Shown here: positions 1-64,000 of the stretch, in pieces
How the letters are laid out: each line of letters opens with the position of its first letter
Position numbering within the stretch: position 1 is the first letter of the stretch
Origin: an uncultured Gammaproteobacteria bacterium
Lineage (GTDB): Bacteria > Pseudomonadota > Gammaproteobacteria > UBA9214
NCBI GenBank assembly: GCA_963773065.1
Contig: CAVYZN010000033.1
Location: 1-64,000, forward strand
DNA length: 64,000 nt
Direction of reading: 5' to 3'
Made by a program: the position numbers and the translations under genes
The notes under the pieces: generated by a model
Seen by the model: the letters and a program-made list of their open reading frames with translations, nothing else
Database searches by the model: none
Told to the model about the DNA's origin: nothing

Positions 1-1029
1 ACGCCGCCGGCGTTCCTTGCCTCGCGGTTGCTGAACCTGCCCCAGAAACTGCGCGTGGCCGCTGAAGTGCTCATCCCGCGCCGGCGCGATGACGGCGATG
101 AGACCCTGCAGAGCTTTGGCTACCGGCGGGTGGGCAAGGCCTTCACCGATGTGTTCCTGGACGCCATGACCGCCGGGATCTATGCCACCACACCGGCGCG
201 GGTGTCGGTGAACGCCGCCTTCCCGCTGGTGGTGCAGCTTGAGCGCGAATACGGCGGACTGTTCCGCGGCATGCTCGCGCGCCGCAAGCGCCAGGCGGGG
301 CCAGGCGGCATCCTGATGAGTTTCAAGGGCGGGGTCGGGAGCTTCATCGGCCACTTGCAATCGGTTTTGCGCGCCGACTGGCGTCTGGGCGTCCCGGTAA
401 CCGGCATCCTGCGGGATGCCGCCGGCTACCGGGTGCTCTCGGCGGCGGGTGAAGATCGCGTGGACCGGGTGGTGCTCTCGGCCACAGCACCCGCGGGGGC
501 CGTTATGTTGCGGGGCCTGGACGCGCAACTTGCGTCGCGGCTTGCGGCGATCGATTACTCGCCCGTTGCCGTGGTCGGCTTCGGCTATCACCATCTCGAT
601 CACCCCCTAGACGGTTTCGGCCTGCTCACCACCACGGCGGCCGGGCTGTCGATCCTGGGTGTGCTCTGGGACAGTAGCATATTTCCCGACCGTGCCCCAG
701 CCGGCGGCAAGTGTCTGCGGGTCATGATCGGCGGCCAGCGCAATCCGGAACAGATGCGACAGGATGAGGCGGGGCTGCTGGCCGCCGCGCGCGCCGGCAT
801 CCGTTTGACCATGGGCGTGGACGCCGAGCCCGACGTGAGTTTCGTGCGGCGCTGGGAATACGGCATCCCCAATTACCCGGTAGGGCACTTGCGGGCCATG
901 GAGGACCTGTTCGCTCACGCGGCGCGCTATCCCGGTCTGCATCTGAACTGCAATGCCTACCGCGGCATCGCCATGAACGACTGTGTGCACAACAGCCGTG
1001 AACTGGCCCGAGTGCTGTGCGCCGGCTGA
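1..1029 (+). CDS. hemY: FAD-dependent protoporphyrinogen/coproporphyrinogen oxidase (HemY-type), 5' end outside window
   Basis: Open frame from base 1 (TPPAFLASRLL...). Motifs GIYA...SVNAAFP, SFKGG, GFGLL, LGVLWDSSIFPDRAP, IPNYPVGH and NAYRGIAMNDC are typical of HemY-family oxidases. Confidence 0.85.
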   Translation, partial: TPPAFLASRLLNLPQKLRVAAEVLIPRRRDDGDETLQSFGYRRVGKAFTDVFLDAMTAGIYATTPARVSVNAAFPLVVQLEREYGGLFRGMLARRKRQAGPGGILMSFKGGVGSFIGHLQSVLRADWRLGVPVTGILRDAAGYRVLSAAGEDRVDRVVLSATAPAGAVMLRGLDAQLASRLAAIDYSPVAVVGFGYHHLDHPLDGFGLLTTTAAGLSILGVLWDSSIFPDRAPAGGKCLRVMIGGQRNPEQMRQDEAGLLAAARAGIRLTMGVDAEPDVSFVRRWEYGIPNYPVGHLRAMEDLFAHAARYPGLHLNCNAYRGIAMNDCVHNSRELARVLCAG

Positions 1030-1057
1030 GTCTGCCGCCGCGATGCCGGGTCGTCTG

Positions 1058-2810
1058 TCAGGCCAGACCGGGATTGTCGCCGACATTCTTGAGCTTGGGC
1101 TCATTCAGCTCGATCCGGCTGATGGTCTTTTTAGCGCGCAGGTATTCGGTGACCACGTCCCAGATCGGCACGCCATCCGGCTGCTCCTGCACGCTCGCCC
1201 AGCCGGCGACGGCATACTCCTTGTTCGGGTCGATAGGCTTGCCATCCAGTTCCATGTCCGATATCCGGCCGCCGATGTCCGCGCCCGGATCAATCGTGTA
1301 CCTGAGTCCGCCGACCCGCACCATGTCGCCGCCCTGCTGGTAATAGGGGTCCTTGTTGAACAGATTGTCCGCGACGTCTTCGAGGATTTCCTTTATGCGG
1401 GCGCCGGTCATGTTGTTAAGGGTGGTGATCGGATAGGTGATGGCCGTCTGGCTCATGACATGATCGAGGGTGATGGCCTCGCCCGGCAGCACGCTGACGC
1501 CCCAGCGGAATCCGGGTGAGAATGAAATCTGCGCACCCTTGACCTCGATGAGCGCGTCACAGATCAACTGATCAAAGGTGCCGTTGAAATTGCCGCGCCG
1601 GTACAGTACCTCATCGGTCATTGCCAGCGTCTGGGCCAGTTTGTCCTTGTAGGGCGCGCGCACCTTTTCGATGTAGGTGTTCATGACAGGATCGGGTTCT
1701 ATCAGGTTGGAGAATACCGGCAGCAGCCGGTAGCGGTAGTCCCGGACCTTGCCATCTTTGACATCCAGGTCCAGGACCCCGAGGAACTGGCTGTTTGACC
1801 CGGCATTGGTTACCAGCGTCTTGCCGGCGGCATTCTCCACCACGACCGGCGCCGGGACGGCGTCATGCGTGTGTCCCCCCATGATGGCATCGATTCCCGT
1901 GACCCTGGATGCCATCTTCAGGTCGACATCCATGCCGTTGTGGGACAGCACGATGACGACCTGGGCGCCTTCCGCCCGGGCCTTATTCACCGTTTTTTGC
2001 ATGTTCTCTTCGCGGATGCCGAAACTCCAGTCCGGCACCAGGTAACGCGGGTTGGCGATCGGCGTATAGGGAAAGGCCTGGCCGATGATGGCGGCTGGTA
2101 CGCCGTTGATATCGCGCAGGCTGTAGGGTTTGAAGACGGCCTCTTCCCATGCAGTGTCGACGATGTTCTGGGCGAGGAAATCGATCTTGCCGTGGAAGTC
2201 ATTTTCGACGATCTGCATGACCCGTTCGGCGCCGAAGGTCATCTCCCAGTGCGCCGTCATGATGTCTACGCCCAGCAGAAGCTGGGCATCCACCATATCC
2301 TGGGCCTTGGGTCCACAGTGACGTGCCCGAGCCTTGCCAGGTGTCGCCGCCATCGAGCAGCAGTGAGCCAGGACGCTGGGCGCGCAGTTTCTTGACCAGG
2401 GTGGCGAGGTGGGCGAAACCGCCGGTCTTGCCGTACTTGCGCGCGGCCTGGACGAAGTCGAGGCAGGTAAACGCGTGCGCCTCAAGAGCGTCGGGCTTGA
2501 TGCCGTAGTAGGCGAGAAACTTTTCTCCAACCAGGTGCGGGGGCTTCCCCTTCATGCTGCCGACACCGAGGTTGATGCTGGGTTCGCGGAAATAAACCGG
2601 GAGCAGTTGCGCATGACAATCCGTGTAGTGCAACAGCGAGACATTGCCGAAGGGCGGCACTTCATAGGGATCGGCGGGTGCCCGCGCCGGTTTGTTCCCG
2701 GCGGCGGTTGATTGCCCGGTTTTGTTGCCCGATTCGCAGCCCGACAGGTTGAAGCCGGCGGCGCTGGCAATAGCCAGCAGGCGGAGGAATTCACGACGTG
2801 ACAGATTCAT
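1058..2810 (-). CDS. soxB: Thiosulfohydrolase SoxB (one frameshift near 2310)
   Basis: Tat signal MNLSRREFL. Motifs LLHYTDCHAQLLP, LLDGGDTWQGSG, AHWEMT, LSHNGMDVD, GGHTHD, YRRGNFNGTFDQ and YQQGGDMVRVGG. Split over ORFs 2199..2810 and 1058..2530. Confidence 0.95.
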
Positions 2811-2876
2811 TGTCGGCTCCGCGTTTTCTTGAACGGCCAGGTTGCAACGGGATCAACCGCGTCCAGTTAACGGGAT

Positions 2877-2907
2877 AAAAAAAGCCCGACTTGCACCACG
2901 TCGGGCC
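2877..2907 (-). terminator. Rho-independent terminator between soxA and soxB
   Basis: Stem GCCCGAC/GTCGGGC followed on the minus strand by a T7 tract, about 25 nt after the soxA stop. Confidence 0.75.
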
Positions 2908-2929
2908 TTGCCAGCCAAGGCATCTGAGG

Positions 2930-3766
2930 CTACTTGCGGGTGCCGGGGCCGTTGATTTTCAGCCCGTTGCTGATATAGGTGTGAAAGTACTCAAGATCCC
3001 GGTACTCCTCGCTCTGGGGCGCGTAGGGCTTGGCGCGAACCTGCTCGTTGCATCCAATATAACGGCGGTGCAGCGTGCCCAGATCACCCCAGGTGGAGCG
3101 GTAGGCGGGGAAGTGACCGGTCTGACCAATCGCCGGACTCAGGATGTCGGCGCGGACCTTGTTGCCGGCGTTGGCGATATGGCAATCGGCGCAGGACATA
3201 TTGAGCTGGCCCCGCTTGGCGAAGAAGCTGGCCTTGCCGCGTTCATAGGCCGCCAGCGCACGCGGGTCATCGGGGATAACAACATTGATCACCTTGCCCC
3301 GTGAGGTGTAATTCATGTAAGCGGAAATAGCGGCGAGGGGCCCTTTTTCGAAATTCAGCGGTTCTTCGCCATTCGCCTTACGGCACTCGTTGATGGCTAA
3401 TTCCAGGGTGATCACGCGACCCGACTTCGTGTCAAAGAACGGATAACGATTGGTAATGCCGATGCCGCCATTGTCGAAACAGCTAGCATACGTCTTGCCG
3501 TTCTTGAAGGGCGTATTGAAAAGTTCCTTGCCCTTTTCGAGGTCCAGCTCGTAAGGCGGAAATTCTTCAATCGCCTCCCACTGTTCCCGCGACGCGGGAT
3601 CGATGGCGTAGACGCCATTGATGAAGTCATCTTTTGGGGTATTAGGAAAACGCTTGTAGAAGTAAGACCTGAGTTTTTCCAGGTCTTGTTCCGGGGTGGC
3701 GTGTGCGGGCGGCGTGATGATGCCCAGCAGACTAATTACTAGCGATGCGGTCAAGAGTTTTCTCAT
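2930..3766 (-). CDS. soxA: Sulfur oxidation c-type cytochrome SoxA (monoheme, SoxK-associated type)
   Basis: Signal peptide. Single CADCH heme motif; the N-terminal site is reduced to YASCF...INECR. Active-site region HFPAYR...LHRRYIGCNEQVRA and C-terminal GPGTRK. Confidence 0.95.
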   Translation of the reverse strand: MRKLLTASLVISLLGIITPPAHATPEQDLEKLRSYFYKRFPNTPKDDFINGVYAIDPASREQWEAIEEFPPYELDLEKGKELFNTPFKNGKTYASCFDNGGIGITNRYPFFDTKSGRVITLELAINECRKANGEEPLNFEKGPLAAISAYMNYTSRGKVINVVIPDDPRALAAYERGKASFFAKRGQLNMSCADCHIANAGNKVRADILSPAIGQTGHFPAYRSTWGDLGTLHRRYIGCNEQVRAKPYAPQSEEYRDLEYFHTYISNGLKINGPGTRK

Positions 3767-3815
3767 CGGATCCCTCTCCTAGAGGTCATTAGACAGATAG
3801 GTGTCTCGGTGGATG

Positions 3816-4139
3816 TCACTTATTGGATTGGATTGTGGTTTCACCGGCATCGCTGTTGCCTAGATTGTCGACCCAACTCAATTTCACGGTGTCACCGGTT
3901 TTCCCACCCTTGAAACGGAAAGAAAGATAAGGATTCTTTGATACCGCCGGGCCCCACTCGGCGGTCAGTACCGTGATTCCGTTATGTTCACACACGATTT
4001 CCTGGATGAAATGAGCGGGAATGTTGTTGCCCGTGTTCTTGTCTTTTTCCAGCCCGGTATCCATCGGGTGACTGATAAGGACCTTGATCGTGGTCACGCC
4101 GTCATCACCGAGGGTCGCGCGCATCTTTATGCTTGCCAT
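3816..4139 (-). CDS. soxZ: Thiosulfate oxidation carrier complex protein SoxZ
   Basis: Motifs HPMDTG, IPAHFIQ, AVSKNPYLSF and WVDNLG; follows soxY. Confidence 0.95.
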   Translation of the reverse strand: MASIKMRATLGDDGVTTIKVLISHPMDTGLEKDKNTGNNIPAHFIQEIVCEHNGITVLTAEWGPAVSKNPYLSFRFKGGKTGDTVKLSWVDNLGNSDAGETTIQSNK

Positions 4140-4192
4140 GTTAACTCCTCAATATGCCATAGAGTGTGTGTTGTTCGGTTGTAATGGTGGTG

Positions 4193-4666
4193 TCAGCCCC
4201 CGCAACCGCCGATGGTGACCTTGACCTCCTTGCCCGTGCTGTAGAGCTTGCCACCTGCCTTGACCACAGCGATGACACTGCTGGTTTTGGCCATCTTGAT
4301 GCGGGTGGCGATGAATGCCTCTGTGCCTTTCCCCAGGACAAAGGACGACGTAAGAGGAGAGGCGTTCTTCTCGGCGATGATGCTGATCGATTCCACACCT
4401 TCGATGTTGGTCTCTATCGAGATCGGCACAACGGCGCCGTTTTCGGCGATATCCGGGGCCTTGATCTTGATCTTGTCGCTGCCTGTGAGTGCTGTGCTGC
4501 CGAACAGGCTGTTTACGGCACCATCGATGTTGTTCGCTTCAAATGCGGCCTTGGGCCACGCGGCCAGGACCAGGCGAGGGGTGATCAGGCCGGCGCTGAC
4601 GGCCATACCTATGGCGCCGGTTGCCAGGGAGCTCTTCAGAAATATTCTACGTTTCATGCTGGTCAC
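4193..4666 (-). CDS. soxY: Thiosulfate oxidation carrier protein SoxY
   Basis: Tat signal KRRIFLK, APDIAENGAVVP, and the C-terminal swinging arm VKVTIGGCGG. Confidence 0.97.
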   Translation of the reverse strand: MTSMKRRIFLKSSLATGAIGMAVSAGLITPRLVLAAWPKAAFEANNIDGAVNSLFGSTALTGSDKIKIKAPDIAENGAVVPISIETNIEGVESISIIAEKNASPLTSSFVLGKGTEAFIATRIKMAKTSSVIAVVKAGGKLYSTGKEVKVTIGGCGG

Positions 4667-4699
4667 GAGTGATTCTCCTGATAGTCGGGATAGGTTGTT

Positions 4700-5086
4700 C
4701 TAAAGGGTGTAGACGTATTCGACAATCTGGTCAATTTCCTCTTCGGTGAGTATCTGATGCCGGCCGAAGGGGGGCATGATCGTGTTCGGGTTGGCCACGG
4801 TCGCATCCCAGATCTGGGCGCGAAGTCTTGTCTTATCGGGATAACGCAGCTTCATACCGACAAGCGGGGGTGCAATATTGCCGGGTAACGTGCCATCGTC
4901 CATGGCATGGCAGGCAAGACAGTTGCCTTTGGCGCGATCGAATGCGACGTCCTTCCCCTTTTCAACCACGGTCATTTCCTTGTCTGCCGGGAACGAGGGG
5001 GACGCGTACCCAAGCACCGCAACCCCGGTCAGGGCAGCACAACAGATTAATACGGTTTTGATCATGCTCCAGGCGTTATGCCGCAT
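4700..5086 (-). CDS. soxX: Sulfur oxidation c-type cytochrome SoxX
   Basis: KGNCLACH heme motif, GNIAPPL and TIMPPFG; upstream of soxY. Confidence 0.95.
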   Translation of the reverse strand: MRHNAWSMIKTVLICCAALTGVAVLGYASPSFPADKEMTVVEKGKDVAFDRAKGNCLACHAMDDGTLPGNIAPPLVGMKLRYPDKTRLRAQIWDATVANPNTIMPPFGRHQILTEEEIDQIVEYVYTL

Positions 5087-5141
5087 CGTCGCTTCTCCTC
5101 GGTTACATTTTGCCTAATTTTCTTTCCAGTTGAGTGGTTGT

Positions 5142-5480
5142 TCAGAACCCACGCGGGTGGGCTTTTTCGTAGTTGAACTGGATGATCGCGGCTTCAGCCT
5201 GGTACTTGGCCTTGTCAGCCAATTTGATGGCTGTTGCATTGTCGCCGCTGTCAGCGGCATCCTGCGCTTGCTTTAAAAGGTCCTCGGTGTCTCGCCATAT
5301 CCAGTTATTGTTATTGGCCATGCCGATGGCATCCGAGGCGTTTTTGATCGCCAGCGTGGCTTCGGGACTGGCTTTGGATGCCGTGGCAGCCTCCTTCTTT
5401 TGCTGGTTGGCACAACCCACACTAACGGCGGATGACAGCAGTACGATTGCCAATAGCTTTAGGGAAAGAAATTTCTTCAT
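5142..5480 (-). CDS. soxK: SoxXA-binding protein SoxK, probable lipoprotein
   Basis: Small Ala-rich helical exported protein with a WIWRDTEDLLKQA...A.KLADKAK.QAE pattern, directly upstream of soxX. Signal ends in VSVGC. Confidence 0.75.
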   Translation of the reverse strand: MKKFLSLKLLAIVLLSSAVSVGCANQQKKEAATASKASPEATLAIKNASDAIGMANNNNWIWRDTEDLLKQAQDAADSGDNATAIKLADKAKYQAEAAIIQFNYEKAHPRGF

Positions 5481-5608
5481 GCTGGAACTCCCGTTGGTAG
5501 GTAATGGCGGGTATTTGTTGGTGCTTGTTATTGTTGATGATAGAAACGCCGAACGACCGTATCATTCCTATTTAATAACTGTCAAGGCATGATCGGTTCA
5601 CGTCCGTT

Positions 5609-7080
5609 TCATTTTTTCATCTTGTTTTCCTCCTCAAAAATCGCCTCGAGTTCCTTCTGCCTGGCCTCAATACGAGCGCTATCATAGTCACTCAAGTGCG
5701 GTTCGTGACTGGCCAGTTCCAGTTGTTGAATCGCTTCACGGGTAAAGCCATTGAGATAGTAGTACTGGGACATGGCTTCATGCATTTCCACCTTTCGCCC
5801 CGTGGCCTCGGCCGCCTGCGCCAGTAGTTTGTATACCTGGGGATTGCTGTACTGGTCCTTGCGGATATCGGAAACCAGCTTATAGGCCTGGGGCGCCTCG
5901 TTCGCGACGATCAATGTACTGGCGTAGGGCAGCAGCAATGTCAGATTGCCGGGGTACAGGGCAAGACTATCCTTGTAGATTTTCAGTGCCTGGATATAGT
6001 TGCCGCCGTGTTCATAGACGTTTGCCTGTGCGAGTCGGTACGCGATGCGATCCGGGTCTTTGCGGTGCAGTTTCTCAAGCAGTTGTGCCGCTTCGCCGGT
6101 TTTGCCTACTGCCGACAGCAGCAGCGCATATTCATATTGTTTGTAGGGTTCGGCATTATCGCTTTTGTCCATGTAACGCTGGAAATCCTCGAACACCTGC
6201 TTCGGGTTGCTGGTTTCAATAACAAACAGTTTCGCGCGGATCAGTTGGAAATCCAGACTGTCTTGGGTTTTCCCGCCGCTATAGCTTTCGGCGCGGGATG
6301 TGGCTTCGGCAATGCGGTCTGTGGTGACCGGGTGAGTCATCAGGAATGCCGGTTGATGGCTGCCATAGAGTCGGGAATTTTTCTGCAGGCGTTCGAAGAA
6401 TCGCGGCATGCCATAGGGATCGTATCCGGATCGCGCCAGTGTCTGGATGCCAAAACGGTCGGCCTCTTTTTCGTTTTCACGGGTGAAGTTGATCTGATAT
6501 TGCGCGCTGCCTGCCGCAACCGCTGAAATGGCCGCCATACCGGCTTCGCTGTTTTGTGTGCCGATGAGCACTGCCGCCAGCATCGCCGCCATCGAAGGCA
6601 GACTCAAACCCTGGGCGGCTTCGAAGGCGCGGGCAAGATGGTGCTGGGTAACGTGCGAAATTTCGTGTGCGAGTACCCCAGCGAGTTCGCTTTCGTTTTC
6701 CGCCGCCACGAACAGGCCGGTGTTTACGCCAATATATCCTCCGGGCCCGGCAAAGGCGTTGATGGAAGATTCATTGACGACAAAGAAGGTAAATTGTTGC
6801 CCCCCTGCCTCGCTGTGGGAGGTGAGACGCTCACCCACGCGAGTTCAGATAACTGGTTATCTCCATATCGTCCAGCACGATGCCGCTTTGGCGCAGTTGG
6901 CGCATCATTTCGGCGCCGAGTCTGCTTTTGCTGCTCGGGGGAGATGGCGGCACCGGCGGATTCCCCGATACTGGGTAAATCCGAGTACAGATTCTGCGGG
7001 TAGGCGGCGCCGGGCAATAACGCGATTGCCGTCGCTAGCAGTAACCACAGGAAGGTGCGTGCGGTTATCTTGATATTCAT
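5609..7080 (-). CDS. bepA: Beta-barrel assembly-enhancing M48 metalloprotease with TPR repeats (frameshifts near 6840-6920)
   Basis: LPSIG, INAFAGPGG, HEISH zinc motif, FTRENEKEADRFG, FLMTHP and a C-terminal TPR-like region. Confidence 0.9.
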
Positions 7081-7285
7081 ATATGTGTGCTGTTTGACAA
7101 TGTGTTGCATGACTGGTTCAGGATTTGCCGCAGCCAAATCCAAGTACGGTGCGAGTAGATGAAGTCTTGCGTTTCATATCGTGTTATCATAAGTTCTCTC
7201 GTGTATTCTAATATATCATCATGATCCGCTGGGTCGGGTCAGAATTAGGTCGCTAACTAAACAGATAGTAACAGGAGATTAAAAA

Positions 7286-7516
7286 ATGGCGGATTTTGAT
7301 GTAGTACTCGATGCCACCGGTCTAAATTGCCCGCTGCCAATTTTGCGTGCCAAGAAGGCCCTGAATGGGATGGAAAGCGGCAAGGTGCTCCGCATCATTG
7401 CGACGGATCCGGGTTCAGTCAAGGATTTTGAGGCATTTGCGAAGCAAACCGGCAACGAACTGCTGGAGTCTACCGAAGAAGGCGGAAAATTCATGTTTCT
7501 GATGAAGAAGGGGTGA
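7286..7516 (+). CDS. tusA: Sulfurtransferase TusA family sulfur carrier
   Basis: LDATGLNCPLP motif and ATDPGSVKDF; 76 aa; AGGAG RBS. Confidence 0.92.
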   Translation: MADFDVVLDATGLNCPLPILRAKKALNGMESGKVLRIIATDPGSVKDFEAFAKQTGNELLESTEEGGKFMFLMKKG

Positions 7517-7534
7517 TGCTGACATCACATATCA

Positions 7535-7581
7535 GGGACCCATAAAAAACCCGGCATGATGCCGGGTTTTTTATGGGTCCC
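7535..7581. terminator. Bidirectional terminator (perfect 23-bp inverted repeat) between convergent tusA and fadL-like gene
   Basis: GGGACCCATAAAAAACCCGGCAT-G-ATGCCGGGTTTTTTATGGGTCCC. Confidence 0.85.
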
Positions 7582-7603
7582 AAAGATACCTGTAAGCACC
7601 GTT

Positions 7604-8987
7604 TTAATTGAATCTCCAATTGACCTGCGCGCTTAATATATCGACCGAGGCATCGTAGTTACCCTTTACCTTGTGAAAGCCGGTATTCAGACCGGTGGTC
7701 GGGTCGTAAGCATCGCTGCTGTCGATCTCGGGATCATCCACGAACAGATGGGCATAGCCGAGATCGAAGGTCAACTTCTTGTTGACCTTGTAGTTGGCGC
7801 CCAAGGCGAGCCAGGTACGACTCTCATCGGGGATGCGCGCCGTGCGCAGTTGCGCATCGGGTGTCGGCGTCTCATCGTAGGCGACGCCGGTGCGAAACAG
7901 CCAGGACTCGTTGTACTTGTAGGCGACGCCGAGCGAATAACGCATGGAGTCGTCCCACTGCAATTGGGTAACGCTTCTGGAGCCATCTTCGATTTGAATG
8001 TCAAGAGATTTCAGCTTGCTCCAGTTGGTCCGGGTGACATCGGCCATGAGTGTCCACTGCGGGGTCAATTGCTGCAATCCGCTGATGGACAGCGAATCCG
8101 GCAGTGTGAGATCGAGTTTGGCATTCTGGGTGCCATTGGCTACATTAAGTGGCGGTGGCAAGCCGGATACTTCTACATCGCCCTCGATCTTCAGATCGAC
8201 CTTGGAGCGGTAGGCGATGCCGAGGCGGGTCTTATCGGTCGGTTCGAGCAGTACGCCGAGATTGTATCCATATCCCCAGTCATTTCCGGTCAGTTTGGCG
8301 TTGCCGTCAAAAGTATTGCTGCCGGGAGTCCAGGGTATGGGTATCCCTAGCAGCGCTGCTCCTAGACCGCCATCGACGGCCTGGGTCAGTTCACCGTCCG
8401 CGTACAGGGCGCTGACTCCAAAACCGACGGAAGCGCGTTCATTGATCTTGTAGGCAAATGAAGGGTTGATATTGACGGTGGTGAGTTCCGACTTGATGGC
8501 GTTGTAGCGTCCGACCCAGTTGTCACTGTAATCGGTTTTAAGACCGAATGGCCCGTTCACGGTCAGGCCAAACCAGAGTTGGTCATTGTATTGGTGGGAG
8601 TAGGCGCCATGCGGAACCGCGGTGCGTCACACCCAGATCGTCACTGTTCTTGCCCTGGATGGGTACTCCGGCTAGACCACTTGCCTGGATGGCGGGGTTG
8701 TCCGGGTTGTAAAAGCCCTTGCCTGAAAACTCGACATCCGATCGGACGATATGTACGCCACCCGTGGCATTCTGCCCGTCCAGGCGCGTCATGCTGGCCG
8801 GGTTGAAAAAGATGGTGCTGGCATCGTCGATACCGGCAGAGCCATTCGCATAGGCGGTGCCCATGCTGCTGACGCTTTGCTCGATTAGTGCGAATCCGCC
8901 TGCATCGGCACCGACTGAGGTGAGCGATGCAAGCCCGGCGAGACCGAAGACCCAGGTACGACGAACATAAGGGTGATGTTTGCCCAT
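7604..8987 (-). CDS. fadL: OmpP1/FadL-family outer membrane transporter for long-chain fatty acids or hydrophobic compounds (frameshift near 8600-8630)
   Basis: GGFALIEQSVSSMGTAYA, DDASTIFFNPASM, PFGLKTDY, NINPSFAYK, G.AYDETP...RTARIPD..R and a C-terminal aromatic beta-strand. Confidence 0.9.
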
Positions 8988-9132
8988 TATTGCCTCCTAA
9001 GATGGTTGTAACAGGGTTTTCAAACGAACTGTGTTGTGAATATGTCCGCGACGGCAGCGTTCAACTATCCAGTTCCCCCAACTGTGTCGTGCACACTACA
9101 ATATCCGAGGTATATAAACAACATAATGTATA

Positions 9133-9146
9133 TAGTTAGCTAACTA
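9133..9146. promoter_or_regulatory. Perfect 14-bp palindrome, candidate operator upstream of fadL-like gene
   Basis: TAGTTAGCTAACTA in the AT-rich fadL/LysR intergenic region. Confidence 0.45.
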
Positions 9147-9619
9147 ATTGACATGGCTATATACCATCGCTTATTCATCTGTAGTGATAACACAACAAAA
9201 TACTAATAGAACCTTCTTACTCTACCCAAGGATTACTCGAAGCGCACAGGGATGAGAGTGATTTTCCGGACGACGATTGATGCAATCGGCGACAGGCTGA
9301 ACTGGCGGTTTCTACGCGTGGTTTCGGCAACTACGGATTGTTTGTCTGCGGGGTACGGCGACGCTAAGGCAATGGGCGTGACAAGTGCGATGATGACGAC
9401 TGCACAAGACCCCGCAACCATCTCGGTCTATCCGGAAGGATTACCTGACGTTGAGGATGACAGTCGCCACGTCCAGCAGCATCGGAATGCAGACAGGTTG
9501 TCCATTGCCATGCGCTGCCCAGATGGGATTGGTGTATGGCTTGAAGTTATTTTATAGTCTCAAGGGTTTACATCCGACCCCGGGTGAATGGCGCGGATTT
9601 CACCCACGAGATCGAGACT

Positions 9620-10528
9620 ATGGCTGATCGCAGGTTACAGGTTTTTCACACCGTTGCCCGGCTGCTGAGCTTCACCAAGGCCGCGGAGAGTCTGCATATG
9701 ACCCAGCCCGCCGTGACTTTCCAGGTACGACAGCTCGAGGAGTATTTCAACACCCGCCTGTTTGACCGCACCCATAACCGCATCAGCCTGACCGAGGCGG
9801 GACAGCGGGTGTATAAGTTCGCGGACCGGATCTTCGATCTCTATGCTGAGATGGAGAACGCCGTGCGCGATATGACCGGCGAGATCCGGGGGGTATTGAT
9901 CATCGGGGCGAGCACTACCATCGCGGAATACATGCTGCCCTCCCTGTTGGGCGATTTCAAGAAGAAATACCCGGATGTGAACGTCCATCTCAGGGTGTCG
10001 AACTCGGATGGCATCGTCTCGATGGTGGAGAACAATGATATCGACCTGGGTGTCGTGGAATCGCCGGTCATGAACAAGAATCTGGTGGTGGAGGAGTGCC
10101 GCAAGGACCGGCTGGTGGCGATAGTGTCGCCGCAGCATCCGCTGGCGGCGAAACAGCATATCAGGATGCCGGAGCTGCTTGAATATGCATTCATCGCGCG
10201 TGAAGAAGGGTCCGGCACACGTGAAGTCATCGAGGACTACCTGGGTGAACAGGGAATAAATCCGAGTGACGTGCACGTGTCCATGGAACTGGGTAGCCCG
10301 GAAGCCATCAAGGGGGCTGTCGAGGCGGGGATGGGCGTAGCCATTGTTTCCGAGGTAACCATACACAAGGAATTACAGCTCGAGACGCTGGTTGCGCTGG
10401 AATTGGAACCGCAAATTGAACGCCCATTCTCTTTCGTGCACCAGAAGCAGAAGTTCCGCCAGCGCGCCATGGATGAATTGCTTGAGTTTGCCCGTGCCTA
10501 TTGCCTGTCACACAGAAATGACCATTGA
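9620..10528 (+). CDS. LysR-family regulator, CysL/YeiE-like
   Basis: HTH motif SFTKAAESLHMTQPAVTFQVRQLE. Substrate domain with GASTTIAEY, REEGSGTR and MELGSPEAIKGAV, characteristic of the CysL/YeiE group. Confidence 0.88.
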   Translation: MADRRLQVFHTVARLLSFTKAAESLHMTQPAVTFQVRQLEEYFNTRLFDRTHNRISLTEAGQRVYKFADRIFDLYAEMENAVRDMTGEIRGVLIIGASTTIAEYMLPSLLGDFKKKYPDVNVHLRVSNSDGIVSMVENNDIDLGVVESPVMNKNLVVEECRKDRLVAIVSPQHPLAAKQHIRMPELLEYAFIAREEGSGTREVIEDYLGEQGINPSDVHVSMELGSPEAIKGAVEAGMGVAIVSEVTIHKELQLETLVALELEPQIERPFSFVHQKQKFRQRAMDELLEFARAYCLSHRNDH

Positions 10529-10573
10529 GACGAGACGGTCCGATTCTTTCTAATACACACGAACGCTGATGCG

Positions 10574-10945
10574 ATGGTATCCTCTGAGCGGCATTTGCTG
10601 GAACTCTACCGGCTACTTGGGGCCGATGAGCAGGCGACATTACTGGCCTTTGCGGAATTTCTCCAACAGCGCGGTACCTCCGTTAGGGCTTCCGGCCCGG
10701 CAAGTCCCGTCGAAATACCCGAACCCGTGCCGATAGCAAGACCGGCGCACGAGAGCGTGGTGACCGGGTTGAAACGTCTGTCACAAACCTATCCCATGCT
10801 GAGCAAGACCGAAATGCTGCGCGCCACCTCGGAGCTGGTAGCCCGGCATATCATGCAGGGCACGGATCCCGCGGAAGTCATTGACCAGCTGGAGGACATT
10901 TTCCGCGAACATTACCGGAAACTCAGGGAAGGCCAGAGACTGTAA
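10574..10945 (+). CDS. Hypothetical protein
   Basis: 123-aa ORF tightly packed between the LysR gene and perM, with host-like codon usage. Confidence 0.75.
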   Translation: MVSSERHLLELYRLLGADEQATLLAFAEFLQQRGTSVRASGPASPVEIPEPVPIARPAHESVVTGLKRLSQTYPMLSKTEMLRATSELVARHIMQGTDPAEVIDQLEDIFREHYRKLREGQRL

Positions 10946-10948
10946 TTC

Positions 10949-12046
10949 ATGAATATTGTACGTGACTGGTATATCCGTTATGTCTCCGATCCGCAGGTTG
11001 TCATCCTGGCCTTGCTGCTGATCGCGGGTTTTGTCGTCATGATGACCCTGGGCGAGATGCTGGCCCCGGTGATGGCCGGAGTGATCGTCGCCTACCTGCT
11101 GGACGGGGTCGTGGAGAAGTGCCGCCGTCTCGGCGCGCCCCGCCTGTCCGCGGTAATCCTGGTTTTCCTCCTGTTCATGTCGTTTCTTGTGTTTGCGCTC
11201 ATCTGGATGATGCCCCGCCTGTCCGCGCAGCTTACCCAACTGGTTCAGCAACTGCCGAACTGGATTGCGCAGGGACAGGAAGCGCTGCTGCAACTGCCGG
11301 ACAAGTATCCGAATCTGTTTACGCAATCGCAGGTGAATGACCTGATCGCCGCCATACGCGCCGGGATCACGGTTCTCGGTCAACGGGTATTGTCGATGTC
11401 GGTGGCCTCGGTTGTCAGTTTGATGACCATCGTGGTGTACATCATCCTGGTGCCGGTGCTGGCCTTTTTCTTTCTCAAAGACAAGGATCCCATCCTTGGC
11501 TGGTTCGCCGAGCGGTTGCCACGGGAACGCCCGCTGGCGAACCAGGTCTGGCATGACGTCAATATGCAGGTGTCGAATTATGTCCGCGGCAAGGTCTGGG
11601 AAATCTTTATCGTCGGGGCGGTAAGTTATGCCACGTTTACCATGATGGGTCTGCAATATACGCTGCTGCTGGCCACCATGGTGGGATTGTCGGTGATCAT
11701 TCCGTATGTCGGCGGGGCGGTTGTCACCGCGCCCGTGGCCCTGGTCGCCTACTTCCAGTGGGGCTGGGGCGCTGACTTTTACTGGGTGCTGTTAGCCTAT
11801 GGCGTGATTCATGCGCTGGACGGTTATCTGCTGGTGCCGTTGCTGTTCTCCGAAGTGGTTGACCTGCACCCCGTCGCCATCATCATCGCCATCCTGGTCT
11901 TTGGTGGTCTGTGGGGGTTCTGGGGTGTCTTCTTCGCGATTCCGCTTGCGACTCTGGTGCAGGCGGTCTTGAAGGCCTGGCCGATAAATCAAAGTGAGGA
12001 GGAAGTACCCAAGGCGGAGCCCGAGATTAACCCGCCCGCGGCCTGA
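10949..12046 (+). CDS. perM: AI-2E family transporter (PerM-like)
   Basis: Multi-TM protein with IPYVG, DGYLLVPLLFSEVVDLHP and GGLWGFWGVFFAIPLA; conserved position next to bcp. Confidence 0.9.
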   Translation: MNIVRDWYIRYVSDPQVVILALLLIAGFVVMMTLGEMLAPVMAGVIVAYLLDGVVEKCRRLGAPRLSAVILVFLLFMSFLVFALIWMMPRLSAQLTQLVQQLPNWIAQGQEALLQLPDKYPNLFTQSQVNDLIAAIRAGITVLGQRVLSMSVASVVSLMTIVVYIILVPVLAFFFLKDKDPILGWFAERLPRERPLANQVWHDVNMQVSNYVRGKVWEIFIVGAVSYATFTMMGLQYTLLLATMVGLSVIIPYVGGAVVTAPVALVAYFQWGWGADFYWVLLAYGVIHALDGYLLVPLLFSEVVDLHPVAIIIAILVFGGLWGFWGVFFAIPLATLVQAVLKAWPINQSEEEVPKAEPEINPPAA

Positions 12047-12060
12047 GCATCACGCCCTGA

Positions 12061-12528
12061 CTACAGTTCCTTGATCGCCTCCAGCACCGCATCGACATGG
12101 CCATTCACCTTGACCTTGCGCCATTCCCTGCGCAGGACGCCCAGGTCGTCTATCAGGAAGGTGCTGCGCTCGATGCCACGCACCTTGCGTCCGTACATGT
12201 TTTTCTCCCTGATGACGTCGAAGAGACTGCAGACCGTTTCGTCGGCATCGGAGAGCAGATCAAACGGTAATTTCTGTTTGGCCTTGAAATTCTCGTGTGA
12301 TTTCACACTGTCGCGTGAAATCCCCAGGACGGCGGTATTGTTACGCCGGAACGCGTTGATCCGGTCGCGGAAGTCCTGTCCTTCCATCGTGCAGCCCGGG
12401 GTGCTGTCCTTGGGGTAGAAATACACCACGACATATCTGCCCTGGTAATCCGACAGGGAAATGGTCTGTTCACCGGTGGCCGGAAGACTGAAGTCAGGGA
12501 CTTTCTTGTTAACTATTAACTTGCTCAT
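12061..12528 (-). CDS. bcp: Peroxiredoxin Bcp
   Basis: YFYPKDSTPGCT peroxidatic motif and GIERSTFLID. Confidence 0.93.
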   Translation of the reverse strand: MSKLIVNKKVPDFSLPATGEQTISLSDYQGRYVVVYFYPKDSTPGCTMEGQDFRDRINAFRRNNTAVLGISRDSVKSHENFKAKQKLPFDLLSDADETVCSLFDVIREKNMYGRKVRGIERSTFLIDDLGVLRREWRKVKVNGHVDAVLEAIKEL

Positions 12529-12547
12529 GCGGCCTTGTTATCCTCGC

Positions 12548-13099
12548 CTAGCCCTTGATGGGCTCGATGACGGCATCGAGATTCAACTGGTCGCAGAAAT
12601 CCATGAACTCTTCCCGCAATGCGGCGATCTGCAGGGTGGCGGGAATATCCACCGTCAGGTGCACGGAGAACATCGGCGTGCCGGTATGGGCGGCGGCATA
12701 GCTGGATGTGACCATTTCCTGGATATTGATCTGCCGTTTTGCGAAGAAGCTGGCCAGGTTGTGGACGATACCCGGCTGGTCCAGCGCAACCACATCCACC
12801 CCATAGGGCAGCAGGTTCTTGCGGCCTTCCTTCGGGACCGTGCGACGGGAGATGATGGTCAGCGCCAGTCGCTCCTCGAGGAGTGTAATCTGGTTTTCCA
12901 GCTTGGCGATATTGTTCCAGTTGCCGTCAACCAGCAGGAGAATGGCAAAATCACCCCCCAGCACGGTCATGCGGCTGTCGATGATATTGCAGCCGCAGGC
13001 AAGGACACAGCGTGATAATTCATCGATGATGCCGGGCTTGTCCTCACCCAGGGCGGAGAGTACCAACTGACTGGTTTTTGCCGATGATTGTTTGCTCAT
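12548..13099 (-). CDS. gcvR: Glycine cleavage system regulator GcvR (double ACT domain)
   Basis: ALGEDKPGI...CNIIDSRM and ALDQPGIV ACT repeats; divergent from dapA. Confidence 0.9.
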   Translation of the reverse strand: MSKQSSAKTSQLVLSALGEDKPGIIDELSRCVLACGCNIIDSRMTVLGGDFAILLLVDGNWNNIAKLENQITLLEERLALTIISRRTVPKEGRKNLLPYGVDVVALDQPGIVHNLASFFAKRQINIQEMVTSSYAAAHTGTPMFSVHLTVDIPATLQIAALREEFMDFCDQLNLDAVIEPIKG

Positions 13100-13272
13100 T
13101 TGCCTGGCGTGGCCTCGTGACGCGAATGATTTTACTGTTTTCGGGAGTTTAACATCTTTAACAGTCTGTATGCCTAATCGCCGGGTCTCCCTGCCCGTCT
13201 GTTAGCCCGCCTTGTCAGTAACGGGTGGCACCAGTACCATGTCGGTCTCAAACCGGTTCGGAGTTCAAACGC

Positions 13273-14151
13273 ATGTTTCACGGCAGTATGGTGGCGCTGG
13301 TAACCCCGATGTTCGGGGATGGCGCCATTGATGAGGACAGCCTGCAGCGGCTGATCGACTTCCATGTCGAGAACCATACCGATGCCATCGTGACGGTGGG
13401 TACGACCGGCGAGTCCGCGACGCTCGACGAAGCGGAACACTGCCATGTCGTGCGCCGGACGGTCGAGATGGCGGCGGGCCGGATACCCGTGATTGCCGGT
13501 ACCGGCGCCAACTCCACGCGCGAGGCCATTGATCTGACCCGTTGTGCCATGGAAGCCGGTGTCGACGCCTGCCTGCTGGTCACGCCGTATTACAACAAGC
13601 CTACCCAGGAAGGACTTTACCTGCATTATCGGGCGGTAGCGGAAGCCGTCCCGGTGCCCCAGATTCTGTACAATGTCCCTGGCCGCACGGCCTGCGACAT
13701 GCTTCCGGAAACGGTTGAACGTCTGTCCACGATTTCCAATATCATCGGCATCAAGGAGGCGACCGGAAATCTGGACCGGGCGCGCGAGATCATGGACCGT
13801 TGCGGCGACCGCCTGGATGTCTACAGCGGCGATGATGCGACGGCGATGGAGCTGATGTTGATGGGCGGGAAGGGCAATATCTCGGTGACCGCCAATGTCG
13901 CACCGGCCGGGATGCAGGCGATGTGCGCCGCCGCGCTGGCGGGTGATCGCGCCAGGGCGGAGGCGATCAACCGGCCGCTGGAAATCCTGCACCGCGTGCT
14001 CTTCGTGCAGTCCAATCCCATACCGGTCAAGTGGGCGCTCCACGCGATGGGATTGATCCCGCCCGGCATACGCCTGCCGATGACGCCACTGGCGGAAGAG
14101 TTTCATGACACCGTCCGGCAGGCGCTAAGGCAGGCCGGCGTCCTTACCTGA
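13273..14151 (+). CDS. dapA: 4-hydroxy-tetrahydrodipicolinate synthase
   Basis: [30 protein letters not shown] and NPIPVKW. Confidence 0.97.
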
Positions 14152-14162
14152 CAGAGAATCCG

Positions 14163-15281
14163 ATGAAGCCAATGAGCCTGTTTGTCAAAGTTGCCGTCAT
14201 TGCCCTGGCGGGCCTGCTGCTGGTAACGGCCTGCGGCACCATGAACAAGGGGGCGCCCGGCGGGAAGGTCGATTACAAGAAAAGCCAGACGACCGAGTCA
14301 CTGGAAGTGCCGCCGGATCTCACGTCCTCCTCCATCAACGAGGCCCCGGAGCTGCTCAATGCGGCCGGCACCAGCTACTCTGAAATCAACAAAGCCGAGC
14401 CGGCTGCCGGCGCGGCCACGGTATTGCCGGAGAAGGTCGGTATCGCGGTGGAGCGTGACGGTAACCAGCAATGGCTGGTTATCCTGGCCGACCCGGCCCA
14501 GGTATGGCCCAAGGTACGGGAGTTCTGGATGCAGCAGGGTTTCCTGATCAAGATGGAAGACCCGCGACTCGGCATTCTCGAAACCGGCTGGGCGGAGAAC
14601 CGCGCGGATATCCCTTCGGACATCATTCGCAACACGCTGGGCAAGATCATGGATTTCGCCTACTCGGCCGCCACCCGTGACCAGTACCGGGTGCGCCTCG
14701 AACACGGCTCCACCCCCGGCACGACGGAACTTTTCCTGACCCATCGCGGCATGGAGGAAGTGGTAACGGGCACGCCGGAGGAAAGCAACACGATGTGGAA
14801 ACCACGTTCCCCCGACCCGGAGCTGGAAGCGGAGATGCTGAAGCGCCTCGTGGTATTCCTGGGAGTCGAAGAACAGAAGGCGCAGACCCTGCTGGCCAGC
14901 CAGCCGGCAACCGAGAGCCGGGCCCAGCTTGTCTCGGACGGCAATGGCGTTATGCTGACCGACAAGGAGGATTTTTCCCGCGCCTGGCGGCGTACCGGCG
15001 TGGCGCTTGACCGTATCGGCTTCGCGGTCGAAGACCGCAACCGTACGGATGGCATCTATTTCGTGCGTTACAACGATCCCCTGGGCGATGAGGATAACAA
15101 GGGGCTGCTGTCCAAGCTGGCCTTCTGGTCTTCCGCTGAGGCGAAAGCCAAACAGTACCAGATTGTGCTGCTTGCGAAGGGGGCGGAGACGCAGGTCATC
15201 GTCAACAACGCCGAGGGCAAGCGGGATAATTCAAGCACCGCGAAACGTATCCTGACCTTGCTGGAGGAGCAACTGCGCTAG
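14163..15281 (+). CDS. bamC: Outer membrane protein assembly lipoprotein BamC
   Basis: Lipobox VTAC, LEVPPDL, ETGWAENRA and AWRRTGVALDRIGF; follows dapA. Confidence 0.9.
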   Translation: MKPMSLFVKVAVIALAGLLLVTACGTMNKGAPGGKVDYKKSQTTESLEVPPDLTSSSINEAPELLNAAGTSYSEINKAEPAAGAATVLPEKVGIAVERDGNQQWLVILADPAQVWPKVREFWMQQGFLIKMEDPRLGILETGWAENRADIPSDIIRNTLGKIMDFAYSAATRDQYRVRLEHGSTPGTTELFLTHRGMEEVVTGTPEESNTMWKPRSPDPELEAEMLKRLVVFLGVEEQKAQTLLASQPATESRAQLVSDGNGVMLTDKEDFSRAWRRTGVALDRIGFAVEDRNRTDGIYFVRYNDPLGDEDNKGLLSKLAFWSSAEAKAKQYQIVLLAKGAETQVIVNNAEGKRDNSSTAKRILTLLEEQLR

Positions 15282-15300
15282 CCCGGTGCCTGCCGATACC

Positions 15301-16062
15301 ATGAGATTCGCGTCTCTGGGCAGCGGCAGTCGCGGCAATGCAACGCTCATCGAATCCGGTTCGACCCTGGTGATGGTCGATTGCGGTTTCTCCCGCCGGG
15401 AAACCGAGCGGCGTCTGGCGCGCCTCGGGCGCACGGCGGAGCAACTCGCGGGCATCCTGGTGACCCATGAGCACGGTGACCATATCCGCGGCGTGTCCGC
15501 CCTGGCGAGGGAATATGGCTTGCCCGTGTGGCTAAGCGCCGGCACGCATCGCATGCTGGGGGATGAGGTTCTGCCCGAGATCCATCACCTCGACGGGCAG
15601 GCCGGCATCAGCCTGGGTGATCTCGAGATACAGCCTTTTACCGTGCCCCACGATGCGCGCGAGCCCTGCCAGTTCGTGTTCGCGGACGGCAATCACCGTT
15701 TCGGGTTGTTGACGGACACCGGCAGGATAACCGCGCATATCCGTGCCTCCCTGGATGGATGTGACGCCCTGATGCTGGAATGCAATCATGATCCGGCCCT
15801 GCTCGCCGCGGGACCTTACTCCGCCAGCCTCAAGGCGCGGGTGGGCGGCCCGCTGGGCCATTTAAGTAACGCGCAGGCCGCCGGGCTGCTGGAGAGCATC
15901 GACACCTCGCGTCTGCAACATATCGTGGCCGCGCACCTCAGCGAAAAAAACAATCGCCCCGAGCTGGCCCGCGCGGCGCTGGCCGCGGCGCTGGGTTGCG
16001 CATCGGACTGGATCGGCGTGGCCGGGCAGGAGGCCGGGCTGGCGTGGCGTGCGCTTGCCTGA
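15301..16062 (+). CDS. MBL-fold metallo-hydrolase (YycJ/WalJ-like)
   Basis: LGSGSRGNA, THEHGDH, VPHDAREP, LECNHD, GHLSN and AHLSEKNN. Confidence 0.9.
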   Translation: MRFASLGSGSRGNATLIESGSTLVMVDCGFSRRETERRLARLGRTAEQLAGILVTHEHGDHIRGVSALAREYGLPVWLSAGTHRMLGDEVLPEIHHLDGQAGISLGDLEIQPFTVPHDAREPCQFVFADGNHRFGLLTDTGRITAHIRASLDGCDALMLECNHDPALLAAGPYSASLKARVGGPLGHLSNAQAAGLLESIDTSRLQHIVAAHLSEKNNRPELARAALAAALGCASDWIGVAGQEAGLAWRALA

Positions 16063-16128
16063 TTGTTGCCCGGTCGGTCCATCCAGTATCATTTCCGCTT
16101 CTGATTCCCGACGCATTCCGGAGTCCTG

Positions 16129-19100
16129 ATGCTACATCTGCGCGGCGGTCCCGCACTATCAGATTTTCGCGGTCACAAGTTGCTGCTGCAGCTCAAGGAG
16201 CGCGTGCCGGACTGGCTAGCCTCACCGCCGTTTATCTGCATATCGCCGAACTGGAAGAGCGCCTCACGCGGGAGGAACAGGCGATGCTGGAGCAGCTCCT
16301 GGCCTATGGGCCGCGGCAGCCCGATGACGACGGCGGCGGTTTTACCCTGATCGTCGTGCCCCGTCCGGGGACTGTTTCGCCCTGGTCCAGCAAGGCGACC
16401 GACATCGTCCACAACTGCGGTCTCGAGAAGGTGCGCCGGGTGGAGCGGGGTATCGTCTACACCCTGGGTTGGTCTCCACGCCGGAGGCGGAAGACGGCGT
16501 CTCCCCGACGGCGGCCGAGCAGGACCTGATCCTGCCGCTGCTCCATGACCGCATGACCGAGGCGGTCCTGTTCGACGAGAACGACACCGATATCCTGTTC
16601 CGGCATGCCGAACCGGCCCCCTGCGCCAGCGTCGATGTGTTGGAAGGCGGGCGCGCGGCGCTGGAGGCGGCCAACCGGGAACTGGGCCTGGCGCTGTCCG
16701 ATGACGAGATCGATTACCTGACCGAGAACTTCACGGCGCTCGGCCGCAACCCGGTCGATATCGAGCTCATGATGTTCGCGCAGGCCAACTCGGAGCATTG
16801 CCGGCACAAGATCTTCAACGCCAACTGGATCATCGATGGCCAGCCGCAGGAGAAGAGCCTGTTCGGCATGATCCGCGCCTCCTACCAGGCCAGCCCGGAC
16901 GGTGTCCTGTCGGCCTACAGTGACAATGCCGCGGTGGTGCAGGGTTTCAGGTGCGGCGGTTTTTCCCTGATCCGCGCACCAGGGTCTATGTCCCGCATCG
17001 CGGAGGACGCGCACCTGGTGATGAAGGTCGAGACGCATAATCATCCCACCGCGATATCCCCGTTCCCGGGGGCGGCGACCGGCGCCGGCGGCGAGATCCG
17101 CGATGAAGGCGCCACCGGGCGGGGCGCGAAACCCAAGGCCGGCCTGTGCGGTTTCTCGGTTTCCAATTTGCGCATCCCGGGTTATGAACAGCCGTGGGAG
17201 AGCGACCATGGCCGGCCGGCGCGCCTCGTTTCCGCGCTGGACATCATGATCGAAGGCCCGCTGGGCGCGGCCGCGTTCAACAATGAATTCGGCCGCCCGA
17301 ACCTGTGCGGTTACTTCCGGACATTCGAAGCAGCAGGTCCCGGGTCCGCGCGGGAAGGAACTACGCGGTTACCACAAACCCATCATGCTGGCCGGCGGAA
17401 TCGGCATGATCCGCGACGGGCATGTGCGCAAGGGCGCCATCCCGGCCGGCACGCCGATCGTCGTGCTGGGCGGGCCCGCGATGCTGATCGGTCTGGGCGG
17501 GGGAGCCGCCTCGTCGATGTCGAGCGGCGCGAGCGCCGAGGACCTGGACTTCGCTTCCGTGCAGCGCGGCAACGCGGAGATGCAGCGCCGGGCGCAGGAG
17601 GTCATCGATGCGTGCTGGGCGCTGGGCGAGGGCAGCCCGATCCTGTCGATCCATGACGTGGGCGCCGGCGGGCCTGTCCAATGCGCTGCCCGAGCTGGTC
17701 AATGACAGCGGGCGGGGCGGGCGCTTCGAGCTGCGCGCGATCCCCAACGACGACCCGGGCATGTCACCCCTGCAGGTATGGTGCAACGAATCGCAGGAGC
17801 GCTACGTGCTGGCCATCGACGGCGAGCGCCTGGCGGAATTCCAGGCGATCTGTGAACGGGAACGCTGCCCCTGCGCCGTGCTCGGTGAGGCGACCGATGA
17901 ACCGCGGCTGGTGCTTGGCGATGGCTACTTCGACAACACGCCCATCGATCTGCCCATGAACCTGCTGCTCGGCAAGCCGCCGAAGCTGCTGCGCGATGTC
18001 CGCCGCCACCCGTTCGAGAAACCGGAATTTTCCACCCGCGGGCTGGATGCCAGGGAGGCGGCCTATCGCGTCCTGCGCCTGCCGGGCGTGGCCGGCAAGA
18101 CCTTCCTCATCACCATCGGCGACCGCTCGATCGGCGGCATGGTGAGCCGGGACCAGATGGTCGGTCCCTGGCAGGTGCCGGTGGCCGATGTCGCGGTGAC
18201 CGTTTCCGACTACCAGGGCTACACCGGCGAAGCGATGGCGATGGGGGAACGCGCGCCCATTGCGCTGGTGCATGGACCCGCCTCCGGCCGCATGGCGGTA
18301 GGCGAGGCGATTACCAATATCGCGGCCGGCCGCATCGATGGCCTCGGCCAGGTGCGCCTGTCGGCCAACTGGATGGCCGCCGCCGGGCATCACCGGCGAG
18401 GATGCCGTTTTGTACGACACGGTAAAGGCGGTCGGCGAGGAGCTTTGCCCGGCGCTGGGGATCGCCATCCCCGTCGGCAAGGATTCCCTGTCCATGAAGA
18501 GCGTCTGGAAGGAAGGCGGGGCCGAGCGGGAGGTCACCGCGCCCTTGTCGGTGATCGTTTCCGCGTTCGCCCCGGTCGCTGGATGTGCGCCGCACGCTGA
18601 CGCCGCAACTGCGCACCGACCAGGACGATACCGACCTGATCCTGATCGACCTCGGCAAGGGCAGGAACCGGCTGGCCGGATCGGCGCTCGCGCAGGTGTA
18701 CCGGCAGGTCGGTCATCATCCGCCGGACCTGGATGATCCGCGGCGCGCTGAAGGCCTTCTTTGCCGTCATCCAGGAGCTGAACGCCGCCGGCCTGCTGCT
18801 CGCCTACCATGACCGTTCCGATGGCGGCCTGTTCGCCTGTCTCTGCGAGATGGCCTTCGCGGGCCACTGCGGCGTGTCCATCGAACTGGATGAACTGGGT
18901 GATGCAGCCGCTCCCCGCCCTGTTTGCCGAGGAACTGGGCGCCGTGGTCCAGGTGCGGCACACCGAAACGGACACGGTGCTGGAGGCGCTGCATGAGGCC
19001 GGGCTGGGCCATTACAGCCATGTGATCGGCACGCTCAACGACTCGGACCAGATCCTGTTCACGCACGATACGCTGTCGGTGTTCTCCGATACGCGCGTCA

Positions 19101-20051
19101 ACCTGCAGCGCGCCTGGGCCGAGACCACCTTCCGGCTGCAGGCCCTGCGGGATAACTCCGAGTGCGCGCAGGAAGAATTCGACGCCCTGCTGGATGCAAC
19201 GGATCTGGGCATACAGTGCCGGACCACGTTCGATATCAACGAGGATGTCGCGGCGCCGTATATCACGCGGGGCGTGCGCCCGCGCGTCGCCATCCTGCGC
19301 GAGCAGGGGGTCAATGGCCAGATCGAAATGGCGGCGGCCTTTCATCGCGCCGGCTTCGATGCCGTGGATGTGCACATGAGCGAGCTGCTGTCGGGGCGCG
19401 TCACCCTGGACGATTTCACCGGGCCTGGCGGCCTGCGGCGGCTTCTCCTACGGCGACGTGCTGGGCGCCGGCCAGGGGTGGGCGAAATCCATTCTTTTTC
19501 ATGCGCAACTGCGTGACATGTTTGCCGCCTTTTTCGAGCGCGCGGACAGTTTTTCCCTGGGGGTGTGCAACGGCTGCCAGATGCTCTCCGGCCTCAGGGA
19601 ACTGATTCCCGGCGCCGGGGTGTGGCCGCGCTTCGTGCGCAACCGCTCGGAACAGTTCGAGGCGCGGTTCTCGCAGCTTGAAATTCTCGACTCGCCGTCG
19701 CTGTTTTTCGCGGGCATGGCGGGCTCGGTGCTGCCGATCGCCGTCGCCCATGGGGAGGGACGCGCGGACTTCGGCGGTCCCGCCGCGGCGCGGCGGGCGC
19801 TGGACAGCGGGCTGGTCGCGGCCCGCTACGTCGACGGTCATGGCCGGACGGCGGAGCGATACCCCGACAACCCCAATGGCTCGCCGCTGGGCATCACCGG
19901 CCTTACCACGGCGGATGGTCGCGTCACCATCATGATGCCGCACCCGGAACGGGTCTTCCGCAGCGTGCAGAACTCCTGGCACCCGGATGACTGGGACGAG
20001 GACGGTCCCTGGATGCGCCTGTTCCGCAACGCGCGGGTCTGGGTCGGGTAG
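16129..20051 (+). CDS. purL: Phosphoribosylformylglycinamidine synthase, large type (multiple frameshifts)
   Basis: Successive frames give [77 protein letters not shown] and MMPHPER. Confidence 0.95.
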
Positions 20052-20073
20052 CGACTTCCGCAATGACGGCGAT

Positions 20074-20186
20074 TTACTTCTGGAGGAACGGCAGGGGGAT
20101 TCAAGGACGACCATAGACACGACGGTCACGATGATGATGACGGCGATGGCGAGTGCGACGACCATGTGGCGTTCATATGAAAACAT
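20074..20186 (-). CDS. Small single-pass membrane protein (~37 aa, needs one indel in a C-run)
   Basis: GGGAG RBS 8 nt before ATG. MFSYERH is followed by a 20-residue hydrophobic stretch; adding one C gives ...LESPLPFLQK-stop. Confidence 0.5.
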
Positions 20187-20604
20187 GTTGCTTGCTCCCT
20201 AAACAGGTAACAGGATTGCGTATTTCCGGGAATAATAATCGCAATGACTGTCGCCAGCCATCATGGGCCGGCCGCCGGCCGGTCGATATTCGGCGACGCG
20301 CACCGGATGCGGGTTCCTGTACGCCGCGCTCACCGGGGCGCTGCTGCAGCAGACCTGGCCTATACGATAATTGCCGGGAAATCCGCCGCCGATGGCATCG
20401 TACTCTCCGGCATTTCGCTGTTGTAGATCGGTTTCCTGCCGGGGGGCCACCCGCCGATCAGTGGTCCATTTTTCGAGTCCATGAGAATCTGGATCATCGG
20501 TGTCGGGACGATTCTGCTCCTGACCGGACTGTTAGTTCTCGCCGTGAAGCGGCGCGGACGCCGCTGCGCCGGTATGTTCAGCCGGCCGGGACTGTCAGCG
20601 ACGC

Positions 20605-22139
20605 TTACTGTTTCGTGACCCAGGTTTCCGCCAGGCCCAGTTGCTGTCTTATCGCTTCCGCACGGACCGTGGCTGCCTTGCGGGTGTCGAAGCCGGCAAG
20701 GCGCACGCGGTAGATGGTTTTGCCGTTGACCGTGGCCGCGACCTGCTCGGCGGCGACCCCTTTCCTTCGAAGTCGGCCAGTTTCCTCGCCGCGATCGTCT
20801 CGCTCGCATAGGAGGCGAGGTTGATGACCCAATCGCCCGTGTTGGTTTGTGTCGGCTGGCTGTCATGCAGACTGTCCCGCGCGGGGTCTCTCGGCTTGTC
20901 TTGCGCTGCTGGCGCTTCTGCCTGTGCGATCGTGGTCTGTGACGCCGGTGCGCTAACGGCCACGGCGCCGGCCGCCATATCCGGGTACCCCACCGCCAGG
21001 GCTGCCACCGGTTCGAAAACCATGGGCTTATCCCGCGCGGCTTCCGATGGCGCGTCTTGCTCCGCTGCCGCGGCCATGCCGTCTGGCGACGTCGGCGGCG
21101 CGACCGCGGCAGCCGTCCAAGTGTCTGCGTCCGGTTCCGCCGCGCTGGCTGCCGCCGTTTCGGTGTTCCGTCGCCGGCGGCGGCAGGCAGCCATTGCGGC
21201 GTCCGCGGCGTCGACCGGTGCGGCCGTGGGCGGTTCGACCGGCATGGCGGCAGGCGGGTCGGCGCGCAGGGTCGCGTTCGCCTCGATAATGGCCGTGTGA
21301 TTATTGCGGACGAAGGATTCCATCTCGGCGGACAGATAGTCCAGGCGGGCGGCGGCATAGGTCAGCCGCTGCTCCAGATCCTGCAGTCGTTGCTTCGTAG
21401 GGGACCTGGATTTGCATCAACCGGTTTTCCAGCTCCCGCAGGCGCGCTTCATAGCCGGCAAAACCCTGTCCCAACCGGTTTTCCATATCCTGAAGTCGCC
21501 GCGTGCGTAGGGTGAGTACGCCTGCTCCAGGCGGTGCTCGACCGCCTGTAATCGCGCTTCCTGGTTGGGTGCATTGAATTGTTCCAGCCTGGCTTCGACA
21601 TCCCGCAAGCGCGTGACGTTGGGATCATCGGCCTGTTCCAGCCGGCGCTCCATGTTCCTCAGGCGCGCTTCGTACGGGTCAACGGTTTGCGCCAGTTTCG
21701 ATTCCAGGGAATGGAGTCTTTCACCGTAGAGATCATTAATTTCCGTCAATCTCTTTTCCAGATTCCCGAAGCGCGTCTCAGGGCGATACCTGGAGCAGGG
21801 CGGCGCGCCGGGTTCGGTGCGGGTGGTGGTCGCCACTTGCTGGGATACATTTGACAGATAGGCGCCCATGCCGCCGACGATCAGCATGCCCAGGGACATG
21901 ATCGCCAGTCCGGTCAATATGCGGTCACCCAGGTGGCAGGGCGCGTGATTGCCAGGTCTGGACGGGGTGAGTCGGCGGACCGCGGCCGGTTATTCCTTGG
22001 CCCATGGCGGCGGCAGGCCGGGTTTTGATGTTGATCTGTCGCCGCGTCCGGCCCGGGACCCGCGCCAAAGTCCGGCGGATCCTCCCTTGCGCATTTTTTG
22101 TGTGAAATCGTTCAGTTCCTTGTGATCTCGATGGGACAT
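20605..22139 (-). CDS. Membrane-anchored SPOR-domain protein with helical repeats (several frameshifts)
   Basis: N-terminal TM segment (GLAIMSLGMLIVGGMGAYL), repeat region, and Ala/Pro linker. C-terminal SPOR: WVINLASYASE...VNGKTIYRVRLAGF..R..A...LGLAETWV. Confidence 0.75.
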
Positions 22140-22420
22140 CAGTCCGATTCCCCTCCCGTTTCGATACTCGTTCAACGATTCCGGCAACTCCCCCAAGAGT
22201 ACTGCGCCCCTGCCACCGGGTGATTCACTCGCCGGCGCCGGCTGGCAAAGGCGGGCGCATTGTCGCACAGCGGAACAACCGGTATCCAGTCACTCGCAGG
22301 GAATTCTTCAGCACGGGCTGGAATCCTGGGTCACCCGGCGGTGAAGGCATCGGCAACGGGCGCGGGGCGTGCAGGCAGGGTTAATGGCTGGGATAACCGC
22401 CATCTCTGACGTAACCCAAC

Positions 22421-22510
22421 GTAGCCGTGGTTGGGCTGAACGAAGGCGAAGCTCAACAGTGCCACGTCTTTGTCCTCGCCGTTGGCTTCGCTGCGCTCAG
22501 ACCCACCTAC
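22421..22510. repeat. REP/REPIN-like inverted element
   Basis: The left copy GTAG..TGGTTGGGCTGAACGAAGGCGAAGCTCAAC and the inverted right copy (reverse complement GTAGGTGGGTCTGAGCGCAGCGAAGCCAAC) both start with GTAG followed by a short palindrome. Confidence 0.65.
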
Positions 22511-22569
22511 ACTAAGAGTCCCGCACAACCGGCTGGTGGATGGAAATGGGCGGCTCCCGCGCGTTCCGC

Positions 22570-24239
<1,670 letters not shown>

Positions 24240-24314
24240 GCGTCTTGCAATCCTGGTGCGGGTTGATGAAACGGACGGCCATTATAGGCGCCTCTCACCT
24301 GCCGGGCAAGCGGG

Positions 24315-24387
24315 AAAAAGGGGTCAGATCCCTTTTCTGCGTCTTTGATGCATTAAAGACGCTAGAAAAGGGTCCATCCTGCTCCCC
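24315..24387. repeat. Extragenic palindromic element (GGGGTCAGATCCC-type REP-like hairpin)
   Basis: AAAAGGGGTCAGATCCCTTTT overlapping a long hairpin CCCTTTTCT-GCGTCTTT-N8-AAAGACGC-T-AGAAAAGGG. Confidence 0.55.
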
Positions 24388-24408
24388 GGCATGCGTTAGA
24401 CTTGGCGC

Positions 24409-25357
24409 ATGTCGGCAGATACCTGTGTGTACATCGGCGATGAACTGGCCCGTTACGGCTTCGGCCAGGGTCATCCGTTCGGCCCGGATCGGCTGGGCGC
24501 GTTCTGGAAACAGGCGCAGGCCGCGGGACTGGCGGGACGGGTGGCGTGCTGCCCGCCGGTTTCCGCCGACCGGGCGAGCCTCGAGCGTTTCCACACCCCG
24601 GCATACGTCGACCGGGTCATCCGGCAGTCGAAAACCGGCGAGGGCTACCTCGACCTCGGGGATACGCCCGCGTTTCCGGGTATTTATGAGGCCGCCTGTT
24701 ATGTCGTCGGGAGTGTGCTCGATGCCGTCGCGCGCCTGCTGGCGGATAAGTGCCGGCATGCGTTCGTGCCGATCGCCGGCCTGCACCATGCGCGGCGCGA
24801 CAGCGCGGCGGGTTTCTGTGTGTTCAACGATTGCGGCGTCGCCATCGAGACGCTGCGCCGGGTGCACGGCCTGCAGCGCATCGCCTACGTGGATATCGAC
24901 GCCCACCATGGCGATGGCGTGTTCTATGCCTTCGAGAGCGACCCGGAGTCTGATTTTCGCCGATCTGCACGAGGACGGCCGTTACCTGTATCCCGGCACC
25001 GGGGCGGCCGGGGAGAGCGGTCGCGGTGATGCCGTCGGCACCAAGCTCAATATCCCCATGCCGCCGGCGTCCGGTGACGATGCCTTCCGTGCGGCATGGC
25101 AGCGGGTGGAGGCATTGCTCGACAAATTCCAGCCGGAATTCATCCTGTTCCAGTGCGGCGCCGACAGCATCGCCGGTGATCCCATTACCCATCTGGCCTA
25201 CACGCCCGCGGCGCACCGCCATGCCGCGGCCGGCTTGTGCCGGCTGGCCGAACAGCACTGCCGCGGTCGCCTGCTGGCGATGGGGGGCGGGGGGTACAAT
25301 CGCCACAACCTGGCGCTGGCGTGGACGGCGGTGCTGGAAGCGCTGATCGAGAATTGA
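24409..25357 (+). CDS. Histone deacetylase/AcuC-family Zn-dependent deacylase (frameshift near 24950)
   Basis: HPFGPDR, GDTPAF, GLHHA, GFCVFND, YVDIDAHHGDG, QCGADSIAGDP and GGGGY. Confidence 0.92.
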
Positions 25358-25441
25358 ACCACCCCCGGGAAGTGAGCGGTATTAGCACCTCTCTCAACAG
25401 TTTACGCTGAGGTATGATTCGTGCACAATCGCATACGGCCG

Positions 25442-26593
25442 ATGAGCAGCACCGACGATTCCCTACTTAAGGTTGATTTGATCGAGGTCCAGCAACTCTT
25501 GCTTGACCCTGATAATCCGCGCTTAGAGTCTGTCACAACGGGTTCTACTCAAGAAGAACTTGTCAAGGCTATGTGGAAGGAAATGGCGGTGAGCGAAGTC
25601 GCATTGTCCATCGCCGAAAACGGCTTCTTCCGCGAGGAGCCTCTTTTTGCAATCCCTGCGCCTAAGCATTTTGCGTCGAGCGAAAAACGGTTGGCCGGGG
25701 ACCAAAATAAACCTCGCTATATTGTTGTCGAAGGTAATCGGCGACTGACAGCCGTCAAACTGCTTGCGGACGACGAGTTAAGAACGCGCGTTCGTGCGAC
25801 TGACTTGCCGACGATCACGCCGACACGTCGGGAGAAACTGAATCGGCTCCCTGTATCCATCTATCCCGATAAGGAGTCGTTGTGGGAGTATTTCGGCTTC
25901 CGACATGTGAATGGACCCAAGGAATGGGACTCGTTGAGCAAGGCTGCTTACATTGCTCACGTGGTTCGCAATTTCGGGAAATCGCTAGACTTGATCGCAC
26001 GGAAGATCGGTGACCAACACAGCACTGTGGAGCGCATTTATAGGGGATATGTCCTATTGGAACAAGCCGAAGGCTCCACTGAATTCCATAGAGATGACCG
26101 TAAGCGGAATCGCTTTTACTTTTCTCACCTTTATACCGCAGCAAGCTACGCGGAAGTGCTTAAATTCTTGGGCACGGATGCAAGAAAAGCGCTACGTCCG
26201 AATCCCGTTCCACGCAAATACCTCCCTCATCTCGAAGAGTTGATGTCTTGGCTTTTCGGGAGCAAGGAACGAGAATTCGAAGCAGTTGTGCGCACCCAAA
26301 ATCCCGATCTTAACTACCTGCGCGCAGTAATCGGGAACTCCCAAGCATTGGCGGCACTTCGGTCGGGTGTTCGCTTGGAGCGGTCCTATGCCATTAGCTT
26401 GGGAGACATGCGTAGATTTGAAGAAGCTTTAGCGGCAGCCAAGGACGCACTCCAAGAGGCAAAGGGCACCGTCACTACAGGCTACAAGGGCAGCAGAGAA
26501 CTGTTGGAACAGATGGAGTCGATTATACTGCTAGCCGGTAGCATAGAAGTTGAGATGAGGAGTATTGCCGAGCGACCACGCGCAAAGTCCTGA
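25442..26593 (+). CDS. ParB/Srx-like N-terminal (CTPase-fold) domain protein with HTH
   Basis: LLLDPDNPRL, SIAENGF..EP and YIVVEGNRRL.A.K.L (ParB box I/II-like). An HTH-like segment SLDLIARKIGDQHSTVERI precedes a helical C-terminus. Confidence 0.8.
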   Translation: MSSTDDSLLKVDLIEVQQLLLDPDNPRLESVTTGSTQEELVKAMWKEMAVSEVALSIAENGFFREEPLFAIPAPKHFASSEKRLAGDQNKPRYIVVEGNRRLTAVKLLADDELRTRVRATDLPTITPTRREKLNRLPVSIYPDKESLWEYFGFRHVNGPKEWDSLSKAAYIAHVVRNFGKSLDLIARKIGDQHSTVERIYRGYVLLEQAEGSTEFHRDDRKRNRFYFSHLYTAASYAEVLKFLGTDARKALRPNPVPRKYLPHLEELMSWLFGSKEREFEAVVRTQNPDLNYLRAVIGNSQALAALRSGVRLERSYAISLGDMRRFEEALAAAKDALQEAKGTVTTGYKGSRELLEQMESIILLAGSIEVEMRSIAERPRAKS

Positions 26594-26600
26594 CGATCCC

Positions 26601-27491
26601 ATGCCAACCCCAGTCGTAATCCCGTTCCCCGAAAACTTCGACAGACCGGAAGCACTCGCCGACTGGTTGGAGCTTACTGCCCTTCACGCAGCTGACCAAG
26701 ATGCCAGTATCGGAGACGTTCAGCGCGAGTTGGACCGGTTGAATCAAGGTGGTCGAGAAAGCCTCCTAGGCAACATTCTTAGCGAATTTGATCGCCGTGT
26801 ACGGGCGACGGGATCAGCGGCATACCCGTTCGAGCGTGGTGCCACGTCTATTCAACTCAAGGGAAATCCGAGCGCCTATCCCGCTTACTTTTTTTGTCTC
26901 GCACTTTCGTATTACAAATGGAAGATTCGCAAAGGTGTCACAGATAATCCGTGGTTACTGTTCGAGGAGCTGGCTTTTTTTTCTGCTAAGAACTACGTAG
27001 GCGGTGAAGCTATTCTTTTTGGAACAAGCAGCCGCAAGGGGACGCGGGCCAAAAGCACTTTCAAAAAGAAAGTCGAATCTCTGATTAAGGCCCTTGGGGA
27101 AGGCCAATGCTTCACGTCAACACGAACCTTTTCATCTAAGGACAGCAAAGTTGACCTAGTTGCGTGGAAAGGTTTCAGAGACAGAAGGGCGAGTCAAATC
27201 ATCATCTTTGGTCAGTGCAAAGCCGGGGATGGTTGGCGCGATGAACTAACCGAACTCGATCCGGATGTCTTTTGGGATCAATGGATGACAGGAGGAAAGG
27301 GCAAGGTCAGCAAGCTTCTCCGTTCCGTGTTTATTCCGCATCGGGTTTTCGATGACGAAGAGTGGGATCTCCGAGCACGCTCGGCTCGACTGCTCTTCGA
27401 CCGCTGCCGAGTTGTTGCTCACGCTCACGAGGAAACCGCCACAGGTGACTTCGCCAATCGTCTCTTGGAGTGTTGTCGTTCCGAGTGGTGA
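26601..27491 (+). CDS. Putative PD-(D/E)xK endonuclease, Mrr-like QxK variant
   Basis: FEEL helix, then KDSKVDLVAWK and IIIFGQCKAG, matching the E...D...QxK layout of restriction-endonuclease-fold proteins. Starts 7 nt after the ParB-like gene stop. Confidence 0.65.
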   Translation: MPTPVVIPFPENFDRPEALADWLELTALHAADQDASIGDVQRELDRLNQGGRESLLGNILSEFDRRVRATGSAAYPFERGATSIQLKGNPSAYPAYFFCLALSYYKWKIRKGVTDNPWLLFEELAFFSAKNYVGGEAILFGTSSRKGTRAKSTFKKKVESLIKALGEGQCFTSTRTFSSKDSKVDLVAWKGFRDRRASQIIIFGQCKAGDGWRDELTELDPDVFWDQWMTGGKGKVSKLLRSVFIPHRVFDDEEWDLRARSARLLFDRCRVVAHAHEETATGDFANRLLECCRSEW

Positions 27492-28625
27492 TTACCTGTC
27501 GAAGCCATGAACGGACAAATCGACTGCATTCAATATGGCCCTACTTCGCGATGTTTCCCGAGACCTTCGACAAGCTCAAGTGGCTCGTTTCACGAAAGAG
27601 GGTGATTTTGTCTTTGATCCTTTTAGCGGGCGCGGGACCACCCTCTTCGAGTCCCTGCTGCGCGGCCGCAACGCCGCAGCAGTTGATATTAATCCTGTCG
27701 CCTTCTGCCTCACCAGGGCCAAAGCAGAAGTCCCAGAACTGCAACCGGTCAAGACCCGTTTGCAGAATCTGAAAAGGGCCTTCGGTGGAACAGACCAAGA
27801 GAGCCTAAACGAGGAAGCAGCAGCCCTGCCCTCTTTTTTCCGGCGAGCATTCTATTGCTCCACCTTGCGACAGTTGCTCTTCCTGCGTCGTAGACTCCGT
27901 TGGCGCGAAACTGCGGAGGACGCGTTCGTTGCTGCGCTCGTCTTGGGATCCTTGCATGGAGAAATGGATCGTTCACCTTCGTATTTCAGCAATCAGATGC
28001 CACGCACCATTTGTCTCAAGCCAGAATATTCCATGCGATACTGGAATTCGCACGGGTTGTATCCTAAAAAGCGCGATGTCTTTAGTATGCTCGCGTCAAA
28101 AGTGATATTCCGACTGGAAGGCGGGCGAACGGAATCGACTTGGCATCGAGAGGCATGCCGACGCTCGAAGATCAGTAGATGTTTTTCCTGACTTGTCTAA
28201 ACGTGTGCGCCTGGTCGTAACCTCGCCTCCTTATGTTGAAGGAAACGATTTGAGGAAGACCAATGGCTTTGCGTCTCTGGTTTCCGGCGGTGAGCCGAAT
28301 CCTACCTATGGTGTCGTTTCCAATGATGATCGTCATCGGGATCCAAGTCGTTATTGGCGTTTCTTGACTGACGTATGGATCGGCATCAAGCCGCTTTGCG
28401 AAACGACGCGGTATTGGTCATAAGGCTTGGGACAAAGTCGCTATCTCAGAGGCGATCACTGTCTCACTACTTAACAGCCTGCAGGAGGTATTTCCCGCTA
28501 ACTGCTGGCTCGAACAACCCGCCGTGTCGATAATTCGAGGTAAACAAGGACGAGCCTTCAATCCGAAGGCGGCTGGCTGCCAATACGAAATAGATTTTGC
28601 TTATGCACCGTTTCGCAATTCATAG
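27488..28625 (+). CDS. DNA amino-methyltransferase, alpha order, SPPY type (likely m4C); multiple frameshifts
   Basis: GTGA overlap with the upstream stop. LHSIWPYFAMFP, motif I VFDPFSGRGTT, AVDINP, then motif IV LVVTSPPY; reconstructed EEDQWLRLWF and C-terminal GCQYEIDFAY. Confidence 0.8.
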
Positions 28626-28949
28626 ATCGGTGCCCGGCGTCAGTTGACGATAACTAATAAAAACAAAAAGTGCATCACTCCCGCGGCTACGTGGCGGGAT
28701 GCGCGGGAGTTGATTTGGCAGCATCGACGGCATTGCGGATTTCGAATTTTGTCTCGCGATAGACGCAGTTCAAACCATCCGATTGACGATGTCATCCTCA
28801 AGCACCACAGCGAGCTGCGGGTCGAATGGTGCATTGTTACGTTTGACGCAATAGTTAGCAAAGCCCGGCTCGAATCGGCTATCATTTCCCGCTCGCCGGC
28901 TATTCCGGTACTTCCGCTGATTTCTGAAATTACCGCAGGATCGCCTGAC

Positions 28950-30208
28950 ATGTTTGACAAAGAGATGCGTATTGCCGGCTACGATGAGGAACTCTGGAAC
29001 GCCATGCAGGGCGAACGCCGGCGCCAGGAGGAACACATCGAGCTGATCGCCTCGGAAAACTACGCCAGCCCGCGCGTGCTGGAGGCGCAGGGTTCGGTGC
29101 TGACCAACAAATATGCCGAAGGCTATCCCGGCAAACGCTACTACGGCGGCTGCGAGTTCGTCGACGTGGCCGAGCAACTGGCCATCGACCGGGCCAAACA
29201 ATTGTTCGGCGCGGATTATGCCAACGTGCAGCCGCATTCCGGTTCCCAGGCCAATGCCGCGGTGTATCTGGCCCTGCTGCAGCCCGGCGATACCATCCTG
29301 GGCATGAGCCTGGCCGACGGCGGGCATCTGACCCACGGCGCCAAGGTCAATTTCTCCGGCAAACTCTTCCATGCGGTGCAGTACGGTCTGAACGCGCAAA
29401 CGGGCGTGATCGACTACGACCGGGTGGAGGCGCTGGCCCGCGAGCACCGCCCGAAGATGGTCGTGGCCGGTTTCTCGGCCTATTCGCTGCAGGGTCGACT
29501 GGCAGCGTTTCCGCGACATCGCCGATGCCGTCGGCGCCTGGTTGTTCGTCGACATGGCGCACGTAGCCGGCCTGGTCGCGGCCGGGATTTATCCCAACCC
29601 GGTGCCGATCGCCGATGTCACCACCTCCACGACCCACAAAACCCTGCGGGGGCCGCGCGGCGGGATCATCCTGGCCCGCGCCAACGCCGAGGTCGAGAAG
29701 AAGCTGAGCTCGATGGTCTTTCCCGGCACCCAGGGCGGGCCGTTGATGCACGTCATCGCCGCCAAGGCGGTGGCCTTCAAGGAGGCGATGGAGCCGGCCT
29801 TCCGGTGAATACCAGCAGCAGGTATTGCAAAACGCGCGGGCCATGGCCGAGGTGATGATGCAGCGCGGCTACAAGGTGGTTTCCGGCGGCACCGACGACC
29901 ACCTGTTCCTGGTCGATTTCATCGACAAGGGGATCACCGGCAAGGCGGCGGACGCGGCGCTGGGCGCGGCCAATATCACGGTGAACAAGAACGCCGTGCC
30001 GAACGACCCCCAGTCGCCGTTTGTCACCAGCGGCATCCGCATCGGCACGCCCGCCATCACCACGCGCGGCTTCCGGGAGGCGGAGGCGCGCGAACTGGCC
30101 GGCTGGATGTGCGATATCCTGGATGACATCACCAATCAGGGTATGATCGAAGCCGTGCGCGGGAAGGTGCTGGCCATCTGCAAGCGTTTCCCGGTCTATG
30201 GCGGCTGA
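28950..30208 (+). CDS. glyA: Serine hydroxymethyltransferase (frameshifts near 29490 and 29810)
   Basis: [43 protein letters not shown] and SGIRIGTPA. Confidence 0.97.
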
Positions 30209-30241
30209 CCCCGGCCCGGTACGCTGCGGAAATGCCTGACC

Positions 30242-30742
30242 ATGTACTGCCCGTTTTGCCGCGCCCAGGACACCAAGGTGATCGACTCACGGCTTGCCAG
30301 CGAGGGTTCCCAGGTACGCCGGCGGCGCGAGTGCCTGGCCTGCGGCGAACGCTTCACCACATTCGAGTCGGCGGAACTGGTCATGCCGCGCATCATCAAG
30401 AGCAATGGTGCGCGCGAACCCTTCGATGAGAAAAAGCTGGCGGCCGGCATGATGCGCTCGCTCGAGAAGCGCCCGGTCGATGCCGACAGCGTGGATGCCG
30501 CGATGAGCCGCATCCAGCACCGCCTGCGCGCCAGCGGCGAGCGGGAAGTGCCATCACGCCTGCTGGGCGAATGGGTCATGCATGAACTGCGGGCGCTCGA
30601 CCAGGTAGCCTATGTGCGTTTCGCCTCGGTGTATCGCAGCTTCGCGGACGTCAAGGCCTTCCAGGAGGAAATCGAGCGCCTGGAAAACGAACCCACGGCG
30701 GAAGAGAAGAAAGACCAGATATCGCTGCTCCCCGACGACTGA
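30242..30742 (+). CDS. nrdR: Transcriptional repressor NrdR
   Basis: MYCPFC...RRRRECLAC zinc ribbon, ATP cone, and [10 protein letters not shown]. Confidence 0.97.
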
Positions 30743-30834
30743 GCGCGGCGACATCGATGGGTCGATGATGAAACGATGAAACGCGTGGCCGGCGCCTGAT
30801 GACGCTGCCGCGCGCTCCGGTTTTGCCTGGCGAT

Positions 30835-31943
30835 ATGCACCCCACTTCTGATCACAAGCACATGGGACGCGCCCTGCAACTGGCCGGGCGCGGCCTCTAT
30901 ACCACCGACCCGAATCCGCGCGTGGGCTGCGTACTGGTCGAGGGGCGAGGAGGTGGTCGGCGAAGGGTGGCATGTGCGCGCCGGCGGCCCGCATGCGGAA
31001 ATCAACGCCCTGCGCGCGGCCGGCGACCGCGCGGTGGGCGCCACCGCCTACGTGACGCTGGAGCCCTGCTGCCATCACGGGCGCACGCCGCCCTGCACCG
31101 ATGCCCTGATCGCCGCCGGCGTACGGCGGGTGGTTGCCGCCATGGAGGATCCCAACCCGCGGGTTGGCGGCGCGGGGCTCAAGGCCCTGCAGGCCGCCGG
31201 CATCGAGGTGCGCTCGGGGGTGCTGGCGGCGGAGGCGCAACGGCTCAACCCGGGGTTTGTCATGCGCATGCGCGAGGGGCGCCCCTGGGTGCGCTGCAAG
31301 CTGGCGATGAGCCTGGACGGGCGCACGGCCATGGCGAGCGGCGAGAGCCGGTGGATCACCGGCGAGGCCGCGCGCCGGGACGCGCACCGCTGGCGCGCGC
31401 GCAGTTCCGCGGTCATGACCGGCGTCGGGACCGTGCTGGCCGATGACCCGTCATTGACGGTGCGTCTGGATCCGGATGAAGCCGGGCCATGGCGGCAGCC
31501 GCTGCGGGTCATACTGGATACGCATCTGCGCACCCCCCCCAAGGCGCGGCTGCTCGGCGTGCCGGGTGAAACGCTGATCCTGGCCGGGCGTCCGGACGGG
31601 GACAGGGAGGCGCGGCTGCAAGGCAACGGCGTCTCGATCATCACCCTGCCGATGGACGGCAGGCCGGCTGGATCTCGCCGCCGTGATGCGCTACCTCGGC
31701 CGGATGGAAATCAATGAAGTGCACCTCGAGGCCGGGGCGACGCTGTCCGGTGCGCTGCTGGCGGCGGGATGGGTCGATGAACTGGTTATCTACCTGGCGC
31801 CCCACCTGCTGGGTGACGCGGCCCGCGGTCTGTTCACCTTGCCGGGCCTGGAGCGCATGGACCAGCGTATAGGACTGTCCATCGTCGACATCCGCGCGGT
31901 GGGCCGAGACTGGCGCATTACCGCCACCGTGAACAAGAAATGA
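30835..31943 (+). CDS. ribD: Riboflavin biosynthesis deaminase/reductase RibD (frameshifts)
   Basis: PNPRVGCV, HAE, TLEPCCHHGRTPPC, KLAMSLDGRTA and LEAGATL. Confidence 0.95.
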
Positions 31944-31967
31944 TATCTTTGCCTCATGGGTGCAGAC

Positions 31968-32054
31968 GCCTCATGCCGGGTAAATCCTTCCGTGACGCGC
32001 TGTGAATACGTCCCTGTGACCGACAGTCACTGCAGGACTTACCCGGCATGAAGC
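31968..32054. repeat. Hairpin-forming extragenic repeat (MITE/REP-like) between ribD and ribE
   Basis: 21-nt arms GCCTCATGCCGGGTAAATCCT and AGGACTTACCCGGCATGAAGC (19/21 complementary) enclose GCGCTGTGAATACGTCCCTGT and a small GTGAC/GTCAC stem. Confidence 0.55.
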
Positions 32055-32103
32055 CTTAGTAGCATAGTTATTGATTACCGGTACAAATACCCTGACCAAG
32101 CGC

Positions 32104-32776
32104 ATGTTTACAGGAATCATTCAGGCGGTAGGGACGATCTCTACCCTTGAGAAGCAGGGCGGTGATCTGCGTCTCGGCATCCGCACCGGCAAATTGCCCC
32201 TGGGCGATGTCGCCATCGGCGACAGCATCGCCGTCTCGGGCGTCTGTCTCACGGTGGTCGAACTGGGCGAGGGCGGATTTCGCGCCGACGTCTCCGCGGG
32301 AGACCCTGCGGCGCACCACTCTGGGAACGCTTACCGTCAACACACCGGTCAACCTGGAGAAGGCGCTGACACTCTCCACCCCGCTGGGCGGGCACCTGGT
32401 GAGCGGCCATGTGGACGGCATCGGCACGGTGATCGCGCGGCGCGAGGATAACCGCTCGGTGCAGTTCACGATCCGGGCGCCGGATGAACTGGCCCGTTAT
32501 ATCGCGACCAAGGGTTCCATCTGCGTGGACGGCGTCAGTCTCACCGTCAATGGCGTGCAGGGCGCCGAGTTCGAGCTGAACATCGTGCCGCATACCCTGA
32601 CCGTGACCACCATGAACGGCTACCGCGCGGGGCGCCAGGTCAACCTGGAGGTCGATCTGATCGCGCGCTATCTGGAGCGGCTGTTGCTGGGGGAACGGGC
32701 GGCGCATTCCGGCGCCGGCGGCGGGATCAGCCGTGAAATCCTTGCGGCCAGCGGTTTCCTGGACGGGAAGCGCTGA
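32104..32776 (+). CDS. ribE: Riboflavin synthase alpha chain (frameshift near 32295)
   Basis: MFTGII N-terminus, GDSIAVSGVCLTV, GGHLVSGHVDG and KGSICVDGVSLT. Confidence 0.95.
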
Positions 32777-32843
32777 AGCACGGGCCCCGTTCGTGGATAA
32801 TAGGACCCCAACGTTGCAGCAACTGCAGGAACCGTTCGTTGTC

Positions 32844-33953
32844 ATGTCACTGAACCGTATTGAAGAGCTTATCGAGGATATCGCCGCCGGCCGCATGGTC
32901 GTCCTGATGGACGACGAAGACCGCGAGAACGAGGGCGACCTGGTCATGGCGGCGGCGCATGTGCGCCCGGAAGATATCAATTTCATGGCGAGCCACGGCC
33001 GCGGTCTGATCTGCCTGACGCTGACGCGCGAACGCTGTGAACAACTCGCCTTGCCGCTCATGGTGCGGCGCAACGTCTCGCAGCACTCCACGAATTTCAC
33101 GCTTTCCATCGAGGCGGCGCAAGGCGTTACGACGGGCATCTCGGCGCATGACCGCGCCCGCACGGTCCAGGCGGCCGTCAGCCCGAATGCCGCCCCCGGG
33201 GATATCGTGCAACCCGGGCATATCTTCCCCCTCATGGCGCAGCCCGGCGGCGTGCTGAGCCGCGCCGGCCATACCGAGGCCGGCTGCGACCTGGCGCGTC
33301 TGGCGGGGCTGGAACCGGCCGCCGTCATCGTCGAGATCCTCAACGAGGATGGCAGTATGGCGCGGCGCCCGGATCTGGAGATCTACGCCAAAAAACACGG
33401 CCTCAAGATCGGCACCATCGAGGACCTGATCCGCTACCGCATTGAAAACGAGAAGACGGTAGCGCGTGTCTCGGGGTGTGAGCTGGCGACGGAGCACGGT
33501 TTGTTCCATCTGCATGCCTACCATGACACGATTGACGGCGCCGTCCACCTGGCGCTGGTGATGGGGGATATCACCACCGATGAACCCACCCTGGTGCGCG
33601 TGCACATGCAGAATACCCTCAGTGACCTGGCCGATGCGCAACTGGAAGGGCATCACTGGTCGCTGCGCCAGGCGCTGCGACGCATCGCGCGGGAAGGCCG
33701 GGGCGTGGTGGTGATACTGCGCTGGGAAGAACAGGATGAACTGCTGCAGCAGATCCGGGAGTATCATATGCCCGCGGATGAGTCGGTGTCTGCGAAGAAA
33801 GTGGAGCCGGCGGAGTTGCGGACCTATGGCGTCGGGGCGCAGATCATCGCCGATCTGGGGGTGCGCAAGATGCGCGTTCTGAGCGCGCCCAAGATCGTGC
33901 ACGGTATCGCCGGTTTCGGGCTGGAAGTGGTTGAATACGTTCCTTGTGAATGA
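32844..33953 (+). CDS. ribB: 3,4-dihydroxy-2-butanone-4-phosphate synthase fused to a degenerate GTP cyclohydrolase II domain (RibBX-like)
   Basis: [19 protein letters not shown] and RAGHTEA. The C-terminal domain reads [12 protein letters not shown] and lacks the zinc-binding cysteines. Confidence 0.9.
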
Positions 33954-34005
33954 CGGGATGCACAAGGCAGGCAACGAGCGGAATAACATCAGGATCGGGA
34001 AGACC

Positions 34006-34482
34006 ATGAACGAGATCGTAACGAAGGAAGGTGAACTGGTGATACGGGATGCGCGGATTGCCTTGCTGGTGTCCCGGTTCAACGGTTTTATCGTCGACAG
34101 CCTGCTGGCGGGCGCGCTGGATACGTTAAAACGCCATGGCGCCGATGCGCACGATCTGCAGATAATCAAGGTGCCGGGGGCCTTCGAAATGCCCCTCGCG
34201 GCGCAACGACTGGCCGCGTCCAAACGCTACGATGCCCTGATCGCGCTGGGCGCCGTCATTCGCGGCGGCACGCCGCACTTTGAGTACGTGGCGGGCGAGT
34301 GCATCAAGGGCCTGGCCGCGGTTTCCATGAAATACGATATCCCGGTCGCCTTGGGCGTGCTGACCGTGGATACGATTGAGCAGGCGATCGAGCGGGCCGG
34401 AACCAAGGCCGGCAACAAGGGCGCCGAGGCGGCACTGTCGGCGATCGAGATGATCAGCCTGCTGCGCAACCTCGACACCTGA
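34006..34482 (+). CDS. ribH: 6,7-dimethyl-8-ribityllumazine synthase
   Basis: [22 protein letters not shown] and [10 protein letters not shown]. Confidence 0.97.
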
Positions 34483-34500
34483 GATCGCGAGTGAGGGGTG

Positions 34501-34957
34501 ATGAATTATTCAGCACAGGCGCGTGCCAGGGCGCGGCGTTATACCATGCAGGCCCTGTACCAGTGGGATCTCTCCGGACTGGATCTTGCCGAGATCCAGC
34601 GGCAGTTCTTCGAAGCCGAGGACTTCACCAGAACCGACGGGGCTTATTTCATCGAGCTGCTCAATGAAATCCCCAGACACATCGCCACCCTGGACAAGAC
34701 GATTTCGGAACACATCGACCGGCCGATCGGGCAGATGGATCCCGTGGAGCGCGCCATTCTGCGCATCGCCTGCTATGAACTGCTGTTCCGGCACGACATC
34801 CCGTCCCGCGTCAGCCATCAACGAAGCGGTATTGCTGGCGAAGAAGTTCGGCGCCGAACAGGGGCATGCCTTCGTGAACGCCGTGCTGGATAAACTGGCG
34901 CGTAAAGCCCGGCCGGGTGAATTCTCCGGGACGGACAAACAGCTCACCGGCATCTGA
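34501..34957 (+). CDS. nusB: Transcription antitermination factor NusB (frameshift near 34810)
   Basis: RARARRYTMQALYQW, DPVERAILR and INEAVLLAKKFG...FVNAVLD. Confidence 0.95.
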
Positions 34958-34989
34958 TTGTCCGGCTTCGCCATCGGATCATTCCAGCC

Positions 34990-35964
34990 ATGGCCGAATC
35001 CGAGTTCGAGATCATTCGTCACTACTTTGCCGGCCATCGGGCGGGACGTGCGGATGTGCTGGCCGGCATCGGCGACGATGCGGCGCTGCTGCAGGTGCCG
35101 CCGGACAAGGTGCTCGCCGTGTGCATGGACACCCTGGTCGCGGGGGTGCATTTCCCGCCGGGGACTTCCGCCGCCGCCATCGGCCACAAGGCGCTGGCGG
35201 TCAACCTGAGCGACCTGGCGGCGATGGGCGCCGAGCCCGCCTGGGCCACGCTGTCCCTTGCCTTGCCCGATAATGATCCCGCCTGGCTGGATGCGTTCTC
35301 CGCCGCATTCTTTACCCTGGCCGATCGCTACGCCGTGCAACTCGTCGGCGGTGATACCACGCGCGGACCGCTGGTCATTACCGTCCAGGCGCATGGCTTC
35401 GTGCCCGCAGGAAAGGCGCTGCGGCGGCAGGGCGCGCACCCGGGTGAGCGGATCTACGTGACCGGCACGCTCGGCGATGCCGGGCTGGCCTTGCGGATGA
35501 ACGGCCCGGGCGACGCCTGGTTGCGTGACCGGCTGGATTTCCCCCAGCCCCGTATCGAGGCAGGTCTCGTGCTGCGAGAATATGCCAGCGCCGCGATCGA
35601 TGTTTCTGACGGCTTGCTGGCTGATCTCGGCCATCTGCTGGAAGGCGACCGGCTGGGCGCCTCGCTCCGGATTGATGCACTGCCGCGTTCGAAGGCCTTT
35701 CTTGCGGTCATGCAGGATAGGGATCCGGAGAGGCGGCGGTTATTCCACGAATTGCCGCTGAGCGCCGGCGATGACTATGAACTGTGCTTCACCGTGGCGG
35801 AGCCATTCTGCGGCGAAATGGAGGCGCGTCTTGCCGGGATCCCGGGCGGTTGTCGTTGGATCGGCGTCGTGGAAGCCGTCCCAGGCATCCGTTGTTACCG
35901 GGATGATGGCGAGTCTTACCGGCCCGCCGCCACCGGTTACCAGCATTTCAGTGGGTCGGCCTGA
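34990..35964 (+). CDS. thiL: Thiamine-monophosphate kinase
   Basis: EFEIIRHYF, GIGDDAA, VNLSDLAAMGA, GGDTTRG, IDVSDGL and GDDYEL. Confidence 0.96.
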   Translation: MAESEFEIIRHYFAGHRAGRADVLAGIGDDAALLQVPPDKVLAVCMDTLVAGVHFPPGTSAAAIGHKALAVNLSDLAAMGAEPAWATLSLALPDNDPAWLDAFSAAFFTLADRYAVQLVGGDTTRGPLVITVQAHGFVPAGKALRRQGAHPGERIYVTGTLGDAGLALRMNGPGDAWLRDRLDFPQPRIEAGLVLREYASAAIDVSDGLLADLGHLLEGDRLGASLRIDALPRSKAFLAVMQDRDPERRRLFHELPLSAGDDYELCFTVAEPFCGEMEARLAGIPGGCRWIGVVEAVPGIRCYRDDGESYRPAATGYQHFSGSA

Positions 35965-35966
35965 GC

Positions 35967-36449
35967 ATGCCGGCAAGGGTATCCCCGCGCCTGATGCTGC
36001 ATCCCCTGGGGTTGTTGGGCATTCGGGTTCGGCAGCGGGCTGGCGCCGCTCGCACCCGGTACGGCCGGGACACTGGCGGCGATTCCGCTTTATCTCCTCA
36101 TGCAGGACCTGCCACCCGTGTTCTACCTGGCGCTGGTGGCGCTGTTTTTTCTGACCGGTTTGCCGGTCTGTGCGCATGCGGCCCGCGCAGCTGGGGGTGC
36201 ACGATCACCCCGCCATCGTGTGGGATGAAATCGTGGGTTATCTGGCGGCGATGATGGGTGCTCCTCCAGGCTGGGCGTGGGTGGCCGCGGGATTTCTCCT
36301 GTTCCGTTTCTTCGATATCGTCAAACCCTGGCCGATCAACTGGTGTGACCGTCGGGTTCACGGCGGTCTTGGCATCATGCTCGATGATCTGCTGGCCGGG
36401 TCATTCTCGGCCATCGTGTTGCAGGTTGCGTGCCCGGTTTCTTGCCTGA
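35967..36449 (+). CDS. pgpA: Phosphatidylglycerophosphatase A (frameshifts)
   Basis: Reconstructed FGFGSGLAP.APGT.GT, HDHPAIVWDEIVG, FRFFDIVKPWPI and GGLGIMLDD. Confidence 0.92.
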
Positions 36450-36471
36450 GGCTTTTGCGGGCATTATGCCA

Positions 36472-37182
36472 TCAAGCGAGTAACGGTCTCAGCCAGCGTC
36501 GATACAGGTGGTCGGCGATCTGCTGAAGGCCGGTGATCCTTTCGGCAAGATTTTCAGTTATCGCCTCGGCTGACTGCACGGCGGGCGAGGGGGTGTCCAG
36601 TTCCTGGCGATACAGCGATGCCCATTCAACCACCATGGGGGCCGTCATTTCCACGTGGCATTGCAGTGCCAGGGTATTAGCCGTTGCAAACGCCTGGTGG
36701 GCGCAATTGTCATTCTCGAGTATGACCTCGGCATCGGCGGGGAGCGAAAAGGTTTCACCATGCCAGTGAAACAGCTCCATTCGGGAGGGCAGGCCGCACA
36801 GCCAGCTTTCCGCGGTTTTATTGGCGGTCTTGCGGACCGAGTGCCAGCCGATTTCCTTGACCGGATTGGCCGTCACCTTGCCGCCCAGCGCCTTGCTGAT
36901 GAGCTGGCCGCCAAGGCAATGCCCCAGTACCGGCAAGCCCTGTTCATGCGCCATCCGGATCAGTGCCAGCTCCTGCCCGATCCAGGGCAAGGGGTCATTG
37001 ACGCTCATCGGACCGCCCATGAAAACCAGTCCTGAACAGTCTTCGATATCCGCAGGGATCGGTGCACCCTCGTCTATCGCAATGACACGGTGGGGGATGG
37101 CAAACCGGGAGAGTACCTCGCCAAGGTAACCCGGCCCTTCACATTCGATGTGGCGAAAAATATACAGAGGTTTCATAATCAA
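36472..37182 (-). CDS. Class I glutamine amidotransferase (GMP-synthase-like)
   Basis: MGGPMSVND, LGHCLGGQL nucleophile elbow, FHWHGETF and QCHVE. Confidence 0.9.
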   Translation of the reverse strand: MIMKPLYIFRHIECEGPGYLGEVLSRFAIPHRVIAIDEGAPIPADIEDCSGLVFMGGPMSVNDPLPWIGQELALIRMAHEQGLPVLGHCLGGQLISKALGGKVTANPVKEIGWHSVRKTANKTAESWLCGLPSRMELFHWHGETFSLPADAEVILENDNCAHQAFATANTLALQCHVEMTAPMVVEWASLYRQELDTPSPAVQSAEAITENLAERITGLQQIADHLYRRWLRPLLA

Positions 37183-37217
37183 CCCGCCATGGTCCGGTCA
37201 GATGGTTTGTTCAGGAA

Positions 37218-37872
37218 ATGTCATTATCCAGAATTCTGTTACCACTCCTAGTGTTTTCGATGCTCGTGGCCTCCGTCGCCACGGCGGCGCCCGCGGTGCG
37301 TGTGGTCGGGCTTTTCAAGGATAGCGCCGTGGTCATCATCGACGGGAAACAGCGCACATTGCGGGTCGGTCAGACCAGCCCCGAGGGCGTGAAGCTGGTT
37401 TCGGCCGACAGTGAAGTCCGCTCTCCTGGAGTATGATGGCGAGGAATTCAAGGGCATGCTGGACGGGCGTGTGAGCACGCGCAAGAAGTCGCCCGCAACC
37501 CAGGAAGTTCAGATCTGGCGCAATACCCAGGGCATGTATGCCACCACCGGAAGCATCAACGGACTGCCGGTTTCCCTGCTGGTCGACACCGGTGCGACGC
37601 AGGTGGCCATGAATGCCGCCCAGGCCCGGCATCTGGGGATCGATTACCGCGTCATCGGCGTGCCGGCGGCGATTACCACGGCATCGCGGCGTGGAACGGG
37701 CCTGGGCGGTGACGCTGGATTCCGTCAAGGTCGGTGAGATCGAGCTGAGAAATGTCGCGGGTGTGGTGCTCGAAGGCGCGCAACCCAGACGATCCTGCTG
37801 GGCATGTCCTATCTTGGCCGGCTTGAGATGACCAACGACGGGCGTTTGATGACATTGCACAAGAAATACTGA
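37218..37872 (+). CDS. Clan AA (retropepsin-like) aspartic protease, TIGR02281-like (frameshifts)
   Basis: Signal peptide, [21 protein letters not shown], and a C-terminal ILLGMSYL. Confidence 0.85.
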
Positions 37873-38789
37873 ACGACGGTCGAGATCGTAGTTCCTGCCC
37901 TGAAGATAGGTCTCTGTGTTTGTCGGGGAGCCGCGTCGTGCGGCGGTGATATTCCGGGATACCCGTGCTCAGACTCACCGGCTTTACATGTTCGATCAGG
38001 GCATAGGCCGAATGATTGTGGATGGATTCGAAGTTCTCGGATTCGACGATATAGGCCGCAATACGCTCATCCCTATTCAGGCGGGTGGCGATATCCCTTA
38101 CCATGTCTTCGACAAACTTGGGATTGTTGTAGGCTTTTTCCGTTACATATTTTTCATCCGGGCGCTTCAGCAGGCCATACAACTCGCAGGAGGCCTCGGA
38201 CTCGACCATGTCAATCAGGTCCTCGATCCAGACAAAGCCGCGGGTTTCCGCGCTGACGGTGACATGGGAACGTTGATTGTGCGCCCCGTAATCGGAAATC
38301 TGCTTTGAACAGGGGCAGAGGCTGGTAACCGGAACGACCACCTTGACATTCAGTTTCGGCCGGCCTTTGGTGATTTCCCCGATCAGACTGACATCATAGT
38401 CCATCAGGCTTTCCACGCCGGTGATGGGGGCGGCCTTGTTGACGAAATAATGGAAGTTCATTTCGATGTGGCCGGCCTCGGCCTCAAGACGTTCAGTCAT
38501 CTCATGCAGCATTTCCATGAAGGAATCGACCGAGATTTCGCGTTCATGCAGATTGAGGATCTCCACGAAGCGCGACATGTGGGTACCCTTGAAATTGTGC
38601 GGCAGGTTGACGTACATGTTGAAGGTGGCGATGGTGTGCTGTTCGCCGCCGCTACGGTCCTTGACTCGCACCGGATGGCGGATGTTCTTGATGCCGACCT
38701 TATCGATCGGTAATCCGCCGTTTATCGGCACTGCCTTGCACATCGGCAATGGGTTGCGGTTCACTCTGTACGAGTTTTTTGGGTTTCAT
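37673..38789 (-). CDS. folE2: GTP cyclohydrolase I, type IB (FolE2); true stop probably near 37975, frameshift near 38710
   Basis: [47 protein letters not shown] and [13 protein letters not shown]. Confidence 0.93.
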
Positions 38790-39049
38790 TGGTCGTGATC
38801 CGGTTCAGAGCATGAGAGATATCGGGCGATTGCTGCCGCACGGGAAGGCCTTCGTTGCTTCATGCCCTGTTCAGCACACGAGCAGGTTACTCATCAAGGT
38901 AGTACATGGGAACCTGCAATAAGAGGTATACCCGCTGCAAGATATAGGCTCTGCCTATGCGTTGACCCCTGTAATCCTGAGTCAGCCGCTAGGATATTAA
39001 CCTGAGAGCGGCTGATTTACAAACCGGTTATTTCAGGGGTACTCAGGAA

Positions 39050-39954
39050 TTATCTATCTCTTTCAATAACGTATGTCGATATCCAGCGTAGGGGGTCGGC
39101 CTTTTGATCCATCCCTGCAAGGCTCTCCATGGCTTCCTCGTGGAGTTCACTGGCGCGTTGTTTTGCACCCTCCAGTCCGAATAGTGCCGGATAGGTCGAT
39201 TTCTCAAGCGACTGATCCGCCCCGCAACGCTTGCCAAGGGTCGTCGGTTTCACCTTCAACGTCGAGAATATCGTCGCGAATCTGGAAAGCCAGACCGATG
39301 CATTTTGCATAGTGATCGAGTTTTTCCAGGGTGCTTGTGGAGAAGTGCCGGGTTGGTGAGCGCGCCGAGGATCGACACTGGAGCGGATCAGTGCACCGGT
39401 TTTATGGATATGCATGTCCTCGAGTTCGGCGATACCCAGTTGCCGACCGGCGGCTGTCAGATCGATAGTCTGTCCGCCCACCATGCCACGCGAACCGGCC
39501 GCCATAGCCAGGTTTTCGATCATCAGCAGCCGGGTTTTGTCATTCTGATAGGTTTTGTCATGCGCGAGGATATAGAAGGCCAGTGCCTGCAGCGCATCAC
39601 CCGCGAGTATCGCGGTGGCTTCACCGAACGCCTTGTGGCAACTGGGTTTCCCGCGGCGCAGATCATCGTCGTCCATCGCCGGGAGATCATCATGCACCAG
39701 GGAATAGGCATGGACGAGTTCGATGGCGCAGGCCGGACTGTCCAGTTGTTCCCAGTGGCTGCCAACGGATTGGCCGCTGGCATAGACGAGGGCGGGGCGT
39801 ATGCGTTTGCCACCCCCAGTATCGCGTAGCGCATGGCTTCATGCAGGGAGGACGGGAGGGTTTTCTCGTCGGGCAGCCAGTGAGACAGACTTTTCTCGAG
39901 GCGCGCCTGGCAGCTTGCCATGAATGCCTGCAGGGAAGGATTAGGTGTCTTCAC
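39050..39954 (-). CDS. ispA: Farnesyl diphosphate synthase (frameshifts)
   Basis: LHEAMRYA, HDDLPAMDDDDLRRGKPSCH, AILAGDALQ, GMVGGQ, HKTGALI and KSTYPAL; GTG start overlaps the xseB end. Confidence 0.93.
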
Positions 39955-40183
39955 TGGCGAACGGGGCGATGTCATCCTGGCCGGATTTTTTCAACAGGAT
40001 TTCAACCTTCTGTTCGGCCTCCTTCAAGGCCTGTTGACAGGTGCGCGTCAGTTGAACGCCGCGTTCGAAATCCCGCAGGGATTCCTCCAGGCTCAGATTG
40101 CCTTGCTCCATCTTCGCAACAAGGGTTTCCAGTTCCTTGAGGGATTTCTCGAATGCGAGTGTTTCCTGTTGTTTTCTGGCCAT
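39941..40183 (-). CDS. xseB: Exodeoxyribonuclease VII small subunit
   Basis: FEKSLKELETLVAKMEQGNLSLEESL..FERGV.L...C...L..AEQKV. Confidence 0.95.
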   Translation of the reverse strand: MARKQQETLAFEKSLKELETLVAKMEQGNLSLEESLRDFERGVQLTRTCQQALKEAEQKVEILLKKSGQDDIAPFASEDT

Positions 40184-40280
40184 TGCTTGAAACTTATATC
40201 CAATCGTCCTACGTTACCCCAGCCAGGCGAGAGGGGTCAATGTCGAAGCGCCTGATGTCATCACCCAAAGAAAGCAGTAC

Positions 40281-40334
40281 TTGACCCGGAGGGATGGTGG
40301 GCTAAATTTGCATCAAGATTAGATCAATTCTAAA
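40281..40334 (+). promoter_or_regulatory. Sigma70-like promoter with downstream Fur-family (Irr/PerR-like) operator for the rubrerythrin operon
   Basis: TTGACC-N16-TAAATT followed by the inverted repeat ATTAGAT-CAA-TTCTAAA (40318-40334), close to the TTTAGAA-N3-TTCTAAA consensus. Confidence 0.55.
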
Positions 40335-40388
40335 CTTTATGCTGGCACGATACCACTGAATTCATTACTGTCGCACGAGGAAAATACT

Positions 40389-40808
40389 ATGAATCTGAAA
40401 GGCAGCAAGACGGAAAAGAATCTCAAGGATGCATTCGCCGGTGAATCACAGGCCAACCGCCGTTACCTCTATTTTGCCGCGAAGGCGGATGTCGAGGGGT
40501 ATAACGATGTCGCAACGGTATTTCGTTCCACGGCGGAAGGCGAGACCGGCCATGCCCATGGTCATCTTGAATATCTTGAACAGGTCGGCGATCCGGCTAC
40601 CGGGCTTCCCATCGGTGCCACTTCGAGTAATCTGAAGGCGGCGATTGCCGGTGAAACCCATGAGTACACCGATATGTATCCGGGGATGGCCAGATCGGCG
40701 CGCGATGAAGGTTTTGAGGAAATTGCGGATTGGTTTGAAACCCTGGCCAAGGCCGAGCGCTCTCATGCCAACCGTTTCCAGAAAGCACTCGATTCACTGG
40801 ATCAATAA
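40389..40808 (+). CDS. Short rubrerythrin (no rubredoxin domain)
   Basis: [30 protein letters not shown] and AERSHA di-iron ligands; 139 aa. Confidence 0.93.
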
Positions 40809-40878
40809 ACTCCTGGCACGTAGCAATTAGGGGCCGGTTGAACGGCCCCTGGTATCGTAATCCCATGGGAGCGGATTA

Positions 40879-42232
40879 ATGGCATCAACAGGTGAAGGGA
40901 AGCGGGAAGGCAGCCTGGAGGCGCCGACGCGTCATCCGCTGGACTGGACGAGTACCGGTTTCTACGATGAACAGGAACTGTTCAGGGAACTGGAACGGGT
41001 TTTTGACATCTGTCATGGTTGCCGGCGCTGTTTCAGCCTGTGCAATGCCTTCCCGACCCTGTTCGATGCGATTGACGGATCGAACACCATGGAACTGGAC
41101 GGTGTCCCCCGCGAGGTTTACTGGAAGGTGGTCGATCACTGTTACCTCTGTGACATGTGCTTCATGACCAAGTGTCCCTATGTGCCACCACACGAGTGGA
41201 ACGTGGATTTCCCGCATCTCATGTTGCGCGCCAAGGCGGTGCGGTTCAAGCAGGGTAAAGTCCGGCATGCGTGACCGCCTGTTAACCTCGACTGACACGG
41301 TCGGACGTCTCGCCGGCATACCGATAGTGACCCAGGTCGTCAATGCAACCAACAAGTCAGCAACGGGACGCCGGCTGATGGAAAAGATGCTGGATGTGCA
41401 TCATGAACGCCATCCTGCCGCAGTATCACAGCAGGACATTACGAAAGCGGCTCGGCTGCGCGTGATGTATGCCGGCATGACTGCGTGAACCAGCCGGTCA
41501 GACGCACGGCAAGGTTGCCCTGTTCGCGACGTGTTACTGCAATTACAACGAGCCGGATATCGGTGCAGACCTGGCGGCGGTGCTGGGGCATAACGGCATT
41601 CCGGTCACCACTGTCCACAAGGAGCGGTGCTGTGGCATGCCGAAACTGGAACTGGGTGATCTGGACGCCGTCAAGGCCGCCAGGGATGCCAATATCCCCG
41701 CCTTGATCCGTCTCGTTAACGAGGGCTGGGATATAATCGCGGCGGTTCCCTCCTGCGTCCTCATGTTCAAGCAGGAATTACCCCTGATGTTTCCGGATGA
41801 TCCGGACGTCGCCAGGGTCAGGGACGCCATGCTTCGATCCGTTCGAATATCTGATGCTGCGTCACAAGTACGGCAAGCTGAGAACCGATTTCAAACAGTC
41901 GCTCGGCAAGATAGCCTACCATGTGCCCTGTCACCTGCGGGTACAGAACATCGGTCTCAAGACGCGCGACCTGTTGCAACTGATTCCCGACACCCAGGTG
42001 GATGCCATCGAGCGTTGCTCGGGGCATGACGGTACCTATGCGGTAAAAGAGTGAATGTCACGAAATCTCGATGAAGATCTGTCGCCCGGTAGTCAATCGC
42101 GTGGTGCGGGAAGAGGTCGATCACTATAGCAGCGATTGTCCCATGGCCGGACACCAGATCGAGAATGGGCTGGATAACGGCAAGGCGCCCGAGCATCCAG
42201 TGAAACTGTTACGAATGGCTTATGGAATCTAG
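40879..42232 (+). CDS. Rubrerythrin-associated Fe-S oxidoreductase (GlpC/HdrB-like CCG domains; several frameshifts)
   Basis: EGSLEAPTRHP, CHGCRRCFSLC, CYLCDMCFMTKCPY, ERCCGMP, YHVPCH, RCSGHDG and C-terminal HPV.L..AYG. Confidence 0.88.
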
Positions 42233-42324
42233 CCGGGGTGTTTACGCTGGCCGTTGAATGCAGGGTGCGTATTCCCGTGGAAAGGCCAGGCGCATGGAAA
42301 TTGCCGGTAACCGATACTGACGCT

Positions 42325-42913
42325 ATGGACAAACTCACACGCAACGATCTTTACAGTCTTGAACAGTATGCGGATCACCGGCCGGCATTTCGCGCCCGTG
42401 TCATCGCACATAAAAAGAACCGCAAGCTCCCCATCGGACCGGTGGCGACCCTGTATTTCGAGGACCGTTTGACCGTTCAGTACCAGATTCAGGAGATGCT
42501 GCGGGTCGAGCGGATCTTCGAAGCCGCGGGCATCGAGGAAGAACTCGCTGCTTATAATCCGCTCATTCCGGACGGCGGCAACTGGAAAGGGACCCTCATG
42601 ATCGAGGAACCCGATGTCGGAAAGCGCCATCAACTGCTGGCCGGGCTTGATCGGGATCGAGGACAGGGTATGGGTGATGGTTGACGGGCATGAGACGATC
42701 TACGCCGTGGCGGATGAAGATCTCGATCGGGGCACGGAAGAAAAGACCTCAGCGGTCCATTTTCTGCGTTTTGAGCTGAGCCCGGCAATGGTCGAGAGAT
42801 GCAAAGGCCGGTGCGGACCGTCAGTATTGGCATCGACCATGAAGACTATACCCACCGAGTGGAGCCCGATTGCGGAGAATGTTCGCACTGCGCTGCTGGC
42901 CGATCTCGCGTGA
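42325..42913 (+). CDS. DUF3501 family protein (frameshifts)
   Basis: FEDRLTVQYQIQEMLRVE, AYNPLIP, TLMIE and KTSAVHFLRF; third gene of the Rbr-oxidoreductase-DUF3501 cluster. Confidence 0.85.
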
Positions 42914-43006
42914 GCAAGCAGCCATCAGGCAGCAAATCCGGCAATTTCCAATGATGCGATGATCAGGCTCGAAATGCGGCGACGGGCGCGCTAAACTGCG
43001 CTCCCC

Positions 43007-43562
43007 ATGAGGACACGCATACTGGCCAGGGCAATACGCCGTAGATACCGGTTTGCCGTCTTTCTTGTGTTTTTCTCTCGCCTGGTATCCGCCGATGAGG
43101 AGTCGGGGTGGACGGGACGCTCCCTTCATTGAACCGCCTGCCTGGCGGGAAGAAGCGCTGGAATTACCTGCCTATCCTCAAAAAGACCGGTTGCTTGAAG
43201 TGCCAGTAAGTTTATCCGGCTATGCCTTTCGCGTATTCATCGACCCAAATTCGCTCTCCGTGGGCGGGGACCATGTGGTGCGCTACACCGCGGTGCTTGT
43301 CTCATCAGCGAATGTATGGAACACCTCCTATGAAGGGTTGCACTGTGGTAAAAGCGAATACCGGCGCTATGCCTACGGTTCCAACGGCAACTGGTTTCCG
43401 ATTGAAGCTTCGCTCTGGCAAAGGGTGACCGATGCCGGTATGGACCACTATCGCTATGTGCTCTACTGGAATACCTGTGCGACCCCGTTCGGCCGGATCT
43501 GAATGTTGAGGAGATGTTAAAAAGGATCCGCACACCCTTCAGGAATGGTATTACATGACTAG
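43007..43562 (+). CDS. CNP1-like family exported protein (frameshifts)
   Basis: W.E....LPAYP, FIDPNSLSVG.D.VVRYT and N.SYEGLHC...EY..YAYG. Confidence 0.7.
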
Positions 43563-43594
43563 CCGCTCAGCATGTCTGACTACGGACTATAACG

Positions 43595-45485
43595 ATGAAT
43601 ACCGCCTATGACGCCGCCGCGATTGAGATTCTCAGCGGGCTTGAACCGGTGCGTAAACGTCCGGGCATGTACACGGATACCACGCGCCCCAACCATCTTG
43701 CGCAAGAGGTGATTGACAACAGCGTCGATGAGGCGATGGCCGGTCATGCCACGCGTATCGGGGTGACGCTGTACCAGGACGGCTCACTGGAAGTTGCGGA
43801 CAACGGTCGTGGCATGCCGGTTGATCTGCATCCTGATGAAGGCATCAGCGGTGTCGAGGTGATCCTTACCCGCCTGCATGCCGGGGGCAAGTTCTCGGGG
43901 GGGAACTACACATTCTCCGGCGGGCTTGCATGGTGTCGGTGTGTCCGTCGTCAATGCCTTGTCCAATCACCTTGAAGTCTGGGTGCGGCGCAATGGCAAG
44001 GAATACAACATGGCCTTTTCCGGTGGTGACAAGGTTTCTGCCTGGAAGAGGTTGGTACGGTCGGCAAGCAGAATACCGGCACCACGCGTGCGCTTCTGGC
44101 CCGATCCCAGATATTTTGATTCGCCTAAATTTTCACTGTCGACGACTCAAGCATGTACTGCGCGCCAAGGCGGTGCTGTGTCCCGGCCTGCTGGTGCGCC
44201 TGCACGACGAGGCCAGCGGCGAGAAGCTGGAATGGCGCTATGAAGACGGGGTGCGGGATTACCTGATCGGGGAACTGGGCGATGCGCAACGGCTGCCCGA
44301 GGATCCCTTCATCGGCAACATGACGCGGCAACCAGGAAGCCGCCGAGTGGGCGCTGGTCTGGTTGCCTGACGGTGGGGAGTCGGTGGCCGAGAGTTACGT
44401 CAACCTGATTCCGACCGTCCAGGGCGGGAACCCATGTGAACGGGCTGCGCATGGGGCTGACCGAAGCCATACGCGAATTCTGCGAGTTTCGCAATCTGCT
44501 GCCGCGCGGTGTAAAACTTACCCCCGAGGATGTATGGGAGCGATGCAGTTACATTCTTTCGGTAAAACTGCTGGATCCGCAATTCAGCGGGCAGACCAAG
44601 GAACGGCTCTCGTCCCGGGAGTGCGCGGCGTTTGTGTCCGGTGTCGTCAGGGACGCCTTTGGCCTTTGGCTCAACCATCACACGGAAACCGGCGAGCGCA
44701 TCGCCTGGCTGGCGATCGAAAATGCCCAGCAGCGTCAGCGTGCCGGCAAGAAAGTCATTCGCAAAAAAGTGACATCCGGTCCGGCCTTGCCGGGCAAGCT
44801 GGCCGATTGCTCGGCGAATGACAACGAGCGAACCGAGCTGTTCCTGGTCGAGGGCGATTCAGCCGGTGGTTCAGCCAAACAGGCCAGGGACCGTGAATTC
44901 CAGGCCATCATGCCGTTGCGAGGGAAGATCCTGAATACCTGGGAAGTGGACTCGGCCGAGGTGCTGGCTTCCCAGGAGGTACACGATATTGCCGTCGCAA
45001 TCGGTGTCGAACCCGGTTCCAATGACCTGCGGAATCTGCGCTACAGCAAGATCTGTATTCTTGCGGACGCCGATTCCGACGGCGCGCATATCGCGACACT
45101 GTTATGCGCGCTTTTTCTGCGCCATTTCCCTGTACTCGTGCAGGCCGGGAATATCTACGTCGCCATGCCGCCGCTGTACCGCATCGATGCCGGCAAGGAA
45201 GTGTTTTATGCGCTGGACGATGCCGAGAAGCAGGGGCTGCTGGATCGCATAGCGGCCGAGAAGATCAAGGGCAAGGTGATGGTGCAGCGCTTCAAGGGGC
45301 TGGGCGAGATGAACCCGATGCAGTTGCGCGAGACCACCATTGCACCGGAAACCCGCCGCCTCGTGCAGTTGACGGTGGCTTCGGATGACGATACCCATCA
45401 GCTGATGGACATGCTGCTGGCCAGAAAGCGCGCCGCGGACCGACGAAGCTGGCTCGAGGCTTCGGGTGACATGGCTGACAAATAG
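43595..45485 (+). CDS. parE: DNA topoisomerase IV subunit B (frameshifts)
   Basis: [55 protein letters not shown] and RFKGLGEM. Confidence 0.96.
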
Positions 45486-45505
45486 GGCGAATAACAGGAA
45501 TATTC

Positions 45506-47765
45506 ATGAAAACGCTTGATCTCGACTATGAGGGCATCGAACGACTGCCGCTGAAGAGCTTCACCGAGAAGGCCTACCTGAATTATTCCATGTATGTCAT
45601 TCTCGACCGGGCCCTGCCGCATATCGGCGATGGCCTGAAGCCGGTGCAGCGTCGCATCGTTTATGCCATGTCCGAACTCGGCTTGTCGGCGATTGCAAAA
45701 TACAAGAAATCGGCCCGCACCGTCGGTGACGTGCTCGGCAAGTTTCACCCGCACGGTGATTCGGCCTGCTACGAGGCGATGGTGCACCTCGCGCAAGCCT
45801 TTACCTGCCGTTATCCCTTGATAGATGGTCAGGGAAACTGGGGATCGCCGGACGACCCCAAGTCGTTTGCCGCCATGCGCTATACCGAATCGCGCTTGTC
45901 GCCCTACGCGGAATTACTGCTGGCCGAACTGGGGCAGGGTACGGTGGACTGGGTGCCCAACTTCGATGGCACCCTGGAAGAACCCGAGCGCCTGCCGGCG
46001 CGCCTGCCCTCGGTATTGCTTAACGGCGCGGCGGGCATCGCCGTCGGGATGGCAACCGATATACCGCCGCACAACCTGAAGGAGGTTGCGGCGGCGGCTG
46101 TGCATTTGCTTGACAATCCAAGGAGTACGGTCGAGGAACTCTGTGAGTATATAGAGGGACCTGATTTTCCCACCGGGGCAGAGATAATTACATCCAAATC
46201 CGAACTGGTTCAGGCCTACAAGTCGGGTAATGGCAGCGTGCGCCTGCGTGCGTGTTATGAAATCGAACGTGGCGACATCGTGATCACGGCCCTGCCATAC
46301 CAGACATCCGGCGGCAAGGTTCTGGAGCAGATCGCGGCCCAGATGACGGCAAAAAAACTGCCCATGATCGAGGATCTGCGCGATGAGTCTGACCATGAGA
46401 ATCCCACCCGTCTGGTCATCGTGCCGCGCTCCAACCGGATCGATGTGGAATCCCTTATGACCCATTTGTTCGCCACTACCGATCTGGAACGCACGGTGCG
46501 CATCAACCTCAATATGATCGGGCTGAACGGACGGCCGCAGGTCAAGGACCTGCGCACCATCCTGACGGAATGGCTCGAGTTCCGTACTCACCACCGTGCG
46601 GCGGCGTCTCGAATATCGACTCGCTAAGGTCAATAATCGTTTGCACCTGCTCGAGGGTCTGTTGATCGCTTTCCTCAACCTCGACGAAGTGATCCGGATC
46701 ATACGCACCGAAGACAAGCCCAAACCGGTTCTGATGGAGCGCTTCAAGCTCTCTGAGGAGCAGGCGGATTACATTCTGGATACCCGCTTGCGGCAACTTG
46801 CCCGTCTGGAAGAGATGAAGATCAAGGCGGAGCAGGAGGAACTGGCCAGTGAACGTGATTCAATAGCCAAAATACTTGGCTCCGGGCAGCGGCTGAGGAC
46901 CCTCATCAAGAAAGAGATCCAAAGCGATGCAGAGAAGTTCGGCGATGAGCGCCGTTCCCGTCTGGTGGAGCGCGCGGCCGCCCAGGCCATGGACGAAACA
47001 GCGCTGGTGGCGAGTGAGCCGGTAACCGTGGTGTTATCGAGTAATGGCTGGGTGCGCGTCGCAAAAGGACATGATATCGACCCGGCGGAAATGAATTACA
47101 AATCCGGCGACGAGTTTGCATCGGCGGCCCGCTGTCGCAGCAATCAGTTGGCGGTATTTCTTGATTCTACCGGCCGTACCTATGCCGTGCCCGCGCATTC
47201 GCTGCCATCCGCGCGGGGACAGGGTGAACCGTTGACCGGTCGCCTCAAACCCGAGGATGGTGCGCGCTTCGTCGGCGTAATGGCGGGCGATCCGGACAGC
47301 TTGTATCTGCTGGGCAGTGATTCAGGGTATGGATTTATCACGCGTCTCGGCGATCTGTATACGCGTAACAAGTCGGGCAAGGCGGTGCTATCAGCCCCTG
47401 TAGGTTCCAGAATACTGCCACCGGTACCGGTCAGAAATCTTGAGGAGAACCGGATTGTAGCGGTGACCACTGACGGTTATATGCTGGTAATACCGGCTGC
47501 CGATCTTCCGCAGTTATCACGTGGGAAGGGTAACAAGATAATCAATATTCCATCGGCGAAACTTAAAAACCGCGAGGAATTCGTGGCTGCGCTTGCATGT
47601 ATAAAGGGTGGAGAACAGCTCACAATTCATGCAGGCAAACAACACAAGACGATGAAGACGGAAGTGCTGGGCGAATTCGCTGGAGAGCGCGGGCATAGGG
47701 GACGAAAATTACCACGCGGTTACCAGAAGGTGGATCGCGTAGAAGTTCTCTTGCAATCAGAGTAA
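45506..47765 (+). CDS. parC: DNA topoisomerase IV subunit A (frameshift near 46590)
   Basis: [32 protein letters not shown] catalytic Tyr, and a C-terminal beta-pinwheel ending RG.RGRKLP. Confidence 0.96.
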
Positions 47766-48033
47766 ATTTTGATTTGGAGATTTCTTTGTCATTCTACAGT
47801 GCATGGCAATTCCTCGGGAGGAAACGCCAGCGAAGACGTACTGAACAACTTCCACGTTCACGTCAGTACAACGCAGGATAAGAAGTGCATTTTATTGTCA
47901 TGGTGAGTGAGTGACTGTACAGTTCGGCTGGTGAAGCGAAAAGTCAGATGCGCTGGATTGCGCTAGACCTCAATACAGTTGATACCAGAAACCTTACCTA
48001 ATCCCTCTTCCTCTACGCTGATAGGAGCCTGTT

Positions 48034-49541
48034 TTGCCCGGCAACCCAGACAAGCCAGTTGCAAGCAAGACGCCCTCCAGGGTCGTAGCAGCGGTAGACC
48101 TTGGTTCCAACAGCTTTCACATGATCGTTTCTCGCCTAGAGAACGGCACGCTGTGCGTCATCGACCGCCTGCGGGAGCCGGTCCGGCTTGCCGAAGGTTT
48201 GGATGAACGGCATGAATTGTCACTCGAGGCACAGTGGCGGGCACTCGCCACGCTGCGCCGGTTCGGTCAACGCTTGCGTGAACTCGATTCCGAGAACGTT
48301 CGCGCCGTTGGCACCAATACTTTCCGCGCGGCGGATAATACCGTTGGTTTCCTGGCCCAGGCCGAAAAGGCACTGGGTCACCCCATCGATGTCATCTCAG
48401 GCATTGAGGAAGCGCGCCTGATTTATCTGGGTGTCGCGCATTCGCTCAGCAACGACAGCGAACGCCGTCTTGTGGTCGACATCGGCGGCGGCAGTACGGA
48501 GCTGATAATCGGCCAGCAACTGGAAGCGCTGCACATGAACAGTTTTTATATGGGCTGCGTGAACATGAGCCAGCGCTACTTCCCCGCCGGGGTGATTACC
48601 GCCAAGGCGATGTCGGAAGCCGAAACCGCCGCCAAGCAGGAACTTGAACCCGTGGAGACATCGTACCGCTCCGCCCGCTGGGATGCGGCGATTGGTGCGT
48701 CGGGTACCATCAAGGCGGCAGCGGGCATAGCCCATGCCTGCGGGTGGTGTGAAGACGGAGGAAGAATCACCTGGGCTGCCCTGAAAAAGCTGAGAAAGGC
48801 ATTGATCGATGCAGGGACACATTGAAGCCCTTGAACTCAAGGGTCTCAGCGAAACTCGGAAACCGGTTCTGCCTGGCGGTATCGCCATACTGAGGGCTGT
48901 GTTCAGTACACTGAACATAGAATCCATGCAGGTTGCCGCGGGCGCGCTTCGGGAAGGCCTGTTGTATGATCTTGTCGGGCGTATCCAGCATCAGGATGTG
49001 CGTGATCGCGGTGTCCAGGCCCTCTCGGTGCGCTGTGCTGCGGATGAGGCCCAGGCGGGACGGGTGCGGGATACCGCGCTGAGGCTGCTGGATTCTGTCA
49101 AAGAGGGTTGGAACCTGCAGGATGAGGAACTGGCTCAAATGCTGGGATGGGCGGCGCAGTTGCACGAATGTGGAATGATGGTTGCTTATGACCAGTACCA
49201 CAAGCACGGCGCCTATATCATAAGCAATGCCAATATGGCGGGGTTTACGCAGCAGGAAAAACAGCTGCTGGCCGTGCTGGTGCGAGCCCACCGGCGCAAA
49301 TTTCCCATTGCCGAAATGAAGGTACTGCCCGAACGCTGGCGGCAGCAGGCCATACGGCTGGCGATACTGTTGCGCATTTCGGTGACTCTTAACCGGGGTC
49401 GTGCCGATATGCCCTCTCGCTGGTCCCATCACACTGAATGTCCCGCATGAGTGGCTGGACTACCATCCCTTGACCAGGGTCGATCTTAAATCCGAAGCGT
49501 CATACCTTTCCGCCATCAATTACAAACTGGTTACCAGATAA
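48034..49541 (+). CDS. ppx: Exopolyphosphatase Ppx/GppA (frameshifts near 48815 and 49420)
   Basis: AAVDLGSNSFH, ISGIEEARL, VDIGGGSTE, GALREG, LHECG and HKHGAYII. Confidence 0.93.
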
Positions 49542-50131
49542 TCCCCAGTGTAGCGATGGCCGGCAATCATGAAGAACCAATAGTCTCTTCCCGCGGTCAG
49601 GTTATCGCCGTTTGTTGCATCATGCGCCTTCCTTGAGGTGAAGTGTCTGCCGCGCGCATCGCCATCGGAGCGGCGCTAGTGGCGCGGATCTGCCGATATT
49701 CAGTCGACTATCGTCGTTTTGTTGACGCGGTGTTCGTTACTATGCCAAGGTTTACGTACACGTGCGGGTAAACCGGCCCCATGGAAGAACCTGTCGTCGA
49801 ATAGCATTATCAGCCGTGTTTATGGGATTTTCCGGTCTTGTGAACCGTCTCCCGCGTGGAAGTTTGTCCGTTTGTGGTTGATGTCTGACGCGCTTCGCAG
49901 GCCGTTCATTCAGTCCGCTGTTTGACAAGCAGCACTGGGTCAGCCACTGGCAGATCTATCCGGTGCAGTTATCGCGCATTGAGGTCGTGTGTTGCCCAGG
50001 GTATGGGCCCATTACCCGGTAACCGGCTTGACGGGGACGTGCCGCAGCATGCAAGCTCACGGCTTCTATGCTGTGTCGACATATTCTGTACTGTATCGCA
50101 GCGGTTCCCGTAAACAGGGAATGGCGCCTCT

Positions 50132-51106
50132 TTGTTAATATCCTGTGATTTAATGATCTCATACACTAACGACAAAACCACCCATGAACTGCTGCTGAAG
50201 CGGGTTGGCAAGATCCACCTTCAGCAACGGCTTGGTATAGAACAGGACTACGAACAAAGAATCTTTGGACAGGGGCGCAATTTCTTCCACATCGAGAACT
50301 GGTATTCCGTCCATTCCATTATCAGAAACAGTCTGCGCCTGTTCATGTTACATGGGCGCGGCAGGCGCAATGCGCGCCGGATCGAGATACGACATAACCG
50401 TATTAAAGTCGCAAACCTGCCAAAAGTCTTTGAAGGTTTTACTATTCTGCAGATATCGGACCCGCATCTGGACATGGCGCCGGATTTTCCGCATGCGCTC
50501 ATCGAAGCGGTGCGCAGGGTACAGTACGACCTGTGTGTGCTGACCGGTGATTTCCGGGCGAAAACCTTTGGTCCCCATGACGCCGCCATGGATGGCATGC
50601 GGTTGATACGCACGCACCTGCAGGGGGAGGTCTATGGTGTGCTGGGCAATCATGACACCATCCGGATGGTCCCCGAACTGGAAGCGATGGGTATTCGCAT
50701 GTTGCTGAATGAACATGTGGCCATAGTGCGTGGAGCTGACGGTATTATTCTTGCCGGTATAGACGACCCACATTATTACCAGGCCGATAATCTGGAGAAG
50801 GCAGCGGATACCATTCCCCCGGGCATGATTTCGATCCTGCTGGCGCATTCACCGGAAATTTACCGGCATGCGGCTCATGCTGATTTTGACATCATGCTGT
50901 GCGGACATACCCATGGTGGCCAGATCTGCCTGCCGGGTGGTTTACCCCTGATATGCAATGCACGTTGCCCGCGCGCGTACTGCAACGGAGCATGGTCCTA
51001 CAACAGTCTGCACGGCTATACGTCCGCGGGTTCCGGCTCCTGTATCGTCGATGTCAGGCTCAATTGCCCGCCGGAGATCACCCTGCATCACCTGCACCGC
51101 CACTGA
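50132..51106 (+). CDS. Calcineurin-like metallophosphoesterase
   Basis: SDPHLD, TGDF, LGNHD, LAHSP and GHTHGGQ. Confidence 0.9.
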   Translation: MLISCDLMISYTNDKTTHELLLKRVGKIHLQQRLGIEQDYEQRIFGQGRNFFHIENWYSVHSIIRNSLRLFMLHGRGRRNARRIEIRHNRIKVANLPKVFEGFTILQISDPHLDMAPDFPHALIEAVRRVQYDLCVLTGDFRAKTFGPHDAAMDGMRLIRTHLQGEVYGVLGNHDTIRMVPELEAMGIRMLLNEHVAIVRGADGIILAGIDDPHYYQADNLEKAADTIPPGMISILLAHSPEIYRHAAHADFDIMLCGHTHGGQICLPGGLPLICNARCPRAYCNGAWSYNSLHGYTSAGSGSCIVDVRLNCPPEITLHHLHRH

Positions 51107-51570
51107 CGGTCTCACGCAGTCTGGAACTCAGCCAATCGATTGCCACGAAAACGAGCAGGACTATACAGGCTTCCTGGACCGTTTCCCCCAACACGGGATG
51201 CATCACCCCTAACGGCAACAGTGTCTCGGGCAATTGGTCGAGCAGTGGCGCCGAGTGACTGCTCGCAATTCCGAGACGGCGCTTGATAAAACTCGAAACC
51301 AAGTCTCCGCACATCGCCAGCAGTGCGAAGAGCGCACCCTGGCCGGCCGACAGACTCGAATAGGGGTGCCATCAGGGCGGTCAACAGTAGGGCGCTAATT
51401 ATCCCGCGGATAGTCTTGGCCGGGCCCAGTAATGGTCGCCCGTCGATGAAGCGCAAGTTACCGTCGAGCGGCTGATTGAGGCACTGCCGCAATAACAGAC
51501 TGGCAAGTACCGGCGCCCCGTTGGTGAGTACCAGCAGCAGCGTGAGTTCAATGACGATGTGAGTGCGCAC
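51078..51570 (-). CDS. CDP-archaeol synthase (CarS/DUF46)-like membrane CTP transferase (frameshift near 51350)
   Basis: NGAPV, PLDG....DGRPLLG..KT.RG, GDLVSSFIKRRLG and LDQLPE. Confidence 0.75.
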
Positions 51571-51666
51571 GGTGAATTATCAGGCATCAGACCAAGTGAC
51601 TGTCTAGAGTAACCTGTAACTGGCTTGATGTAATCCGGACACCGTGCGTTCCCGCTGGAAGCAGGC

Positions 51667-51691
51667 AAAAAAAACCCGCTGTGGCAGCGGG
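51667..51691 (-). terminator. Rho-independent terminator
   Basis: CCCGCTG-CCA-CAGCGGG followed by T8 on the minus strand. Confidence 0.8.
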
Positions 51692-51712
51692 GGTAAAAGG
51701 AGGTTTGTTGGG

Positions 51713-51907
51713 CTAACCTTCGAATATCATTTGCTGCATATCCGTTATGTACTGCCGTTGTTGTTCGGCCCATTTCCGAAAGCGTGGGTCGTTGGATGCA
51801 GCGCGTTGGAGCTCATCGATCTGGCGGTGCACTTCTTCGAAGCGCTGCGCCTGTTCAATCTTGTCCAGACACGCCAACTCGTGAACATCAAGAGTAATGT
51901 TTTCCAA
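51713..51907 (-). CDS. Small helical hypothetical protein (64 aa)
   Basis: GGAGG RBS, TTG start, MENITLDVHELACLDKIEQAQRFEE...MIFEG, with its own promoter and terminator. Confidence 0.6.
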   Translation of the reverse strand: MENITLDVHELACLDKIEQAQRFEEVHRQIDELQRAASNDPRFRKWAEQQRQYITDMQQMIFEG

Positions 51908-51950
51908 GGTGATCGTTCCTCCAAACAAGACAGGACCAATGACGAATACG

Positions 51951-51979
51951 ATTACGCCTCTATCCGCGAATCCTGTCAA
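51951..51979 (-). promoter_or_regulatory. Sigma70-like promoter for the 64-aa gene
   Basis: TTGACA-N17-CGTAAT on the minus strand. Confidence 0.55.
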
Positions 51980-52378
51980 CCACAATAGATTGACGCGATT
52001 TTTTATTCTGGATGAGGGGAAAACTGTAGGCAGCTGATAACACGTGTATATAGATAATGGGTAATTTTTATATATTCGAAACTCGCCAGATAATTTTTTT
52101 AAATATTCTGTTTGCCAGCAATCAGACATTGTGCATCGCCGCTTCACGAGATTGGCATGTACATCACAACTATATAAATCAAACAGGAAATTCATTTAAA
52201 GACCCACGGGTGCCATAAGGGTGTTGCCAGGGTCGTTACAGAACATTTAATCAACCAACCGCACAGCATCAGGTGGTTGCACAAAGGCATCAGGCTACAC
52301 GAATGATTTGAGAGTAATTCGATAACCGCTTGTTATAGTAAGATGTCAGGATAGGTTGGTAAATAATAAAATTAATGC

Positions 52379-52406
52379 TTGCTTATTTAAGTAGTATTCT
52401 TATACT
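52379..52406 (+). promoter_or_regulatory. Putative sigma70 promoter of the sulfur globule protein gene
   Basis: TTGCTT-N16-TATACT, with an overlapping TAAG-N7-CTTA inverted repeat. Confidence 0.4.
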
Positions 52407-52470
52407 ATACTTGCTGTCCTTAACAGACTCTTTGATTTGTACGTTCACTTATCCAACTGGAGATTCGATC

Positions 52471-52835
52471 ATGAAAAAGATTGCGACTATTGTTTCTGCT
52501 GCCACGCTGGCAGTTGCTTCTGCCTCAGCTTTCGCCTGGGGGGGCTGGGGTCCGTGGGGTGATAGCGGTTATGGTGATGGCTGGGGTGATGGTTGGGGCG
52601 ACGGTTCCGGCGATTTCAACATGAGCTTCAGCGGTGGCGGTCATGGTTATTGGTCGTGGTTACGGCCGTGGCTATGGTAACGGCTATGGTTATGGCTATG
52701 GCGGTTATGGCCCCTATGGTTATGGCGCTCCGTACGGCTACGGCGCTCCGTACTGGCGCTCCTTATGGTGCTCCTTACGGCGCTCCTGGGTATGCTCCTC
52801 CGGCGGCTGCCCCTCAGGCCACTGAAAGCAAGTAA
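52471..52835 (+). CDS. Sulfur globule envelope protein (SgpA/SgpB-like; frameshifts)
   Basis: Sec signal [22 protein letters not shown]. The mature part is Gly/Tyr/Pro/Trp-rich: [30 protein letters not shown] and GAPY repeats. Confidence 0.8.
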
Positions 52836-52857
52836 GTAATCCTTACTCGCCGCGAAT

Positions 52858-52893
52858 AAAACGGGGGCGGCTCATTGAGCCACCCCCGTTTTT
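52858..52893 (+). terminator. Rho-independent terminator after sgp gene
   Basis: AAAACGGGGGCGGCTCA-T-TGAGCCACCCCCGTTTTT. Confidence 0.85.
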
Positions 52894-52936
52894 CATTTCC
52901 AGTGTCGGAAATTCATCGGATTGACGAGGCATAGCA

Positions 52937-53765
52937 ATGAAAAAGGCCATGCTTGCATTTCTGTTACTCCTAGGCGGGCTTGTACACATCTGCGCCGCGC
53001 GCAGACGTACTGGTATTGGTTCACGGCTATTTGAGCGGGGCACAATCCTGGGATGCCAGCGGTATCACCGCCGTGCTGGATCGCGCCGGTTGGCGTCGTG
53101 CCGGTGTTTTTGCCGCGGGCCGTGCGGGAATAGCAGTTGATCCCGGCACCGGGTCGCGAAGCCCGGCATAAGGTCTATGTCGTCGACCTGCCATCGGAAG
53201 CACCGATGCTGATACAGGCTTACCAGTTGCGGCAGATCCTGCAAGCCATCAACCAGACAAATCCTGGTGAGCCGGTTGTCCTGGTCGGTCACTCTGCCGG
53301 CGGAGTGGTCGCACGTGCCGCGCTGGTGCGTGGTGGCGCAAAAAACGTCAAGGCGCTGATCACCATCGCCAGTCCGCATCTTGGAACCTATCGTGCCGAA
53401 CAGGCGCTGGATGCAACGGATATCCCGTTTCCTTTCTCGATAGTCACGGATTTCTTCGGCGGTGAAGCCTACGATACCGCCAGGAGGTCACGCAGTCTGT
53501 ATGTGGATCTGGTACGGCCCCGCCCGGGTAGCTTTGCTGTTCTGGTTGAACAATCGAACCCCACCCGGCTATACAGTATTTCTCCATCGTCCGTAGTGAG
53601 ACAACGGTCATGTCCGGTGATTATGTCGTGCCTGGCTATAGCCAGGATATGAATAATGTCCCTGCATTGCGCGGCAAATCATCCCGCATAGCGATCGGAA
53701 CCCAGCATGAACTCGAAATGCTGGACGGAAGCGTCATCGTAAATTTGCTTGCCAACATGAAATAG
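52937..53765 (+). CDS. Exported alpha/beta-hydrolase (lipase/esterase; frameshifts)
   Basis: Signal peptide, VLVHGY oxyanion motif, LVGHSAGGVVAR nucleophile elbow, and LITIASPHLG. Confidence 0.82.
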
Positions 53766-54268
53766 CCTCGTTCGCGCCCCGTGTTTTACGGGTATCGCGC
53801 ATTAATAACCTTCGGGATGATACTCTCCCTTTCGTATTGCCGGTATGACCCTGGCGGAATCGCACTACGGGTTCTGCGGCGTATATTTTGAACCGGGATT
53901 TGTCAATTCCTTCTCTGTTCCCTTCTGGTCGATAGTCGTGATATTTCCGTGATCATGAGCGGGACGGAGTCCGCCATGTTCTATTTCCGGAGAAATTCCG
54001 TTATCCTGGTTTTAGCCGATATCTTTGGTGGTTTGCCCATTGCTCCTGATAATCAAACCAGCGTCAGCAGGTTGTGAAATCGTCTGGCGAGTGGGTTAGA
54101 GTCCTGATAAAAAAGTCACCGGCCGATGAATAGCACGGAATGGTTTTTCTGATGTGAATCTCGTTGAGCTGTTCCGGCGCCAGCCTATTGGATAATCGTA
54201 ATTAATTGAGTTATAAATGAAAGTATGCACAATGGCCGGAGGCTGATCCGGGCCGTAGAGGAGGTGGC

Positions 54269-55020
54269 TTGGTGGTCCGATTGATTGCCTTGTTGTTATG
54301 GCGGGTCATTGCCTGGGTGGAGTTGGCGATCTTCACACTGATCCTGTACCTGTTGTCTTTCTGCCCGGCGTGTTGCGTCCCTTTTACTATTCTCTGTTTC
54401 GCTTCTGGTGTCGCAGCTTTGCGCGTGCGCTGGGCGTGGATCTGCGGCTGCACCAGAAAAATACCCGTGCCTTACCGAAGCACTATATTCTGATCGCCAA
54501 TCATCCGTCCGCGTTTGAAGACATCGGTATACCGGCATTGTTCCCGGTTCATTCGCTGGCCAAGATCGAGGTCAGGCGACTGGTGGCTGGTCGGGCGCAT
54601 CAGTTGCGCATCCGGCACGTTATATGTCCACCGTGAATCGCGTGAATCACGCAATGCGGCCGCCGCACTGATAGAGAGCGGAACTGCGTCAGGGAAAAAA
54701 TATTGCCTTGTATCCCGAGGGTGGCTGCAAGGGACGCCGCATCTTTGAATCATTCCGCTATGGCGCGTTTGACATCTCATTGCGCACGGGGATACCCATA
54801 CTCCCAGTGTTTCTTCATTATGAGTCCCAGGACGATTTCGAGTGGCGGGCACCCCAAACCCTGCTGCACAAACTCTGGCACATGATGAGGACACAGAATA
54901 GCCGTGCGAACTATTACGTCTATGACGCGATCGACCCGGCCGGCATTTACCGACAAGGAGACCTATGCCGAATTCGTCCACAACAAATATCTCGAATGGC
55001 AGTCCCGCTACCTTGACTGA
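54269..55020 (+). CDS. Lysophospholipid acyltransferase (PlsC family; frameshifts)
   Basis: IANHPSAFED (NHxxxxD), LAKIEV, YPEGG and FRYGAF...PILPV. Confidence 0.85.
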
Positions 55021-55170
55021 CGTCGGGCGCAGTGCCAAGGGTCGATTGCTTGGGGGAGTGAGTAAACAGATGACATGTGCACATGATACAGTGGCCTCAA
55101 GCTGGCACGGGCAAACGGTCCGTCACGCCCCGTTCTGATTCCATGCTGATGTAATCGGGAATTTCATTGC

Positions 55171-57540
55171 ATGAAACTCCGCTCCCAGATCTTTCTGTTC
55201 CTGTTCCTGTTCGGTCTGGTACCCCTGTTTGCGGCGGTAGTCATCAATGTACCGCTGGTTTTTGAACGTATCGAATCACTTTATCACAAGGCGTATTTGC
55301 AGAATCTCAGGGCTGGCTTCAGTGATCTTGACCAGCATCTTGCCCGGCGCCATGAAACGGTACGCCTGCTGGCCAAATTCCCCGAGCCCGGCTATGCTGC
55401 TTCCGACAAGGAGACGAAAAAGGACGGCGACATTGATATCAAGTCAGCTCGCTCCGGCTATGTGGACTGGATCAACGAGGTACTGTTCGATCAGCTCGAT
55501 GTTATCCGGGTACTGTTCATTAACGATACCGGCAAGGTTGAATACTGGCTGGAGCGTGACAATGCCTCGGGCCGGATCGAACCGCGCGACGGGACGGCGG
55601 CTTATCAGAATCCGGAATTTATCAAGGCCGGACAGAAGCTGCGACCGGGATCCGTGTTGACGGGGCCGATCGTGTTCGACAGCGCTGCCGGCGATGCGGC
55701 GCCGAATAAGTTCATGCAGCTCGGTTTCGTCAGTCCGATCGTCACGATGTTTTCTTCCGAAACAGTGCATTTCGAAGATAAACGCGGCGTGGTCATCGTA
55801 TATCTGGACGTGGGCGGACTGGCCAGTGCCTATCGCGGTATTTACTGGGCGTTCAGTGATGGCCGTTATCTCCATGTCGGTGACAGTCAGCCGGAGACTT
55901 CCAATGCATTCAAGGATTTCCCTGGAGCTGCAAGATCTTTTCGCCAAGGGGGAACTGGGACTCTGGGAATACAGGGGCCAGCAGGTTCTCTGGGTGCCGC
56001 TGTTTCGTCACCGAGAAATCAGGGCCATTGTGGGTTGGCCGCAGTGTCGATCCCTCGCCGATTGTAAAACTGCGTAATGCGATCGAGTTCCGCGTGGTAA
56101 CCATCGTACTCGGACTGCTGGCCGTCGTTCTGGTTATCGCGCGCCTGATTGCTTTGCGAGCCGAACGCCTGGGGCGTGAACTGACCGAAGGGATATCACG
56201 GGTCATGGAGTATAATGAGGTCGTTCATTTTACGTGGCGGCGCCCAGAGGAACTTCGTGCATTGGGTGAGAACCTTACCCGTCTGGCCGAGACGAATGCG
56301 GAACACAGCAGGGCGCTGCACGATTATGCCCGTGAACTCGAGGAAACAAACCGCTTCAAGTCGGAATTTCTTGCCAATGTCAGTCATGAGCTGCGTACTC
56401 CGCTGAATTCAATCCTGCTGCTGTCGAAAATGCTCGCCGACACCAACAAGGGAAGGAACGCCGCCGAAGACACCAAGCAGGCGCAGGTGATCCATGATGC
56501 CGGAACCGACCTCAAGGCGCTGATAGACAATATCCTCGACCTGTCGCGGATCGAAGCGCGTCAGATGACATTGATGCGTGAACGCGTGAACCTGCGCGCG
56601 GTGCTGGAAGGCGTTCTTGAACTGCTCAAGCCACAATATGACGAAAAAGGGCTGAGTCTGGCGCTTGAGATCGATGCCGGCGCGCCCCAGTTCATTCAAA
56701 CCGACAGGGAAAAGCTCAGGCGGATCCTGATCAACTTCCTTTCCAATGCGGTGAAATTTACCCGCGAGGGCGGGTGTCTCGGTGCGGTTGCTATCCGCCA
56801 CCGACGCGATGGATGGCAAATATGCCGTGTGTATCCGGGTGACTGATACGGGTATCGGGATACCCGCTGACAAGCAGGAAATAATATTTCAAGCATTCAA
56901 GCAGGCAGATGGTTCAACCAGCCGCCGTTTCGGCGGTACCGGACTTGGATTGACCATCAGTCGTGAGCTGGCCTCGCCTCATGGGCGGTGAAATCCAGGT
57001 CGAGAGCCAGCCGGGGGCGGGCGCGACATTTACCTTGCTGCTGCCGGAAACCATGCCGGAACGTCATGAGGTTGAGAAATATGAACCACCGGCTTGCGGG
57101 CAGTACCCAGGACAAGACATCAGCGGCGGCCATTCCCGAGGCGGATTACCCGGGCACCCGTGTGCTGCTGGTTGATGATGACATGAGAAACCTGCTGGCG
57201 CTTACCCCGCTGCTGGAGCGCTGGGGGATTACGGTCATGGCGGCCGGTGACGGCCATGAGGCGCTGGAGACGCTGGAGACTGGGGGTGATTTTGATCTCG
57301 TGCTGATGGATATTATGATGCCGGAACTGGACGGCAATGAAGTCACCCGGCGAATCCGGAGTCAGGCCGAGATTCGCGCATCTGCCGGTGATCGCATTAA
57401 CGGCGCGTGCCGGTGGCGATGACCGCCGCAACAGCCTGGAAGCCGGTGCGAACGACTGTCTCATCAAGCCGGTCGATCCGCAGGATCTGAAAACAATGCT
57501 GGACAATTACCTGGCCAAAAGAAACGACGGGGGTGAGTAA
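55171..57540 (+). CDS. Membrane hybrid sensor histidine kinase with C-terminal receiver (frameshifts)
   Basis: Two TM segments flank a periplasmic domain. H-box [30 protein letters not shown] and GGTGLGL; receiver LLVDD...LMDIMMP...KP. Confidence 0.9.
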
Positions 57541-58406
57541 TGACGCGTTATGCCGGATTCCGTGTGCTGATAGTCGATGACAATGAAAACAATCTGTACA
57601 CCCTGCGTGCCCTCATCAATAAACATATGGATGTCGAGGTGCTCCAGGCATCATCTGGACAGGCTGCAATCGACAGCGCGCTGAATGATCCCCGCATCGA
57701 CCTGATTATTCTCGATGTCCAGATGCCCGAGATGGACGGATTCCAGACGGCCTCCATGCTCAAGGTCCGGCAGAGAACGAAGGATATCCCGATCATCTTT
57801 CTGACCGCGGCGTATAAAACGGACGAATTCCAGAAGAAAGGCTATGTGGTCGGTGCGGCGGACTATCTGCTCAAGCCGATCGACGACAACCAGTTGATCA
57901 ACAAGATCAGCACCTATCTGCGGCTGATTGAAAAAGAGCGCGAGATGAACCGCCGGCTGGAGGGGTTGGTGGCGGAGCGCACCCGGGAATTGCAGCTTGC
58001 CAAGCATTACCTGGAAAATGTCATCAGTCATATGGGCGAGGCGCTGCTGCTATTGGAACCATCGGGCAAGATCAAGGCCGCGAATCCTGCCGCCTGCCGC
58101 ATGCTAGGTTATGGTGAAGGCGACCTGGTAGGCATGTTGATCGGCGATGTATTTGAAGAGGAAGAGCAGGAACAGGCCAAGGCCTTCATGGGGACTTGGC
58201 TTGAAGCGTTGATACGCACCGGAACCATCAGCCGGATCGATGCCAGTTTCATCGCCAGGGACCAGCGACGGGTGCCTATCCTGTTCTCGAGGACTGCGAT
58301 TATGAACGACGCCGGCGAAATTACTGATATCATCTGCATTGCCAAGGATATGACGGGCTATACGCGTGTTGGCGATGAACCCGCCCGGGACCTGAAACGG
58401 CTATGA
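57540..58406 (+). CDS. Response regulator: receiver + coiled coil + PAS, no output domain
   Basis: LIVDDN, ILDVQMPEMDG, DYLLKP, LVAERTREL, then PAS (ANPAAC..LGY...IAKDMT). Confidence 0.88.
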   Translation: MTRYAGFRVLIVDDNENNLYTLRALINKHMDVEVLQASSGQAAIDSALNDPRIDLIILDVQMPEMDGFQTASMLKVRQRTKDIPIIFLTAAYKTDEFQKKGYVVGAADYLLKPIDDNQLINKISTYLRLIEKEREMNRRLEGLVAERTRELQLAKHYLENVISHMGEALLLLEPSGKIKAANPAACRMLGYGEGDLVGMLIGDVFEEEEQEQAKAFMGTWLEALIRTGTISRIDASFIARDQRRVPILFSRTAIMNDAGEITDIICIAKDMTGYTRVGDEPARDLKRL

Positions 58407-58470
58407 CAATGTGCTTGCAACCCGGGTTGTGCCCGGTACACTTTGCGAAGGATTACGTGTGGAGCACCCG

Positions 58471-58803
58471 ATGGAAGATTTAGAACCAGATCAGGCACCT
58501 GAAGAGGATATCACGCTGACCGCGGATGCCCTCAAGGCGATGGGGCATCCATTACGGTGGAAAATCCTGTGTACACTGGGTAACAAGGAGATGTCCGTTG
58601 GCGAGATCGTCGAGAAAATCGGCACCTCTCAAAGCAATGTATCGCAACACCTGGATCAGCTTCGCAATAAGAATATAGTGTCATCCAGGCGTGATGCCAA
58701 TCGGATCTATTACCGCGTCAGGAATGACCAGTTGCTGGAACTGATCGGGACCATGCGCTCCGTGCTTTGTCGCACAAACCTTGATGACCTGATGTCGGAA
58801 TAG
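58471..58803 (+). CDS. ArsR/SmtB-family repressor, BigR/SqrR-like
   Basis: LKAMGHPLRWKILC, SQSNVSQHL HTH, and a second Cys near the C-terminus (RSVLC). Confidence 0.85.
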   Translation: MEDLEPDQAPEEDITLTADALKAMGHPLRWKILCTLGNKEMSVGEIVEKIGTSQSNVSQHLDQLRNKNIVSSRRDANRIYYRVRNDQLLELIGTMRSVLCRTNLDDLMSE

Positions 58804-59072
58804 TTGTTTGGTCTAATCGAGACGAGAACCCGGGGACCGGTCAGAAGGAGCCGCCTCCCTGTTAGGATTTTTAGGGAAATGAGCTGCTCGCCTGTCTTAG
58901 GCGGCAGGCGACCAGCATCATAGCCAGCGGCAACCACCGCAAACCCATAGGGAGCGCCGTAAAATCGTGAACATTCATTCTCGACACTCCCGCCATGATC
59001 GCTGCGGTCACCTGAACCCGCCGGACACCCTGGTCTTCATTCAGGATAAACGCGCCATATCATCGATACCCT

Positions 59073-59483
59073 ATGGGAAAGCCGGCAAAAAAACTCCTGT
59101 TCTCGATCGTGGAACTCGGCGGCTATCCGAACTTCGCTCCGCTCTATGAGGAACTCGGGTATGTGGTAGCGGTGGAAAATTCCATGCGCAAGGCCATCGG
59201 ATTTCTCAAGAAGACGAAACCGGCGGTGATCGTGGCGGAATTCAATTTTCAGTCTGATTTCCGCGATCGCACGAGCAGTCTGGAATCACTGCTGGCCGTG
59301 GTGCAGCGATTGCCGGAGACGAAAGTCATTGTGTTCTACGACAGGGAGTATTTGCCCCAGTTTGAAAAACTGTGCGCACGCTTGCCGGTGCATGCCGCGA
59401 TCGCATTTCCCATCGAAGTGCAGGAACTGAGATCATGTCTTGAGGAAGTGGCGGCGCGAGAGGCATCAGGCATTGACGCCTGA
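59073..59483 (+). CDS. Hypothetical protein with atypical (pseudo-)receiver-like fold
   Basis: Beta/alpha pattern LLFSIVE...LGY.V...A...L....P.VIVAEF resembles CheY, but with Glu at the phospho-Asp position. Confidence 0.6.
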   Translation: MGKPAKKLLFSIVELGGYPNFAPLYEELGYVVAVENSMRKAIGFLKKTKPAVIVAEFNFQSDFRDRTSSLESLLAVVQRLPETKVIVFYDREYLPQFEKLCARLPVHAAIAFPIEVQELRSCLEEVAAREASGIDA

Positions 59484-59551
59484 TTCAAAACGTGTTTAGA
59501 GTGGTTTAACCTGATGACCATCGATCCTAACTCACAAGGAGATAGCCAGAG

Positions 59552-60293
59552 ATGAGGCATGCTTACTGTACTATTCCGGTTCCGCGATACGGCAGCAGGA
59601 CCGGAACTTCGCTGGCTAGGGGTGGGTGGATGGCCCTCCTTGCGTTATTTCTGCTGGCGTACCGCGATGCCACCCCCGGTATCGGCCTCGGAGTTCAGGG
59701 TGCGCGTCTTCGAACGGGGCGGCAATCAACCGCTTTCAGGGGTATCGGTCTGCCTGGGGACGCCGGCAAACATCATGCAGTTCGGAGCTGACCAGACCGA
59801 CGGGGAGGGTTACGCGGTTTTTGCCGACGTTCCCCGCACACCTCTGCTTATTACCGCCTCGAAATCCGGTTACAAGGGGGAACAGCAATCTCTGGTGACC
59901 TCTACTATCGAACGCCTGCTGGTTATATCACTGCCGACCGGTGGCGGGGGTCCGCTGTGTACGGCAACCGGCAGCCGCGCCATGACGGACACAGGCGGTC
60001 TGCGGATCGGTAATTTCAGCATCAACAATGGCGCCGCCGTGTCGTCAGACAGGCAGGTGCATCTTAATCATGCTGTGAGCGGGCGTCCGAATCAATTCCG
60101 GGCCAGCGAGGACCCGGATATTTCCACAGCCCCGTGGCTGACGTATAGCGCCGATCCCGTTTTTGTACTCAGTCCGGAGGTCGGCACGAAGACGGTTTAT
60201 TTCCAGGTACGCCGGTATTCGACGATTAATGGCGCCGATATCCAGACACTCTCCCCAGTAGTGCATGACTCCATAATTCTGCAGGGCCGATGA
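59552..60293 (+). CDS. Exported protein with carboxypeptidase-regulatory-like (prealbumin-fold) domain (frameshift near 59660)
   Basis: Hydrophobic leader, PLSGVSV...TDGEG.AVF.DVP...ITASKSGY, and a beta-rich C-terminal domain (FSINNGA, GTKTVYFQVR). Confidence 0.65.
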
Positions 60294-60464
60294 CACAAGA
60301 ATCAGTCGCGGAACGTACACATGAATGCCCGGTTTTTATGGGAGCCACACCGGGTATTCTCACGGTGTTCTGTTTTTGAAATCCTTGGCGCCTCGGCGGT
60401 GAAGAATTCGGGCTAGAAGACCGGTTCCTCGAGATTGTAATCAAGCGTTTTCTCGGCAAGGATT

Positions 60465-60824
60465 TTACCGTGTTGCAGCCATGATAACCACGGTCCAGGA
60501 TCCGGGCCGATCCGGTGTCAGGACCTTGCTTGACCAGACACGAGAGCGCGGACCATCGACATGGAACCGAGCCTCGCTTACCACCTCGCCTCTGTATTCC
60601 CATCTGTGTGTTACGACCTGGCCTGGGAGGTTCCTGAATTCGGTAAAGCAGAAAATCCGCTCTATCGACCCATTGAGTTCGGTCAGATTATCCACCGGCT
60701 CCTGGTCCTCAATGGCGGTGGTGAATTGTGCGCGTGCCAAGGGATTGCCGCCCGGGGACGGGTCAGCGGCGTAGATGGTTGCTGCAAGGAGAAGGGGAAT
60801 GACAGTGACCAGAGTCCTGTACAT
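60465..60824 (-). CDS. DUF2914-like exported protein
   Basis: Signal peptide, RAQFTTAIEDQEPVD, FTE...G..VTHRW and R.RVWSSK....G.W.V. Confidence 0.78.
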   Translation of the reverse strand: MYRTLVTVIPLLLAATIYAADPSPGGNPLARAQFTTAIEDQEPVDNLTELNGSIERIFCFTEFRNLPGQVVTHRWEYRGEVVSEARFHVDGPRSRVWSSKVLTPDRPGSWTVVIMAATR

Positions 60825-60896
60825 GTCGAAAGACCATCACATTTGACAGTGCTTACATCAAAGCACGATGGCCGCGCTGGGTCTGTGATGCGAATC

Positions 60897-61391
60897 TCAT
60901 GCGGTAAGGGGATGATGGAACCAATAACTCATTTGACGGGGCGACATGCGTTTCCTGCGTCCCTCGAAACTGGCGATGGCCTGCACGATCTGGTCATAGG
61001 GCAGGTTTTCGATTTGCGCATACCGTTCAAGCGCCTCACATGCCAGACCATGGATGTTGCCAACCGTACTATCTTGCGCCCTGTCAAGATGCAGCAGCTT
61101 TTGCAGTCCCAGCAATCCCCCGATCTGCACTCTGATTTCCTTGGCGTGAGGCAGTGGTCCGTCGGCATGGGTGAGATGCAGGGAGAAGCGCGCATTGCGG
61201 CGCATGGCATCGAGCAACTCGATACACAGGGCATTGCCCTCGTCCGACTTGCAGGCTACGCCTTCACGGTCCGCAAGATTGAAGCGTGCGGATAGTACAC
61301 AGCCGCAGCGTCGCGAGCCGATCGCCTTTTCAAATATACAGCGGCGCTGGTTAAGCGCCTGGTAGGTTGTCCGGTATTCCTGTTCTTCCAC
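60897..61391 (-). CDS. Cys-rich hypothetical protein
   Basis: 164-aa ORF with an N-terminal C-x10-C-x-C-x15-C-x8-C cluster. Confidence 0.7.
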   Translation of the reverse strand: MEEQEYRTTYQALNQRRCIFEKAIGSRRCGCVLSARFNLADREGVACKSDEGNALCIELLDAMRRNARFSLHLTHADGPLPHAKEIRVQIGGLLGLQKLLHLDRAQDSTVGNIHGLACEALERYAQIENLPYDQIVQAIASFEGRRKRMSPRQMSYWFHHPLTA

Positions 61392-61449
61392 GATTTATGT
61401 CACGGCATGAAGTGGCGCTGGATGATCCCGGGCAACGAGGCCATGGCTG

Positions 61450-61689
61450 TTAGATTTCCCATTCCTTGAGTATCGGCTTTTCCCGGTGTTCGAGCAGGCG
61501 CTGTTCCGCCTCGGGCTGGTTGTCGGCGAAGATGATTTTGTAGATAAAGTCGGCGTCCTTGGATTGGGTCGTGCGCAATGCCTTGACCTCGTTTTTTGCT
61601 TCTCGGTAGTTTTCATGTTGCCCAGTGAATTCAAGCGACCGGGCAATCGCCGTTTCTCCAGGGATGATCTTGTAAATGTAGTAGGGCAT
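61450..61689 (-). CDS. Small hypothetical protein
   Basis: 79-aa ORF MPYYIYKI...KIIFADNQPEAEQRLLEHREKPILKEWE, co-oriented with its neighbours. Confidence 0.7.
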   Translation of the reverse strand: MPYYIYKIIPGETAIARSLEFTGQHENYREAKNEVKALRTTQSKDADFIYKIIFADNQPEAEQRLLEHREKPILKEWEI

Positions 61690-62042
61690 GGCAAGGGTCC
61701 GGTAATTATGGTCGGTGAGAATATGAAACTTATGACTAGTATAACAACGTCATTATTACGGGCTCCAGGTTCACCGTATTCATGGCGGCCGCGGTGCAGG
61801 CGCTTGTATCCCCATTTCGTGATTATGGCTGTAAGTTGTGTGAGCATATCGAGTCGTTGCACCATCGAGGCCAACCCGGGGTTGCCGGGTTCTGACTATC
61901 ATATCCCATATCAACACTTCATTCTGAAAATAGCCGGTGGACAGTATGTGCGCTTTGTCATACATGGGTGAAGAGACGTACCGGAACGGCCCGCCTTCGC
62001 ATTCATGTTCGGGCTTAGGACGTGCAATGGTGTTAGCCATTC

Positions 62043-62342
62043 CTAGCCGCTTTCCAGAACAATACTGACGACCCGGTTGTTGTACAGCACCACGCATCCG
62101 GTTTGTCGCGAGATGCCGTCTTCACTATAGTCAAAGGTGTAGGTGCGCTTCAGTCCATAATCACCACTGTCGCGGTAATAGGGCCTGATAGCCTGCAGCG
62201 AGACGGTCCCGTCGAGCAATTGCAGTCCCTGCCGCCTGCAGGAAGCCCGTGCGATTTGGATGGCAATATCGCGGCACTTCAGACTCACCAGCCAAAACCA
62301 GACCAGCAGGCAGATGAAAATCAGTAATGTGATTGACGACAT
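62043..62342 (-). CDS. DUF3301-like membrane-anchored protein
   Basis: N-terminal TM segment, C...GLQLLDGTV and R.Y.F.YS.DG..R..G. Confidence 0.78.
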   Translation of the reverse strand: MSSITLLIFICLLVWFWLVSLKCRDIAIQIARASCRRQGLQLLDGTVSLQAIRPYYRDSGDYGLKRTYTFDYSEDGISRQTGCVVLYNNRVVSIVLESG

Positions 62343-62552
62343 AACATCAATACTAAGGCAATGTCTACGGATGAAAACCACTACGCGACATGTTACCCGC
62401 CACAACCATCATCGATAGGCGGACAGATTGAAGGGTTATGTGTCTGATTTTCCTTGTGGATACTGGGAAATGTTTACGTCTCGACGGGAGTGACCTGCTA
62501 GAATGTAACTTGCCGATGTAGGTCTAGATTAATCAAAGGTGGTCCAGGGAGC

Positions 62553-62954
62553 ATGTCAGCACTCACATCAGAAGACCGGGGTCATCTGGGCCGCATGGTC
62601 GTCACCATGCTGGATGAATGGGGCATCAAGGCTTCCGACCAGGTGAACATCTTGGCGTTACCGGAAGGAACTCCGACTAGGATGCTGCGCCGCTATCATG
62701 AAGATACCCCGCTGCCGGATGTGCCGGCGGTGATGCAACGGGTCGAACACCTGTTGGGTATTGCCGATGCGCTGCGCACCACCTTTCCCCGCAACTCCAA
62801 TATCGGTGTCATGTGGCTGAAGCAGCCCTGCAAACGACTGCGCAGTCGCCGGCCGCTGGACATCATGGTGGAGGGCGGATTGAGTGGTCTCATCACCGTC
62901 CGCACCCACCTCGACTGCTCCTTTGCCTGGCGCGAATCCGAGCGGAAAGATTGA
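62553..62954 (+). CDS. Xre/MbcA/ParS antitoxin-like (DUF2384) protein
   Basis: LDEWGI....Q..IL.L N-terminal HTH-like region and C-terminal WL..P...L..RRPLD.M...GL..V..LD. Confidence 0.7.
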   Translation: MSALTSEDRGHLGRMVVTMLDEWGIKASDQVNILALPEGTPTRMLRRYHEDTPLPDVPAVMQRVEHLLGIADALRTTFPRNSNIGVMWLKQPCKRLRSRRPLDIMVEGGLSGLITVRTHLDCSFAWRESERKD

Positions 62955-63233
62955 CGCTTACCAGGCGAGAGACATCAATAATTGATTTCAACGATGACCT
63001 GACAAAGTTGGATCACGGGAAACAAAGACGGTTTATCAACGTTACTGGCAAGTATCGAGCTTCCCCCTGCACAGACATAGGCCACGGATCCCTTGCGTGA
63101 GCGCGGCCATGTCGTGATGTTCGCAGGGGCTATTCTCGTTGGCGGCGGCGCACCAGCTTGTAGCTGGTGATATCGCCGCAGAATTCCGCAATGATCGGCG
63201 GTTAGACTAATTATAGCCCGGGGCCAGCAGAGT

Positions 63234-63584
63234 ATGAACAAGCCAGGGATTCGGACCGCCATACCCAAGCGCCGTTACAAATACGGTGAATTCACCGTTG
63301 TGGTGCTGGGAGATATCGAAAGCAGTGACGGTATCGACTATCGCTATATCATGGCCGTGGTGAAGGGAGCGGATCCGGCCCCCGGGCTCTATCTGACAGC
63401 GGAGAAGGCCGGCAAGACGGGCCCGCAAACCGACTATACTATGCGTATGTTCATGCAGGATGGCGCCGCGGTGATCGCGACATCCCCGGCATGGGGGGAA
63501 CTGGATGCCTTCGTACAGGAGGGATTGGAGATCGTGAGCGAGATGCTGGGACTGTCCGACGAGGTTACCTACCAGTTGCTGTAG
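63234..63584 (+). CDS. Hypothetical protein
   Basis: 116-aa ORF with host-like codon usage, followed closely by the next ORF. Confidence 0.7.
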   Translation: MNKPGIRTAIPKRRYKYGEFTVVVLGDIESSDGIDYRYIMAVVKGADPAPGLYLTAEKAGKTGPQTDYTMRMFMQDGAAVIATSPAWGELDAFVQEGLEIVSEMLGLSDEVTYQLL

Positions 63585-63596
63585 AAGCGTAGAGAG

Positions 63597-63890
63597 ATGA
63601 AGAAACAGGTACGCAGGCGGTCGATTGTGTTGCTGGTATTGTCATCAGCGCTGTGGACCTCAACCCTGCAGGCCTTCTTCTGTTTCTCCATGGGCGGGGG
63701 GAACAGGCACAGGGACGGTTATTATCCCGTACCACCGCCTTACGGTGGATTCAGAGCCGGTGGTTATCTGGCCTTACCCTACAGCTACAGCCCGGTAATG
63801 CTGGAACCGATCATCACACCCGCTGAAACCCGGAATGTGGAGTTGCCTATCCCGGTAGCCCCGGTTCCGAAGCAGCATATATTCCATTGA
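63597..63890 (+). CDS. Exported Gly/Tyr/Pro-rich small protein
   Basis: Signal peptide ending TLQA, then FFCFSMGGG, YYPVPPPYGG and a Pro-rich tail. Confidence 0.6.
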   Translation: MKKQVRRRSIVLLVLSSALWTSTLQAFFCFSMGGGNRHRDGYYPVPPPYGGFRAGGYLALPYSYSPVMLEPIITPAETRNVELPIPVAPVPKQHIFH

Positions 63891-64000
63891 GAGCTCGCTT
63901 TCGGGCCGAAATCTCGTGTTATCTGACCAGGTTGAAAGGTACAGCACCTTCGTGAATCCTGCCCGTTGCAGGGCAAATTTACCGATGCCGGCGCGCGGGC

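Follow-up and report, generated by a model that had tools for sequence, protein, structure and literature searches.

An inserted island in the 64,000-nt stretch of DNA analysed here (the window, from an uncultured gammaproteobacterium) probably, on balance, encodes a self-contained and mobile three-protein defence cassette of restriction-modification (R-M) type, in which a ParB/KorB-fold protein (gene 1) would serve as an obligatory NTP-switch subunit gating a nuclease (gene 2) that is encoded beside a DNA methyltransferase (gene 3) (Table 1). Judged from sequence comparison, the cassette appears to be a widespread, R-M-like relative of the validated phage defence system PD-lambda-5, and its mechanism is one that we infer from the component proteins.

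Table 1. Features of the inserted island and its flanks (positions in the window)
Feature	Position	Strand	Description
Left flank: acuC-like deacetylase gene	24409..25357	+	core genome
Inserted island	25394..28853	.	3,460 bp, GC about 0.51-0.55
Gene 1, ParB/KorB-fold protein (predicted)	25421..26593	+	N-terminal ParB/Srx NTPase-type domain, HTH domain, C-terminal helical region
Gene 2, PD-(D/E)xK nuclease (predicted), 296 aa	26601..27491	+	winged helix ~11-105, PD-(D/E)xK nuclease domain ~93-290
Gene 3, PF01555-family (N4C/N6A) DNA methyltransferase	27488..28625	+	motif I ahead of motif IV
3' non-coding tail of island	28626..28853	.	inside insertion relative to G001 and G002
Right flank: glyA	28950..30208	+	core genome

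The island is foreign DNA that was horizontally acquired between the acuC-like gene and glyA. GC content over 25250-28999 was 0.49-0.55 in 500-nt windows, against 0.62-0.70 in either flank, and this low-GC block is a true insertion because two genomes of the same genus (G001 and G002) join its flanks directly, window position 25393/25369 abutting 28854. The empty site was also recovered in one 451-nt metagenome contig, with 25385 joined to 28854 and 24 other letters between, revealing a co-occurring strain without the cassette at the acuC-like/glyA site. The GC step and these three empty sites bear out the horizontal acquisition proposed in a first-pass annotation of the locus. No integrase, transposase or flanking repeat of at least 7 nt was found for the island. 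Inspection of the sequence shows an 8-bp inverted repeat (CTCCCGCG...CGCGGGAG) in its non-coding tail, for which a terminator scan reported nothing.

Gene 1 may start at GTG 25421 (390 aa, GAGG 9 nt upstream) or ATG 25442 (383 aa), and its structure model (pLDDT 88.0) predicts an N-terminal ParB/Srx fold. Foldseek matched KorB (2.5e-6), M. xanthus ParB (3.4e-6), Noc and Spo0J with a probability of 1.00 each, whilst the seven top VIA-align matches were all ParB/Srx folds (Z 5.6-7.8), headed by pNOB8 ParB-N (Z 7.8, 199 aligned, rmsd 4.8; Z scores of 7.0-7.8 are middling by the tool's own note) and followed by PadC (7.0), KorB (7.0), Spo0J (6.9) and sulfiredoxin (6.5). The motifs DxxNPR, EGNRR and RHxNG..W are invariant across 29 aligned family members, the first two being collinear with the genome's canonical ParB. 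EGNRR is a phosphate-binding GxxR of the ParB box II type (29/29) and aligns to GERRWR of that ParB and to GERRLR of 4umk. Box III, ENxxR, which has a role in CTP hydrolysis, is not present; RHVNG stands instead, aligned to ENIQRE of the canonical ParB, with H155, N157 and G158 invariant in the family, and NTP hydrolysis, or even binding, may therefore differ. The ParB-like layout and the RHVNG..W replacement described in the first-pass annotation are thus corroborated, as is the absence of an adjacent ParA: the neighbours are the acuC-like gene and glyA, and the genome's ParA-ParB operon lies on a separate contig (C31), leaving the locus without the adjacent ATPase of a ParABS partition system.

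Gene 1 had no Pfam match at E<=0.1 and did not reach the ParB_N (PF02195) threshold, a whole-genome PF02195 search returned the canonical ParB on contig C31 as its only match, and a precomputed PF02195 match was present in 10 of the 120 homologues listed. Compared with the CTP-dependent clamps ParB, KorB and Noc, which share its domain order and gave the best structural matches, gene 1 has no ParA, no ENxxR and no Pfam ParB_N score, and is linked to a nuclease and a methylase.

Gene 2 begins 7 nt after gene 1, confirming the spacing first reported, and is predicted from its structure model (pLDDT 87.6) to adopt a restriction-endonuclease, PD-(D/E)xK, fold. MspJI was the top VIA-align match (Z 7.0, middling by the tool's note; 148 aligned, rmsd 4.2), then AF1548 (6.6), AspBHI (6.3) and SdaI (6.2), with further matches to N.BspD6I, PaqCI, BsaWI, BsmI and FokI; the 10 best rows were all of PD-(D/E)xK type (Z 5.3-7.0, again middling) and nine of them were AF1548 or restriction or nicking enzymes, the tenth being Card1. 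Foldseek likewise matched FokI (1.5e-4), in agreement with the fold originally suggested, and the N-terminal part resembled the BrxR and F-112 winged helices (VIA-align Z 5.2-5.3). No match to gene 2 was found in Pfam, NCBIfam or PADLOC. The putative active site, assigned by sequence position and secondary structure only, comprises E122, D185 and Q205-C-K207. Across 140 representatives, E122 was conserved in 137, D181 and D185 in all 140 and Q205 in 117. In the E...D...QCK signature reported earlier, the QCK lysine itself (K207) occurs in only 4/140, the remaining 136/140 carrying it eight positions later as K215. Exactly one of the two lysines is found in every representative; since it is never both or neither, this is the pattern expected of an essential catalytic lysine. 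The position occupied by Q205 is acidic in most PD-(D/E)xK enzymes.

Gene 3 reads from ~27488 to a TAG at 28623-28625 and presents DPFSGRGTT (motif I, AdoMet) before TSPPY (motif IV, catalytic), the order previously noted; an SPPY motif suggests N4-methylcytosine. The fragment at 27535-28189 scored 29.7 bits against Pfam N6_N4_Mtase (PF01555; cut-off 26.7), an intact 370-aa homologue (L001:6901-8013) scored 52.3 bits, and gene 3 matched the PADLOC profile MTase_II PDLC03325 at 1.5e-15. It had been taken as a single open frame, which in the assembly is cut by seven 1-nt frameshifts (near 27569, 28132, 28241, 28270, 28284, 28394 and 28447). Frameshift-aware alignment to the intact homologue gave 237 identical columns out of 372 and no in-frame stop. 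Short-read contigs (run X1) reached two of the seven sites and removed the frameshift at both, with a base added behind 27571 and a base missing at 28131; similar indels are carried by the flanking core genes when compared with G001, one of 1 nt at 24949 in the acuC-like gene and two of 1 nt at 29492 and 29806 in glyA. For these reasons the frameshifts look like assembly errors. The co-directional arrangement of the three genes stands as described, but their coupling through a GTGA overlap depends on the GTG start of gene 3 at 27488, which is one option; the other, ATG 27507, if followed by one more 1-nt error, would correspond to where the intact homologue begins.

The three genes are found together as one unit far more often than chance would produce. 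In contigs from one genome per species we found 173 relatives of gene 2, the best 80 of which were examined, spanning 15 named phyla. In 76 of these 80 loci gene 1 immediately preceded the gene 2 relative in the same orientation, the exceptions being three at a contig edge and one disrupted by an IS, and a DNA methyltransferase was adjacent in 74 of the 80 (34 of PF01555 type directly downstream, 40 of D12/Dam type), as would be expected of the unit first proposed. Methylase class has switched at least six times on the gene 1 plus gene 2 tree. Despite these switches, both the gene 1 HTH and the gene 2 winged helix have stayed highly conserved, a combination that would make sense only if all the methylases share one target or if recognition comes from the methylase. 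No recognized methylase was found near three intact gene 1-gene 2 pairs (L050, L051 and L079) or near two pairs on plasmids (L081 and L082), an absence that would not be expected if the nuclease were an active restriction enzyme. A search for fused ParB-nuclease proteins found none, a null result that carries little weight. A gene 1-gene 2 pair also sits in a defence context on a Neorhizobium plasmid island, beside Dcm, DUF262, Z1 and PD-(D/E)xK genes.

The claim that the system is undescribed proved too strong. Against PADLOC, gene 1 matched PD-Lambda-5_A at 8.2e-16 in a stretch confined to profile positions 4-153 of 428, and hhalign against the true PD-Lambda-5_A of phage AS1_27 gave a probability of 99.2% (E 1.6e-19) over residues 11-215; the AS1_27 protein itself matched the PD-Lambda-5_A model at 1.4e-42 (positions 4-381 of 473). 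In PD-lambda-5 a DNA methylase accompanies a protein that is homologous to gene 1 across its own first ~210 residues, sharing the ParB-type domain with LDPDNPRL, VVEGNRR and RHxN motifs as well as the HTH. Furthermore, the D12 methylases of 40 sister loci belong to the PD-Lambda-5_B type, the one tested (L005) matching that profile at 1.4e-39, and PD-lambda-5 is prophage-borne, as are some relatives of the cassette. However, PD-lambda-5 has two genes whereas the window system has three, with a separate and conserved nuclease gene; PD-Lambda-5_A, a protein of ~430-590 positions, has a different C-terminal part, similar neither to gene 2 nor to the gene 1 tail; and the window methylase is of PF01555 type rather than of the D12 class of PD-Lambda-5_B. 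The partial A-profile match, the methylase class and the gene number rule out identity with PD-lambda-5, so that what was flagged as a possible match to a characterized system is a relative of one. The separate nuclease gene and three-gene layout occurred in none of the libraries searched. According to Vassallo et al. 2022 (PMC9519451), PD-lambda-5 protected against 9/10 phages and needed an mrr-deleted host.

A trio of the same order and sizes, gp98-gp96-Mth, lies in the tin/old (TO) immunity region of coliphage Wphi, with an equivalent in the Pseudomonas P2-like phage vB_PaeM-D14A, which provides the defence context anticipated by the first-pass annotation. The phage ParB-like protein aligned with gene 1 at 30% identity over 82% (tblastn, E 3e-31) and is followed by a homologue of gene 2 (hhalign 97.3% and 97.6%). 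These proteins are only distantly related to those of the window, and the methylase that follows the gene 2 homologue differs in being annotated as C5-cytosine and in being convergent. Literature searches returned no paper testing the gp98-gp96-Mth trio.

We propose that the gene 3 methyltransferase would mark, and so protect, host DNA, whilst gene 2 (wHTH plus PD-(D/E)xK) would be the DNA-cleaving effector. Gene 1 would bind DNA through its HTH, load on unmodified DNA and use an NTP switch, with CTP or another NTP, to gate gene 2, closing or spreading as a clamp that contacts the nuclease and recruits or licenses it, and the system as a whole would defend against phages. Weighing against this proposal are the replaced box III, the lack of a ParB_N match, the constancy of both DNA-binding domains beside a changing methylase, the pairs with no recognized methylase, Q205, the middling Z scores and the failure to find a ParB-nuclease fusion. 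In function, such a course would resemble that of Type III R-M enzymes, whose sliding is triggered by an NTP. There, an NTP switch sets the complex on DNA sliding and thereby licenses it to cut DNA that is unmethylated, and the ATPase is a helicase-like Res subunit bound to Mod. Type III is a working analogy only; neither gene 1 nor gene 2 showed homology to it. A further PADLOC profile, PDC-M38A, matched gene 1 through its N-terminal half (6.2e-15, positions 87-336 of 715), but its C-terminal half resembles the AAA_15/AAA_21 ATPase families and not a PD-(D/E)xK nuclease.

Gene 3, with motifs I and IV and a nuclease gene immediately upstream, fits the methyltransferase-beside-nuclease arrangement of a Type II R-M system, and genes 2 and 3 could be an ordinary Type II pair for which gene 1 acts as a C-protein-like controller, timing nuclease expression after transfer. 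The top Foldseek match of gene 1 is KorB, a ParB-family transcriptional repressor, in its co-complex with KorA; gene 1 also opens the operon, and its HTH is strongly conserved across methylase classes, as that of an operator-binding regulator could be. We nevertheless consider this explanation unlikely. A third gene of ParB-type NTPase fold kept in 76/80 loci breaks the two-component rule of Type II systems, known C proteins are far smaller than the 383 aa of gene 1 with its invariant NTPase-type motif set, and the sequence ahead of gene 1 yielded no promoter-like site or repeat. PD-lambda-5, moreover, works with two genes, and the homologous domain is there fused into the single protein other than the methylase, so that it belongs to the effector and not to a mere regulator. 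That same kinship raises abortive infection, in which the ParB-fold protein would detect infection through nucleotide pools, phage DNA or a phage protein and then let the nuclease cut DNA indiscriminately, with the methylase in a secondary or antidote role: the authors of PD-lambda-5 describe it as a compacted RM+Abi system, and it blocks T-even phages more strongly than lambda-vir or T7 (PMC9519451), ParB folds bind CTP, ATP or GTP depending on family (PMC12704722), and some gene 1-gene 2 pairs lack an adjacent methylase. We regard it as distinctly unlikely, given a methylase adjacent in 74/80 loci that was replaced at least six times rather than lost, an argument that carriage requires methylation, and given that the sequences show no sensor domain besides the ParB fold.

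A bare 3.46-kb unit in a housekeeping intergenic site, absent from a co-occurring strain and carried elsewhere by prophages and plasmids, could also be a selfish addiction or maintenance module, whose stable nuclease kills after methylase loss and whose ParB-like protein serves DNA maintenance. For R-M systems, addiction and defence are not exclusive. As the sole explanation it is very improbable, since the island has no ParA partner or replicon and the homologous PD-lambda-5 was selected directly for phage protection (PMC9519451). There is only a slight chance that genes 1 and 2 together encode a GmrSD/SspE-like Type IV enzyme, split in two and cutting modified foreign DNA beside an unrelated methylase. 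A ParB/Srx-fold NTPase domain does control a DNA nuclease in the defence proteins GmrSD/BrxU and SspE, which fuse a ParB-like DUF262 NTPase to a nuclease (PMC12839542; mBio 2026 SspE paper), and SspE, BrxU and DndB-type chains are among the weaker matches of gene 1 (VIA-align Z 2.9-4.0, or 3.1-4.0 for GmrSD/BrxU/SspE; BrxU Foldseek E 0.034). However, those systems are single polypeptides with an HNH/DUF1524 rather than a PD-(D/E)xK nuclease, lack a cognate methylase and target modified or PT-marked DNA, PADLOC gave no GmrSD, BrxU or SspE match for the window proteins, and the methylase adjacent in 74/80 loci belongs to two classes, with a third in the phage copies. The role proposed for gene 1 also has precedents in DpdB (Dpd) and DndB (Dnd), ParB-fold NTPase accessories of DNA-modification/restriction systems (PMC12839542), which differ in modification chemistry and partners; gene 1 matched a DndB-containing complex weakly (VIA-align Z 2.9).

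The three genes singled out by the first-pass annotation lie in a block between an acuC-like gene and glyA, where GC content over 500-nt windows falls to 0.49-0.55 compared with 0.62-0.70 in both flanks. Alignment of window positions 20001-33000 to the orthologous sequence in two genomes of the same genus joined position 25393 (G001) or 25369 (G002) directly to 28854, and because the flanks are contiguous in both relatives, the intervening block is an insertion. No integrase or transposase was found within this 3,460-bp island, neither direct nor inverted repeats of at least 7 nt were seen at its ends, and a promoter and terminator scan of the island returned nothing above shuffled expectation. 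A word search of sequence runs recovered a single soil-metagenome run with a small share of the words (0.11), and runs X2 and X3 held only short, unlike pieces. An island-free allele was detected in a 451-nt soil-metagenome contig from run X1, which links 25385 to 28854 through 24 other intergenic letters; in at least one sample, related strains therefore differ in whether they carry the cassette. The cassette is mobile. The host genome assembly comprises 33 contigs (3.84 Mb, 91% complete). Both the 7-nt gap reported between genes 1 and 2 and the wider observation of a real, non-random gene grouping were borne out.

Coordinates of the cassette, its neighbouring core genes and the canonical ParA-ParB operon of the same genome
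Feature	Position	Remarks
ettA	22570-24239	core gene
acuC-like gene	24409-25357	left flank, core gene
Inserted block	25394-28853	3,460 bp; from alignment to G001 and G002
Gene 1 (ParB/KorB fold)	25421 (GTG, GAGG ahead) or 25442 (ATG) to 26593	
Gene 2 (winged helix and PD-(D/E)xK)	26601-27491	7-nt gap behind gene 1
Gene 3 (PF01555 methyltransferase)	~27488 to TAG at 28623-28625	
glyA	28950-30208	right flank, core gene
ribD	30799-31943	core gene
Canonical ParA (278 aa) and ParB (310 aa) operon	L099:475-2271	contig C31

Gene 1 had no match in Pfam, a sub-threshold match to NCBIfam TIGR00180, four distant matches in a plasmid collection and one marginal ParB match in a PDB sequence search (4umk, E 0.025). 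Its AlphaFold model (29 sequences, pLDDT 88.0) was matched by Foldseek to KorB (2.5e-6), Myxococcus xanthus and Caulobacter ParB, Noc and Spo0J, each with a probability of 1.00 across alignments of 230-300 columns. Against 48,161 chains, the top seven VIA-align matches were all ParB/Srx folds, led by pNOB8 ParB-N (Z 7.8, 199 aligned), PadC (7.0), KorB (7.0) and Spo0J (6.9), followed by sulfiredoxin (6.5), a serine kinase (6.4) and SbnI (5.6). Taken by itself, the HTH part matched the DNA-binding domains of ParB and KorB (Z 4.2-4.3). Invariant residues across the family include D22, N25-P26-R27, E97-G98-N99-R100-R101, H155, N157, G158, W162 and the HTH segment IGDxxxTVxR. The genome also encodes a canonical ParA-ParB operon on another contig, and gene 1 is thus an additional, divergent ParB-fold gene. 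Alignment of gene 1 to this canonical ParB was weak but collinear (hhalign probability 16%), placing EGNRR on GERRWR, RHVNG on ENIQRE and HTH on HTH, and the motif description originally offered for gene 1 is therefore correct. No fused relatives of 672-2000 aa were found, in a search that is weak evidence by the tool's own account. A recent survey of the ParB-CTPase fold (PMC12704722, 2025) reports many orphan members of unknown role on mobile elements, fusions to methylases, HNH domains and others, and binding of CTP, ATP or GTP depending on the family; its abstract and section 7 do not describe an operon of this kind.

Searches with gene 2 returned no match in Pfam, PADLOC, NCBIfam or the plasmid collection, and nothing from PDB sequences. 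In its structural model (22 sequences, pLDDT 87.6), VIA-align matched an N-terminal winged helix (residues ~11-105) to BrxR (Z 5.3) and F-112 (Z 5.2), and the C-terminal domain to MspJI (Z 7.0, 148 aligned, rmsd 4.2), AF1548 (6.6), AspBHI (6.3) and SdaI (6.2), with N.BspD6I, PaqCI, BsaWI, BsmI and FokI in lower rows; these Z values are middling on the tool's own scale, and the list of restriction enzymes is uniform. Foldseek likewise returned FokI (1.5e-4). With restriction enzymes leading both comparisons, the models uphold the predicted PD-(D/E)xK fold.

The gene 2 family is large, with 2,685 matches at E<=1e-3, 1,839 at <=1e-10 and 456 at <=1e-30 when its profile was searched against 1.84 billion cluster representatives, the 2,685 being clusters counted at 50% identity. 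Among the matches listed, all were stand-alone proteins and nearly all measured ~230-380 aa, with a few shorter fragments. Active-site residues were counted in 140 representatives of 270-360 aa, kept from 151 cluster representatives. The first-pass annotation had read an E...D...QCK signature, of which the acidic residues hold (E122 in 137/140, D185 in 140/140, as does D181 in 140/140), but the lysine occupies the QCK position in only 4/140, although Q205 (117/140) and C206 (139/140) are widely kept. In the other 136/140 representatives the lysine lies at position 215, with no sequence carrying both or neither, and the 22-sequence alignment was split likewise (5 vs 17). A lysine that shifts position in this way argues that the putative active site needs one, and the conservation pattern supports such a site in gene 2. 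In Protein Atlas, gene 2 fell within 'hypothetical protein' clusters, with HaeII (0.82) and BsobI (0.80) as leads only. At 27486-27509, the gene 2 TGA lies four codons short of the usual homologue end (..EW[K/S]LP[V/L/I]); the L-P-V codons persist beyond the stop and are followed by GAA where a stop is usual. The early TGA reflects a recent nonsense mutation or else an erroneous base.

Gene 3 is not one open frame in the assembly. Frameshift-aware alignment to the homologue in the closest locus (L001:6901-8013), which is intact at 370 aa, revealed seven single-base frameshifts, near 27569, 28132, 28241, 28270, 28284, 28394 and 28447, with 237 of 372 columns identical, no in-frame stops, and motifs I (DPFSGRGTT) and IV (TSPPY) intact. 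Genes 1 and 2, 2.07 kb just upstream, have no frameshift, compared with seven in the 1.1 kb of gene 3, and this imbalance had prompted the reading of gene 3 as a decayed pseudogene; the seven sites showed no common sequence context. This reading was largely rejected because gene 3 has no in-frame stops and retains all its motifs, because random single-nucleotide indels of a similar kind occur in flanking core genes (by comparison with G001, ettA has three over 1,725 aligned bases, the acuC-like gene one and glyA two), and because short-read contigs cancel both of the frameshifts that they cover. At these two of seven sites, X1 contigs of depth 2-3 gain a base behind 27571 and lack one at 28131, changes exactly opposite to the frameshifts, which are thereby removed. 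Two further X1 contigs (26457-26607 and 26703-26853) were identical to the window. Single-base indels relative to the same-genus genomes were observed in all four core genes, ettA, acuC-like, glyA and ribD. Roughly, the window's assembly carries ~1-2 random 1-nt errors per kb, so its frameshifted genes should not be read as pseudogenes. The gene 3 frameshifts are probably assembly errors and, judged from sequence, the methylase is probably intact in nature. Its start is uncertain: the proposed GTGA overlap start at 27488 is possible, but an ATG at 27507 together with one additional 1-nt error would mirror the start of L001.

A one-genome-per-species scan identified 173 gene 2 relatives, and the best 80 of these 173 loci, spanning 15 named phyla, were used to analyse gene linkage. 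A gene 1 homologue was immediately upstream on the same strand in 76/80, the four others being at contig edges (L023, L034 and L078) or IS-split (L047). A PF01555-type methylase followed immediately downstream on the same strand in 34/80 loci, whilst 40/80 had an adjacent D12 (Dam-like) methylase (19 upstream of gene 1, 14 downstream on the same strand and 7 downstream and convergent; three of the 40 were >1 kb away) and 6/80 had no recognised methylase. Co-occurrence of the three genes among homologues was thus confirmed, with a methylase adjacent in 74/80 loci. Linkage of genes 1 and 2 is obligate, and that of the methylase near-obligate but replaceable. On a concatenated gene 1 and gene 2 protein tree of 69 rows, from which twelve loci with partial or interrupted matches were dropped (L002, L003, L011, L013, L017, L023, L034, L039, L047, L061, L070 and L078), methylase class changed 6 times compared with a mean of ~23 in label shuffles, and for either class considered singly none of 500 shuffles came down to the observed value. 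The window and L001, both with PF01555-type methylases, were nested inside a D12 clade (SH-aLRT 99). From the tree changes and loci counts, the methylase is thus retained yet repeatedly swapped.

Several individual loci departed from the common arrangement. Intact pairs of ParB-like and nuclease genes with no recognised methylase nearby were present in L050, L051 (a close sister of L065, which has a methylase), L079 and the plasmid loci L081 and L082. Gene 1 was IS-truncated in L011 (L011:4431-5279) and IS-split in L047 (L047:4103-5560), which look like decaying copies; a DUF1156-type anti-phage methylase-like gene lies downstream in L047. In L006 (7312-12505), the trio is followed by a 729-aa ORF, whose N-terminus we take to resemble a Type III-style Mod methylase, and then by a 994-aa ORF.

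Amongst known systems, the closest is PD-lambda-5, a two-gene phage-defence system found by functional selection in Escherichia coli (PMC9519451). The best match of gene 1 to the PADLOC PD-Lambda-5_A models (8.2e-16) covered only profile positions 4-153 of 428, whereas the D12 methylase of sister locus L005 matched the full PD-Lambda-5_B profile (1.4e-39). Marinobacter phage AS1 carries a bona fide PD-lambda-5 pair (A 1.4e-42, B 4.1e-103), and to its A protein the gene 1 family aligned at 99.2% probability over residues 11-215 only, whilst the gene 2 family gave no alignment. The window's system is therefore related to PD-lambda-5 without belonging to it: both link a ParB-type domain to a methylase, but the window has a separate wHTH-PD-(D/E)xK effector, another gene number and another methylase class. 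By sequence comparison, the cassette is homologous to a validated defence system, and the folds, gene linkage and this homology together support the proposed restriction-modification-like character well. The claim that the system is undescribed holds only in part, the cassette being a relative of PD-lambda-5, albeit in an unannotated three-gene form. The PADLOC candidate PDC-M38A combines a half resembling gene 1 with an AAA_15/AAA_21 ATPase half, and was accordingly rejected as a ParB-nuclease fusion. Literature searches found no mechanistic study of PD-lambda-5, including any with ParB, none on PDC-M38, and no description of the three-gene system in work on ParB/CTPases with anti-phage, restriction-modification or P2-like hotspots, although supplementary hotspot-cassette tables and Figure 3 domain maps may list it. 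The main text of Rousset et al. (2022) mentions neither ParB nor a methyltransferase.

The mechanism that we infer, and find attractive, is a ParB-type clamp. The methylase would protect host DNA, gene 2 would cut unmodified DNA and gene 1 would gate the cut through an NTP switch and its HTH; in the simplest form, the gene 1 clamp would load on unmodified DNA and then recruit or activate the nuclease. That gene 1 is a true NTP-gated clamp, one that loads at unmethylated targets, slides and then either delivers the PD-(D/E)xK nuclease or activates it, is less likely than not. Prediction of the gene 1 and gene 2 complex, performed without controls, scored 0.00 and weighs neither for nor against binding. 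A difficulty for the clamp is that both DNA-binding modules are strongly conserved although the methylase class changes, a combination that would fit if the methylases shared one target or if recognition lay with the methylase itself. The PF01555-type methylases retain 46-64% mutual identity through their variable middle region, which is compatible with one shared target.

ParB-type CTP switches are known from the segregation of chromosomes and plasmids, from nucleoid occlusion and from gene silencing by KorB. Gene 1 as a KorB-like regulator is an unlikely alternative to the clamp. That the cassette serves as an abortive-infection trigger is quite unlikely, that it is an addiction module very unlikely, and that genes 1 and 2 form a split Type IV enzyme exceedingly improbable. 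Were the clamp reading true, the cassette would represent a type of restriction-modification with its own mechanism, in which a clamp switched by CTP or another NTP takes the role of the helicase motor. The mode of action of PD-lambda-5 would then be explained as well, and a large nuclease family so far without annotation (2,685 clusters), present in at least 15 phyla and in P2-like phages, would be defined. Gene order couples an orphan ParB-fold subfamily with a nuclease of restriction type and an exchangeable methylase. Testing would assign a function to a nuclease family that has no Pfam, NCBIfam or PADLOC model, and would reveal whether surveillance of DNA methylation can rest on an NTP-gated clamp. 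The annotation of defence systems would gain too: at such loci, the PADLOC v2 models would see only a partial A match and a generic methylase.

Relatives reside in phage immunity regions. Coliphage Wphi encodes gp98 (ParB-like), gp96 and Mth between gene A and the genome end, which is the tin/old immunity region of P2-like phages as described in PMC6823313, and Pseudomonas phage vB_PaeM-D14A carries an equivalent trio. The middle protein of each is homologous to gene 2 (hhalign 97.3% and 97.6%), and both methylases are annotated as cytosine-C5. A gene-1-like match, to the N-terminal half of the PDC-M38A profile, was detected in 3 of 300 sampled genomes of the window's class, its own included, and in another of the three (G152) a gene 2 homologue adjoins the gene-1-like gene. 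Distant pairs of genes 1 and 2 without an annotated methylase occur on a Persicobacter and a Neorhizobium plasmid, the latter pair (L082:1-8830) within a defence island alongside Dcm, DUF262, Z1 and PD-(D/E)xK genes. The next gene downstream in L082 is a weak HNH_5 match (E 6e-4, below cut-off).
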